Shown here one piece after another: positions 1 through 60,333 of a stretch of 60,333 nucleotides of DNA. The stretch is taken from assembly GCA_053919585.1 (NCBI GenBank), contig JBSSHM010000300.1; one strand, given 5' to 3'. Origin of the DNA: Euprymna scolopes. Lineage: Eukaryota. Numbering within the stretch: position 1 is the stretch's first letter; each line of letters opens with the position of its first letter. The position numbers and the translations under genes were made by a program. Below the pieces are notes generated by a model that was not told the origin of the DNA, did not search any database, and worked only from the letters and a program-made list of their open reading frames with translations.

Positions 1-576
1 GGGAGCAACTTTTTTTATTTCTTCACAAGTAGCTACCACATCATCTTCCAGATCAGCTTTAAACTTAATGCTATCATAGCCCATATCAGCAAAGTTTTTC
101 GCTACATCTCCTACTTCAGATATCTCTCTATGTGATGACCATGATCCTACTTTAACCTTATCCTGTAAGACTCCCCCCAATAAATCAACTAGTCTTAAAC
201 CATGGGATTTTGCGTAAGCGTCCCAAATGCAACACTCAAAACCATCGTACTCTCTATATAAACCAATAGGTAGTTTTCTTAGTGAAAGGGATTTTATGTC
301 TACGCCTATGAGCGTTTCAGCTATGTTTTTTACGAGTTCCAAATTGTGGTCTCTATAAAATTCCCCAAGACCAACAACCCCATTTTCTAACTCCATTCTA
401 ACAATGAGTTTAGGCAACTCATCAAATTGTGTACTCCAAGCATCACTGGCCTTTTTAATTACTGGCAACATGTGCAAGGGTTTATTGACACTTTCGCTAG
501 CAATCATCCCTTTTTTTGCGGGAATAATCACTTCAGTGAAATGAAAAGATCTGATTTTAGTATTTCCAATAGACAT
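1..576 (-). CDS. Mandelate racemase/muconate lactonizing enzyme family protein (enolase superfamily), partial, runs off the window edge
   Basis: Not in the ORF track. Manual translation from ATG 576 is open to base 1: MSIGNTKIRSFHFTEV...LIVRMELENGVVGLGE...FECCIWDAYAKSHGLRLVDLLGG...GYDSIKFK. It shows the GxGE, WDxxxK..LLGG and KxK motifs. Confidence 0.85.
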   Translation of the reverse strand, partial: MSIGNTKIRSFHFTEVIIPAKKGMIASESVNKPLHMLPVIKKASDAWSTQFDELPKLIVRMELENGVVGLGEFYRDHNLELVKNIAETLIGVDIKSLSLRKLPIGLYREYDGFECCIWDAYAKSHGLRLVDLLGGVLQDKVKVGSWSSHREISEVGDVAKNFADMGYDSIKFKADLEDDVVATCEEIKKVAP

Positions 577-725
577 AGATATTAAATTAAACAAACCTCC
601 ATCAATCTATTTTACTATAAAAATTAAATGTTTTTTTATAACATATTAACAATATAGTGAAGTGTTAACTTATCTAACTTTATTATTGAATATCTTCTTC
701 TTATATGTTATAAATTTTTCTCTAT

Positions 726-1550
726 TCATCCCATAAAAATATTTTCTTGTTCCATTTTTAGAGTGATTCCTGAGATATCTGCTGCTTGAATTTGTTCATG
801 TAAATATTGGCTAATAGCTTGTCTGTATCGCCTTTCTTCTAGGTATTTCTTTATTTTCTCTATACACATCGAGTATTCAAGTGGTTTGCCTTCTTCTTTT
901 TGTTCAATATAAACAATATGATAACCATAACGAGTTTCTATCGGATTTTTACATAATCCAATATTTAATGGAAAAACTTGTCTTTCAAATTCTTTAACTG
1001 TTTGTCCAGAAGAAACTTGCCCAAGACTGCCACCCTCATTCTTGCTTCGGCAAGCAGAATATTCTTTTGCAAGCCTACTAAATGTTTCCACTAAATTATC
1101 CGCTTGTAGAAGTTGTGTAATAAGATCTTTGGCAAGTTTTTGTTGATTAAGCCTTTTTTCTATGTCCTTATGACTTGCTATTAATAAAATGTGTCGAATT
1201 AATAATAAGGGTGAAGTATGAAATTTCTTACGATTATTCATAAAAAAATGATGACAATCAGAAGCAGTAACTTCCTCGCATTCAACTTGTCCCTCAACAA
1301 ATTCTACTAGCTTTTGTTCATCACTAATCTCTAAACCAGATAGTTGTGATAAAAGCGTTTGCATCGTAAGAGTTTGAGCGGCTTTCTCAATTGCCTCATC
1401 AAGAGAAGAAGCAGGATAGTACTGTACCATGTGTGAAAGGCGATCGACATCAACGGTCACATCATTAACACGAATTTCTGGCAAATTAACTTCTGAAAAC
1501 TCTTGCTTAATTTTGGGTTTATTCGTTTCAGAAATCGCACTAGCCATCAT
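726..1550 (-). CDS. PpiC/parvulin-type peptidylprolyl isomerase (NifM-like) of the nar operon
   Basis: RHIL, LAKEYSAC-S-GGSLG, EFE and ETRYGYHIV rotamase motifs; overlaps the narI stop. Confidence 0.9.
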   Translation of the reverse strand: MMASAISETNKPKIKQEFSEVNLPEIRVNDVTVDVDRLSHMVQYYPASSLDEAIEKAAQTLTMQTLLSQLSGLEISDEQKLVEFVEGQVECEEVTASDCHHFFMNNRKKFHTSPLLLIRHILLIASHKDIEKRLNQQKLAKDLITQLLQADNLVETFSRLAKEYSACRSKNEGGSLGQVSSGQTVKEFERQVFPLNIGLCKNPIETRYGYHIVYIEQKEEGKPLEYSMCIEKIKKYLEERRYRQAISQYLHEQIQAADISGITLKMEQENIFMG

Positions 1551-2265
1551 ATTTTTTATTTTTAAGTAATGATACTCGACTACTTGTCATACGTTTTCTA
1601 ACTACTTGATAGTTTCTACCTAAGTACCATATGGGAGCACTGAATACATGAACCAATCTAGTAAAAGGAATAATAAGAACAAGTGTTAAACCAAAGAATA
1701 TGTGTAACTTGTAAATGATATTAACATTGGTAATGTACTCAGCTCCGCTAATACCACGAAATGTTACAACATGCTGTGCCCAATTTGCCAATTGTACCAT
1801 CACCGATCCATCTAAGTGATTAGATGAAACAAATATAGAAATTAAGCCTAAAACTAGCTGTATGAGTAATAAAAATAAAATAGCTATATCAGAAATTTCA
1901 CTTGTTTTACGAACTCTTGGATTAGTCAATCGGCGATGTATTAACATAATTAAGCCAATTAGCATTAGTACACCAAAAAATCCACCAGAAATCATTGCCA
2001 ATAGCTGTTTATTTGGTGTTGAAATGGCATAATGATAAATATCTTCTGGTAATAATAAGCCAATGGTATGCCCTGCAATAATAAATAGTATACCTATATG
2101 AAAAAAGATACTAGCAATACGAAAACCTTTGCTACTTAGCATTTGACTGGAAGATGCCTTCCACGAATAAGGTTCTCTATCAAAGCGAATGATACACCCC
2201 CAAAAACAAATAGTCGCTGCAATATATGGATAAATTCCAAATAGAAAAACATGAACACTAGACAT
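1540..2265 (-). CDS. narI: Respiratory nitrate reductase gamma subunit
   Basis: FGIYPY, RFDREPYSWKASSSQ, heme-ligand His residues, PFTRLVH; operon position. Confidence 0.97.
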   Translation of the reverse strand: MSSVHVFLFGIYPYIAATICFWGCIIRFDREPYSWKASSSQMLSSKGFRIASIFFHIGILFIIAGHTIGLLLPEDIYHYAISTPNKQLLAMISGGFFGVLMLIGLIMLIHRRLTNPRVRKTSEISDIAILFLLLIQLVLGLISIFVSSNHLDGSVMVQLANWAQHVVTFRGISGAEYITNVNIIYKLHIFFGLTLVLIIPFTRLVHVFSAPIWYLGRNYQVVRKRMTSSRVSLLKNKKYDG

Positions 2266-2277
2266 TTTTACTCTCCA

Positions 2278-3008
2278 CTATAAATATTCCGAAACCTTAG
2301 AAGAAGTCTTCTTAGAATCCAAAGATGTTAAACAATCTATATTAATTTCTGATCTCTTTGATTGTGAATAAGAACAATCACCATGTTGTTGACTTAATTG
2401 ATCATCAAAGCGAATTTCTTTATCTTCCCAAGCCTTATCAATTGCTTCTGGTGTATCATCAGGTTGCTCTGCATTAACTTTATCTAGCACCTCTGATGCT
2501 GATATCTTTATACCTGATATTGCAATAAGTATGGAAAAAACACAACTATAAAAACTTTGTTTTTCTCTAGCCTCACTTGTAAAAGAGCTAGTATGTGAGC
2601 AACATTTTGTAGATATTCCTTAATAAAATCTTCACTCTGCTCGCTAAGAAACTCTAAAAACAAAGGTAAATAGTCAGGTAAATTTTTTGAATCAATCTCA
2701 TAACCATGTGTTTGATACACATCCATTAAATCAACCATCGCTTGACCACGATCACGAGACTCTCCATGAATATGTTCAAATAACAACAAAGACAGAGTTC
2801 TACCTTTTTCAAACAAAGAATCATAGGTAGCTTGCACCTCGTATATATCTGTTTCACATAGCTGTTTTACTAAATCTTGCAAGTTAGACTTTTGTTGCTT
2901 GGCTAGATGATTCTCTTCTTGAATAATATCCAGTATTTCTGATTTTGCATGTTGTAAATCAAGTGTTGGATAATCCAGTAATCGAGATAGTATCTTTAAT
3001 GTAATCAT
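2278..3008 (-). CDS. narJ: Nitrate reductase chaperone NarJ, split by a 1-nt frameshift near 2560-2564
   Basis: LLDYP, LFEHIHGESRDRGQAM, LPDYLPLFLEFL. Adding one A to the A5 run gives RLEKKQSFYSCVF...DDTPEAIDKAWEDKEIRF and joins the two ORFs into about 243 aa. Confidence 0.9.
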
Positions 3009-3016
3009 TTTATTTT

Positions 3017-4549
3017 TTATGATAGAGGTTTTGCAAAGGTAATCACTTTTTTATTACCAAATAGCGATGCAGAACTTTGCCCATCACTACAACCATTACC
3101 AAAACTAAAACCACATCCGCCCCGTTCATTATAAGCTTCTGGGATATTAAGCTCTCTGTGTCCAGTTGGTACAACAAAGCGATCTTCATAGTTTGCAATA
3201 GCTAGATAACGATACATTTCATCAGCCTGCTCTTTACTCAATCCAGCATCTTTCAAGACTTCTAAGTCTTCAATTCCTTCAACATTTTCTGCTCGTTTAT
3301 AGGCTCGCATAGCAAGTAATCTTTCCAAAGCATTAATAATAGGAGCTTCATCTCCAGCACTGAGTAGATTAGCAAGGTATTTCACAGGAATACGCAAGGA
3401 TTTTACATCAGGAATCATGCCATATTTACCAACAAAACCAATTTGACCCTGATCGGCTGCCGTTTGAATAGGACTAAGCGATGGAACATACCAAACCATA
3501 GGCAAAGTACGATACTCAGGATGTAAGGGTAAGGCTAACTTCCAGTCCATAGCTAGCTTATAAACTGGTGATTTTTGAGCAGCTTTAATTACACTATCTG
3601 CAATACCATCAGCTTTAGCTTGAGCAATAACTTTACTATCATTAGGGTCTAAGAATACATCTAATTGGGCTTGATATAAGTCAGTTTCTGCTGGTGTGGA
3701 AGCAGCTTCTGATATTTTATCAGCATCATATAGCAGTACACCTAAATAGCGAATTCTTCCCACACAGCTTTCCGAACAAATCGTTGGCATACCCACTTCA
3801 ATACGAGGATAACAAAAAATACATTTTTCTGATTTTCCTGATTTCCAGTTGTAATATATTTTTTTGTATGGACAACCACTTACACACATGCGCCAGCCAC
3901 GACATTTCTCTTGATCAATCAATACAATTCCATCTTCTTCACGCTTATAAATAGCTCCTGATGGGCAAGACGCCACACAGGTTGGATTCAAGCAATGCTC
4001 ACACAAACGAGGCAAGTACATCATGAAAGTATTTTCATACTGTCCATAAATTTCTTTTTGTACCTGATCAAAATTTACATCTTTGGAACGTTCTTTAAAC
4101 TCAGTTCCTAGATCATCTTCCCAGTTTGGTCCCCACTCAATTTTTTCCATACGCTCGCCAGAGATAAGTGAGCGAGGTCTCGCAGTGGGCGAATGTTCAG
4201 CTGGTTTTGCCGTGTGTAAATGCTGATAATCAAATTCAAATGGCTCGTAATAATCATCAATTTCTGGCAAATCTGGATTAGCAAAAATATTGGCTAAAAT
4301 TTTAATTTTATTACCAATTTTAGGTGTTAACTCTCCTGCTTTACTCACTTGCCAACCGCCATTCCAACGGTCTTGATTTTCCCATTCTTTAGGGTAACCA
4401 ATGCCCGGCTTAGTCTCAACATTATTAAACCACGCATACTCCACACCATCACGAGATGTCCAAACATTTTTACAGGTGATGGAACAGGTGTGACAACCTA
4501 TACATTTGTCTAGGTTTAATACCATTCCTACTTGTGCTCTTATTTTCAT
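3017..4549 (-). CDS. narH: Respiratory nitrate reductase beta subunit
   Basis: MKIRAQVGMVLNLDKCIGCHTCS and four Fe-S Cys clusters. Confidence 0.99.
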   Translation of the reverse strand: MKIRAQVGMVLNLDKCIGCHTCSITCKNVWTSRDGVEYAWFNNVETKPGIGYPKEWENQDRWNGGWQVSKAGELTPKIGNKIKILANIFANPDLPEIDDYYEPFEFDYQHLHTAKPAEHSPTARPRSLISGERMEKIEWGPNWEDDLGTEFKERSKDVNFDQVQKEIYGQYENTFMMYLPRLCEHCLNPTCVASCPSGAIYKREEDGIVLIDQEKCRGWRMCVSGCPYKKIYYNWKSGKSEKCIFCYPRIEVGMPTICSESCVGRIRYLGVLLYDADKISEAASTPAETDLYQAQLDVFLDPNDSKVIAQAKADGIADSVIKAAQKSPVYKLAMDWKLALPLHPEYRTLPMVWYVPSLSPIQTAADQGQIGFVGKYGMIPDVKSLRIPVKYLANLLSAGDEAPIINALERLLAMRAYKRAENVEGIEDLEVLKDAGLSKEQADEMYRYLAIANYEDRFVVPTGHRELNIPEAYNERGGCGFSFGNGCSDGQSSASLFGNKKVITFAKPLS

Positions 4550-4558
4550 AGTAAACTC

Positions 4559-7500
4559 CTAAACTTCAGTTGCTAAAACTTGTGGTTGATTGGCAGCATC
4601 ATCACCTTCCAACCAATCCACTTTGCTCATTTTACGTATCACAACAAACTCATCTCGGTTACAACCTACCGTCCCATAATAATTAAATCCCCAAGATTGA
4701 TGAACATAGCCACCAATCATGTGCGTAGGCTTGAGAACGGCTCGAGTAACTGAGTTGTGATGTCCTCCCCTTGTGCCAGTCATTTCTGAGCCTGGAACAT
4801 TGATAATCCTCTCTTGAGCGTGGTACATCATTACCATTCCTTGTTTGACCCTTTGGCTAACTACTAAACGACAAGCAATGGCTCCATTAGCATTAAATAC
4901 CTCTACCCAATCATTGTCTTTGAGATCAGCCGATTTAGCATCTATCTCACTTATCCAAATAATTGGTCCACCTCGAGATAGTGTTTGTAGTATTAGATTA
5001 TCTGAATAGGTGCTGTGAATACCCCATTTTTGATGAGGGGTAATCCAGTTTAATACGATTTCCTTATTGCCATTTGGTTTACTATTTAGCAAATGCTTTG
5101 TTGTTTTGGTATTAATAGGAGGACGGTAACTAACCATCTGTTCACCAAAAGCTTTCATCCATTTATGATCTTGATAAAACTGCTGTCTACCTGTAATGGT
5201 CCGCCATGGAATAAGCTCATGCACATTGGTATAACCTGCATTATAGCTAACATGTTCATCCTCTAAACCTGACCATGTAGGAGAAGAAATGATTTTTCTT
5301 GGCTGAGCCTGAATATCCCGAAAACGAATTTTCTCTTCATGCTTAGGTGAGGCTAAGTGAGTGTGTTCTCTCCCCGTAAAAGGTTCTAGAGATTTCCAGG
5401 CTTTCACAGCGACATTACCATTGGTCTCTGGTGCTAGAGTTAAAATCATCTCAGCAGCATCAATAGCTGTATCTATCTTAGGACGACCTTGACTAATTCC
5501 TTCTTCAAGTTCTTGATGGTTAAGATCTTTTAATAAATCAACTTCTTCCTCCATGGACCAATTTAAACCCTTACTACCATTACCAAGCTTATCTAGTAAA
5601 GGACCAACAGAAGTATATTTTTTATAAATATTTGGATAATCTCTTTCTACTTCTACAATATTTGGAGCAGTAATACCAGGAATCAACTCACATTCACCTT
5701 TTTTCCATTCTTTGACATCTAAAGGTTGAGCAATTTCACCTGGAGTATCATGCAAAATAGGTACAGTTACAACATCGGTTTCAACCCCTAAATGTCCATC
5801 AACAATTTCTGAGAATTTTTTAGTGATACCTTTAAATATTTCCCAATCAGAACGAGATTCCCAAACTGGGTCAACCGCTGTAGAAAGTGGATGAATAAAT
5901 GGGTGCATATCTGATGTACTTAAATCATCTTTTTCATACCAGCTTGCTGTGGGTAAAACTATATCTGAGAAAAGACAAGTTGAGGACATTCTAAAATCTA
6001 ATGTTGTAACAAGGTCTAACTTACCTTCTGCCGCCTCATCCACCCATTCTGCTTCTTGTGGTTTGATGCCATCCCACTCTCTTACATCTCCTGATAAAAG
6101 ACCATTTTTTGTACCTAAAAAATACTTAAGCATATACTCATGACCTTTGCCTGATGAACCAAGCAAATTAGAACGCCAAACAAATAAATTTCTTGGAAAG
6201 TTTTTAGGGTTATCTGGCGCTTCAGATGCAAATCCCAACTCACCAGATTTAAGTTGTTCTATCACATAGTCTTTTACTGGTTTGCCTGCTTCTTTAGCTT
6301 TTTTAGCAACTTCTATAGGATTTTCATTTAGCTGAGGTGCTGAAGGTAACCAGCCCATGCGTTCAGACTTAATGTTGTAATCAAGTTGATGCTCAGGAAA
6401 ATCCTCTTTGTTCGCTAATGGTGATAAGACCTCATGCATACTCACTTTTTCATGTCGCCATTGTGAGGTGTGCGTATAAAAAAATGATGTACTATTCATT
6501 TGCCTAGGTGGTCTAGACCAATCTAAGCCAAAAGCTAGAGGTAACCAGCCAGTTTGTGGGCGTAATTTCTCCTGACCAACATAATGCGCCCAACCGCCAC
6601 CTGATTTACCTATACAGCCACACATCATCAGCATGTTAATTAGTCCACGATAGTTCATATCCATGTGATACCAATGATTCATCGCTGCACCAACAATCAC
6701 CATTGCCTTGCCTTTAGTTTTATCTGCTGTATAAGCAAACTCACGAGCGATACGAATTACTTTATCTCGTGCAACTCCTGTAATTTTTTCTTGCCATGCT
6801 GGTGTATAGGCTAAATCATCATCATATGATGTTGCTATGTTTTTATCCTTTAGCCCACGATTCACCCCATAGTTTGCTAAAGTTAAATCATAAACTGTAG
6901 TAATTTTTACTTCCCTTCCATCTACAAGCTTAATGCTTCGGCAAGGAACAGTACGTTGTTGAACGGATTCTTGCTCACAAGATACCCAATTTTTATTACT
7001 ATTGTCTGAGGCAAAGTAAGGAAAAGCTACTTTTGCGGTTTCTTCACCAAGTAAGGAGAGTTTTAAAAATATTTCTTCACCAGTTCTGGCATCCTTTTGT
7101 TCTAAATTCCATTTGCCAGATTTCTTCCATCTATAACCTACTGTACCATTAGGTTCAACAATTTTATTGGATGGCTCGTCTATCGCTAGAGTTATCCACT
7201 CTGCATGCTCATCATCAAGCTTGGCTAAATCAGAAGCTCGTAAAAAGCGTCCTGCTTGTAGATTTCCTTGTTTGTCCTCTTCTAAAATGACCAAATTAGG
7301 CATATCTGTGTATCTACGCACATAATCTGTAAAATATTCACTAGGATTATCAACATGAAATTCCTTTAGAATCACATGACCAAATGCCATACCCAGTGCC
7401 GCATCAGTGCCTTGTTTGGGGTTTAGCCATTCATCAGTAAGCTTAGAGATTTCTGCATAATCTGGAGTGATTGATACTGTTTTGGCTCCCTTGTAACGAA

Positions 7501-8308
7501 CTTCAGTAAAAAAGTGGGCATCAGGGGTACGGGTTTGTGGAACATTAGATCCCCAAGCAATAATGTAATTAGAGTTGTACCAATCTGCAGATTCTGGAAC
7601 ATCAGTTTGTTCACCCCATGTCATAGGAGAGGCAGGAGGTAAATCACAATACCAATCATAAAAACTTAAACACGCCCCTCCTAATAGAGATACATATCTT
7701 GAACCTGCCGCATAGGAAACCATAGACATAGCAGGAATGGGAGAAAAAGCTAATACTCTATCTGGACCGTAAGCTTTAGTAGTATATATATTGGCAGAGG
7801 CAATAATTTCATTAACTTCATCCCAATTAGAACGGATAAAACCACCCATTCCACGCTGACTTTTATAGCTTTTTGCCTTGCTTGGATTTTCAACAATACT
7901 TTGCCATGCATCAACTGGATCTTTTGTTTGTCTAGCCTCACGCCATAGTTTTAATAATGCCTTGCGAACCTTAGGATATTTCAAACGATTCGCACTATAT
8001 AAATACCATGAATAACTTGCTCCACGAGGACAACCTCGTGGCTCATGATTAGGCAGGTCTGGACGTGTTCTTGGGTAATCTGTTTGCTGGACTTCCCATG
8101 TAACCAGCCCATTTTTAACATAAATTTTCCAGCTACATGAACCTGTACAATTCACTCCATGAGTTGAACGTACGACTTTATCAACCTGCCAGCGTTGACG
8201 ATAGCCATCTTCCCATGCTCGGCTTTCATTACTTACTTCACCATGTCCGTTTGAAAATTCACTATCTTTTTTCTTGAAAAATAGTAACCGATCGATAAAT
8301 TGACTCAT
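4559..8308 (-). CDS. narG: Respiratory nitrate reductase alpha subunit
   Basis: THGVNCTGSCSW...EPRGCPRG FS0 motif, YDWYCDLP Mo-ligand region, 1249 aa. Confidence 0.99.
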   Translation of the reverse strand: MSQFIDRLLFFKKKDSEFSNGHGEVSNESRAWEDGYRQRWQVDKVVRSTHGVNCTGSCSWKIYVKNGLVTWEVQQTDYPRTRPDLPNHEPRGCPRGASYSWYLYSANRLKYPKVRKALLKLWREARQTKDPVDAWQSIVENPSKAKSYKSQRGMGGFIRSNWDEVNEIIASANIYTTKAYGPDRVLAFSPIPAMSMVSYAAGSRYVSLLGGACLSFYDWYCDLPPASPMTWGEQTDVPESADWYNSNYIIAWGSNVPQTRTPDAHFFTEVRYKGAKTVSITPDYAEISKLTDEWLNPKQGTDAALGMAFGHVILKEFHVDNPSEYFTDYVRRYTDMPNLVILEEDKQGNLQAGRFLRASDLAKLDDEHAEWITLAIDEPSNKIVEPNGTVGYRWKKSGKWNLEQKDARTGEEIFLKLSLLGEETAKVAFPYFASDNSNKNWVSCEQESVQQRTVPCRSIKLVDGREVKITTVYDLTLANYGVNRGLKDKNIATSYDDDLAYTPAWQEKITGVARDKVIRIAREFAYTADKTKGKAMVIVGAAMNHWYHMDMNYRGLINMLMMCGCIGKSGGGWAHYVGQEKLRPQTGWLPLAFGLDWSRPPRQMNSTSFFYTHTSQWRHEKVSMHEVLSPLANKEDFPEHQLDYNIKSERMGWLPSAPQLNENPIEVAKKAKEAGKPVKDYVIEQLKSGELGFASEAPDNPKNFPRNLFVWRSNLLGSSGKGHEYMLKYFLGTKNGLLSGDVREWDGIKPQEAEWVDEAAEGKLDLVTTLDFRMSSTCLFSDIVLPTASWYEKDDLSTSDMHPFIHPLSTAVDPVWESRSDWEIFKGITKKFSEIVDGHLGVETDVVTVPILHDTPGEIAQPLDVKEWKKGECELIPGITAPNIVEVERDYPNIYKKYTSVGPLLDKLGNGSKGLNWSMEEEVDLLKDLNHQELEEGISQGRPKIDTAIDAAEMILTLAPETNGNVAVKAWKSLEPFTGREHTHLASPKHEEKIRFRDIQAQPRKIISSPTWSGLEDEHVSYNAGYTNVHELIPWRTITGRQQFYQDHKWMKAFGEQMVSYRPPINTKTTKHLLNSKPNGNKEIVLNWITPHQKWGIHSTYSDNLILQTLSRGGPIIWISEIDAKSADLKDNDWVEVFNANGAIACRLVVSQRVKQGMVMMYHAQERIINVPGSEMTGTRGGHHNSVTRAVLKPTHMIGGYVHQSWGFNYYGTVGCNRDEFVVIRKMSKVDWLEGDDAANQPQVLATEV

Positions 8309-8338
8309 TAGCTTTCTCCTTTTTCCTAATCGTTTTTT

Positions 8339-9952
8339 CTATGGATTATAAAACTCACCATTTTTTCTTAGATAAAACCACCAGTTAAGAAATACACAAA
8401 AAGTGTAAAAAATAGCAAAACCTATTAGTGCATACTCAGGTGTTGTTGCTTTAATTTGCTCACCAAATACTTTAGGAATATAAAATGCTCCGTATGCCGC
8501 TATAGCAGATGTCCAACCTAAAACAGGACCTGCTTGCTCCTTGGGGAATACAATTGCAATGGTTCTGAAAGTTGATCCATTACCAATACCCGTTGCCGCA
8601 AATAATACTAAGAAAATTAAAAAGAAAGGCACAAAGTATTCTTCGGGTGTTGGTGAAGAATAAGCTGCATGCATATAGTATGCAACCCCTAAGGAACTTA
8701 TCACCATAATAACAGAGCAAATTTGTGTAACTAAAGCACCACCTACTCTATCAGATATCATGCCACCAACTGGTCTAATTAATGCTCCTACAAAAGGAGC
8801 AATCCATGCATATTGCAATGCACTTGGACCATTGGGATTGATTTGATCATGCGTCATTACTCCGTCAGCCATTACATGAGAGTAACCAAATATTACTTTT
8901 ATCGCCAATGGAAAGGCTGCAGCAAAGCCAATAAATGAACCAAAGGTCATGGTATAGATAATGCTCATTACCCATGTGTGACGATTGTTAAAAATTCTAT
9001 ACTGACGATTTAAACTTGTTCTAATCTCTCCTGGGAGAGCTTTTAATAGATACACTGTTAGTACCACAACTATCACTAAAACGATTTCTTTTGGTACGCC
9101 AAAACCAGATCCATTAACCGATTCCGGTAACATTAGCCATAAGCCAACTAAGGCTGCAAAAAAAGCAATCGCAAACATGAGAGTTATTTTGCTAAAGGAA
9201 CCAAGCGGACCACTGATGTTGGGCGATACTTCATCCGTACGAATATTATTAGTAAAAAACCATGTTGCAAGAGCTAGTGGCGCTAAAAATAATAACCAAA
9301 CAAATCCTGCATTTTGAATCCATGCATCAGTCCCTGCTGGAATTTTTCCTATAATACTACCACTAGTTGTTATAAGCTTCATTGGATCACCACCTAAAGC
9401 ACCAAATACACCAATGGACATAAAAAGAGGAACCAATACTTGCATGGTTGTGACACCAAAATTACCTAATCCTGCATTGAGCCCAAGTGCAAGACCCTGT
9501 TCTTTTTTAGGGAAGAAGAAACTGATATTAGACATTGATGAGGCAAAATTACCACCACCAATACCACTTAGTAACGCCATAAGTTGAAAAACCCACAAAG
9601 GTGTGTTTTTATCTTGCAAGGCTATACCCGCACCTACAGCTGGAATAATTAAAAGGGAGGTGGTAAAAAATAATGTATTCCTGCCTCCACACAGACGAAT
9701 TAAAAAGCTACTTGGTATACGCAAAGTTGCTCCAGTTAATCCAGCAATAGCCGTGAGTGTAAATAAATCCGACTTCTCAAAAGGAAAACCTAAATTGAGC
9801 ATTTGTACCGTAATGATTCCCCAATAAAGCCACACAGCAAAACCACATAACAATGCCGGAATAGATACCCATAAATTCCTTCTTGCAATTTTTTTACCTG
9901 TTTCTAACCAGAATGTTTTATCCTCAACATCCCATTTTTTTATATCACTCAT
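8339..9952 (-). CDS. narK2: Nitrate/nitrite transporter, NarK2-type
   Basis: MFS protein with GGGNFASSM, AGLGNFG and GIGNGSTF nitrate signatures; directly upstream of narG. Confidence 0.9.
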   Translation of the reverse strand: MSDIKKWDVEDKTFWLETGKKIARRNLWVSIPALLCGFAVWLYWGIITVQMLNLGFPFEKSDLFTLTAIAGLTGATLRIPSSFLIRLCGGRNTLFFTTSLLIIPAVGAGIALQDKNTPLWVFQLMALLSGIGGGNFASSMSNISFFFPKKEQGLALGLNAGLGNFGVTTMQVLVPLFMSIGVFGALGGDPMKLITTSGSIIGKIPAGTDAWIQNAGFVWLLFLAPLALATWFFTNNIRTDEVSPNISGPLGSFSKITLMFAIAFFAALVGLWLMLPESVNGSGFGVPKEIVLVIVVVLTVYLLKALPGEIRTSLNRQYRIFNNRHTWVMSIIYTMTFGSFIGFAAAFPLAIKVIFGYSHVMADGVMTHDQINPNGPSALQYAWIAPFVGALIRPVGGMISDRVGGALVTQICSVIMVISSLGVAYYMHAAYSSPTPEEYFVPFFLIFLVLFAATGIGNGSTFRTIAIVFPKEQAGPVLGWTSAIAAYGAFYIPKVFGEQIKATTPEYALIGFAIFYTFCVFLNWWFYLRKNGEFYNP

Positions 9953-9998
9953 AATATATCCTAGTTGTAAGTTAGTTTGTAAATTGGTTATCAGTCAG

Positions 9999-11477
9999 TT
10001 AGCTTTCTTCTTCAGCAATTTTGCGATCCACTGATGACATATGATATTCATCACCAAATGCACCTTTAGGTTCTTTTAGCCAGAAGAAACATATTATCCA
10101 ACTCATCAAAGCACCACATGCAATAATAAAAAAGAATGTACTGTAGTCCACAAAAGTAAAAATAAATAGGTAAAATACTGCTCCTACATTACCGTAAGCA
10201 CCAGTCAGACCAGATATTTGCCCAGTCAAACGACGTTTTACAGAAGGAATGATACCAAATGTTGCCCCTTCTGCTCCTTGAACAAATACTGAACAGGATA
10301 TTGTTATACATATGGCAAGAAACATTGGCCATGAACTATCCAATAATCCCATTAAAGCAAAACCGGTTGAAATCCCAATCATATACATGAGCATTACTTT
10401 TCTACGGCTACCTACTCGATCAGAGATATAGCCACCAAGTGGCCTTGCCCAAAGATTGACAAAAGCAAATGTTGAAGCAATAAGTCCAGCTGTAGTGGGA
10501 TCAAGTGACCATGTACTTTGAAAAAACATCGGTAACATAGATACTACAGCAAGCTCTGCACCAAAATTGGCAAAATAAGTTGCTCCTAATGAGGCAACAG
10601 AACTAAATGGATATTTATCATCTTCTGATATACCTGCTTTTAAGAGAGGAGCATTGACTGAAATAGCCTTATATATCTGAGAAATAACCAGTAAAACAAT
10701 AACTCCATAGCAAATGATTGCAATATCTTCATTAATAAATCCAGTATTTTGCATACGATAAACTAGCACAGATAAAATACCGTATAAAGGAATGATGAAT
10801 AGACAATATACCCATAAGCTTAGCCAAGAAGATACTTCAAGTGCTCCAGTTTTACGAGATTTTTTTAGTGTATCTGGAGTCGGACCGTCAGTTATCAAAA
10901 ACCAATAAGCCACTCCATAAATAGCCATAATAATTCCAGAAGTTGCAATTGCCCAACGCCAGCCATCATCACCGCCAAAAAAATGTAAAGCAACCGTTGG
11001 AATAGTTATCGCTGCTGCTGCAGAACCAAAATTTCCCCAACCAGCATAAAAACCTTCTGAAAAACCTATATCTTTTGGTTTAAACCATAAAGCAGTCATA
11101 TGAATACCTACAACAAATCCAGCTCCAACAACTGACATGAATAAACGAGATATGAATAATTGTGTCGTGGTATCACCAAAAGCAAAAAACCAAGTTGGTA
11201 TTGCCATGATGACCATTAAGATAGAAAATACTCTTCTTGGACCAAAACGATCCAGTGCCATACCAACAAAAACTCGCCCTGGAATCGTCAGTGCAACATT
11301 AGCAATAAGAAAAGACTTAATGTCATCTTGGGTGAGGAAGCTTTCCGATGCCAGCATAGAAGTGGCAAGTGGTGCCATGTTAAACCAAACATAAAAAGTT
11401 AAGAAAAAAGCGATCCATGTATAATGTAGAGCTCGGATTTCTCGACGTTCAATTTCTAGCAATTCTTTTGCGTGCAT
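9999..11477 (-). CDS. narK1: Nitrate transporter, NarK1-type
   Basis: MFS protein with YAGWGNFG, FGAELAVVSMLP and GAYGNVGA. ATG 11477 is preceded by GGAGG. Confidence 0.88.
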   Translation of the reverse strand: MHAKELLEIERREIRALHYTWIAFFLTFYVWFNMAPLATSMLASESFLTQDDIKSFLIANVALTIPGRVFVGMALDRFGPRRVFSILMVIMAIPTWFFAFGDTTTQLFISRLFMSVVGAGFVVGIHMTALWFKPKDIGFSEGFYAGWGNFGSAAAAITIPTVALHFFGGDDGWRWAIATSGIIMAIYGVAYWFLITDGPTPDTLKKSRKTGALEVSSWLSLWVYCLFIIPLYGILSVLVYRMQNTGFINEDIAIICYGVIVLLVISQIYKAISVNAPLLKAGISEDDKYPFSSVASLGATYFANFGAELAVVSMLPMFFQSTWSLDPTTAGLIASTFAFVNLWARPLGGYISDRVGSRRKVMLMYMIGISTGFALMGLLDSSWPMFLAICITISCSVFVQGAEGATFGIIPSVKRRLTGQISGLTGAYGNVGAVFYLFIFTFVDYSTFFFIIACGALMSWIICFFWLKEPKGAFGDEYHMSSVDRKIAEEES

Positions 11478-11622
11478 GCTCAACCTCCATTAGTTATTAA
11501 ATTTTATAGTTAGTTAGTCAAAACGGGAATCCCTAGCTTAGCCTAAATAAGGACTCCACAAAAATACATTCCTATCTTTAACCCTTTGATAATAAATTTA
11601 ACAGCTGTTATAAATTATTTCT

Positions 11623-11636
11623 TTGATATAAATCAA
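11623..11636. promoter_or_regulatory. FNR/DNR-type binding box upstream of the narK1-narK2-narGHJI operon
   Basis: Perfect TTGAT-ATAA-ATCAA. A minus-strand TAAATT at 11600-11595 sits at class II promoter spacing. Confidence 0.88.
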
Positions 11637-11653
11637 GTTTGGCAAAATTCTAA

Positions 11654-12407
11654 TCAATTATGACGCTTATTACATTCTATACTTGAACTTTCCATACAGG
11701 AATTTTTCGTAAATTCATCACAATATTGGCATAAACTAAATTGATTTTTTAAGAAAATTTTTTTTCCTTCTATATCAATAGAACCCTCCTCTTTTAGCTC
11801 TTTTAACATTCTTGAGAAAGTTTCTGGTTTTATTCCTAAATAATTAGCAATAATAGGTTTTTTTAAAATTTAAAGTAAAGCTAGGTTGTTTCTCATTACC
11901 ATCAATAAATTTCTCAAGCAAATAATAACCAACACTCTCCTTCGCATCTTTGATGGCAAGATTATTAATCTGAGTCAGTGCGTCTCCATAATATTTGGAA
12001 ATAGTTTGTAAGAGGTTTTTAGCTAGTTGATTACTCACCAGTATAAAATATTTTAAAGTTTGAATCGGTATTTTTAAAATTTCTGATTTTTCACTTGCCT
12101 TGACTGTAATAGGAGAACTTCCCTCCATGAACATCACTGCATCCATACAACAATCTCCTTTACCCAATAATCTGATAGAAACCTCTTCACCATGAGAATT
12201 GGTTCGACTGGTTACTAATGCCCCTCCAATAATAAAAAAAAGATGAGATGGAATATCACCCTCATGTATCAGATACTCACCACTATAAACAATATCTACA
12301 CGACTTTTGGAGATAATTTTTTCTACTTCAGCATACTTTAAACACTGAAAAAGAGATGTGTTTTTAAACGCAGCAATAAAGCTGTTGACGTCAAACTTTT
12401 TATTCAT
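11654..12407 (-). CDS. Crp/Fnr-family transcriptional regulator, frameshifted at the A7 run (11858-11864), with C-terminal 4-Cys tail
   Basis: cNMP-binding-like domain. Removing one A restores the HTH IIANYLGIKPETFSRMLKEL and the tail LCQYCDEFTKNSCMESSSIECNKRHN*, about 250 aa. Confidence 0.85.
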
Positions 12408-12499
12408 TAAAATAGTATGAGGATAATGAGTATGCTTATTTTTGGGTATTTTAAGATAGACGAGGATATACACCAATCTCGCCAAATTATTACAACAAT

Positions 12500-12579
12500 T
12501 TAGACGTTATATTACTTTAGACGTTATATTACTGAGATTAGACGTTATATTACTGAGATTAGACGTTATATTACTGAGA
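12500..12579. repeat. Tandem repeat TTAGACGTTATATTACTGAGA x3 plus one 17-bp truncated copy
   Basis: Copies read directly at 12500-12516, 12517-12537, 12538-12558 and 12559-12579; no spacers. Confidence 0.95.
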
Positions 12580-12685
12580 AAATAGTACAAAAAGTTATGC
12601 ATATTTCTCATCTCAGCCAGTTATACTACACATTTTAATATTTACCACCTTTTTCGACAAATTAATAATATATAATCGCAAAAGT

Positions 12686-13396
12686 ATGAAGTATTTTTCC
12701 CATTTGTTACTGCTTTCCTTATTTTCCTTTACTCTCAATAGTCAAGCACAAACCACTTATATCTATTTAACCTTTGATGATGGACCATTAAATGGAAGCC
12801 AGAAGGTAGATGCTGCTGTTTTATTAGAAAAAATTCCTGTTACTGTTATGCTTGTTGGCAAACATGCTTTAAAGCGTCCTAAGGATGTCCAACTGTATAT
12901 CGATAACCCATATATAGAAATTGGAAATCATAGTTATAGTCATGCAAATGATCACTATAAGTTATATTATTCCAAGCCTCAAGGAGTACTTGATGATTTT
13001 CTAAAAAATCAAAAACTCTTAAAACTAAAAAATAAAATTTCTAGATTGCCTGGAAGGAATATGTGGCGTATAGATGGCAGAAGCAGAAACGATATTAGCA
13101 GTGGAATAGATGCTGCAAATTTACTATCTAAGAATGGATTTATACTTTTTGGTTGGGATATAGAGTGGGCACATGATCCACACACAGCTGAGCCAATAGG
13201 AAATGCAGAAGATATTTTTAATAAAATTAAACAATTACGTCGTGATGAAAAACTATTTACCAAGAATCATATTGTCCTCTTGCTCCACGATGAAATGTTT
13301 CAAAAAAACTATGAGGAAACTGAGTTGAAAAGATTTGTTAATTTAATAAAAAATGATGATGAATACCAATTTAATCAGTTAAAAAACTATCCATAG
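12686..13396 (+). CDS. Secreted polysaccharide deacetylase (CE4/NodB family)
   Basis: Signal peptide; TFDDGP, HSYSH, RLPG and LLLHD motifs. Confidence 0.92.
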   Translation: MKYFSHLLLLSLFSFTLNSQAQTTYIYLTFDDGPLNGSQKVDAAVLLEKIPVTVMLVGKHALKRPKDVQLYIDNPYIEIGNHSYSHANDHYKLYYSKPQGVLDDFLKNQKLLKLKNKISRLPGRNMWRIDGRSRNDISSGIDAANLLSKNGFILFGWDIEWAHDPHTAEPIGNAEDIFNKIKQLRRDEKLFTKNHIVLLLHDEMFQKNYEETELKRFVNLIKNDDEYQFNQLKNYP

Positions 13397-13553
13397 ATAC
13401 TGTATCAGTTATAACAGCAAAAAAAAGCATTCATAGAACGCTAAATTTGTACTTATACACTCATAAGGTACATAGAGTTTTCTAGAACAGTAAAGTCTAA
13501 TGCGTAGTCCCCTTGCAATTTTCAAACATTAAGTTATTTAAAAACCTTGTCCC

Positions 13554-13724
13554 TTTTCATACCTTCATGATTAAGGATATAACTGTCCTTAATCAATTTT
13601 AAAAAATCATAGAGCTAGCTAACATAGCTTAATAGCGTTACAAAATGTAGTGTGTTTTTTGAAAGAGGTATGAGAAAACTAATCTAAGAAACTTGGATTT
13701 ATCTATAGATAAATCCAAGTTTTG
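13554..13724 (+). ncRNA. Candidate structured small RNA, family unknown
   Basis: Nested 12-14 bp stems P1, P2 and P3 with G-U pairs that favour the + strand, followed by a strong hairpin; no sizeable ORF. Confidence 0.45.
13689..13724 (+). terminator. Perfect 34-bp palindrome, probable intrinsic terminator
   Basis: AAACTTGGATTTATCTA-TAGATAAATCCAAGTTT (13689-13722) ending in a T run. Confidence 0.6.
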
Positions 13725-13948
13725 AATGACAATTAAAACCATAAATATAACAAAAGCTTCATTGTTTTAACGCTAAAATCTCTTGCTTAGCAGCTAAAAC
13801 CTTTGCATAAAAATAATGATCAACACAGCTAAAAATTTCTAACTTTTACTACTAAAGCGATGCTTCATTTGTTAAAAAAAATACCAATATAAAGAGATGT
13901 ATGGTCTACCTCCCTATATATTGGGAAAGTATTTTCAACAATAAAGCT

Positions 13949-13987
13949 AAAAAAAAACGCCATTCTTCCATCATGGAGAATGGCGTT
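13949..13987 (-). terminator. Rho-independent terminator of the 14046-15215 gene
   Basis: Minus strand reads AACGCCATTCTCCA-TGA-TGGAAGAATGGCG followed by T9. Confidence 0.85.
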
Positions 13988-14045
13988 CATAATACTAGAA
14001 GTTAAAAGTAAGATACTTCCTTACCTCCAACCTAGGTTTTAGAAA

Positions 14046-15215
14046 TTACTCACCTGATTTTTCTTCCCAATCAAGTCTAAATTCAGTAAATTTTCCTTCA
14101 CATACAACTTTTCCAGTTTTCACTTCACCAACCTTAGACTTTTTGTTGTCTCTAACAATGGTAATTTCAACGTCATGCTGACTTCCTCTAGAAACATTAA
14201 CCTTACGAGGTGTATAACCAATTTCTTTGCCATTTAGTTTTACATTGTCATAACCCAAGGCAATATTAGAACGAATTGACAACACACAATCATTGTTTTG
14301 CTCAAGTAAGTCAGGACGATAAACTTCATTGAACCATAATACTCTATCGTCTTTATCATAAGCATTTCCTGACATATAAGTATAAACTGCTTTCAATTCA
14401 AAATTAGCTTTATAACGACCTGTATCAGAATTCGCATGGTTACGAGAATATTCAATCTTATGACGAGAAGAACCAAATGCTTCGTTAGCTCCTATTTCAA
14501 CACCTGATGATACAACTTTAAGCGGTATGCTGCTCTTAACAATATTTAAAACAGTTTCAGGCTCAATTTTAGGAAGTTCTGAATAATCTTTAGTTGTTAA
14601 ATTGTAATCAATATAACGAGGCTTGATTTTAATGCGAAGTGTTTTTAAACACCCTGTATTGGCTATTTCACAAATTTCCGTTAAATGTTCACCATTTGTT
14701 GCACCAACAGATACCTGTAGATAATCATTATGAAAATGAGCATGTGTTACAGATAATTTAAAATCAATTACTTGGCTTGTTCCATCTTCAGTCGCTCTAA
14801 ATATATCTTTTCTAGGACCTTTATAATTTACCAATGCTTCTTCACCATCTGTATTTTTAAGGTTACCAATTTGAAACAATGAAACATTATCTAATTCCTC
14901 ACCATAAGGTAGTGCAGCATTAGCAGGATGAGTATAGAACACTAATAAACGACGCTTACGAGAACTAGTAATAGTCAATCTTAATGGTATTTCCAAAGTA
15001 TCTTTCAATTGTGCATTAGTTTGCAAAGCTCGGTAATATTCAACAGGAACATAGAACGTGTTTTTAACAATATCAGGAGCTCTTAAAGTAATGGAGTAAG
15101 ACTCAGCCTTTCTAGTTTTTTTATTATTTAGCACTGTTGTATTATTACCTGCAAAACTACTTATTGCAAAAGTAGATAACACAGACAGTATAATTGCCTT
15201 AGTTATTTTCTTCAT
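14046..15215 (-). CDS. Secreted hypothetical protein with C-terminal PEGA-like segment
   Basis: Sec signal MKKITK...SSFA. LSIRSN..NVKLNGKEIGYTPRKVNVSRGSQHDVEIT resembles the PEGA pattern VxxDG..GxTP..GxHxV. Has its own terminator. Confidence 0.7.
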   Translation of the reverse strand: MKKITKAIILSVLSTFAISSFAGNNTTVLNNKKTRKAESYSITLRAPDIVKNTFYVPVEYYRALQTNAQLKDTLEIPLRLTITSSRKRRLLVFYTHPANAALPYGEELDNVSLFQIGNLKNTDGEEALVNYKGPRKDIFRATEDGTSQVIDFKLSVTHAHFHNDYLQVSVGATNGEHLTEICEIANTGCLKTLRIKIKPRYIDYNLTTKDYSELPKIEPETVLNIVKSSIPLKVVSSGVEIGANEAFGSSRHKIEYSRNHANSDTGRYKANFELKAVYTYMSGNAYDKDDRVLWFNEVYRPDLLEQNNDCVLSIRSNIALGYDNVKLNGKEIGYTPRKVNVSRGSQHDVEITIVRDNKKSKVGEVKTGKVVCEGKFTEFRLDWEEKSGE

Positions 15216-15398
15216 AATTAAATATAAATTTAAATATTATTACAAATAGTCTCATAATATTTGATACACAAACACTACAAGCCGTCCAAACTTCTAAAAT
15301 TTATGAAACACAATCATAAATTTAGAATCCGTAAATAACTCGATCAAGAAAACTCAATCGACTTTTCAATTTTGTCACTTATTACAAAATTTCATTCA

Positions 15399-15935
15399 TT
15401 ACATCAGTATTTTTCTAAGCATCATCAATGCAAAATACACACTTTGAATTCTTACTTGTTCTCTTGAACCTTTAAAATACTTGGTATCATTCCAATCAAT
15501 CAATTGATCATCTTCTTTTTTTGCCCAAGCGAAACAGACCATTCCTACTGGCTTTTCATTATCGCTAGAATCTTGCTTAGGACCAGCAATACCGCTAATT
15601 GCCACACTGTAATTAGCTTGACTTATCTTCAGTATATTCCTTGCCATAGCTATCACAACTTGACTATCCACCGCTCCATATTTCTCAATTAGCGAATGAT
15701 CAATATGCAATAATTTATGCTTTGATGCGTAACTATAAGAAACAATTGAGCAATCAAACCATTTTGAACTTCCTACACAATCAGTACAACTCTTGGCTAA
15801 CCAACCACCTGTACAAGACTCAGCCGTGCATAAGGAACTCTTTAACCTAATAAGTTGTTCACCAATTTCTTTCGCTAAATTATAGCAATTTTTCTGAGAG
15901 ACACTCTCAGGCATAGCATGATGATTACTATGCAT
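15399..15935 (-). CDS. pncC: Nicotinamide-nucleotide amidohydrolase (CinA C-terminal domain)
   Basis: TAESCTGG, GSSKWF, YGAV, SGIAGP and KPVG motifs. Confidence 0.92.
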   Translation of the reverse strand: MHSNHHAMPESVSQKNCYNLAKEIGEQLIRLKSSLCTAESCTGGWLAKSCTDCVGSSKWFDCSIVSYSYASKHKLLHIDHSLIEKYGAVDSQVVIAMARNILKISQANYSVAISGIAGPKQDSSDNEKPVGMVCFAWAKKEDDQLIDWNDTKYFKGSREQVRIQSVYFALMMLRKILM

Positions 15936-15949
15936 ACAGCTTTTATCAA

Positions 15950-17386
15950 TTAAAGACCATTAATAAAAATATGCGTAAGAATACTCGCAACATAACCCAA
16001 AGCAATAACAGGAGTCCATTTTAAATGCCCAAGAAAAGTATAAATTCCTTTTGACTGACCCATTAAGGCAACACCTGCTGCTGAACCAATTGATAACATA
16101 CTGCCTCCAACACCTGCTGTCAGTGTTACTAATAACCATTGATTTAATGACATTTCAGGATGCATAGTTAGCACAGCAAACATCACAGGAATATTATCAA
16201 CAATTGCTGATAATACACCAACCGTAACATTAGCCCATGTTGGTCCCCAACCGATATACATTATTTCAGAAACCAATGTCAAATAACCTATAAATCCTAA
16301 ACCACCAACACTTAAGATAACACCAAAGAAAAATAGTAATGTATCCCATTCAGCACCAGCAATACGATGAAATGGATCAAAGGTTCCCTTTTTTTGGTGA
16401 AAATCAATGCCACCAATATTAATTTGACCATAATGATCATCAATTTTAATTTTTTTACACCGAATCTTAAGGGAATAGCTATAAAACATTAAATAACCCA
16501 GCCCTAACATCATACCCAATGCTGGCGGTAAATGAAAGAAATTATGTGCTGATACAGCAGTAACAATGGTTGCAAGAAATAGAAATATAACCATCACTCC
16601 ACCTGGTAAAATTTCAACTTTTTCTTCTAAAGACTTAGGTTTATCATTAGCAATGGCAAATTGCATAATTACTGCAGGTACGAGAAAATTAACTGCTGAT
16701 GGAATCATTAAAGCAAAAAATTGTGAAAAAGATACAATTCCTTTTTGCCATACCATCAATGTAGTAATATCACCAAAAGGACTGAACGCCCCACCCGCAT
16801 TGGCAGCAACCACAATATTAATACAACTAATAAGAATAAATTTTCGATTATCTCCACCAACGGCTAAGACTACTGCACACATAACCAGAGCAGTGGTAAG
16901 ATTATCAGCTATAGGAGAAAGAAAAAATGCAATAATGCCCGTAATCCAAAATAATTTTCTAAAACTATAATTTCTAGATACCAAATAGCTTCGCAATGCT
17001 TCAAAAACCTGACGTTCTAGCAGAGCATTAACATAAGTCATCGCTACCAAAAGAAATAACATCAGTTCTGCAAATTCTAGAATATTATGCCTAACTGCCA
17101 CCTCGGCAGCATAAGGCAAATCATTTTGAGCATATACCCACGCTATAGCAAACCAAATAACCCCTGCAGAGATTAGCACCGGCTTGGACTTTCTCAAATG
17201 AATCACCTCCTCACTCATCACTGCAGCATATGCAACAATAAACACTAGAATACTAAAATAACCAACAAAATGATTGGTTAAATCTAAAATTTCTCCACTT
17301 GTTGAAGCTGCATACACCGTAATAGGAAGCATAAACATCAAAGAAAAAACTAGCCAAAATGACTTTAATAAACGATTGTTTTTCAT
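15950..17386 (-). CDS. nhaD: Na+/H+ antiporter NhaD
   Basis: LRKSKPV, SPIADNLTTAL, GGAFSPFGDITT, SAIVDNIP and SIGSAAGVA. Confidence 0.93.
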   Translation of the reverse strand: MKNNRLLKSFWLVFSLMFMLPITVYAASTSGEILDLTNHFVGYFSILVFIVAYAAVMSEEVIHLRKSKPVLISAGVIWFAIAWVYAQNDLPYAAEVAVRHNILEFAELMLFLLVAMTYVNALLERQVFEALRSYLVSRNYSFRKLFWITGIIAFFLSPIADNLTTALVMCAVVLAVGGDNRKFILISCINIVVAANAGGAFSPFGDITTLMVWQKGIVSFSQFFALMIPSAVNFLVPAVIMQFAIANDKPKSLEEKVEILPGGVMVIFLFLATIVTAVSAHNFFHLPPALGMMLGLGYLMFYSYSLKIRCKKIKIDDHYGQINIGGIDFHQKKGTFDPFHRIAGAEWDTLLFFFGVILSVGGLGFIGYLTLVSEIMYIGWGPTWANVTVGVLSAIVDNIPVMFAVLTMHPEMSLNQWLLVTLTAGVGGSMLSIGSAAGVALMGQSKGIYTFLGHLKWTPVIALGYVASILTHIFINGL

Positions 17387-17413
17387 CTACAACTCCTTAA
17401 ATTAGAAAATCTT

Positions 17414-17704
17414 TTAAAACTTTTTGTTATCATTTAGTCGATTATGCAACACTTTACTAATTTTGAAATGCGGGATACTCCGACTATTTAATTGAACTTT
17501 TTTTCCTGTCTGTGGATTTATTGCCTCACGCTTGCCATATTTTTTAACATAAAAAGAACCAAAACCACGAATCTCAATTCGATCTCCATTAGCAAGAGCG
17601 TCTGACATAGAATTAATGAGCGTTCGTACCGAACGCTCAACATCTTTTTCATAAAAATCACCTATTGATTCGGTGATTTTTTTAATTAACTCTTGCTTAA
17701 CCAT
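17414..17704 (-). CDS. ihfB: Integration host factor beta subunit
   Basis: RIEIRGFGSF, NPQTG, PHFK; immediately downstream of rpsA. Confidence 0.93.
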   Translation of the reverse strand: MVKQELIKKITESIGDFYEKDVERSVRTLINSMSDALANGDRIEIRGFGSFYVKKYGKREAINPQTGKKVQLNSRSIPHFKISKVLHNRLNDNKKF

Positions 17705-17728
17705 AACAATTTAAATCAACTATTCTCT

Positions 17729-19396
17729 CTAAGAAGAAGATGATGAGTCACCTAATTGATCTCCTAGCAAATCACCAATGGTATTTGGACTATCATCCTG
17801 AGTAGATTTTTTATATTCACGTAATGCTGATTTTTCTTCAGCGTCTTCTTTTGATTTAACTGATAGGCTGATTTTTCTACCTTTCTTGTCTATATTAGTA
17901 ATCACGGCTTCAACTGTATCACCAACATTCAAATCTTCTAACATCTCAGACTTACGTATATAACCCTTAACATCCTCACTTAGAGAAACTTCAGCCCCTT
18001 TAGTATCGACACTCGCCACTGTTCCTGAAACAATACTGCCTCTATTATTTAAGACAATAAACTCATTAAATTCATCTTTAGTAAGTTGTTTGATACCGAG
18101 TGATACACGTTCTCTATCAATATCCATACTCAAGACTATCGCTTCAATTTGGTCATCCCTAGAGTATTTTGCTAACTCTTCTTCCTTATTAATATCATTC
18201 CAACTTAAATCAGTAACATGAATCAAACCATCAATGTCACCCTCTAAACCAACAAATAGACCAAAATCTGTTTTCGAACGAATAACTCCTGTTATTTTAT
18301 CACCCCGCTTATGATTATTAGCAAACTCTTCCCAAGGATTCGTATAACAACGTTTAATAGAAAGCGAGAAGCGTCTCTTCTCCTTATCTACGGCAATTAC
18401 TTTTACATTAACCTGTTGACCAATGGAAAGCAATTTAGATGGGTGAACATTGCGATTCTTCCAATCTAGCTCAGAGGTATGTACCAGACCATCAATTGAT
18501 TCATCAACGGCAACAAAGGCCCCATAATCAGTAATATTAGAAACTGTGGTATTTTCTATTACCATGCCAACTGGGAAATTCTCCTCAATATCCTCCCATG
18601 GATCTTTTTTCATTTGCTTTAATCCTAGCGATAAACGAAACTTTTCTCTATCCAACTTCATCACTTGAAGTTTAATCGTTTCACCAACACTGGTCACCTC
18701 AGCTGGATTGTTTACACGCTTCCAAGCCATATCAGTAATATGTAACAAACCATCAATACCACCAATATCAATAAATGCACCGTAGTCAGTAAGATTTTTA
18801 ACCGTTCCTTCAACAACATCACCCACTTCAATCTTAGAAAATTTCTCCTCTTTCTCAGCTTGACTCACTTCATCAATAAGTGCTCTTCTTGAAACAATCA
18901 TGTTTCCTTTTTCTGAATCAATTTTTAGAATACGCACTTCTAAAGTTTGGTTAACAAAATCTTCCAAGCTGTTAACACCACGTGAATCAATCAAAGAGCC
19001 TGGCAGAAAGGCTTTAATCTTGCCAACTTTCAAACTTAACCCTGCTCTAACGGCATGAGTCACCACACCTTTCACAGGAGTTTCATTATCTAAAAATACC
19101 TGCAATTCTTTTAAGTTTTCTATACGCTCAGCTTTATCACGATCCAAACGTGTTTCACCCAAACCATCAACAGGCATATCTAAATACATGTCAACAATAT
19201 CACCAATTTTTACAGTTAACTCACCATCCTCATCCTTAAATTGTTCAATTGGCACATACGCCTCTGATTTTGTACCTGCATCAAGATAAATGTAATCTTT
19301 TTCAATATAAATTACTGTAGCAGGAACAATTTCTCCAGCAGTAAATAAACTGGAGTTATACGATGTTTCAAAGAGTTCAGCGAAATTTTCTGACAT
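17729..19396 (-). CDS. rpsA: 30S ribosomal protein S1
   Basis: MSENFAELFE start; repeated S1 domains (DYGAF..DGLLHITD). Confidence 0.97.
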   Translation of the reverse strand: MSENFAELFETSYNSSLFTAGEIVPATVIYIEKDYIYLDAGTKSEAYVPIEQFKDEDGELTVKIGDIVDMYLDMPVDGLGETRLDRDKAERIENLKELQVFLDNETPVKGVVTHAVRAGLSLKVGKIKAFLPGSLIDSRGVNSLEDFVNQTLEVRILKIDSEKGNMIVSRRALIDEVSQAEKEEKFSKIEVGDVVEGTVKNLTDYGAFIDIGGIDGLLHITDMAWKRVNNPAEVTSVGETIKLQVMKLDREKFRLSLGLKQMKKDPWEDIEENFPVGMVIENTTVSNITDYGAFVAVDESIDGLVHTSELDWKNRNVHPSKLLSIGQQVNVKVIAVDKEKRRFSLSIKRCYTNPWEEFANNHKRGDKITGVIRSKTDFGLFVGLEGDIDGLIHVTDLSWNDINKEEELAKYSRDDQIEAIVLSMDIDRERVSLGIKQLTKDEFNEFIVLNNRGSIVSGTVASVDTKGAEVSLSEDVKGYIRKSEMLEDLNVGDTVEAVITNIDKKGRKISLSVKSKEDAEEKSALREYKKSTQDDSPNTIGDLLGDQLGDSSSSS

Positions 19397-19617
19397 ATAA
19401 GTAGATAAAATAATGATTGAACCATAAACCACACAAAAGCCTTATAGCTTTTAATGCTTGATTATTCTGACAAAGAAAAAACATCAAACATGGCGACCAT
19501 TTGGTTGTTAAAAAAACAAGAGTAATAACTAAAAAACACTCTCTCCAATAATAAAATACAGCCTATTAATTATAACATAGTAGAAAACATAGTAGAAAGG
19601 TTTTAAAAACACGCATC

Positions 19618-30251: not shown

Positions 30252-31349
30252 CTAAGTAACTTCTGTCAACACTTTTTTAACCTGACTTTGTTCATAATCA
30301 TAGCTCACCACAGCGTTGCCAATTGCTTTTAACAAAACCAAAGGCAAGCCTTTATCACGTAATTTTTTATCTTTAAACATCAAATCTCTGTACTCTATAT
30401 AGGTTAAATTCTTAGGTCCTGAAGTAGGTAATCCAACCCGTTTAAATAGTTCCGTAATGCGATCAACCTGTGCTTGATTAATCCACCCTAACTCTTGCGA
30501 TAATTTAGCAGCATAAACCATTCCTGCAGAAATTGCCTCACCATGCAACCACTCTCCATAACCCATTGCTGTCTCAATAGCATGACCAAAAGTATGACCT
30601 AAGTTTAATATTGCTCTTAATCCACTCTCTTTTTCATCTTTTGCTACAACTTCTGCCTTAATCACACAGCTATGTTCCACTGCATAAGCTAGCAATTGAG
30701 CATCCTGAGCTAATAATCCATCTATATTTTTTACCAGCCATTCAAAAAAATCAACATCATAAATTAATCCGTATTTAATAACTTCAGACAGCCCTGCCTT
30801 AAACTCCCTATTGGGTAAACTGCTCAAAGTAGACAAATCAATCATCACTGCACGAGGGTGATAAAAACATCCAATCATATTTTTACCCTGAGGAATGTTT
30901 ACTCCTGTTTTGCCACCCACTGAGGAATCCACTTGTGCTAATAATGTCGTCGGCACTTGAATATAATTCACACCCCTCATCCATGTTGCAGCAATAAAGC
31001 CGGTTAAATCACCAATCACACCACCACCTAAAGCAATCAGTGTTGAACTGCGATTAAAACCTGCCTCACTAAGATCTGTGTAAACTTTCTCCATCGTTGA
31101 TAACTTTTTATGCTCCTCACCCTCAGAAATGAGTATAGGTAGCACATTATAATTGGCAAGAGCATTTTCTAAATCACCCAAATACAACTCGGCAATTTTT
31201 GGATTTGTAATGATAGCTACTTGCTTACCTGCAGAAAATGATCGCATGATTTTTTCCCATAAATGTTGATTCACTAATACTTTTTGATCAATATAAATAG
31301 GATAAGCACGATGCTCAATAGCTTGTAGTTCTACAGATAGGACATTCAT
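30252..31349 (-). CDS. aroB: 3-dehydroquinate synthase
   Basis: GGGVIGD, PTTLLAQVDSSVGGKTG, LNLGHTFGHAIE. Confidence 0.98.
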   Translation of the reverse strand: MNVLSVELQAIEHRAYPIYIDQKVLVNQHLWEKIMRSFSAGKQVAIITNPKIAELYLGDLENALANYNVLPILISEGEEHKKLSTMEKVYTDLSEAGFNRSSTLIALGGGVIGDLTGFIAATWMRGVNYIQVPTTLLAQVDSSVGGKTGVNIPQGKNMIGCFYHPRAVMIDLSTLSSLPNREFKAGLSEVIKYGLIYDVDFFEWLVKNIDGLLAQDAQLLAYAVEHSCVIKAEVVAKDEKESGLRAILNLGHTFGHAIETAMGYGEWLHGEAISAGMVYAAKLSQELGWINQAQVDRITELFKRVGLPTSGPKNLTYIEYRDLMFKDKKLRDKGLPLVLLKAIGNAVVSYDYEQSQVKKVLTEVT

Positions 31350-31375
31350 GGATTAAATTATGACTTAGCTACTCC

Positions 31376-32155
31376 TTAGCTAGTGGATAAAATGCGTTCG
31401 ACTTCTTGTAAAAAAATTTTGGGATGATCAGCATGCACCCAGTGACCAGCTCCTTCGATACCAATTATATCTAAATTTGGAAAATACCGATGCATAGATG
31501 GGTGATCATCAATACTAACAAACTCAGAATCCATGCCATAAATAAACGCACCTAAACCTACATAACATTGACTCTCAGAAACTGGATTATTCCCCCAAGA
31601 AGGATAATCTTCACGCAAATAATTCCATGCCACTTTCCATACAAAATCACCTTGTGGAGAACGCTGTAAACTTTTCAAAACAAATTGCCGAATGCTTGGA
31701 TCAGCAATACCTTCAGATAAAATTTTCTCTGCTTGTTGACGGCTAGAAACCTTAGCCAACTCTACTTTTTCCATTAAATCAAAAATGGGTTTTTGCAAAG
31801 CTGGGTAATCACGTGGAGCCATATCCACAACAATTAATTTTTTAATCCTATCAGGAAAATTCATTGCCATAAACATTGCCACTCTCGCCCCCATCGAATG
31901 TCCTAGTAAATGGGTACTCTCTATATTATTTTCATCTAAATAGCGTATTAAATCTTGGCTCATTGCCAAAAAAGAAGCATCTGCATGATTGGGTGAATCA
32001 CCATGATTGCGTAAATCAGGTAAATGCACTTGATAAGGAAGCTGCTTTATTAAACGCAAATTATCACTACTACCTAACACCCCATGTAATGCTAAAAGCG
32101 GCTCACCATCACCAAATACCTGCGTATGCAGGGAAACAGACTCAATTCCCCTCAT
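31376..32155 (-). CDS. ybfF: Alpha/beta hydrolase, YbfF-like esterase
   Basis: HGVLGS, DLRNHG, GHSMG, DMAP, GHWVHA. Confidence 0.85.
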   Translation of the reverse strand: MRGIESVSLHTQVFGDGEPLLALHGVLGSSDNLRLIKQLPYQVHLPDLRNHGDSPNHADASFLAMSQDLIRYLDENNIESTHLLGHSMGARVAMFMAMNFPDRIKKLIVVDMAPRDYPALQKPIFDLMEKVELAKVSSRQQAEKILSEGIADPSIRQFVLKSLQRSPQGDFVWKVAWNYLREDYPSWGNNPVSESQCYVGLGAFIYGMDSEFVSIDDHPSMHRYFPNLDIIGIEGAGHWVHADHPKIFLQEVERILSTS

Positions 32156-32451
32156 ACTCGTTTACGATAAAGCTGATAAATAAATCCCGGAAAACTCAAT
32201 ACTAAGAACAAACAAATAAAGGAAACATAAAATTCCCAATCCTGACTATACACACTGCCCATTAAAAAACTTTCCACCATTAATGAGAGTACAAAACCAA
32301 TGATAAGATAAATTATCCATTGTAACAATTGCCATCTTAATTTGTGTTTAACAGGTAAGGGTTTTACAAAAAAAAGCGAACCACTTATCCAAGGCAAATT
32401 TGCCAATATAAATTCAACAAATAAAAAAGTAAATATCTGCCAACTAATCAT
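32152..32451 (-). CDS. Small membrane protein (DUF2818-like)
   Basis: ANLPW, QDWEFY and FPGF pattern; three TM segments. Confidence 0.7.
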   Translation of the reverse strand: MISWQIFTFLFVEFILANLPWISGSLFFVKPLPVKHKLRWQLLQWIIYLIIGFVLSLMVESFLMGSVYSQDWEFYVSFICLFLVLSFPGFIYQLYRKRV

Positions 32452-32465
32452 TTTAAAAATGTCCT

Positions 32466-32852
32466 TTATTTTTGTGAATAAAAACCGATGGTATTCCCTT
32501 CAGTATCTTTAGCAATAGCAATAAATCCTGCTTCACCAATGGACATTTTAGGCATGATTAATTCACCACCTGCCTCATTCACCCTAGCAGCTTCTATCTC
32601 ACAATTTTGACAGTTAAAATACACCAATGTGCTATTCCCCCCGGCTTTCACACCCTCCATTTTACAAATTGCCCCTGCCACACCAGGTTTCTCCTGCATA
32701 GGGAATGCCCACATTTCAGGCTGCGGAAAATCTTTCTTTTGATCCGGATTATCCAAACGAGTTAATTGTTGATTGAGGACTTTTTCATAAAAACTCTTGG
32801 CACGAGAAAGATCATCCACATATATTTCAAACCAACAAACCGTATTATTCAT
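32466..32852 (-). CDS. VOC/glyoxalase family protein
   Basis: WFEIYVDDLSRAKSFY, DTEGN. Confidence 0.92.
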   Translation of the reverse strand: MNNTVCWFEIYVDDLSRAKSFYEKVLNQQLTRLDNPDQKKDFPQPEMWAFPMQEKPGVAGAICKMEGVKAGGNSTLVYFNCQNCEIEAARVNEAGGELIMPKMSIGEAGFIAIAKDTEGNTIGFYSQK

Positions 32853-32906
32853 AACTCATTCCATTATTTAACTATAAAAAACTTTCACATGCTTACATTA
32901 ATCAAA

Positions 32907-34355
32907 CTATTTCGGTAACCAAAGCAAATCAGTCAGCCTGCTCACGTTCGTTTTAAGAGTCAACTCTTTATCTGCAAATAATTGTTTAATCGCCTCTACT
33001 TTATCAGAGGACAACTCCGACTCTCCTAAAGCCTGCTCAAATTTACCAATCAATATAGGAATCCCCTCCTCTCTACGTAGACGATGACCAATAGGATAAT
33101 GCACTTCTATTTTTTCTGTTTCACTACCATCATTAAAGAAAACCTGCACGGAATTGGCAATAGAACGCTTATTTGGATCCAAATATTCTTTTGAATAAAG
33201 GATATTTTCCGTCACCACCATTTTATCTCTCAATTGGTCAACAATGGGCATATTGGCGACATCATCTTCATAGTCAGCAGCCACCAAGTCTCCTTTTATC
33301 AAACCAATCGCCGTCATGTACTGAATACAATGATCCCGATCGGCTGGATTATCAAGTTTTCCTGTTTTATTAATGATACGATCACCGGATTCTTGCGTTT
33401 CAATGATAATCTGCTTAATATCATCTAACCTATCCTTGATTTGTGGATGTAAAGTTACAGCAGCCTCTACTGCAGTTTGGGCATGAAATTCTGCTGGAAA
33501 AGAAATTTTAAATAAGACATTTTCCATAACATATTGCCCAAATTCTTGCTCTAATACTAAAGGTCTTCCATCAAATAACACATCTTGAAATCCCCAAATC
33601 GGAGCAGTAATAGAAGAAGGATAGCCCATTTCGTCAGTTCTTGCAATCAATGCCAATCTCACAGCTCGGCTGGTGGCATCTCCTGCTGCCCATGATTTTC
33701 TTGAACCCGTATTCGGTGCATGGCGATAGGTACGCAAAGCCGAACCATCTAACCAAGCATGCGAGACAGCATTTAATACCTGCTCACAGTTCAAACCAAG
33801 CATCTCACAAATGACAGCAGTAGAAGCAATACGCACCAACATTACATGATCCAAACCCACTTTATTAAAACTATTTTTTAATGCCAACACACCTTGAATT
33901 TCATGTGCTTTAATCATTGCCTGAATCACATCACTCAACGTCAGTAAACCCTGATGAGATCGATTAAGATAATCAGCTACCATCAAAATACTGCCTAAAT
34001 TGTCTGATGGATGCCCCCATTCGGCAGCCAACCACGTATCATTAAAATCTAACCACCGAACCATAGCTCCAAAATTAAAGGCAGCTTGAATAGGCTCAAG
34101 CTGGTAATGAGTCCCCGGCACTTTTGCACCTATTTCAGGCAACGTTGCATTGGGTACAGAAGGTCCTAATAATTTACAACAGGCAGGGTATTTCAGTGCC
34201 ATTAAGGCACAAGCAATCGAATCCATTAAACAATAATGTGCCGTCTCCATCGCTAGCTTGCTTTGTGAGGCATCATAATCTAATACATAATCAACAATCT
34301 GTTGAATGACATCATCAAAATCAGGGCGGTTTGCTGAAATAATTGCTTGACTCAT
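32907..34355 (-). CDS. prpD: 2-methylcitrate dehydratase
   Basis: [34 protein letters not shown]. Confidence 0.97.
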
Positions 34356-34419
34356 AAGATTATCTGTTTTTTAATTTTCTGTTATTTTTAAATGCTCTTG
34401 TGAGAGAACAATAGCAAAA

Positions 34420-35535
34420 CTATCTTTGTGAAAGTGGCACATATTTTAGTTCTTCTGGTCCAATATACTCAGCATTTGGGCGAATCAGACGATTATCTGC
34501 TCGTTGCTCCATGATATGAGCAGACCAGCCTGTGATACGACTGATAATAAAAATAGGCGTAAACAAATCCGTCTCAATTCCCATAAAATGATACGAACTT
34601 GCCGAATAAAAATCCAAATTTGGGAATAGTTTTTTCTCATCCCACATACGTTTCTCTATCGCTTCAGAAACCGCATAATAGTGTGCATTAGCATGCCCAT
34701 GGCTTAATTTTTCTGCCCACTTCTTAATCACTAAATTACGTGGATCGCTAATTTTATACACGGCATGCCCAAAGCCCATTATTTTATCTTTATTTTGCAG
34801 TTTTTGAGTGATACCCCTATCCGCTTCATCGGGCGTTTTATACAACTCAATCAACTCCATTGCTGCCTCATTCGCTCCGCCATGTAGTGGACCTCGTAAA
34901 GCACCAATCCCTCCACAAACAGATGAATAAAAATCACTCAAGGTAGCAGTGATAACTCGAGATGTAAAGGTTGAAGCATCATACTCATGCTCTGCATAAA
35001 GAATTAAGGACACATCCATGCAACGTCTATGCTCCTCTGAAGGTGTACATCCATTTAACAACTCTAAAAAATGCCCAGCAAGGCTATCCTGCTGCGTGAT
35101 TACCTCAATTTCTTTATTTCCTCTAGCATAATGCACCCAATAACACAAAGCCGAAGGAAAGAAACTCAATAACCTATCAGCAATATCAAGCTGTTGATTC
35201 AATGATTTTTCTGACTCAATACAACCTAACATTGAACAAGCTGTTCGTAGTACATCCATAGGGTGTGCATCACCGGGGATGGCTCGCAAAACTTCCTTAA
35301 TTGGCTTCGGCACATTTCTTAAAGGCAATAATTTTTCCTGATAAGCCTCTAATTCAGACTGATTAGGCAAATGCCCACGAGTGAGCAAAAAAGCCACCTC
35401 TTCGAAGGTTGAATAAGCCGCTAAATCATGAATATCATAACCACGATAGGTTAATCCCACGCCGTCTTTACCACACGTACAAATAGCTGTATTACCGGCA
35501 GAAATACCACGTAATCCTGCTGTATTATTGCTCAT
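34420..35535 (-). CDS. prpC: 2-methylcitrate synthase
   Basis: GPLHGGANE, MGFGHAVY, FPNLDF, LIRP; between prpB and prpD. Confidence 0.95.
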   Translation of the reverse strand: MSNNTAGLRGISAGNTAICTCGKDGVGLTYRGYDIHDLAAYSTFEEVAFLLTRGHLPNQSELEAYQEKLLPLRNVPKPIKEVLRAIPGDAHPMDVLRTACSMLGCIESEKSLNQQLDIADRLLSFFPSALCYWVHYARGNKEIEVITQQDSLAGHFLELLNGCTPSEEHRRCMDVSLILYAEHEYDASTFTSRVITATLSDFYSSVCGGIGALRGPLHGGANEAAMELIELYKTPDEADRGITQKLQNKDKIMGFGHAVYKISDPRNLVIKKWAEKLSHGHANAHYYAVSEAIEKRMWDEKKLFPNLDFYSASSYHFMGIETDLFTPIFIISRITGWSAHIMEQRADNRLIRPNAEYIGPEELKYVPLSQR

Positions 35536-35548
35536 AATATCTCCTTGA

Positions 35549-36411
35549 CTATTGAGTCAACTTATCTAAAGTTTGCTCATAATAATGATAGTCCAAATAC
35601 TCATATAACTCTTTGCGAGTTTGCATTGAATCTAGTGCATCCTGTTGATGACCATCACTGAGCAAATGCTGATAAACCTTTTCAGCTGCCCGATTCATTG
35701 ACCGAAATGCTGATAAAGGATAAAGCACCATTTTAATTCCCACATCATGTAACTCTTGTTTACTAAATAGGGGAGTTTGTCCAAATTCAGTAACATTTGC
35801 CAAACAGGGTACTCCCACCGCCTGACAAAACTTTTTATAATGATTAAGCTCTGTCATTGCCTCAGGAAAAATCATATCGGCTCCTGCTTCTACATATACC
35901 ATCGCACGTTCAACGGAACACTCAAAACCTTACACAGACAAAGCATCTGTTCTTGCCATAATCACAAAATCTTGATCAATTCATGTATCCACGGCAGATT
36001 TAATTCTATCCACCATTTCATCCGTGCTGACTAATACTTTATTGGGGCGATGCCCACATTGTTTTTGACTAATTTGATCCTCAATATGCACCGTTGCTAC
36101 ACTGTTTTTTCCATTCTCTTAATGGTCAATGCAATATTGAATGCACCACCCCATCCTGTGTCAATATCCACAAGCAAAGGCAAATTAGAAGCATTAGTAA
36201 TACGTTCAGCATCCTCTAATACATTATCTAAACTGGTCATTCTTAAATCTGGCAAGCCATATGAAGCATTGGCCACCCCAGCACCTGAGAGATAAATGGC
36301 TTGATATCCAATCTTCTCAGCCATAAGTACCGTGTAGGCATTAATCGTACCCACCACTTGAATAGGAAAATTTTCTGCCACTAATTTTCTAAAAAGTCCA
36401 CCTTGACTCAT
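35549..36411 (-). pseudogene. prpB: Methylisocitrate lyase pseudogene
   Basis: YLSG, DIDTGWG, HIEDQ..KQCGH, ARTDA, GADMIFPEA. One frameshift (about 36102-36110) and two in-frame stops (TGA 35981-35983, TAA 35930-35932). Confidence 0.88.
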
Positions 36412-36702
36412 ATGCTAAACATCTCACTAATAAACAAGAATTTTAATTTCTCTATTGTACAATAGAGAAACGACATAAATGAGAGTTATAACATAATCAT
36501 CTATAAATCAAGGCATTGAATTTATATATTTCATCACCTAACCACCAAACCGTGTGTGGGATGTATTTTGAGTTTAATTGATTGAAAATATAATAAATAA
36601 TAAAAAACTGAATAATTATTTCACGTATTTTACTACATTATTGAAATGTTCTATCAATCCGCTTCTAGAAGATAAACGATATAGGATTTATACAGACACT
36701 AC

Positions 36703-37055
36703 TTAAAATGCCTTAAATTCAAACGTTCCTATAATATTTTTACCCCAATTTATACCATCTGAGGAACTCCAAATATCATTTTTATATCTATATGAAGCAT
36801 CATGCCCCCCCTATCAACCATAGTTTATCTTTAAATGTAACAATTTGGCTACGGTGTCTAGCTGAAAATGTTTTTACAGATATAACCTTAGAAGCTATTC
36901 GACCGTCAAAGGTATTTTTTAAAACATAGTAAGCAGGGTTAGTTAAAGTCAATGCACGATCTTTTAATATCGTACCACTAGAAACTTTTCCCATTTGTCC
37001 TTTAGTACAGAAAAAATAATACTAGCGAAAATTTTATTATGCGATTATTTTTCAT
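36703..37055 (-). pseudogene. Broken small lipoprotein-like gene with one Kelch/beta-propeller-like blade
   Basis: MKNNRIIKFSLVLF / FCTKGQ...FSARHRSQIVTFKDKLWLIGG / HDASYRYKNDIWSSSDGINW. Frameshifts fall in T6 (about 37011-37016) and G7 (36805-36811) runs. Confidence 0.6.
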
Positions 37056-37259
37056 AATAGTTTGAATATTAAAAACAAATAAAACAAGAAAAAATTTTTA
37101 CTCAATAAAAACTCATCAAAAAGAAAAAATCCACCATTTTATGTATATCTAAAGCATTCTACATAAAACTTTTGAATCGTATGTATAAATTTTAAATACC
37201 ATTCAAAAAGTTGCCATCTTATATGAGTCAAAAAACAATTAGTACTTAATTAGTACTTA

Positions 37260-39878
37260 TTATTTTTTACTCAGCACCTGCTCGAGTTTTTCAAGAGCCA
37301 ATGAGATTTTTTCTGGATTGGCACTTGCCATAGCTAATCCTTCACGTCCACCACCTTTCCCATCAGCAAAGGACGCCAAATGATTTACCAAATCATTTGC
37401 CTTAATAGACTTTAGCAAATCATCTGTCACACCACAGGCTAATTGTCCTTTCCCATTAATATCAGTTGCTACCACAACAATGCCGCTTTTAATTTTCTGC
37501 TTGTATTCATCTACTTTCTGGCGTACCTTAGCACCTTCTAATTGCCCCAAATGCTGCACAATCACCTGATAACCAGCAATGCTTTGAATCTCTACTACTT
37601 TATTGTCTGTCAAACTATTTTCTAATTTTTCAATTTGCGATTTCAATTGTTTTTGCTTAGCCAACAAATTTGATACAAATGAACATAGTTGTGTACTCGG
37701 TATTTTACACAAAGAGCTTAATTCATTCACCGTTTGTGCCTGAGTATTTAGATATGAAAATAGCCCATCGCCACTTAATGCCTCTATACGCCTAACACCC
37801 GTGGACACACTACCTTCACTAACAATTTTTAAAAAGCCAATATCACCACTTTGTGAAACGTGTGTTCCTCCGCATAGCTCGATTGAATTACCCATTTTCA
37901 CCACACGCACGTTATCGCCATACTTTTCACCAAACAATGCCATTGCTCCAAGTTTTTTTGCCTCATCAATAGGCATGACTTGTGTTTCAACCTGATGATT
38001 TTTTTGAATCTGTAGGTTAATTTCATTCTCAATTTTCTGTAAAACAGATTCAGCGATTTTATCGCCATAGGAAAAATCAAAACGCAATTTGTTTTCATCC
38101 ACTAACGAACCTTTCTGTGCTACCCCATCACCAAGATGCTGACGTAAAGCATGATGAAGCAAATGCGTACTTGAATGATTTTTTTCAATATTACACCGCC
38201 TCTGTCTATCTACACTTGCATACACTTTATCCCCCACAGCCAAGGCTGAGCCAATAAGCAATTGTCCATAACATACGTATACACCACCTTGTTTGTGCAT
38301 ACCATGTACAACAAACTCACATCCATCACCCTTAATCACACCACTATCACTCACCTGTCCACCTGACTCACTATAAAATGGACACTGCTCCAATACAACA
38401 AATGCTTCTTCTTTATGCTTAACAACTTCCACCTCCTTGGCTTGCTTGCTAAAAACAGACTGAATAACCGTTTCACATTCCATCTTCTCATAGCCAATAA
38501 AATTATCCATCGCTACCATCGGCAGGCTAACATCCGGTTGGTTAAACTGCATAGAGGCACGAGCACGTTTTTTTTGCTCATTCATTGCAACATCAAATCC
38601 TTCATAATCCATTTCTAGATTCATCTCACGTGCCATATCTGCCGTTAAATCCACAGGAAAACCAAAGGTATCGTACAAATAAAAAATCAATTCCCCATCT
38701 ATACACTTATTCTTCTTAATCTGGCTATCTTCTTCTAATTTTTGCTGAAAAATTGCCAACCCCTTTCTCAAAGTTTCACTAAAACGCAACTCTTCTTGTT
38801 GCAAGGTCTTTCGAATCACTGACTCTGCCTGAACTAATTCTGGGTAATTCTCACCCATACACACCACTAGTGGCTCCAATAATTTATCAAAAAATGGAGA
38901 CTGAACAATCCCTACCTTATTACCATGACGAATAGCACGACGAATAATCCGCCGCAACACATAACCACTTCCCTCATTACTTGGCAACACACCATCAGCA
39001 ATTAAAAATGCACACGCACGGATATGATCGGCTAGCACTTTAAAAGATGGGTTCTCTCTATCCATCGTCTCTTGATATTCTGATGCAACCAATGATTGTG
39101 CCATGGCAACTAATGTAGCTAATTCATCTGTATCATAATTATTGGTTTTCTTTTGCAACACCGTCGTAATACGTTCCAAGCCCATGCCTGTATCCACAGA
39201 AGGTTTTGGTAATGATGTTAAACTTCCATCAGCATCACGATTAAACTGCATAAATACCAAATTCCAAATTTCCACATAGCGATCACCATCTTCATCTGCT
39301 GATCCTGGTGGTCCTCCCTGCACATGCTCTCCATGATCATAAAAAATCTCTGAGCAAGGACCACAAGGACCCGTATTCCCCATTGACCAAAAATTATCCG
39401 CATCACCACAACGGATAATCTTCTCCTTCGGTACACCAATTTTTTGATGCCAAATATCAGCTGCTTCATCATCACTATGATGTACGGTAATCCATAATTT
39501 CTCTTTAGGCAAGGCGAGTTCTTTAGTTAAAAAACCCCATGCCAAATGAATCGCTTGCTCTTTAAAATAATCACCAAAACTAAAATTACCCAGCATTTCA
39601 AAAAAAGTATGGTGGCGTGCTGTGTAACCGACATTCTCTAAATCATTATGTTTCCCACCAGCACGTAAACAACGCTGAATACTCACCGCTCGCTTATATT
39701 CACTTTGTTCATAACCCAAAAACAAATTTTTAAACGGAACCATCCCTGAATTTGTAAACAATAACGACTTATCATCTGATGCCGGCACAAGTGATGCAGA
39801 ATGCACATGATGATGATCATGTTTTTTAAAATAATTCAAGAATTTATTGCGAATCTCATTCGCACTAATAACAGACAT
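37260..39878 (-). CDS. alaS: Alanine--tRNA ligase
   Basis: TARHHTFFEMLGNFSFGDYFK, HSSTHLLH, ELCGGTH, GKGGG. Confidence 0.99.
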   Translation of the reverse strand: MSVISANEIRNKFLNYFKKHDHHHVHSASLVPASDDKSLLFTNSGMVPFKNLFLGYEQSEYKRAVSIQRCLRAGGKHNDLENVGYTARHHTFFEMLGNFSFGDYFKEQAIHLAWGFLTKELALPKEKLWITVHHSDDEAADIWHQKIGVPKEKIIRCGDADNFWSMGNTGPCGPCSEIFYDHGEHVQGGPPGSADEDGDRYVEIWNLVFMQFNRDADGSLTSLPKPSVDTGMGLERITTVLQKKTNNYDTDELATLVAMAQSLVASEYQETMDRENPSFKVLADHIRACAFLIADGVLPSNEGSGYVLRRIIRRAIRHGNKVGIVQSPFFDKLLEPLVVCMGENYPELVQAESVIRKTLQQEELRFSETLRKGLAIFQQKLEEDSQIKKNKCIDGELIFYLYDTFGFPVDLTADMAREMNLEMDYEGFDVAMNEQKKRARASMQFNQPDVSLPMVAMDNFIGYEKMECETVIQSVFSKQAKEVEVVKHKEEAFVVLEQCPFYSESGGQVSDSGVIKGDGCEFVVHGMHKQGGVYVCYGQLLIGSALAVGDKVYASVDRQRRCNIEKNHSSTHLLHHALRQHLGDGVAQKGSLVDENKLRFDFSYGDKIAESVLQKIENEINLQIQKNHQVETQVMPIDEAKKLGAMALFGEKYGDNVRVVKMGNSIELCGGTHVSQSGDIGFLKIVSEGSVSTGVRRIEALSGDGLFSYLNTQAQTVNELSSLCKIPSTQLCSFVSNLLAKQKQLKSQIEKLENSLTDNKVVEIQSIAGYQVIVQHLGQLEGAKVRQKVDEYKQKIKSGIVVVATDINGKGQLACGVTDDLLKSIKANDLVNHLASFADGKGGGREGLAMASANPEKISLALEKLEQVLSKK

Positions 39879-40003
39879 TAAAACTCCTTAAAAAAATGAA
39901 TAAATAAAGTGAGTAAAATCACAAAAAAGAACAAAAAACACACTGTTAATTTTAACGCATTTATAGAAACATCCAGACCAACCTTAACTATCCACTAAGC
40001 TAG

Positions 40004-41188
40004 TTAATTCAATAATTTATCAACTTCTTTATCTGAACTAATTCCCATTTCTTTTAGATTCTGTGCCTGCTGAATGACATTCCCTCGCTGACTAGTCAAT
40101 CGATTAAATGCCCCTTGATATTTGCTCTGAGCCCCCTCAATTGCTAAACCCACTTTTTTAAAATCTTCAACAAAGCGAGTCAGTTGATCATAAAGCTTAG
40201 CACCTTGCGTTGCAATTTTCTCTGCATTTTTACTACGCATATCTACCTGCCACTGAGCATGAATAATACGTAACACACCAAATAATGTGTTCGGTGTTAC
40301 GATTAGAATACGCTGATTCAGTGCCTTAAGAAACAAATCGTTTTGCTGGGTTGCCGTAACAGTGAGTGCACTTTCAATAGGCACAAACATCAATACAAAA
40401 TCCAGCCCCTCCAATTCCTGCACTCGATGATACTCACGTTTTGCTAACTCTTTCACATGACGCTGCAATGACTCAATATGCTGCCTTAAATACTGTTGAC
40501 GTTGTTCAAATGATAACTCCACTACATCCTGACTATACTCATAGTATGCTGAAAGCGATACCTTAGCGTCAATCACCACTTGGCGACTATTTGGCAAACT
40601 CACCACTATATCTGGTCTCAATATCTCACCTTGAGAATTTTTATACACTTTTTGTGTATGATATTCTCTACCCAATTGCAAACCCGATATTTCCAAAACA
40701 CGCTCCAAAATCATCTCACCCCATGCTCCTTGCGTGTGTGATTGCCCCACTAATGCCTCTGTTAAACTCTTTGCATCATTACTCATCTGTTGATTAAGCT
40801 GTGCAAGTTGCTGAATTTTCTCACTCAATTGCGTGCGTTCCTTAATATCCTGCTCACGTAACAAATCAATACGGCTACGAAAAACATCCAACTGTTCACG
40901 CATGGGCTTTAACACTTCTTCAATTTGCTTTTTTCCCTGTTCAAAATGTTGCTGATGCTGATCCTGATAAACTTTTTGTGAAAGCTCCGAAAAACGTTGT
41001 TGCCACTGCTCATCACTGTATTTTTGTTGCTCAGCTTGTTGCTCCAACATCGTGTTTTTTTCCTGCTGAACATGTAGCTTCCCAGCAAGAGACTGCTCCC
41101 GTGAATGTGCTTTGATATGGCGAATAAAAAACCCCACGATCAAGCCAATCATCAACCCAATAATAAGAATGATAAATTCACTCATCAC
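40004..41188 (-). CDS. rmuC: DNA recombination protein RmuC
   Basis: QGAWGEMILERVLE, RPD..IDAKVSL, DFVLMFVPIE. Confidence 0.95.
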   Translation of the reverse strand: MMSEFIILIIGLMIGLIVGFFIRHIKAHSREQSLAGKLHVQQEKNTMLEQQAEQQKYSDEQWQQRFSELSQKVYQDQHQQHFEQGKKQIEEVLKPMREQLDVFRSRIDLLREQDIKERTQLSEKIQQLAQLNQQMSNDAKSLTEALVGQSHTQGAWGEMILERVLEISGLQLGREYHTQKVYKNSQGEILRPDIVVSLPNSRQVVIDAKVSLSAYYEYSQDVVELSFEQRQQYLRQHIESLQRHVKELAKREYHRVQELEGLDFVLMFVPIESALTVTATQQNDLFLKALNQRILIVTPNTLFGVLRIIHAQWQVDMRSKNAEKIATQGAKLYDQLTRFVEDFKKVGLAIEGAQSKYQGAFNRLTSQRGNVIQQAQNLKEMGISSDKEVDKLLN

Positions 41189-41203
41189 ACCATTTACCTA
41201 ACT

Positions 41204-42184
41204 TTATGATTGGCAAGCCTGTATAGATTCTTTAGTCCCTCTAGCCCCAAAATGAGAAACAATAGTCGCTGCTACTCGATTACTCAACTTTGTAGCAGTA
41301 GCTTCCTCTAACCCACACTGCATTGCATACAAAAATGAACCTGCAAAGGAATCCCCAGCACCATTGGTATCCACCACATTAGCCTCAACACCTTCATAAG
41401 AATTTAACTTATCATTAGTAAATACCGCACAACCTTGCTCACCCAATGTGATGACTATCTTTTGGCAATATTTTTTCATCATCTCACACGCCTCTGATAA
41501 CGCTTCTTTTTCCGACCAAATTTCAGTCTCCTCTTTATTCGCAAACAGCAAATCAATTCCCATTGATAATAATTCACTCATTTGATTGTGAAAGGCTGAA
41601 ACCACAAAAGGATCCGAAAAACTCAAGGCAACTTTCACCCCATACTGTTTAGCTTGCCTAATCGCCTCTTTAGCTACCTCAAAAGAATTGGGCATGGTCA
41701 CTAAATACCCTTCCATAAATAACCATTCAGCCTGATCTAATTGTCTATAATCGACATCCTCAACGCATAAATCTGCTGTTGTTCCCAAATATGTGAGCAT
41801 CGTACGCTCTGCATCAGGAGTCACCAACACCAAACACTTACCCGTCACCCCATCAGAATACACCGGATCACACTGCACACCTTGGTCCAACAAATCCTGT
41901 GTATAAAATTTACCAAACTCATCATCTGCCACACGACAACAATAACCAGCCTTCCCGCCAAGCTGACTAAAAATCACAATAGAATTGGCAGCAGAACCAC
42001 CACTTACCTGTTTTTTAAGAGGATAACGCTCACTTAATAAACAAAAAATATGCTGATAAGTCTCTGCATCAATTAACGTCATTTGACCTTTAGCTAGATC
42101 ATTTTTCTGCAAAAAACCTTCATCAATTTCAAACTCAATATCCACCAAAGCATTGCCAATACCAAGCACCTGAATGTTTCTCAT
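41204..42184 (-). CDS. PfkB-family kinase (adenosine kinase-like)
   Basis: GIGNALVD, GGSAAN, AERTM, DTNGAGDSFAG. Confidence 0.92.
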   Translation of the reverse strand: MRNIQVLGIGNALVDIEFEIDEGFLQKNDLAKGQMTLIDAETYQHIFCLLSERYPLKKQVSGGSAANSIVIFSQLGGKAGYCCRVADDEFGKFYTQDLLDQGVQCDPVYSDGVTGKCLVLVTPDAERTMLTYLGTTADLCVEDVDYRQLDQAEWLFMEGYLVTMPNSFEVAKEAIRQAKQYGVKVALSFSDPFVVSAFHNQMSELLSMGIDLLFANKEETEIWSEKEALSEACEMMKKYCQKIVITLGEQGCAVFTNDKLNSYEGVEANVVDTNGAGDSFAGSFLYAMQCGLEEATATKLSNRVAATIVSHFGARGTKESIQACQS

Positions 42185-42323
42185 TATTACACTTCCTATA
42201 TTTTAATTATTACTATCCCATTAATGGAGCAAACTTATACTAATTGAACTTATACATAAAGTAACCGATACTACCAAATTCCAATTAAAATCACCCTATC
42301 ATCTCTCAAAAAACAGTATTCAC

Positions 42324-42371
42324 TCTAATCGAACAAACATCTAATCGAACAAACATCTAATCGAACAAACA
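42324..42371. repeat. Tandem repeat TCTAATCGAACAAACA x3
   Basis: Three exact 16-bp copies in the divergent intergenic region. Confidence 0.95.
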
Positions 42372-42545
42372 AGGTATACCATTTACCTATTAAAAAAGCA
42401 ATAATGAACCCTAAGAAAAATGTAAAATTCAATTTTTCATCACGTCACTACAACTATACAAAACCGATCCAAAATACTAAGTATAATTGACAAAAAACAC
42501 ATCACTATTTGTTAGGCAATATGGACAAAAAACATGAAAAAAAAC

Positions 42546-42574
42546 TTGCATAAGTTACTGAAAATAGTGATAAT
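42546..42574 (+). promoter_or_regulatory. Putative sigma70 promoter of the Cys-rich mini-gene
   Basis: TTGCAT-N17-GATAAT; RBS GAGGAG at about 42613-42618. Confidence 0.55.
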
Positions 42575-42625
42575 CAATACTATAAGGTTTTTTTAATTTA
42601 ACAACTTATTTTGAGGAGAAATATT

Positions 42626-42850
42626 ATGGAAAACTATTCATGCAACTCTTGTGATAGAGTATTAGAAATTGCTAGCAGTGCAGCCTGTGGAACATGTGGT
42701 ACCGACTACAATGTTGTGAAATGTACAACTTGCGATCAAGAATTTAAAGTCATGTCAAATTCTTGTGATAAATGCGGTGACTACGTTCAATCAGTTAGCT
42801 GTTCTGAGTGTAAAGATAAGGTATCTAGTTCAGCGTGTAGCTACTGCTAA
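42626..42850 (+). CDS. 74-aa Cys-rich protein with six CxxC motifs (zinc-ribbon/metallothionein-like)
   Basis: CNSC, CGTC, CTTC, CDKC, CSEC, CSYC; strong RBS, promoter and terminator. Confidence 0.85.
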   Translation: MENYSCNSCDRVLEIASSAACGTCGTDYNVVKCTTCDQEFKVMSNSCDKCGDYVQSVSCSECKDKVSSSACSYC

Positions 42851-42865
42851 TCTAAAGATACAAAT

Positions 42866-42920
42866 AAGTCCCAACACATAAAACAGCTTCAACTGGTTTG
42901 TGTGTTGGGACTTCATTTTC
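42866..42920 (+). terminator. Terminator of the Cys-rich mini-gene (possibly bidirectional)
   Basis: AAGTCCCAACACATAAA...TTTGTGTGTTGGGACTT followed by CATTTTCTTT. Confidence 0.8.
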
Positions 42921-42929
42921 TTTAAGCCG

Positions 42930-42961
42930 TTTTCCTTAAAGGCTATTTTCCTTAAAGGCTA
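42930..42961. repeat. Direct repeat TTTTCCTTAAAGGCTA x2
   Basis: Two exact 16-bp copies, preceded by a degenerate copy. Confidence 0.85.
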
Positions 42962-43012
42962 ATTAAGTGCCAACCCCTTGAGAAAAAAACTCTTTATCTT
43001 ATAAGTGCTTGC

Positions 43013-43561
43013 TTATTTATCCCACAAATAAGCATCCATACTTAGCTTACCCCCTCCATAACCAAACAATACTAACAACATCAACAAATACGCAACACTT
43101 AGCTCTACTCCATTATTTAGTATAGCAATTGCTCCTTGCTGAGTAATGCTATCATAGTTGCCATGTTGCTGAACAAGATTAATAATCTGATCAATGGTTG
43201 AGTTATATTCAATGACATAAGTCCACCCATTACTCATCTGTATAAAAAAGATAATCACCAGAATCACAGCTGATAATAGCAATGCACTCCATCGAGTTAA
43301 TAATCCAAGAAGTAACGTACCACTACACACTACTTGAATCGTAATAGCCGCTATGGTTAGATAATAAGGATACGGTAAATGTACCGTATCACCAAAATAC
43401 TTAAAAGTTTCCTCAAAATTATTTAACTGATTCCAACCTGGCAACAAAAACAAAGGCAATAAATACACTCGCATACCCAATAAAATCAAACTGCTTAACC
43501 ACGCTTGATTATCAATAACTTGATGAATATTTCCTATCCATGATTTTCTCTTTGGCATCAC
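43013..43561 (-). CDS. DoxX-family membrane protein (divergent, HvfX-like)
   Basis: RVYLLPLF..GW, LGLLTR, NGW, HGNY...LNNGVE, GGGKLSMD. Confidence 0.82.
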   Translation of the reverse strand: MMPKRKSWIGNIHQVIDNQAWLSSLILLGMRVYLLPLFLLPGWNQLNNFEETFKYFGDTVHLPYPYYLTIAAITIQVVCSGTLLLGLLTRWSALLLSAVILVIIFFIQMSNGWTYVIEYNSTIDQIINLVQQHGNYDSITQQGAIAILNNGVELSVAYLLMLLVLFGYGGGKLSMDAYLWDK

Positions 43562-43595
43562 ACTCTCCTTAATACAAGCAATCTCATTTATTTAA

Positions 43596-45377
43596 TCATT
43601 TTTTGACCAACTTCCACTGCTCACTAAGTTCTTTTATTCTACTATCATCAGGAAAATCCTTTAAACCCTGCTTAATAAGAGAGTTTGCCTTTTCTTTCTC
43701 ATTATTTTCCCAAAGAGCTTGACTTAAATGTGCAACAATTTCCGGATCATTTCTTAATTCTAAAGCGTGGACTAACAACTCAATAGCTTTATCATATTGT
43801 CGCAAATGAAAATATAACCAACCCAAGCTATCTAAAATATGAGGCTCATTGGGTGTTAAGGCATTTGCTTTCTCTAATAGTGGCTTTGCCTCATTATATT
43901 TTTTAAAATTATCAACCAAAATATAACCCAAGCTATTCAATAGCTCCGCATTATCTGGATAGCTTTTTAATAATGCACGAAAAATTATCTCTGCAACTTC
44001 ATAGTTATGCAAAAACACATTCAGCATTCCTTGAAAATATACACTTTCTAAATCCGCACCATATTTTTGATTTCTCTCTTCTAATACAGACAATGCTAAT
44101 TTATTATCTCCTTGCAAATGATGAACCCTTGCTAATAATAAACTAATATTGTGGCGCAAAGAACTTTGATATCCAGCAGTTATATCATTCATTTTCTGTG
44201 GCTGGTAACTTTTATCCAAACGCATAATAATTTTTAGTGCCTCCTCATAACGGCTCTGCTGTACCAGAATTTGTGCAGAATAATACAAAGCTTGTGCTGA
44301 GTAAATACTGTGATTATTAATCTCTGCAAACACTTGCAAAGCCTCCTTATATCGTTCATTACCTTGTCGCATTAAAGTAAGTGCCGACATATAAGTTGCC
44401 CAATCTTTATCACTAGCTGACTTACTTTTTAACCAATCAAGATGTGGCTGAATTTTTTCATAATCTTGTACATCCTCATGATTGTAATAAGAAATCAGCA
44501 ACTTTCTCGCCTCTGTCTCAATCTTTATATTATCGCTACCAAGATTAAGCAAATTCATCAAATACGGAACACTTTTTGCCACAGCATGGTTTTTAAGATA
44601 ATAATTTACCATCACTGATTGCAATGAAATATTTTCAGGATGTTTTTTGGCGGCTTTGATAAATAGAGGCAATTGTAATGGCAAGTGATCACGACCAATT
44701 TGCACCATTAAATTGATCCACAATGAATCACTTGTCATCTCATAAACTTCATGCAATAGCTTAACCTTATCTTCAGCAGGATACGGTAAAGCAACTAGCC
44801 ATTTAAAAATATTGCTTGAGTATTGATTAATTTTATGCTTACCCAATCGTTCGTATGCCTTAGCGGTGTGCGTACTCTCTATAAATGCCATGCCAATATA
44901 CATATCATAATAATTCGCCTCAAAGCTAACATCCTCACCTAATTTTTCACTACGCTCAACAAAACGAGAAACATTACGCTCTGCCAATTCTTTATCTTGA
45001 AAAGCAAACGCCAACTCAGTTGCACGCTTAGCAGCATAATAATCTTCAGGAAGTAACTTAGCCAATCTATCATAGGTTTCCATAGACTCCTTCAACAAAG
45101 ACTCTTCATCTGGATTTCTAAAAGTATAAAGCTCCAACCCAAAAGGATAATGCAGATTGGAATACAATACAGATAAAAATACATCCGGATTATTTACTAA
45201 GATATCCGATAATGCTTCATCCTTATGTTGAATACCCAATTTTGAAGAAGATGCCTCTATATCTGCTTCTCGTGAACTTGTACAACTTAACAGAGAAAAG
45301 CTCACTAAAAAAGACAAAAAGACCAAACGAGAAAATTGATTCTGCACAAAAAAGGCAGTTAACTGCACCAATGACAT
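43596..45377 (-). CDS. TPR-repeat probable lipoprotein divergent from hemA
   Basis: LLSC lipobox; LNSLGYIL, ILDSLGWLYF and DPEIVAHL TPR motifs; usual position opposite hemA. Start chosen at ATG 45377. Confidence 0.85.
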   Translation of the reverse strand: MSLVQLTAFFVQNQFSRLVFLSFLVSFSLLSCTSSREADIEASSSKLGIQHKDEALSDILVNNPDVFLSVLYSNLHYPFGLELYTFRNPDEESLLKESMETYDRLAKLLPEDYYAAKRATELAFAFQDKELAERNVSRFVERSEKLGEDVSFEANYYDMYIGMAFIESTHTAKAYERLGKHKINQYSSNIFKWLVALPYPAEDKVKLLHEVYEMTSDSLWINLMVQIGRDHLPLQLPLFIKAAKKHPENISLQSVMVNYYLKNHAVAKSVPYLMNLLNLGSDNIKIETEARKLLISYYNHEDVQDYEKIQPHLDWLKSKSASDKDWATYMSALTLMRQGNERYKEALQVFAEINNHSIYSAQALYYSAQILVQQSRYEEALKIIMRLDKSYQPQKMNDITAGYQSSLRHNISLLLARVHHLQGDNKLALSVLEERNQKYGADLESVYFQGMLNVFLHNYEVAEIIFRALLKSYPDNAELLNSLGYILVDNFKKYNEAKPLLEKANALTPNEPHILDSLGWLYFHLRQYDKAIELLVHALELRNDPEIVAHLSQALWENNEKEKANSLIKQGLKDFPDDSRIKELSEQWKLVKK

Positions 45378-45619
45378 AAAACGGACATAGCAGAGATAGA
45401 TTAGAAAATAAAACTTATACAACAATATACAGTCTACATATAATAAAAATTATGAAACACATATAAGACTGATGACAATAGACATATTTAGTAGTACAAG
45501 ACTTGATATATTGTACAATAAATAGATAGGTATTTATATGTATTTCTATACACTAAAACGCCATAGTTTTTACACATATCCACGCTAAACCTGCAAATAA
45601 AACCAATAATAAAATAACA

Positions 45620-46924
45620 ATGGGTGTACTATTGATAGGAATTAATCACAACACCGCACCTATTGAGGTACGTGAATGCGTAAATTTCAACCCCAAATCC
45701 ATTGTCACAGATTTATCCTCCCTACAGAACCAAGCCAATCTCGCTGAAGTTGCCATTCTGAATACCTGTAATCGTACTGAAATATATTATGGTGTTGAAT
45801 GCCAATGCCAGCAAAATCGCAATAAACAGCTATGTGGAGGCAAGTGTTCACAATTAGACAAAGTCAGATCCAACATTGTTAACTATCTTGATGATTGCAG
45901 TAAACTCCCACAAGGAAGCATTCAACCCTTTCTATACGAATATCAAAACAACGAAACAGTTAGACACGCTATGCGTGTTGCCAGTGGGCTCAATTCAATG
46001 GTGCTTGGTGAACCGCAAATACTTGGGCAAATGAAGCAATGCTATCAAGATGCCATTAAAGCTGGCACAGCAAAAAAAGTTCTCTTTCGCTTATTTGAAA
46101 CCATCTTTTCATCAGCAAAAAAAGTACGTACCGAAACAGGAATCGGTAAAGAACCCATATCCATTGCTTCCATTTCCATTAAAATGATTGCTCAATTCTA
46201 TACCTCCTTAGAAGATAAAAAAACCATTTTAATTGGTGCAGGAGAAACCATTCGTCTTGTTTCCCAACATATTAAATCACTTTCCTCAACAAACTACTTA
46301 GTAGCCAATCGCAATATCGACCATGCTATGGAATTGGTACACAGTGATCCCAAACGAGCACTCACCCTCACACAAGTTGATGAACACCTTGCACAAGCTG
46401 ATGTGATTATCAGTTGCACAGCAAGTGATGAGCGTATTCTCAGTGTAGAAAAAATCAAACAAGCCATGGCACAACGTCCCAATAAACGCCTACTACTTAT
46501 TGACTTAGCCGTACCTCGTGATATTGACCCAGAAGTCGAAGAGATTGCACAAGTCTACCTATATACCATTGATGATCTCAATGGCATTGCCCAAGCATCT
46601 CTCACCAATCGTCAAGAAAAAAGCAAAGAAGCAGATAAAATTATCGAAGACTACGAACACCAATTTATGCACTGGCTAAATATTCATAATCATGCAGACA
46701 TGATTAACTCTCTGCGACATGAAGGCGAACGCTCTCGTGAAGAGTTGCTACAAAAATACATTAAAAAAATTCAACAAGGCGAAAATGTTGAGCAAAGCAT
46801 AGAAAAATTCTCCGAGCAACTCACCAACAAGCTTCTACATGCTCCCACTATTGCTTTAAGAAAAGCAGCTGAAGAAGGTGATGAAAAAAAAATCGAAATA
46901 ATACGCGATCTATACAATATCTAA
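45620..46924 (+). CDS. hemA: Glutamyl-tRNA reductase
   Basis: GINHNTAP, TCNRTE, SMVLGEPQILGQ, DLAVPRDI. Confidence 0.98.
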   Translation: MGVLLIGINHNTAPIEVRECVNFNPKSIVTDLSSLQNQANLAEVAILNTCNRTEIYYGVECQCQQNRNKQLCGGKCSQLDKVRSNIVNYLDDCSKLPQGSIQPFLYEYQNNETVRHAMRVASGLNSMVLGEPQILGQMKQCYQDAIKAGTAKKVLFRLFETIFSSAKKVRTETGIGKEPISIASISIKMIAQFYTSLEDKKTILIGAGETIRLVSQHIKSLSSTNYLVANRNIDHAMELVHSDPKRALTLTQVDEHLAQADVIISCTASDERILSVEKIKQAMAQRPNKRLLLIDLAVPRDIDPEVEEIAQVYLYTIDDLNGIAQASLTNRQEKSKEADKIIEDYEHQFMHWLNIHNHADMINSLRHEGERSREELLQKYIKKIQQGENVEQSIEKFSEQLTNKLLHAPTIALRKAAEEGDEKKIEIIRDLYNI

Positions 46925-46925
46925 A

Positions 46926-47861
46926 TTGAGCGAGATACCCCCCTACCCACGTGACATGATTGGCTACGGTCGTATTGTCCCACATGCCAACTGGCAAAAT
47001 GATGCAAATATCGCCATTCAATTTGTACTTAACTATGAAGAAGGTGCTGAAAATTGTATTCTGCATGGTGATCAACACTCAGAAACCTTCCTATCTGAAA
47101 TCATTACTGCCGAAGCCATTCACAATCAACGTCATATCAGCATGGAATCCCTCTATGAATACGGATCAAGAGTAGGTATATGGCGTCTGCTCACACTCTT
47201 TGAACAATATGATATACCCATCACTATTTTTGCCGTCGGCATGGCACTAGCGAGACACCCTGAACTTACTAATTATCTACGAGAAAAAAAATATGACGTC
47301 TGTGCACATGGGCTACGTTGGATTAACTATCAACACATAGATATAGATACTGAAAAAGCACATATGCAACAATGCATTACCCTTCTCACTGAACTCCTAG
47401 GCAAACGTCCAACTGGTTGGTACACCGGACGTAACAGCCCAAATACTCGCCAACTCGTTATACAAGAGGGGGGATTCATGTACGATAGCGATGCCTATAA
47501 TGATGATCTACCCTACTGGGAAATTCACAATCAACACCCTCATCTTGTGATTCCCTATACCCTAGATGTCAATGATATGCGCTTTTTAACCCCACAAGGA
47601 TTTACCAACAGCGAACAATTTTATACCTACCTAAAAGATTCATTTGATATACTCTATGAAGAAGGTAAAAAAAAGCCAAAAATGCTTTCCATTGGTATGC
47701 ATGCAAGGATTTTAGGAAAGCCGGGGCGTCTAGCAGGCTTAAAAAAATTCATTGATTATATTCGTACTAAAGAAAGCATATGGTTTTGCACCCGTCAGCA
47801 AATTGCTGAACATTGGTATCATAACCATTATCCTCATTCATTAACTAAAAACATAAAATAG
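46926..47861 (+). CDS. puuE: Allantoinase PuuE (polysaccharide deacetylase fold)
   Basis: YPRDMIGYG, VLNYEEG, ESLYEYGSR, GWYTGR, IPYTLD. Confidence 0.93.
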   Translation: MSEIPPYPRDMIGYGRIVPHANWQNDANIAIQFVLNYEEGAENCILHGDQHSETFLSEIITAEAIHNQRHISMESLYEYGSRVGIWRLLTLFEQYDIPITIFAVGMALARHPELTNYLREKKYDVCAHGLRWINYQHIDIDTEKAHMQQCITLLTELLGKRPTGWYTGRNSPNTRQLVIQEGGFMYDSDAYNDDLPYWEIHNQHPHLVIPYTLDVNDMRFLTPQGFTNSEQFYTYLKDSFDILYEEGKKKPKMLSIGMHARILGKPGRLAGLKKFIDYIRTKESIWFCTRQQIAEHWYHNHYPHSLTKNIK

Positions 47862-47876
47862 AAAATAAATAATAAA

Positions 47877-49154
47877 ATGCGTATTGTACAAAAATTCGGC
47901 GGCACATCAGTTGGTTCCGTTGAGCGTATTCAAAATGTCGCAAAAAGAGTCAAAACATGGACAGATAATGGACATGAAGTTGCTGTAGTTGTTTCTGCTA
48001 TGTCTGGAGAAACAAATCGACTTACTGGCTTAATTCAACAAATTGATAGCAATGCCAACAGACGTGAGCAAGATGTCATACTCTCCTCTGGTGAGCAAGT
48101 AAGCATGGCACTCTTATCAATAGCCCTGCATACACTAGGCGTCAAATCTGAATCTTTTTTTGGCTGGCAAGCAGGTGTACAAACAGATGATGCCCACACC
48201 AAAGCAAGAATACTCAACATTGACAGCAAAAAAGTTATCGATGCACTAACAGAAAAAAAAGTGGCAGTTATTGCCGGTTTCCAAGGAATCACTGAAAAAG
48301 GGAGTGTTAGCACATTGGGACGTGGTGGCTCTGATACCAGTGCTGTCGCCCTATCTATTGCCTTAGATGCTGATGAATGCCAAATCTATACCGATGTTGA
48401 TGGCGTATACTCAACCGACCCACGTGTTGTTCCTGAAGCAAGGAGATTACCGTATATTCTATTTGAAGAAATGCTAGAAATGGCAAGTCTTGGCTCTAAA
48501 GTACTACAAATACGCTCAGTTGAACTCGCCTGTAAATATGAAGTTCCATTACGAGTACTCAGTTCACTCACCCCCATACAAGAAAATCTTAGTCTAGAAA
48601 AACTTGGTGGCACATTAATCATCCCTGAAAGTAAAATGAAAACAATGACAAAAACCATGGAAGACCCTAAAATATCTGGTATCGCCTTTAATCGTGATGA
48701 AGCACAAATAAAAGTCAATGCTGTTCCTGACTCACCTGGTATTGCATACAAAATACTATCAGCTATCTCCGATTGCAATATTGAAGTAGACATGATTGTG
48801 CAAAACACTTCAAACAATGACCTTGCAGATTTCACCTTTACCGTCAATCGTAGCGACTATGCTCGTGCAATGGAAATTACCAAAAAGACATCTCCCATCA
48901 TCAGTGCTGATAATGTGATTGGTAATGACAAAATAGTTAAAATATCTCTTGTTGGTGTTGGCATGCGTTCGCACGCTGGTATTGCTAGTAAAATGTTTCA
49001 AATTCTTGCTCAGGAAAATATCAACATTCTCATCATCTCCACCTCAGAAATCAAAATATCCGTTGGCATTGATGAAGAAAATTTAGAAAAAGCCGTCAAA
49101 GCACTACACCAAGCATTTGAGCTAGAAAAAGATAACATCTCAGAAGAAAACTAA
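47877..49154 (+). CDS. lysC: Aspartate kinase
   Basis: QKFGGTSVG, TLGRGGSD, two ACT domains (STSEIKIS). Confidence 0.97.
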   Translation: MRIVQKFGGTSVGSVERIQNVAKRVKTWTDNGHEVAVVVSAMSGETNRLTGLIQQIDSNANRREQDVILSSGEQVSMALLSIALHTLGVKSESFFGWQAGVQTDDAHTKARILNIDSKKVIDALTEKKVAVIAGFQGITEKGSVSTLGRGGSDTSAVALSIALDADECQIYTDVDGVYSTDPRVVPEARRLPYILFEEMLEMASLGSKVLQIRSVELACKYEVPLRVLSSLTPIQENLSLEKLGGTLIIPESKMKTMTKTMEDPKISGIAFNRDEAQIKVNAVPDSPGIAYKILSAISDCNIEVDMIVQNTSNNDLADFTFTVNRSDYARAMEITKKTSPIISADNVIGNDKIVKISLVGVGMRSHAGIASKMFQILAQENINILIISTSEIKISVGIDEENLEKAVKALHQAFELEKDNISEEN

Positions 49155-49762
49155 TGTCTATAAAAAACGAAAAGAAAGGCTCTCTATTTATTATTTCTGG
49201 TCCATCTGGAGCAGGAAAAACCTCCTTACTTTCAGAAATTATCAAACGAGATCAAGCCACGGAACAAAAACTTACTCTCTCTATTTCTTACACCACTCGC
49301 CCACCTAGAAAGGGCGAGATTGACGGTGTTAACTACTTCTTTGTTTCCCAAGAAGAATTCCAAGCAATGCAAACAAAACAAGAATTTCTAGAAAGTGCTC
49401 TTGTTCATGAATATCATTATGGTACAAATAAAAAATGGGTAGAGCAACAACTCTGTCAACAAAAAAAAGACATTGTCTTAGAAATCGATGTTCAAGGAGC
49501 CATGCAAATCATACAAAGCGACATGAAATGCTGTGCTATTTTCATCTTTCCCCCATCATTTGAGATTCTAAAAAAACGCCTTACAGATAGACAAACAGAC
49601 ACCTCAGAGAGTATCAAAACACGTCTGGAAAATGCCAGTCAAGAAATGAAGTTAGGCAAAAATTTTGACTACGGAATCACCAATGATGACTATGAAACTT
49701 CCCTACACAAAATACAACAAGCCATGCAATGCTATCGAGACATGCAGGTGAATACCCCCTAA
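49154..49762 (+). CDS. gmk: Guanylate kinase
   Basis: GPSGAGKT, SYTTRPPR, EIDVQGA. Confidence 0.97.
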   Translation: MSIKNEKKGSLFIISGPSGAGKTSLLSEIIKRDQATEQKLTLSISYTTRPPRKGEIDGVNYFFVSQEEFQAMQTKQEFLESALVHEYHYGTNKKWVEQQLCQQKKDIVLEIDVQGAMQIIQSDMKCCAIFIFPPSFEILKKRLTDRQTDTSESIKTRLENASQEMKLGKNFDYGITNDDYETSLHKIQQAMQCYRDMQVNTP

Positions 49763-50665
49763 ATGAAACTCTCGCAACTCAATATCTTCATTGCCATCGT
49801 AGAAAACGGCTTCAACATCACCCGCACCGTTGAAAAAACATTTATCGTACAATCTGCACTCAGCCGTCAAATCAAATTATTAGAGGAAGAACTTGGTCAT
49901 CCGCTTTTCAATCGCCAAGGCAAACGCTTCACTGGGCTAACCCACTTCGGTGAAAAAGTACACAAAATAGCACTAAGCATACGTGCAAATGAAAAAAATA
50001 TTCAATCACTTGCCAAAGATTGGTCAGAAAAAGAATCCGTTCTTACCATTGCCACCACACACACACAAGCAAAATACTTTCTCACCGAAACCATCAAACG
50101 CATCCGCCAAAAGCTACCAAACCTAGAACTTCGCATTGAACAATCCAATCCAAACGGGCTTATTTCCATGCTCGAAAAACAACAAGCGGACATTGTTATT
50201 TGCACCGAAGAGATTGGCACACGGGAACATTTACACTACACCCCATGCTATCAATGGAAACACTGCATCGTTGTACCACATAATCACCAACTGGCAGATA
50301 AAAAAACGCTCTCCCTAGAAGAAGTTGCCAACTACCCCATTGTTACCTACGTTCATGGTTTCACTGGTCGAGATACTATCCAACGTAGCTTTCTAGCAAT
50401 CAATCGAAAACCACAAGTTATCCTATCAGCATCTGATTCAGACATTATCAAAACCTATGTCCGCATTGGTTTTGGTGTCGGCATTATTGCCCAAATGGCC
50501 TACCAAGAAGAAGATCAAAAAAACCTAAAAATGATTCCCATTAGCAGCAACACCACTACCCTACAAACTGGTATTGCTTGGCTAAATAATCGATACTTCA
50601 ATCGCACCATCAAACAAGCCATTGATATTATTATCAACTACGGAAAAACCTTCCCAGAAAAATAA
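49763..50665 (+). CDS. cysB: LysR regulator, CysB/Cbl-like
   Basis: IATTHTQAKY, GFTGR, DSDIIKTYVRIGFGVGI. Confidence 0.88.
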   Translation: MKLSQLNIFIAIVENGFNITRTVEKTFIVQSALSRQIKLLEEELGHPLFNRQGKRFTGLTHFGEKVHKIALSIRANEKNIQSLAKDWSEKESVLTIATTHTQAKYFLTETIKRIRQKLPNLELRIEQSNPNGLISMLEKQQADIVICTEEIGTREHLHYTPCYQWKHCIVVPHNHQLADKKTLSLEEVANYPIVTYVHGFTGRDTIQRSFLAINRKPQVILSASDSDIIKTYVRIGFGVGIIAQMAYQEEDQKNLKMIPISSNTTTLQTGIAWLNNRYFNRTIKQAIDIIINYGKTFPEK

Positions 50666-50671
50666 CTCATC

Positions 50672-52438
50672 ATGGCATATATTGAGCGGACCTATATTAA
50701 CCAACTCCTTGCAAGGATTAACATTCTTGATCTCATTCAAAGCCGCATCAAGCTAAAAAAAGTAGGGAAAGATTATCAAGCCTGCTGCCCCTTTCACCAA
50801 GAAAAAACCCCCTCATTCACCGTTAATGAAGACAAACAATTTTTCCACTGTTTTGGCTGTGGTGAACATGGCACTTCTCTAGACTTTATTATGAAATACG
50901 ATGGCTTAGAGTTTATGGAAGCCATTGAACACCTCTCCCAACAAGCTGGACTACCCATGCCCAGCAACCACTATGCTCCAAAAGAAAAATTTGAAATCGA
51001 CCCCTACGAACTCCTTGAGCAATGCAATCAGCTATTTACTAAGCAACTACAAAATACTCCCACTGCCCAGCAATACATTACCAAGCGTCTCATCAATAAA
51101 CAAAGCATCAAACAATTTCGCCTAGGCTATGCTGCAGATAGCTGGGACAAACTCCTCCATTACTTTTCAGATGATCCAAAAAAAATTGCTCTTCTTAACA
51201 AACTTGACATGATTGTTGATCGTCGTGAAGCACAACAAAATAGCAAACGCTATGATCGTTTTCGCAACCGAATCATCTTCCCCATCATTGATCGCCGAGG
51301 GCGAACTATTGCTTTTGGAGCACGAGCGATTAATGAGAATGATCAACCCAAATACCTCAACAACTCCGAGACCATTACCTTTCACAAGCGCCGAGAAATT
51401 TACGGACTCTACCAATGCCTACAAGCTAAGAGAAATCCACCCTACTTACTGGTTACCGAAGGATACATGGATGTCATTGCTCTACACCAAGCTGGTATCC
51501 CCTATGCCATTGCCTCCATGGGTACAGCACTCACTACCGAGCAAATCAGCATGCTCTTTCGCCATACCAAACGCTTAATTATCTGCTTTGATGGTGATCA
51601 TGCAGGCAAACAAGCAGCAGAACGAGGACTTAAAACTATCCTACCTACTATTCAAGAACAATGGAAGATTGAATTCCTCCTGCTCCCTGAAGGCATGGAT
51701 CCTGATAACTACATCAAAGAACATGGCAAAGAAGCCTTCCTCTCAACCATAGAAAATTCTCTTGGTATCATTGAGTTTATCAAAAATTGTCTCAAACAAC
51801 ACGGCGATAGCAATAATCCAGAACACAAACCCCTTCTTGCTAAAGAGGCCAAACAATGGATTCGTCTCACGGCAGCAAACACATGGAAAGCTACACTCTT
51901 AGCTAGTCTAAGTCAACACCTAGAAATTAATAGCCAATACCTAAGCGAGACCTCTACTAAACCATCAAGCAACCAACCCGAGACAATTCGAGATTGGAGC
52001 AATGAACACAGCCGATTCACCCCCCAGCTAAAACTTTCTGATCGTTTTATTATTTACGCCTTATCCTACCCCAAGAGCATTCTTCAGCTCAAGCAAGAAG
52101 AAATTGATCTCCTCAACACCTTACCTCCACTCATTAACCAACTCATCCAAACCATACGCAGCAGTGAAAGACCTCTTCCTCCCATGGGGCTACTCATTGA
52201 AAATTGGCACGGCACACCCGACTATGAAACCCTTAAACGCTACCTCATGTGGAAAACACCGCTAAACGATGAACAACTCTCACAAGAAATAAAAAAAATC
52301 ATTGCCACCATAAAACAAGAAAAAAATAAGAAAGAATGGCAGGGGCTACAACAAAAAATGAAACTCTACGGTGAAGACGGGCTCACCGAAACAGAAAAAA
52401 AACGCTACTTAGAACTTATCTATCAACGCCGAAGCTAA
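50672..52438 (+). CDS. dnaG: DNA primase
   Basis: CPFHQEKTPSF..HCFGC zinc finger, KYLN, EGYMD, FDGD. Confidence 0.98.
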   Translation: MAYIERTYINQLLARINILDLIQSRIKLKKVGKDYQACCPFHQEKTPSFTVNEDKQFFHCFGCGEHGTSLDFIMKYDGLEFMEAIEHLSQQAGLPMPSNHYAPKEKFEIDPYELLEQCNQLFTKQLQNTPTAQQYITKRLINKQSIKQFRLGYAADSWDKLLHYFSDDPKKIALLNKLDMIVDRREAQQNSKRYDRFRNRIIFPIIDRRGRTIAFGARAINENDQPKYLNNSETITFHKRREIYGLYQCLQAKRNPPYLLVTEGYMDVIALHQAGIPYAIASMGTALTTEQISMLFRHTKRLIICFDGDHAGKQAAERGLKTILPTIQEQWKIEFLLLPEGMDPDNYIKEHGKEAFLSTIENSLGIIEFIKNCLKQHGDSNNPEHKPLLAKEAKQWIRLTAANTWKATLLASLSQHLEINSQYLSETSTKPSSNQPETIRDWSNEHSRFTPQLKLSDRFIIYALSYPKSILQLKQEEIDLLNTLPPLINQLIQTIRSSERPLPPMGLLIENWHGTPDYETLKRYLMWKTPLNDEQLSQEIKKIIATIKQEKNKKEWQGLQQKMKLYGEDGLTETEKKRYLELIYQRRS

Positions 52439-52530
52439 CAACTACACAAAACTATCAACCTATGCTAGGAGAAAAATACATAAAACTCATTCTGCAAAAA
52501 GACAAATAAAATATAACTATAATTTAAATA

Positions 52531-53298
52531 ATGCTTAATACTCCCTCATTCCGATTACATAATAAAAAAGCCTTAGTCATTGGTGCCAGTTCTGGCATTG
52601 GACAAGGCTGTGCCGTAGCACTGGGTGAATACGGTGCAGACGTCACCATCATGGCAAGAGGCAAACAAGAATTAGAAAAAACCGCTACACTTATTAAACA
52701 ACACGGTAGCCACGCCACCCCCATCGCCCTAGACGTTAGCGATATTAACAACACAAAAAAAACCATTGATGAACTTAGCCAGCAACAACCTTTTGACATT
52801 TTAGTTAATGCTGCGGGTATGGCTCGTCATAAACCTGCACTGGATACCACTGAAGAGGATTTTGATGTGGTATCAGCCCTTAATATAAAATCCACCTACT
52901 TCATCAGTCAAATCATTGCCAAACACTTAATCAAAGCAAATAAACCTGGATCGCTGATTCATATCTCATCACAAATGGGACACATTGGCGGTATTGACCG
53001 CAGTGTCTATTGTGCCAGTAAACATGCCGTGGAAGGCATGACTAAAGCCATGGCAATTGAATGGGGTAAACACAATATTCGAGTAAATACCATCTGTCCA
53101 ACCTTTATTAAAACCGCACTCACTGCCTCCACCTTTGAAAATCCCGAGCGAGTAAACTGGATAAAAGAAAAAATCAAATTAGATCGCATTGGTGAAGTGG
53201 AGGATATCATGGGTGCAGTAGTATTTTTAGCCAGCAATGCCAGTTCCTTAATTACTGGCACTTCCCTATTAATTGATGGCGGATGGACAGCAGGATAA
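52531..53298 (+). CDS. SDR-family oxidoreductase
   Basis: GASSGIG, NAAG, YCASK, DGGW. Confidence 0.93.
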   Translation: MLNTPSFRLHNKKALVIGASSGIGQGCAVALGEYGADVTIMARGKQELEKTATLIKQHGSHATPIALDVSDINNTKKTIDELSQQQPFDILVNAAGMARHKPALDTTEEDFDVVSALNIKSTYFISQIIAKHLIKANKPGSLIHISSQMGHIGGIDRSVYCASKHAVEGMTKAMAIEWGKHNIRVNTICPTFIKTALTASTFENPERVNWIKEKIKLDRIGEVEDIMGAVVFLASNASSLITGTSLLIDGGWTAG

Positions 53299-53393
53299 AC
53301 AAAATAATGGCTTAAAAAAGCAATAGCTTAAAGCCATACAAAAACATAGAGCCATCCTTTGCTTGATAATTCTCAAATCAAGCACACAGCCCC

Positions 53394-53849
53394 TTACTCA
53401 CCTAATGTAGCTTTCTTACGTATGGTTTGTGGTGTGATATTCAAATTATTTAGCTTGATTTTTATTAAATCGATGCGAGTACGTGATGCCATTGGTTGTG
53501 AGCGTAACTCCCACAAGCCTTTGCTATTTTTACGAATAATCATGTCACCAACAATATCGGCAACTTTTTTTTCCGTTGCCTCCACACTATGTCGATTGTT
53601 ATAACGTCCAATAATTAACTCATACACATACTGTGAAGAAGGATTGATTTTCTTAAAATCAAACTGCAAACTGTTATTCTCTAAAAGATCACTGATTTTT
53701 TTTGAATCAATATACTCATCTTTTTTAATAGTTTGCCAATCAACAACCGACTCATAACGATAGTTACCAAAATACCACCATGCCCCCACAAGCACTAAAA
53801 AACCACTAGCAAAAAGCAATACAACGCTAAATAACGAACGCATAATCAA
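53394..53849 (-). CDS. Membrane-anchored protein with degenerate SPOR-like domain
   Basis: N-terminal TM. YELIIGRYNN...WELRSQPMASR...LNNLNI follows SPOR spacing. Confidence 0.55.
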   Translation of the reverse strand: MIMRSLFSVVLLFASGFLVLVGAWWYFGNYRYESVVDWQTIKKDEYIDSKKISDLLENNSLQFDFKKINPSSQYVYELIIGRYNNRHSVEATEKKVADIVGDMIIRKNSKGLWELRSQPMASRTRIDLIKIKLNNLNITPQTIRKKATLGE

Positions 53850-53873
53850 TCACTCAAAATAACCCATCAAAAA

Positions 53874-54974
53874 TTAATGCCAAAATACTCCAATACCTGC
53901 CACCCCATGAGCCCCACACTGCTGGCTAAGTTGCAAATGTTGTTCATGTAAACCACCCAAATAATACACAGGCACACTCGCTAACTGCGTAAGTCCCTCC
54001 GCTCGCCTAAAGCCAATTGCCTGCTTAGTAGCATCAGATTGAGTCGGTAACACTGGTGAGATGCAAATAAAATTCACCTCAATTTTATCACTGTACAACA
54101 ACTCCTGTTCATTATGCACCGAAGCTGCCCAGCAATAATGCGGATAACTTTTTCTTATCTTATGCATTCCCTCCTTGGCTAAATGCACTAAATCTGATGA
54201 ACGCAAATGCCACCCCACAATTACTCCAGTAAACTCATCAGGCAATCGCCAACGTGCCACCTCATCATCCCCTGTCTCAACATTCATACTTGCACACTGA
54301 GAATTTAGCAAAAACTGACACGCATACTGCTTAGCTAAGCCTCGCAATTGCTTGGCAAATTCCCCATCTGCCAGGCATGTATTCCACTGTGCAAAAGGCA
54401 TACGCAATTGCAATAACCTTGCCCCCCTTTCACATGTCAAGCGTAATTTCTCTATCAACTCTACACCATCAGTAAATTCTCCACTAATGGCATAATAATT
54501 AGGCAAACAAATGGCATCTACTAAACCACGATTTGCCGCTGGCAACATGGATGCACGGATGCACTCACCCTCCCACCACTGAAGCACTTGCCCCTCAGCT
54601 GCATACGGTGTTAATGTGTAATGATGAATCTTATACACAAATAAATTCACCTGCAAATCATCATATCGCCACGGGATAGTCATCAAAGGCTGGCAACTCT
54701 GCCTATCGATATTAATCCCCAACTCTTCCATTAACTCCCGTTGCAGTGCCGCAAGTTGCGATTCCTGCGGCTCAATTTTTCCTCCCGGGAACTCCCAAAG
54801 TCCAGCAAAGGATTGCGTGGGGCGTCGCTGTGCTAATAAATACTCAGTGCGTGTATTCAATCCACCACCCGCTCCGCTATTCGCTCCACCATTCGCTCCG
54901 TCATTCTCTCCATTATCCGCTGATGGCACCTGCCGAGCAATCACCCCCACCACTACATTCATCATCTCTGCCAT
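53874..54974 (-). CDS. mutT: Nudix hydrolase MutT fused to a thiamine-phosphate-synthase-like domain
   Basis: WEFPGGKIE..ALQRELMEELG Nudix box; LQLR, ASVHN, SPVLPT, YLGG; follows argJ. Confidence 0.88.
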   Translation of the reverse strand: MAEMMNVVVGVIARQVPSADNGENDGANGGANSGAGGGLNTRTEYLLAQRRPTQSFAGLWEFPGGKIEPQESQLAALQRELMEELGINIDRQSCQPLMTIPWRYDDLQVNLFVYKIHHYTLTPYAAEGQVLQWWEGECIRASMLPAANRGLVDAICLPNYYAISGEFTDGVELIEKLRLTCERGARLLQLRMPFAQWNTCLADGEFAKQLRGLAKQYACQFLLNSQCASMNVETGDDEVARWRLPDEFTGVIVGWHLRSSDLVHLAKEGMHKIRKSYPHYCWAASVHNEQELLYSDKIEVNFICISPVLPTQSDATKQAIGFRRAEGLTQLASVPVYYLGGLHEQHLQLSQQCGAHGVAGIGVFWH

Positions 54975-55004
54975 CTTATCTATTCTTATCTCTTTAAGTA
55001 TTGG

Positions 55005-56273
55005 TTAACTGCGATAATCGGCATTAATACTCACATACTGATGGCTCAAATCCGTCGTCCATACCCGATGGTTTGCCTCACCCATACCCAAATCCACCAC
55101 AATACTAAACTCAGGCTTTTGCATAATTTTCTCTGCCACTGGCTCGCTATAATCTCGGCTAAGCTCAGCATTCTCCATCACCACATAGTCATCCAAATAA
55201 ATTTTTACTCGTGCAAAATCCATTGCCACACCCGAGCGCCCCACGGCGGCAGCAATTCTGCCTAAATTCGGATCTTCGGCATAAATGGCCGTTTTCACCA
55301 AAGGGGAATGCGCAATGCTCCATGCCACTTGCTTACAATCACTCAAGCATGCCCCACCTCTCACCTCAATGGTGACAAACTTTGTTGCTCCCTCACCATC
55401 ACGCACAATCGCCTGTGCCAACTCCAGCAACACCGCATTTAATGCCTCTTGCCACGCCCCCCAATGCTGTGCATCAGGATTCATACGCACCCCGCTGGTT
55501 GCCGTGGCAGTGAGCGTGCAAGCATCATTGGTGGAGGTATCCCCATCCACACTGATGCAATTAAATGAATTCTCTACCCCCTGCACCAATGCCTGCTGCA
55601 CATCCGCCTGTGCCATCTCCACATTGCTCCACGCAAAGGCTAGCATCGTTGCCATATTCGGATGAATCATGCCCGAACCCTTCGCTATACCACACACCTC
55701 AATCTGCTTCACCTCCCCTGCCACGCTAAGGCTAAATACTCGTTTTGCTAATTTTGGCTTAGTATCGGTGGTCATGATTGCCTGTGCCACTTGCAACAAT
55801 GCCTCATCTTGCACTGCTTCTTCCTGTGCCGTTTGCCCCCGATTGGCTGCCTCTGTTTGCATAGGGCAAAAATCTGTGATACCCTGCACAAATGGAGCAA
55901 GTGGCATAGCCTGATTAATCACCCCCGTTGAAAAGGGCAAAATCTGCTCCACTGCACAGCCTAGCTTATCCGCTAACAGCTCACAGCTCTGCTCACACAC
56001 CTGCACCCCCGCTAAACCATTGCCACAATTAGCATTACCACTATTAATTAATAAAGCACGTGTTTGGCTTGTGTGTTGCACATGCCGTTTTGCCACCTGC
56101 ACCGGTGCTGCCACAAAGCAATTTTGCGTGAACACACTGGCAGTGATAGCCTGCTCAGGGAAAGTGATCACCGCTAAATCTTTCCCCTGCTTTTTAAAAC
56201 CGGTACGCATTGCATAACACCCCACTTGGCTATCATCACTTATGTTCACTATTTTCTCTGCTTTCTCTGTCAC
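55005..56273 (-). CDS. argJ: Bifunctional ornithine acetyltransferase
   Basis: NSGNAN, STGVI, KGSGMIHPNMATML, RDGEGATK, NADYRS. Confidence 0.97.
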   Translation of the reverse strand: MTEKAEKIVNISDDSQVGCYAMRTGFKKQGKDLAVITFPEQAITASVFTQNCFVAAPVQVAKRHVQHTSQTRALLINSGNANCGNGLAGVQVCEQSCELLADKLGCAVEQILPFSTGVINQAMPLAPFVQGITDFCPMQTEAANRGQTAQEEAVQDEALLQVAQAIMTTDTKPKLAKRVFSLSVAGEVKQIEVCGIAKGSGMIHPNMATMLAFAWSNVEMAQADVQQALVQGVENSFNCISVDGDTSTNDACTLTATATSGVRMNPDAQHWGAWQEALNAVLLELAQAIVRDGEGATKFVTIEVRGGACLSDCKQVAWSIAHSPLVKTAIYAEDPNLGRIAAAVGRSGVAMDFARVKIYLDDYVVMENAELSRDYSEPVAEKIMQKPEFSIVVDLGMGEANHRVWTTDLSHQYVSINADYRS

Positions 56274-56298
56274 GCTTGCTTTCTCCTTAATAACTTAT

Positions 56299-58338
56299 TT
56301 ATGACTTATTCATTGCTTTTTCATACGCTTCAATCATCTTATCTAACTCTTGCTGTGAATAGCTACCTAAATTATTCAACTCCTCATCGCTTAGCTCAAC
56401 GTAGCGAGTGGCTTGCTGAATACGCTTGATGGCATGAGTGATATAGTCTGTGTCTGCCCATGAACGATTTTTTTTCTCATCCACTAACCTTTGTAATGCC
56501 TGCACGAATGCTGCTTTCTCTTCATCACTAGGCACGGCTTTTTTGATATCCTTAAGTTCTCCATTTTTACCCACTTGCTGTGTCATCTGCTCAACAAAAT
56601 TGCTGTTACCCCAATGATCTGTATATACTCCAGATAAGTTCGCCATAACGAGGTACGCTCCGCATAAGTTCGCAAAATTGAGGGTCGCTCCAGATAAGTT
56701 CGCAAAATTGAGGGTCGCTCCAGATAAGTTCGCCTCCCTGAGGTCCGCTCCGCATAAGTTCGCCCCATAGAGGCCCGCTCCGCATAAGTTCGCCCCATAG
56801 AGCCACGCTCCGCATAAGTTCGCCTTACGGAGGGCCGCTCCGCATAAGTTCGCCCCATAGAGGTCCGCTCCGCATAAGTTCGCCTTACGGAGGGCCGCTC
56901 CGCATAAGTTCGCCCCATAGAGGTCCGCTCCAGATAAGTTCGCATTACGGAGGACCGCTCCAGATAAATTCGCCCCATAGAGGCCCGCTCCGCATAAGTT
57001 CGCCTCACGGAGGTGCGCTCCGCATAAGTTCGCCTCACGGAGGTTCGCTCCGCATAAGTTCGCCTCATGGAGGTTCGCTCCAGATAAGTTCGCCTCAACG
57101 AGGTACGCTCCTGATAAGTTCGCCTTACGGAGGTCCGCTCCAGATAAATTCGCCTGCAAGAGCCACGCTCCGCATAAGTTCGCCTCAACGAGGTACGCTC
57201 CAGATAAGTTCGCCTCCCTGAGGTTCGCTCCGCATAAGTTTGCCTTATAGAGGTACGCTCCTTGCAAGTTAGCTTGCCCTAAGTTTATCCTAGCTAAGTA
57301 ACCCTCTGATGGAAACTGCACGCCAACCAAACTGATGGTTGCCAAAGGAAAATCATGATTCACCAAGAGATGAAACCAATCTTCAGCCGCAATGCGATTC
57401 ACTTGTTGCAATAGCGGATCGCTGGCAATCAATACCTGCAACCTATTCCAATAATCAATAAAAAAAATCCCAATATCTTTTTCTGATACTTTACCAAGCA
57501 ATGAGGTTAACTCTGCATCATCCAGTATTTTTTGATGTTGTTGCCGCAATACCGAAACAAAAATCTCAAAGGCAGGGCGGCGAAAGCTCTCGCCAAAATC
57601 CCCCTTTAAATAGCTTCGTAGCTGATGCAGAGCAGAAATTTGCAGGCTAATGACTGGTGATAAATTGCTATTATCCTCCTTAGCGTACGGAAGTAACGGT
57701 TGGGTAAGCGTGCTATCGGTTGAAATTTGTTTGCTTAGGGTAGTGAGGGGGGGAGCTAATGATGGATTATCAATCACGCCCGTTGCCCATTGTTGCAATT
57801 GTTGAAATTCTTTGAGATTGGTATCTTTACGGGCAGTGCTAAGTTCTTGTGATTTATTAATATCCCGATAAAACCAGATAATAAATAATACCGGTGCAGC
57901 AATCACCATATGTGCCACACTAAATAAACTCCACACACTCCCTTTATCACGACCTATCTCTAATAACTGACTCAGTGAACTCCATGGATCACTGAGCGAG
58001 TGAATAAATGATTTCACTTCACAGTCTGTTTTTACTTTCCCCACACAGGATAGACCGATTAAGAAATCATATAACACCACACCGAGATACGCCAATAGCA
58101 ACAAAAAAAACGCCTTGATACAGGCTTGCAAAAAAATAGTAGATTGCCAATCTGGAAATAGTTTTGCACCGTTTTTATACCTGTACCAGCGTATTTTTAC
58201 CCAATGCCCTATCTTGCCAGCTAAAGCGGTGATGGTTGACTTCACCCATGGGATGAGCTTAATGATGGGATTAGTCCACAGAAATTTTTTAGCGTTAATA
58301 AAAAAATTTTTCATCCGCTCTATCCACTCAATCGTCAA
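56299..58338 (-). CDS. Membrane-anchored pentapeptide-repeat protein
   Basis: Two predicted TM segments followed by about 43 A-x-L-x-x pentapeptides. Confidence 0.92.
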   Translation of the reverse strand: MTIEWIERMKNFFINAKKFLWTNPIIKLIPWVKSTITALAGKIGHWVKIRWYRYKNGAKLFPDWQSTIFLQACIKAFFLLLLAYLGVVLYDFLIGLSCVGKVKTDCEVKSFIHSLSDPWSSLSQLLEIGRDKGSVWSLFSVAHMVIAAPVLFIIWFYRDINKSQELSTARKDTNLKEFQQLQQWATGVIDNPSLAPPLTTLSKQISTDSTLTQPLLPYAKEDNSNLSPVISLQISALHQLRSYLKGDFGESFRRPAFEIFVSVLRQQHQKILDDAELTSLLGKVSEKDIGIFFIDYWNRLQVLIASDPLLQQVNRIAAEDWFHLLVNHDFPLATISLVGVQFPSEGYLARINLGQANLQGAYLYKANLCGANLREANLSGAYLVEANLCGAWLLQANLSGADLRKANLSGAYLVEANLSGANLHEANLCGANLREANLCGAHLREANLCGAGLYGANLSGAVLRNANLSGADLYGANLCGAALRKANLCGADLYGANLCGAALRKANLCGAWLYGANLCGAGLYGANLCGADLREANLSGATLNFANLSGATLNFANLCGAYLVMANLSGVYTDHWGNSNFVEQMTQQVGKNGELKDIKKAVPSDEEKAAFVQALQRLVDEKKNRSWADTDYITHAIKRIQQATRYVELSDEELNNLGSYSQQELDKMIEAYEKAMNKS
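56629..57273 (-). repeat. Coding 30-bp tandem array, 21.5 units: GCGAACTTAT(CT/GC)GGA-GCG-NNN-CTC-NNN-NNN
   Basis: Unit-by-unit reading; 645 bp; visibly more GC-rich than its flanks. Confidence 0.95.
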
Positions 58339-58372
58339 CCAATTGCTAGCATCATGTTTAATAATTTAAGGC

Positions 58373-59413
58373 TTAGGCTAGCAAAGGCAGTTGCTTAAGT
58401 CCTATGCATTCATCTATGCCAAGTATCAGGTTCATATTTTGTACTGCCTGCCCGCTTGCCCCTTTCATGAGGTTATCAATCACGGAGGAAATCACTAGTG
58501 TGTTCCGCCCTTGCGGCATCACTGCAGCCATGGCACAGCGATTCGTACCACGCACTTGCTTGGTTGTCGGTATGCTTGCTCTAAGCAGGCGAATAAATGG
58601 CTCATCGGCGTAACAATCCTGCCATGCTTGATAAATATCTGCTAGGCTCACCCCTTGTGCTAATTGGCAGTAGATGGTGGATTCAATGCCACGTGTGAGC
58701 GGCAAAAGATGTGGTACAAAGGTTACTTGTATGCTTGCCTTACCTTGGCGAAAACGGCTCAACTCTTGTTCAATTTCTGGCAAATGGCGATGCCCTGATA
58801 CGCCGTATGCCTTAAAATTTTCATCATTTTCTGTGTAAAGATTGCCCAAATTAAGGCTCTTGCCTGCCCCACTGATGCCACTTTTGCTATCAATAACGAT
58901 ACCTTGCTCAGCGATTAGCCCAGCTTGTAATAAGGGAGCTAGAGGAAGCTGAATGGAGGTGGGATAACAGCCGGGATTGGCAATCAGCTGGGCATTGGCT
59001 ATGTTTGCTCGATGCAGTTCAGTTAGCCCGTACACCGCTTGCTCAAGTGCAGTTAAATCGCTATGCTCACAGCCATACCATTTAACAAATTGCTCAGCAT
59101 CTTGCAGGCGAAAATCAGCAGATAAATCAATCACCTTAACCCCTGCTTGCATGAGTTCACCAGCTTGTTGCATAGCAACTTGATGTGGCGTGGCATAAAA
59201 TACCACATCGCAGGCTTTGAGTTTTGCCATGTTGACATCTTCAAAGCATAGTGGTGAATCAAATCCCGGAAATACCTCTGCAATGGATTGCCCAGCTTGT
59301 GAGCGTGAGGCAATGGTGTGAATGCTTATTTGTGGATGTGGAATAAGCAGTCTTAATAGTTCCAATCCTGTGTAGCCGGTGCTACCAACAATACCAATAA
59401 GAAATTTTTTCAT
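58373..59413 (-). CDS. argC: N-acetyl-gamma-glutamyl-phosphate reductase
   Basis: GSTGYTG, DLSADFR, ANPGCYPT, DNLMKGASGQAVQN. Confidence 0.98.
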   Translation of the reverse strand: MKKFLIGIVGSTGYTGLELLRLLIPHPQISIHTIASRSQAGQSIAEVFPGFDSPLCFEDVNMAKLKACDVVFYATPHQVAMQQAGELMQAGVKVIDLSADFRLQDAEQFVKWYGCEHSDLTALEQAVYGLTELHRANIANAQLIANPGCYPTSIQLPLAPLLQAGLIAEQGIVIDSKSGISGAGKSLNLGNLYTENDENFKAYGVSGHRHLPEIEQELSRFRQGKASIQVTFVPHLLPLTRGIESTIYCQLAQGVSLADIYQAWQDCYADEPFIRLLRASIPTTKQVRGTNRCAMAAVMPQGRNTLVISSVIDNLMKGASGQAVQNMNLILGIDECIGLKQLPLLA

Positions 59414-59465
59414 ATTTTTATAGTTTTTTACTTAAGTGTTAGCCATGATGATAGACGGCAATTAT

Positions 59466-59999
59466 TTATTTTACTGAGAGTTCAAATTCTTCAGCTAGTT
59501 GCTCAATCCAATCATCAATTCTTGGTTCGGTAAGCTCTGGTTGCTGATCTTCATCTAAGGCTAGTCCAACAAATAACTCATTATCTTCAATGGTGGCTTT
59601 GGATTGAGTATGTTCAAATCCCTCGGTGGACATGTAGCCACAAGGTGTACCACCATTGGCTACCATAATATCGTGCGTTAGCCCCATGGCATCAAGGAAA
59701 TAATCGGCATAATCATATTGATCGCCTAAGCCCATACATGCTACTTTTTTATTGCTGAAATCAATGCTTTTGAAATCTTCCCAAAAGTCTTCCCAATGGC
59801 TTTGTAGCTCGCCATAGTACCAAGTGGGATGGCTAAGTATTAGCAGTTGGTAAGGCTCAAAATCTTCTTTTCTGCTTTCGCTTAAATCATGCAGAATGAC
59901 TTGTGCATGGTATTGATCTTCTATGCGATCTTTAATCATATCAGCAATACGCTCGCTATTGCCAGTATCCGTGCCGTAAAATAATCCAACTTTATTCAT
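59466..59999 (-). CDS. fldA: Long-chain flavodoxin
   Basis: GTDTGNSE, PTWYYGE, GLGDQ, GLALDED. Confidence 0.93.
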   Translation of the reverse strand: MNKVGLFYGTDTGNSERIADMIKDRIEDQYHAQVILHDLSESRKEDFEPYQLLILSHPTWYYGELQSHWEDFWEDFKSIDFSNKKVACMGLGDQYDYADYFLDAMGLTHDIMVANGGTPCGYMSTEGFEHTQSKATIEDNELFVGLALDEDQQPELTEPRIDDWIEQLAEEFELSVK

Positions 60000-60206
60000 T
60001 CACTTATTCACTTTTTTTTGTTGTACACTTTTAGTGTGTCTTTGTTATTTAATCAATTTATCTAGCTAATCCTTAACTTTTATCTTCTCCTGCCCCATCT
60101 ATCCAATCAGTATCTTATATCCTGAGAAAATTTTATGTATGTACTCGCCTTGATATTTTTAAAAAAAATTTTAAAGCTAGCCCAACTAAAAGATACAATT
60201 AAAATA

Positions 60207-60314
60207 GGACGGTAGGCTGGTATCTTGCAACAGTAGCCTATAAACCCCGCCAGGTTCGAAAGAAAGCAACGGTAGTAGGATTTATTGGGTGCCGAGATGT
60301 TTGGTCTGCCGTCT
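60207..60314 (+). ncRNA. ffs: Bacterial small SRP RNA (4.5S)
   Basis: Helix-8 motif CCGCCAGGTTC-GAAA-GAAAGCAACGG; terminal stem GACGGTAGGC/GTCTGCCGTC; TACAAT -10 at 60194-60199. Confidence 0.92.

Positions 60315-60333: not shown

What the first reader, a model, noticed from the sequence alone, without database searches (positions are those of the whole stretch)
56629..57273. Pentapeptide array with fixed scaffold and hypervariable outward-facing codons (NNC/NNT/NNG pattern)
Seen: 21 decamers ANL[S/C]G-AxLxx (the first is ANLQG). In the variable half GCG and CTC are invariant in 21/21 units. The three variable codons change almost only at positions 1-2: NNC 19/21, NNT 18/21, NNG 18/21. Halves recombine (TATGGG with GGC, GAC or TGG; CGTAAG with GAC or GCC; AGGGAG with AAC or GAC). 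Ser/Cys toggles by a two-base TCT/TGC switch. Established: in the Rfr beta-helix, i-1, i+1 and i+2 face outward, so a 10-aa period gives two constant and two variable faces. Inference: a diversifying binding surface shuffled by unequal crossover or gene conversion under positive selection. The codon pattern also resembles adenine-directed DGR mutagenesis of AAC/AAT/AAG, but the near-invariant adenines of the constant half argue against a classical DGR.
Basis: partly seen in the sequence, partly recalled or inferred. Interest (0 to 1): 0.75.

Follow-up and report, generated by a model that had tools for sequence, protein, structure and literature searches.

The report
Membrane-anchored pentapeptide-repeat protein, two variable faces
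The repeat is real: a bacterium found in a mollusc assembly has a membrane-tethered beta-helix protein whose 21 near-identical 30-base units differ almost only by amino-acid-changing mutations at three outward-facing codons. The codon pattern also occurs in ordinary pentapeptide-repeat genes and is not the work of a diversity-generating retroelement.

Summary
On the minus strand, 56644-57273 holds 21 in-frame 30-nt units (ANL[S/C]G-AxLxx) plus a half unit. GCG and CTC are invariant, and the variable codons are NNC 19/21, NNT 18/21 and NNG 18/21.

The array lies in a 679-aa protein (56299-58338): a basic N-terminus, two hydrophobic segments, a conserved helical domain with no library or fold match, about 46 pentads and a helical C-terminal domain. 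A syntenic relative has argC directly next to argJ, so the gene is a lineage-specific insertion or loss.

Among units, variable codons have pN 0.60 against pS 0.13, and structural codons have pN 0. A conservative count gives at least 25 replacement steps against 6 silent steps (P=5e-4). The fixed third positions are the genome's minor codons, so they reflect recent common descent of the units.

The same pattern occurs in five homologous arrays and two unrelated pentapeptide genes, so it is generic. What is particular to this family is the alternation of a constant and a variable pentad (23 of 51 members). In a sister clade, alleles with 94-95% identical N-termini have scrambled variable residues and 10-19 units.

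There is no RT, no template copy and no adenine-specific pattern, so a DGR is rejected. Polymorphism in this species could not be tested. Function is unknown.

The parts
56299..58338 (-). Whole gene for the pentapeptide-repeat protein (679 aa from the listed TTG; an in-frame ATG at 58312-58314 is an alternative start)
   Evidence: ORF list, translation, Pfam PF00805 E=5e-59
58039..58146 (-). First hydrophobic segment (residues about 65-100). It follows a basic N-terminus (12 K+R against 3 D+E in residues 1-65).
   Evidence: Kyte-Doolittle scan and charge counts; AF2 helix 63-100
57865..57942 (-). Second hydrophobic segment (residues about 133-158). It ends in the family-invariant W155, R158 and D159.
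57346..57864 (-). Conserved helical domain of unknown function (RKDTNLKEFQ...LQISALH...FRR motifs). This domain defines the family.
   Evidence: Alignment A1 invariant columns. 457 representative clusters match it. No hit in Pfam, NCBIfam, PADLOC, PHROGs or PDB, and no fold match.
57274..57345 (-). Degenerate N-terminal pentads (residues 332-355) that start the beta-helix
   Evidence: AF2 model shows 5-residue beta-bridge periodicity from the first residues of the modelled piece
56644..57273 (-). Array of 21 thirty-nt units. Each unit has a constant pentad ANL[S/C]G and a variable pentad A-x-L-x-x.
56764..57003 (-). Units 10-17, which have a 60-nt (one full coil) super-period alternating x-YG and x-R(K/N) pentads. 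It includes a 66-nt exact duplicate at offset 60.
56629..56643 (-). Terminal half unit ANLSG, leading into the C-cap
56302..56628 (-). Helical C-terminal domain, conserved in the family. In locus L001 it is also joined to a different membrane N-terminus.
   Evidence: Alignment A2, AF2 model; no PDB or Pfam match
58373..59413 (-). argC, upstream neighbour on the same strand, 34 nt from the gene
55005..56273 (-). argJ, downstream neighbour on the same strand, 25 nt from the gene

Best explanation
The stretch encodes the beta-helix of a protein from an undescribed family of membrane-anchored pentapeptide-repeat proteins. The helix probably faces the cytoplasm. The gene sits as a lineage-specific insertion between argC and argJ of a poorly sampled proteobacterium that was assembled together with a mollusc genome. 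The array is young and evolves in concert. Slippage or unequal recombination keeps duplicating and deleting 30-nt units, and often 60-nt units (one full coil), which preserves the face register. This turnover keeps silent sites and even rare codons identical from unit to unit. Every second pentad is held at the consensus ANL[S/C]G. In the other pentad, point mutations at the first and second positions of the three outward-facing codons are retained far faster than silent changes. The result is a square prism with two constant and two variable ladders. Shown here: the anatomy, the fold, the replacement excess, the unit duplications, the insertion, and the allele scrambling in a sister clade. 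Inferred: that the excess reflects positive selection for a changing interaction surface, that the helix is cytoplasmic, and that the constant pentads mainly stabilise the fold. The partner and the cellular role remain unknown.
For: Anatomy. Fold: Pfam, AF2 with pLDDT 80 and a beta-bridge every 5 residues over about 230 residues, Foldseek hits to HetL, Np275/276, Qnr and MfpA at E down to 6e-15. Selection signal: variable codons have pN 0.60 against pS 0.13, constant codons have pN 0, and there are 25 replacement against 6 silent steps, P=5e-4. Fixed third positions come from descent and not from codon bias: GCG, CTC, AAC, TGC, GAC and TAC are minor codons in this genome (7-23% of their families), and the same amino acid uses TAC at codon 7 but TAT at codon 9. 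Duplication: a 66-nt exact repeat at offset 60, identical units 19/20, 13/15 and 10/17. Family behaviour: the same replacement excess in arrays of L001-L005 and L020. Decapeptide alternation is seen in 23 of 51 family members and in none of 7 generic proteins. Window and L003 both encode ANLSGA but with different silent sites, each homogeneous within its own array. Rapid allele turnover in a sister clade: flanks are 97-98% identical while the gene is 59-87% identical. N-termini are 94-95% identical while arrays sit at the roughly 70% floor set by the seven constant positions, with 10-19 units. Mosaic alleles carry 0 silent and 2 replacement differences, both at outward positions, across the shared array stretch. 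Insertion: L018 keeps fldA-argC-argJ-nudix/thiE but has argC and argJ 1 nt apart. Topology: two hydrophobic segments and an N-terminus with net charge +9.
Against: Comparisons between units of one array are not independent, and only about 7 silent sites exist per unit. The conservative test is significant for the window but only P=0.007-0.18 for individual homologous arrays. No second allele of this species was available, so ongoing diversification here is extrapolated from relatives. No partner, phenotype or expression data exist. The constant pentad differs between lineages (ANLSG, AQLQG, ANLTN, AHLEG), so its role is unclear. Array GC3 is 0.64 against 0.40 in the rest of the gene. This shows that some force other than simple drift acts on silent sites, and it could distort the silent-site yardstick. 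The array could contain assembly errors, and that cannot be checked without reads.
Confidence: 0.6

Rival explanations
1. A diversity-generating retroelement (or a close analogue) mutagenises AAC/AAT/AAG-type template codons in the array.
For: The NNC/NNT/NNG pattern resembles DGR variable repeats, and A is the commonest base at the second positions of the variable codons.
Against: The adenines of the constant half (AAC, TTA, GGA) are unchanged in 83 of 84 cases. There is no second copy of the unit in the window. Only two ORFs of 150 aa or more carry a YxDD-like motif, and they are HemA and ArgJ. Neighbours are housekeeping genes. The same pattern occurs in unrelated arrays from many organisms. 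Tandem units as DGR targets are not known (own knowledge).
Confidence: 0.02
2. There is no positive selection. The three outward positions are simply unconstrained, and the apparent excess comes from a biased silent-site yardstick, for example GC-biased conversion or selection holding third positions.
For: Array GC3 is anomalously high in every low-GC lineage. The test within variable codons alone has little power, since only about 1.7 silent sites exist there. The pattern is generic.
Against: Under neutrality, first and second positions of the variable codons should vary no more than silent sites, yet the excess is about 5- to 15-fold. Position 27 lies between two variable positions, so conversion tracts cannot homogenise it separately. 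The outward codons of the constant pentad stay fixed (pN 0.10, almost all from the Ser/Cys toggle).
Confidence: 0.12
3. The unit types are old cassettes kept by balancing selection and merely shuffled by short-patch conversion or unequal crossover. The diversity would then be ancient and not newly generated.
For: A limited set of blocks recurs (TAT GGG x5, CGT AAG x3, and others). In L003 each block carries its own linked synonymous Leu codon, and in L004 whole-unit haplotypes recur.
Against: In the window the linked Leu codon is CTC in 21/21 units. The third positions inside the blocks are uniform, which old cassettes should not show.
Confidence: 0.1
4. Selection acts for folding and not for binding. 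Diversity between neighbouring rungs prevents out-of-register stacking or aggregation of a very regular solenoid.
For: Sequence diversity between adjacent repeats is known to reduce misfolding in repeat proteins (own knowledge). The generic nature of the pattern fits a structural cause.
Against: Half of the pentads remain identical through 21 units without apparent harm. The variable residues are rich in Tyr, Arg, Trp, Gly and Asp/Asn, which is typical of interaction sites. Alleles of close strains are completely scrambled.
Confidence: 0.12
5. The array is an assembly artefact (a collapsed or chimeric repeat).
For: Tandem repeats of 630 nt are error-prone in assemblies, and no reads could be laid.
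Against: The frame is intact through all units. Conserved N- and C-terminal family domains flank it in the right order. Homologues from independent assemblies have the same build.
Confidence: 0.03

Closest known systems
Pentapeptide-repeat proteins (Pfam PF00805; solved examples HetL 3DU1, Np275/276 2J8K, MfpA, Qnr)
   Same: The A(D/N)LXX consensus, a right-handed four-sided beta-helix, and inward-facing i and i-2 residues.
   Different: It is far longer (about 46 pentads) and membrane-anchored, with undescribed N- and C-terminal domains. It has strict alternation of constant and variable pentads. It scores far below the Qnr/MfpA family cut-offs and its array is near neutral in charge (12 K+R against 11 D+E). 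It is therefore not a gyrase-type DNA mimic.
Pfam PF25296 'Decapeptide repeat region'
   Same: A 10-residue super-period within pentapeptide repeats. Several family members match it.
   Different: The window protein itself did not reach E<=0.01 for this model. That entry describes a repeat, not the two-face variability or its evolution.
DotG/IcmE pentapeptide-repeat region of the Legionella type IVB secretion system
   Same: A pentapeptide-repeat block whose length varies between species and even between strains, attributed to intragenic recombination and diversifying selection (PMC6761968). There is a weak NCBIfam hit over the repeat only.
   Different: The protein and its context differ: there is no TrbI/VirB10 domain and no secretion genes nearby.
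TAL-effector repeats with repeat-variable di-residues (an analogy from own knowledge, not a homologue)
   Same: Units are near-identical at the DNA level and variation is confined to a few fixed codons. Arrays are reshuffled by recombination.
   Different: The fold is different, no target code is known, and there are three variable residues on two opposite faces.
DGR variable proteins
   Same: Variation is confined to the first two positions of particular codons.
   Different: There is no RT, no template repeat, no adenine specificity, and the fold is not a C-type-lectin or Ig-like variable region.
Hailong HalA (membrane channel effector; a pentapeptide-repeat plus channel protein is mentioned in PMC13586616, and the mechanism is summarised in PMC13434031)
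   Same: A membrane protein with a large cytoplasmic part. Some relatives of the window gene lie beside restriction-modification and toxin-antitoxin genes.
   Different: No HalB-like nucleotidyltransferase is adjacent. The N-terminal profile has no sequence match to any PDB chain, and there is no fold match. PADLOC gives no hit.

Membership tests
Pentapeptide-repeat protein superfamily | Tandem A(D/N)LXX pentads recognised by PF00805 | tested here: met
   E=5.1e-59, 7 stretches
Pentapeptide-repeat protein superfamily | Right-handed quadrilateral beta-helix fold | tested here: met
   AF2 beta-bridge every 5 residues over about 230 residues. Foldseek hits to HetL, Np275/276, Qnr and MfpA, probability 1.00.
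TM / RKDTNLKEFQ-domain / pentapeptide-repeat family (undescribed; defined here) | N-terminal hydrophobic segments followed by the conserved helical domain with invariant W155, R158, D159, R170, K171, D172, L175, F178, Q182 | tested here: met
   Alignment A1. 84 word-indexed hits. 457 representative clusters at E<=1e-3.
TM / RKDTNLKEFQ-domain / pentapeptide-repeat family (undescribed; defined here) | Conserved helical C-terminal domain after the array | tested here: met
   Alignment A2 consensus and AF2 helices
Diversity-generating retroelement target | Reverse transcriptase nearby | tested here: not met
   No RT-like ORF in the 60-kb window. The rest of the bacterial genome was not searchable.
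Diversity-generating retroelement target | Template repeat homologous to the variable region | tested here: not met
   The unit core occurs only inside the array
Diversity-generating retroelement target | Differences confined to template adenines | tested here: not met
   Constant-half adenines are invariant in 83 of 84 cases
Qnr/MfpA-type topoisomerase-protecting DNA mimics | Match above the curated family cut-off | tested here: not met
   82 bits against a cut-off of 240 (Qnr), and 65 against 360 (MfpA)
Qnr/MfpA-type topoisomerase-protecting DNA mimics | Strongly electronegative, DNA-like surface (own knowledge of the family) | tested here: not met
   The array has 12 K+R against 11 D+E. This is a sequence count only, not a surface calculation.
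Hailong HalA effector | Operon partner HalB nucleotidyltransferase | tested here: not met
   The neighbours are argC and argJ
Hailong HalA effector | Sequence or fold similarity to solved HalA | tested here: inconclusive
   No PDB hit by profile, Foldseek or VIA-align. However, the membrane part of the model is loosely packed and only a monomer was modelled.
Known anti-phage defence proteins (PADLOC) | Match to a PADLOC model | tested here: not met
   No family matched the whole protein or either terminal domain

The most novel reading that the evidence does not exclude
This family may be a natural 'programmable' solenoid. Each rung would carry a repeat-variable tri-residue on two opposite faces, and strains would rapidly re-write these to recognise a changing cytoplasmic ligand, such as a phage or host-derived protein or a polymer with a 4.8-angstrom repeat. 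The membrane N-terminal module would act as the output, making it an undescribed single-gene sensor. A weaker variant of this reading is that an unknown mechanism targets mutation to these codons.
Probability: 0.08. Interest if true: 0.85.

Novelty: new variant of a known kind. Interest (0 to 1): 0.42.

Why it matters
Pentapeptide-repeat proteins are very common, yet few have a known partner. This study shows three things. DNA-homogeneous arrays accumulate replacement changes almost only at the three outward residues. One membrane-anchored family confines this to every second pentad, which gives two constant and two variable faces. Alleles of near-identical strains are fully scrambled. Together these mark the family as a candidate fast-evolving recognition scaffold in host-associated and marine bacteria. 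They also give a concrete and cheap test: sequence the locus across host individuals and pull down partners. In addition, the result warns against reading NNC/NNT/NNG-like patterns in such arrays as evidence of a retroelement.

Tried and rejected
No public run was listed for 56000-58400, so no reads were laid and polymorphism in this species stays untested. A protein-pattern scan of genome contigs found no relative. Exact scans for the 18-nt constant core in genome contigs and metagenome contigs gave only single chance matches, so no close allele exists in these collections. The N- and C-terminal domains have no hit in Pfam, NCBIfam, PADLOC or PHROGs. They also have no sequence hit to PDB and no convincing fold match (Foldseek best E=0.3; VIA-align Z<8 on helical hairpins only). 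A viral-contig scan with the family profile found 1 relative among 2.9 million contigs, so the family is not typically phage-borne. Literature searches for pentapeptide repeats combined with symbiont, Bathymodiolus, SUP05, diversifying selection or hypervariable found nothing on this family. Only the DotG precedent and the Hailong mention were useful. DGR, Qnr/MfpA and HalA membership were considered and rejected or left inconclusive, as listed in the membership test. The promoter and terminator scan around the gene was at chance level.
Full report
Observation. The stretch was read on both strands, and the coding frame is on the minus strand. Translating 56299-58338 gives a 679-aa protein. Residues 356-565 form 21 exact decamers, ANLQG/ANL[S/C]G followed by A-x-L-x-x, and a 22nd ANLSG follows. 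GCG at codon 6 and CTC at codon 8 occur in 21/21 units. Codon 7 is NNC in 19/21, codon 9 is NNT in 18/21 and codon 10 is NNG in 18/21. Codon 4 is TGC x12, TCT x7, TCA x1 and CAA x1. The 18-nt constant core occurs 21 times against 0 expected and nowhere else in the window. Tandem Repeats Finder reports periods of 30, 60 and 90.

What the gene is. Pfam recognises only pentapeptide repeats (E=5e-59). The first 355 residues and the last 110 or so match nothing in Pfam, NCBIfam, PADLOC or PHROGs. The N-terminus is basic (12 K+R against 3 D+E in residues 1-65). Two hydrophobic segments follow at about 65-100 and 133-158. By the positive-inside rule this puts the rest of the protein in the cytoplasm, which is an inference. 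After the second segment comes a helical domain with invariant residues (W155, R158, D159, R170-D172, L175, F178, Q182 and others; alignment A1). A region-restricted search found 84 proteins sharing this domain, the best at 43-46% identity. A profile search of 1.84 billion representatives found 457 clusters. AF2 models this part as all-helical (pLDDT 78). It has no significant match by Foldseek, VIA-align or PDB sequence profile. The array plus C-terminus models at pLDDT 80, with a beta-bridge every five residues over about 230 residues followed by five helices. Foldseek returns HetL, synthetic pentapeptide solenoids, Np275/276, Qnr and MfpA. With four pentads per coil (established for this fold) and no interruption of the 30-nt period, constant pentads occupy two opposite faces and variable pentads occupy the other two.

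Context. The neighbours are housekeeping genes on both sides: hemA, an aspartokinase, gmk, a LysR regulator, dnaG, an SDR, nudix/thiE, argJ, then the gene, then argC and flavodoxin. The best argC relatives are only 73% identical, so the organism is poorly sampled. Earlier notes of this scan describe the assembly as a mollusc (cephalopod) genome with bacterial pieces. A metagenomic contig carrying the 73% argC (L018) keeps flavodoxin-argC-argJ-nudix/thiE, but its argC and argJ are 1 nt apart. The 2.07-kb gene is therefore a lineage-specific insertion, or a loss in the relative. It lies 34 and 25 nt from its neighbours on the same strand, with no promoter or terminator signal above chance. Family members elsewhere sit in unrelated contexts. 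Some lie next to restriction-modification and toxin-antitoxin genes. Only one relative was found among 2.9 million viral contigs.

How the array evolves. Among the 21 units, the three variable codons have pN 0.60 against pS 0.13. The six structural or constant codons have pN 0 and pS 0.04-0.09. Pairwise comparisons are not independent, so I also counted the minimum steps needed to connect the distinct codons in each column. This gives 25 replacement steps on 7.3 sites in the variable codons, 6 silent steps on 7.25 silent sites in the whole unit, and 0 replacement steps on 13 sites of the structural codons (binomial P=5e-4).

The fixed third positions are not codon preference. GCG, CTC, AAC, TGC, GAC and TAC are minor codons here, at 7-23% of their families. 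Tyr is TAC at codon 7 but TAT at codon 9. They are therefore inherited from a recent common unit. Recent duplication is directly visible as a 66-nt exact repeat at offset 60 and as identical units 19/20, 13/15 and 10/17. Units 10-17 alternate x-YG and x-R(K/N), which is a 60-nt period equal to one coil. The simplest reading is concerted evolution by unit gain and loss, together with selective retention of replacement mutations at outward residues.

Is it special? Partly. The same behaviour is seen in homologous arrays from five other lineages. It is also seen in two unrelated generic pentapeptide genes: P0038, a protein with a C-terminal DUF5758 domain, and P0077, a protein with a long non-repeat N-terminal region. 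In those two genes the units read GCG/NAC/CTG or CTC/NNC/NNG. What characterises this family is the alternation itself. Identity at lag 10 exceeds identity at lag 5 by at least 0.15 in 23 of 51 members and in none of 7 generic proteins. The constant pentad differs by lineage: ANLSG, AQLQG, ANLTN or AHLEG. Window and L003 share the peptide ANLSGA but encode it with different silent sites, each uniform within its own array. This shows DNA-level homogenisation within lineages and protein-level conservation between these two.

Allele turnover. No allele of this species could be obtained. In a SUP05-like sister clade, two genomes with 97-98% identical flanks have genes that are only 59-87% identical. 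Alleles with 94-95% identical N-termini have arrays at about 70% identity, which is the floor set by the seven constant positions, and they carry 10-19 units. Two mosaic alleles share a stretch that is nearly identical in DNA, and within its array part they differ by 0 silent and 2 replacement changes, both at outward positions. One genome carries a second tandem gene with a different membrane N-terminus but a homologous array and C-terminal domain.

DGR and other memberships. The constant-half adenines are unchanged in 83 of 84 cases. No template copy exists in the window. The only two ORFs with a YxDD-like motif are HemA and ArgJ. Scores against Qnr and MfpA models are far below their cut-offs, and the array is near neutral in charge, so a gyrase-type DNA mimic is not supported. 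A Hailong-like role was considered, because a pentapeptide-repeat plus channel protein is mentioned for that system. However, there is no nucleotidyltransferase partner, no PADLOC hit and no similarity to solved chains. The closest documented precedent for length-variable, recombining pentapeptide blocks is DotG/IcmE (PMC6761968).

Verdict. The pattern is largely generic. The protein belongs to an undescribed, fairly small family whose function is unknown. I commit to concerted evolution plus positive selection on two faces of a cytoplasmic, membrane-tethered solenoid (confidence 0.6).

Noticed in passing
window 56644-57273 against 56302-56628 and 57274-58338; also L001-L004 arrays: Third-position GC of the array is 0.64 against 0.40 in the rest of the same gene. 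The same excess appears in arrays of four other low-GC lineages. This may reflect GC-biased conversion in recombining repeats or an imported array.
   Followed up: partly
L001:7731-9443 against L002:7657-8565: Two genomes have 98% identical flanks. One has a second tandem gene with a different multi-pass membrane N-terminus fused to a homologous array and C-terminal domain. The other has an unrelated 302-aa gene at that position. Restriction-modification and BrnA-antitoxin genes lie next to it.
   Followed up: partly
L020 against L021 (P0036 and P0007): These are mosaic alleles. The central domain and most of the array are almost identical in DNA, while the membrane N-terminus and the array end plus C-terminus are strongly diverged. 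This points to modular recombination within the gene.
   Followed up: partly
L018:8792-8794 against window 56273-58373: The nearest available relative has argC and argJ abutting. The pentapeptide gene therefore splits an otherwise conserved argC-argJ pair in the window.
   Followed up: yes
window 57273-56629, codon 4 of each unit: Twelve surface cysteines (ANLCG) lie at the corners after the constant faces. The Ser/Cys states differ by two adjacent bases, no intermediate is present, and there is no clear link to the neighbouring variable pentads.
   Followed up: partly
window 27477-28448 and 42546-42920: Earlier first-reader notes on this window flag an ADP-ribosyltransferase-like ORF and a small CxxC-rich protein. 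I did not examine either.
   Followed up: no
window 54854-54921: A 12/24-nt tandem repeat lies near the 5' end of the nudix/thiE gene (an Asn/Gly/Ala-rich stretch in the protein).
   Followed up: no
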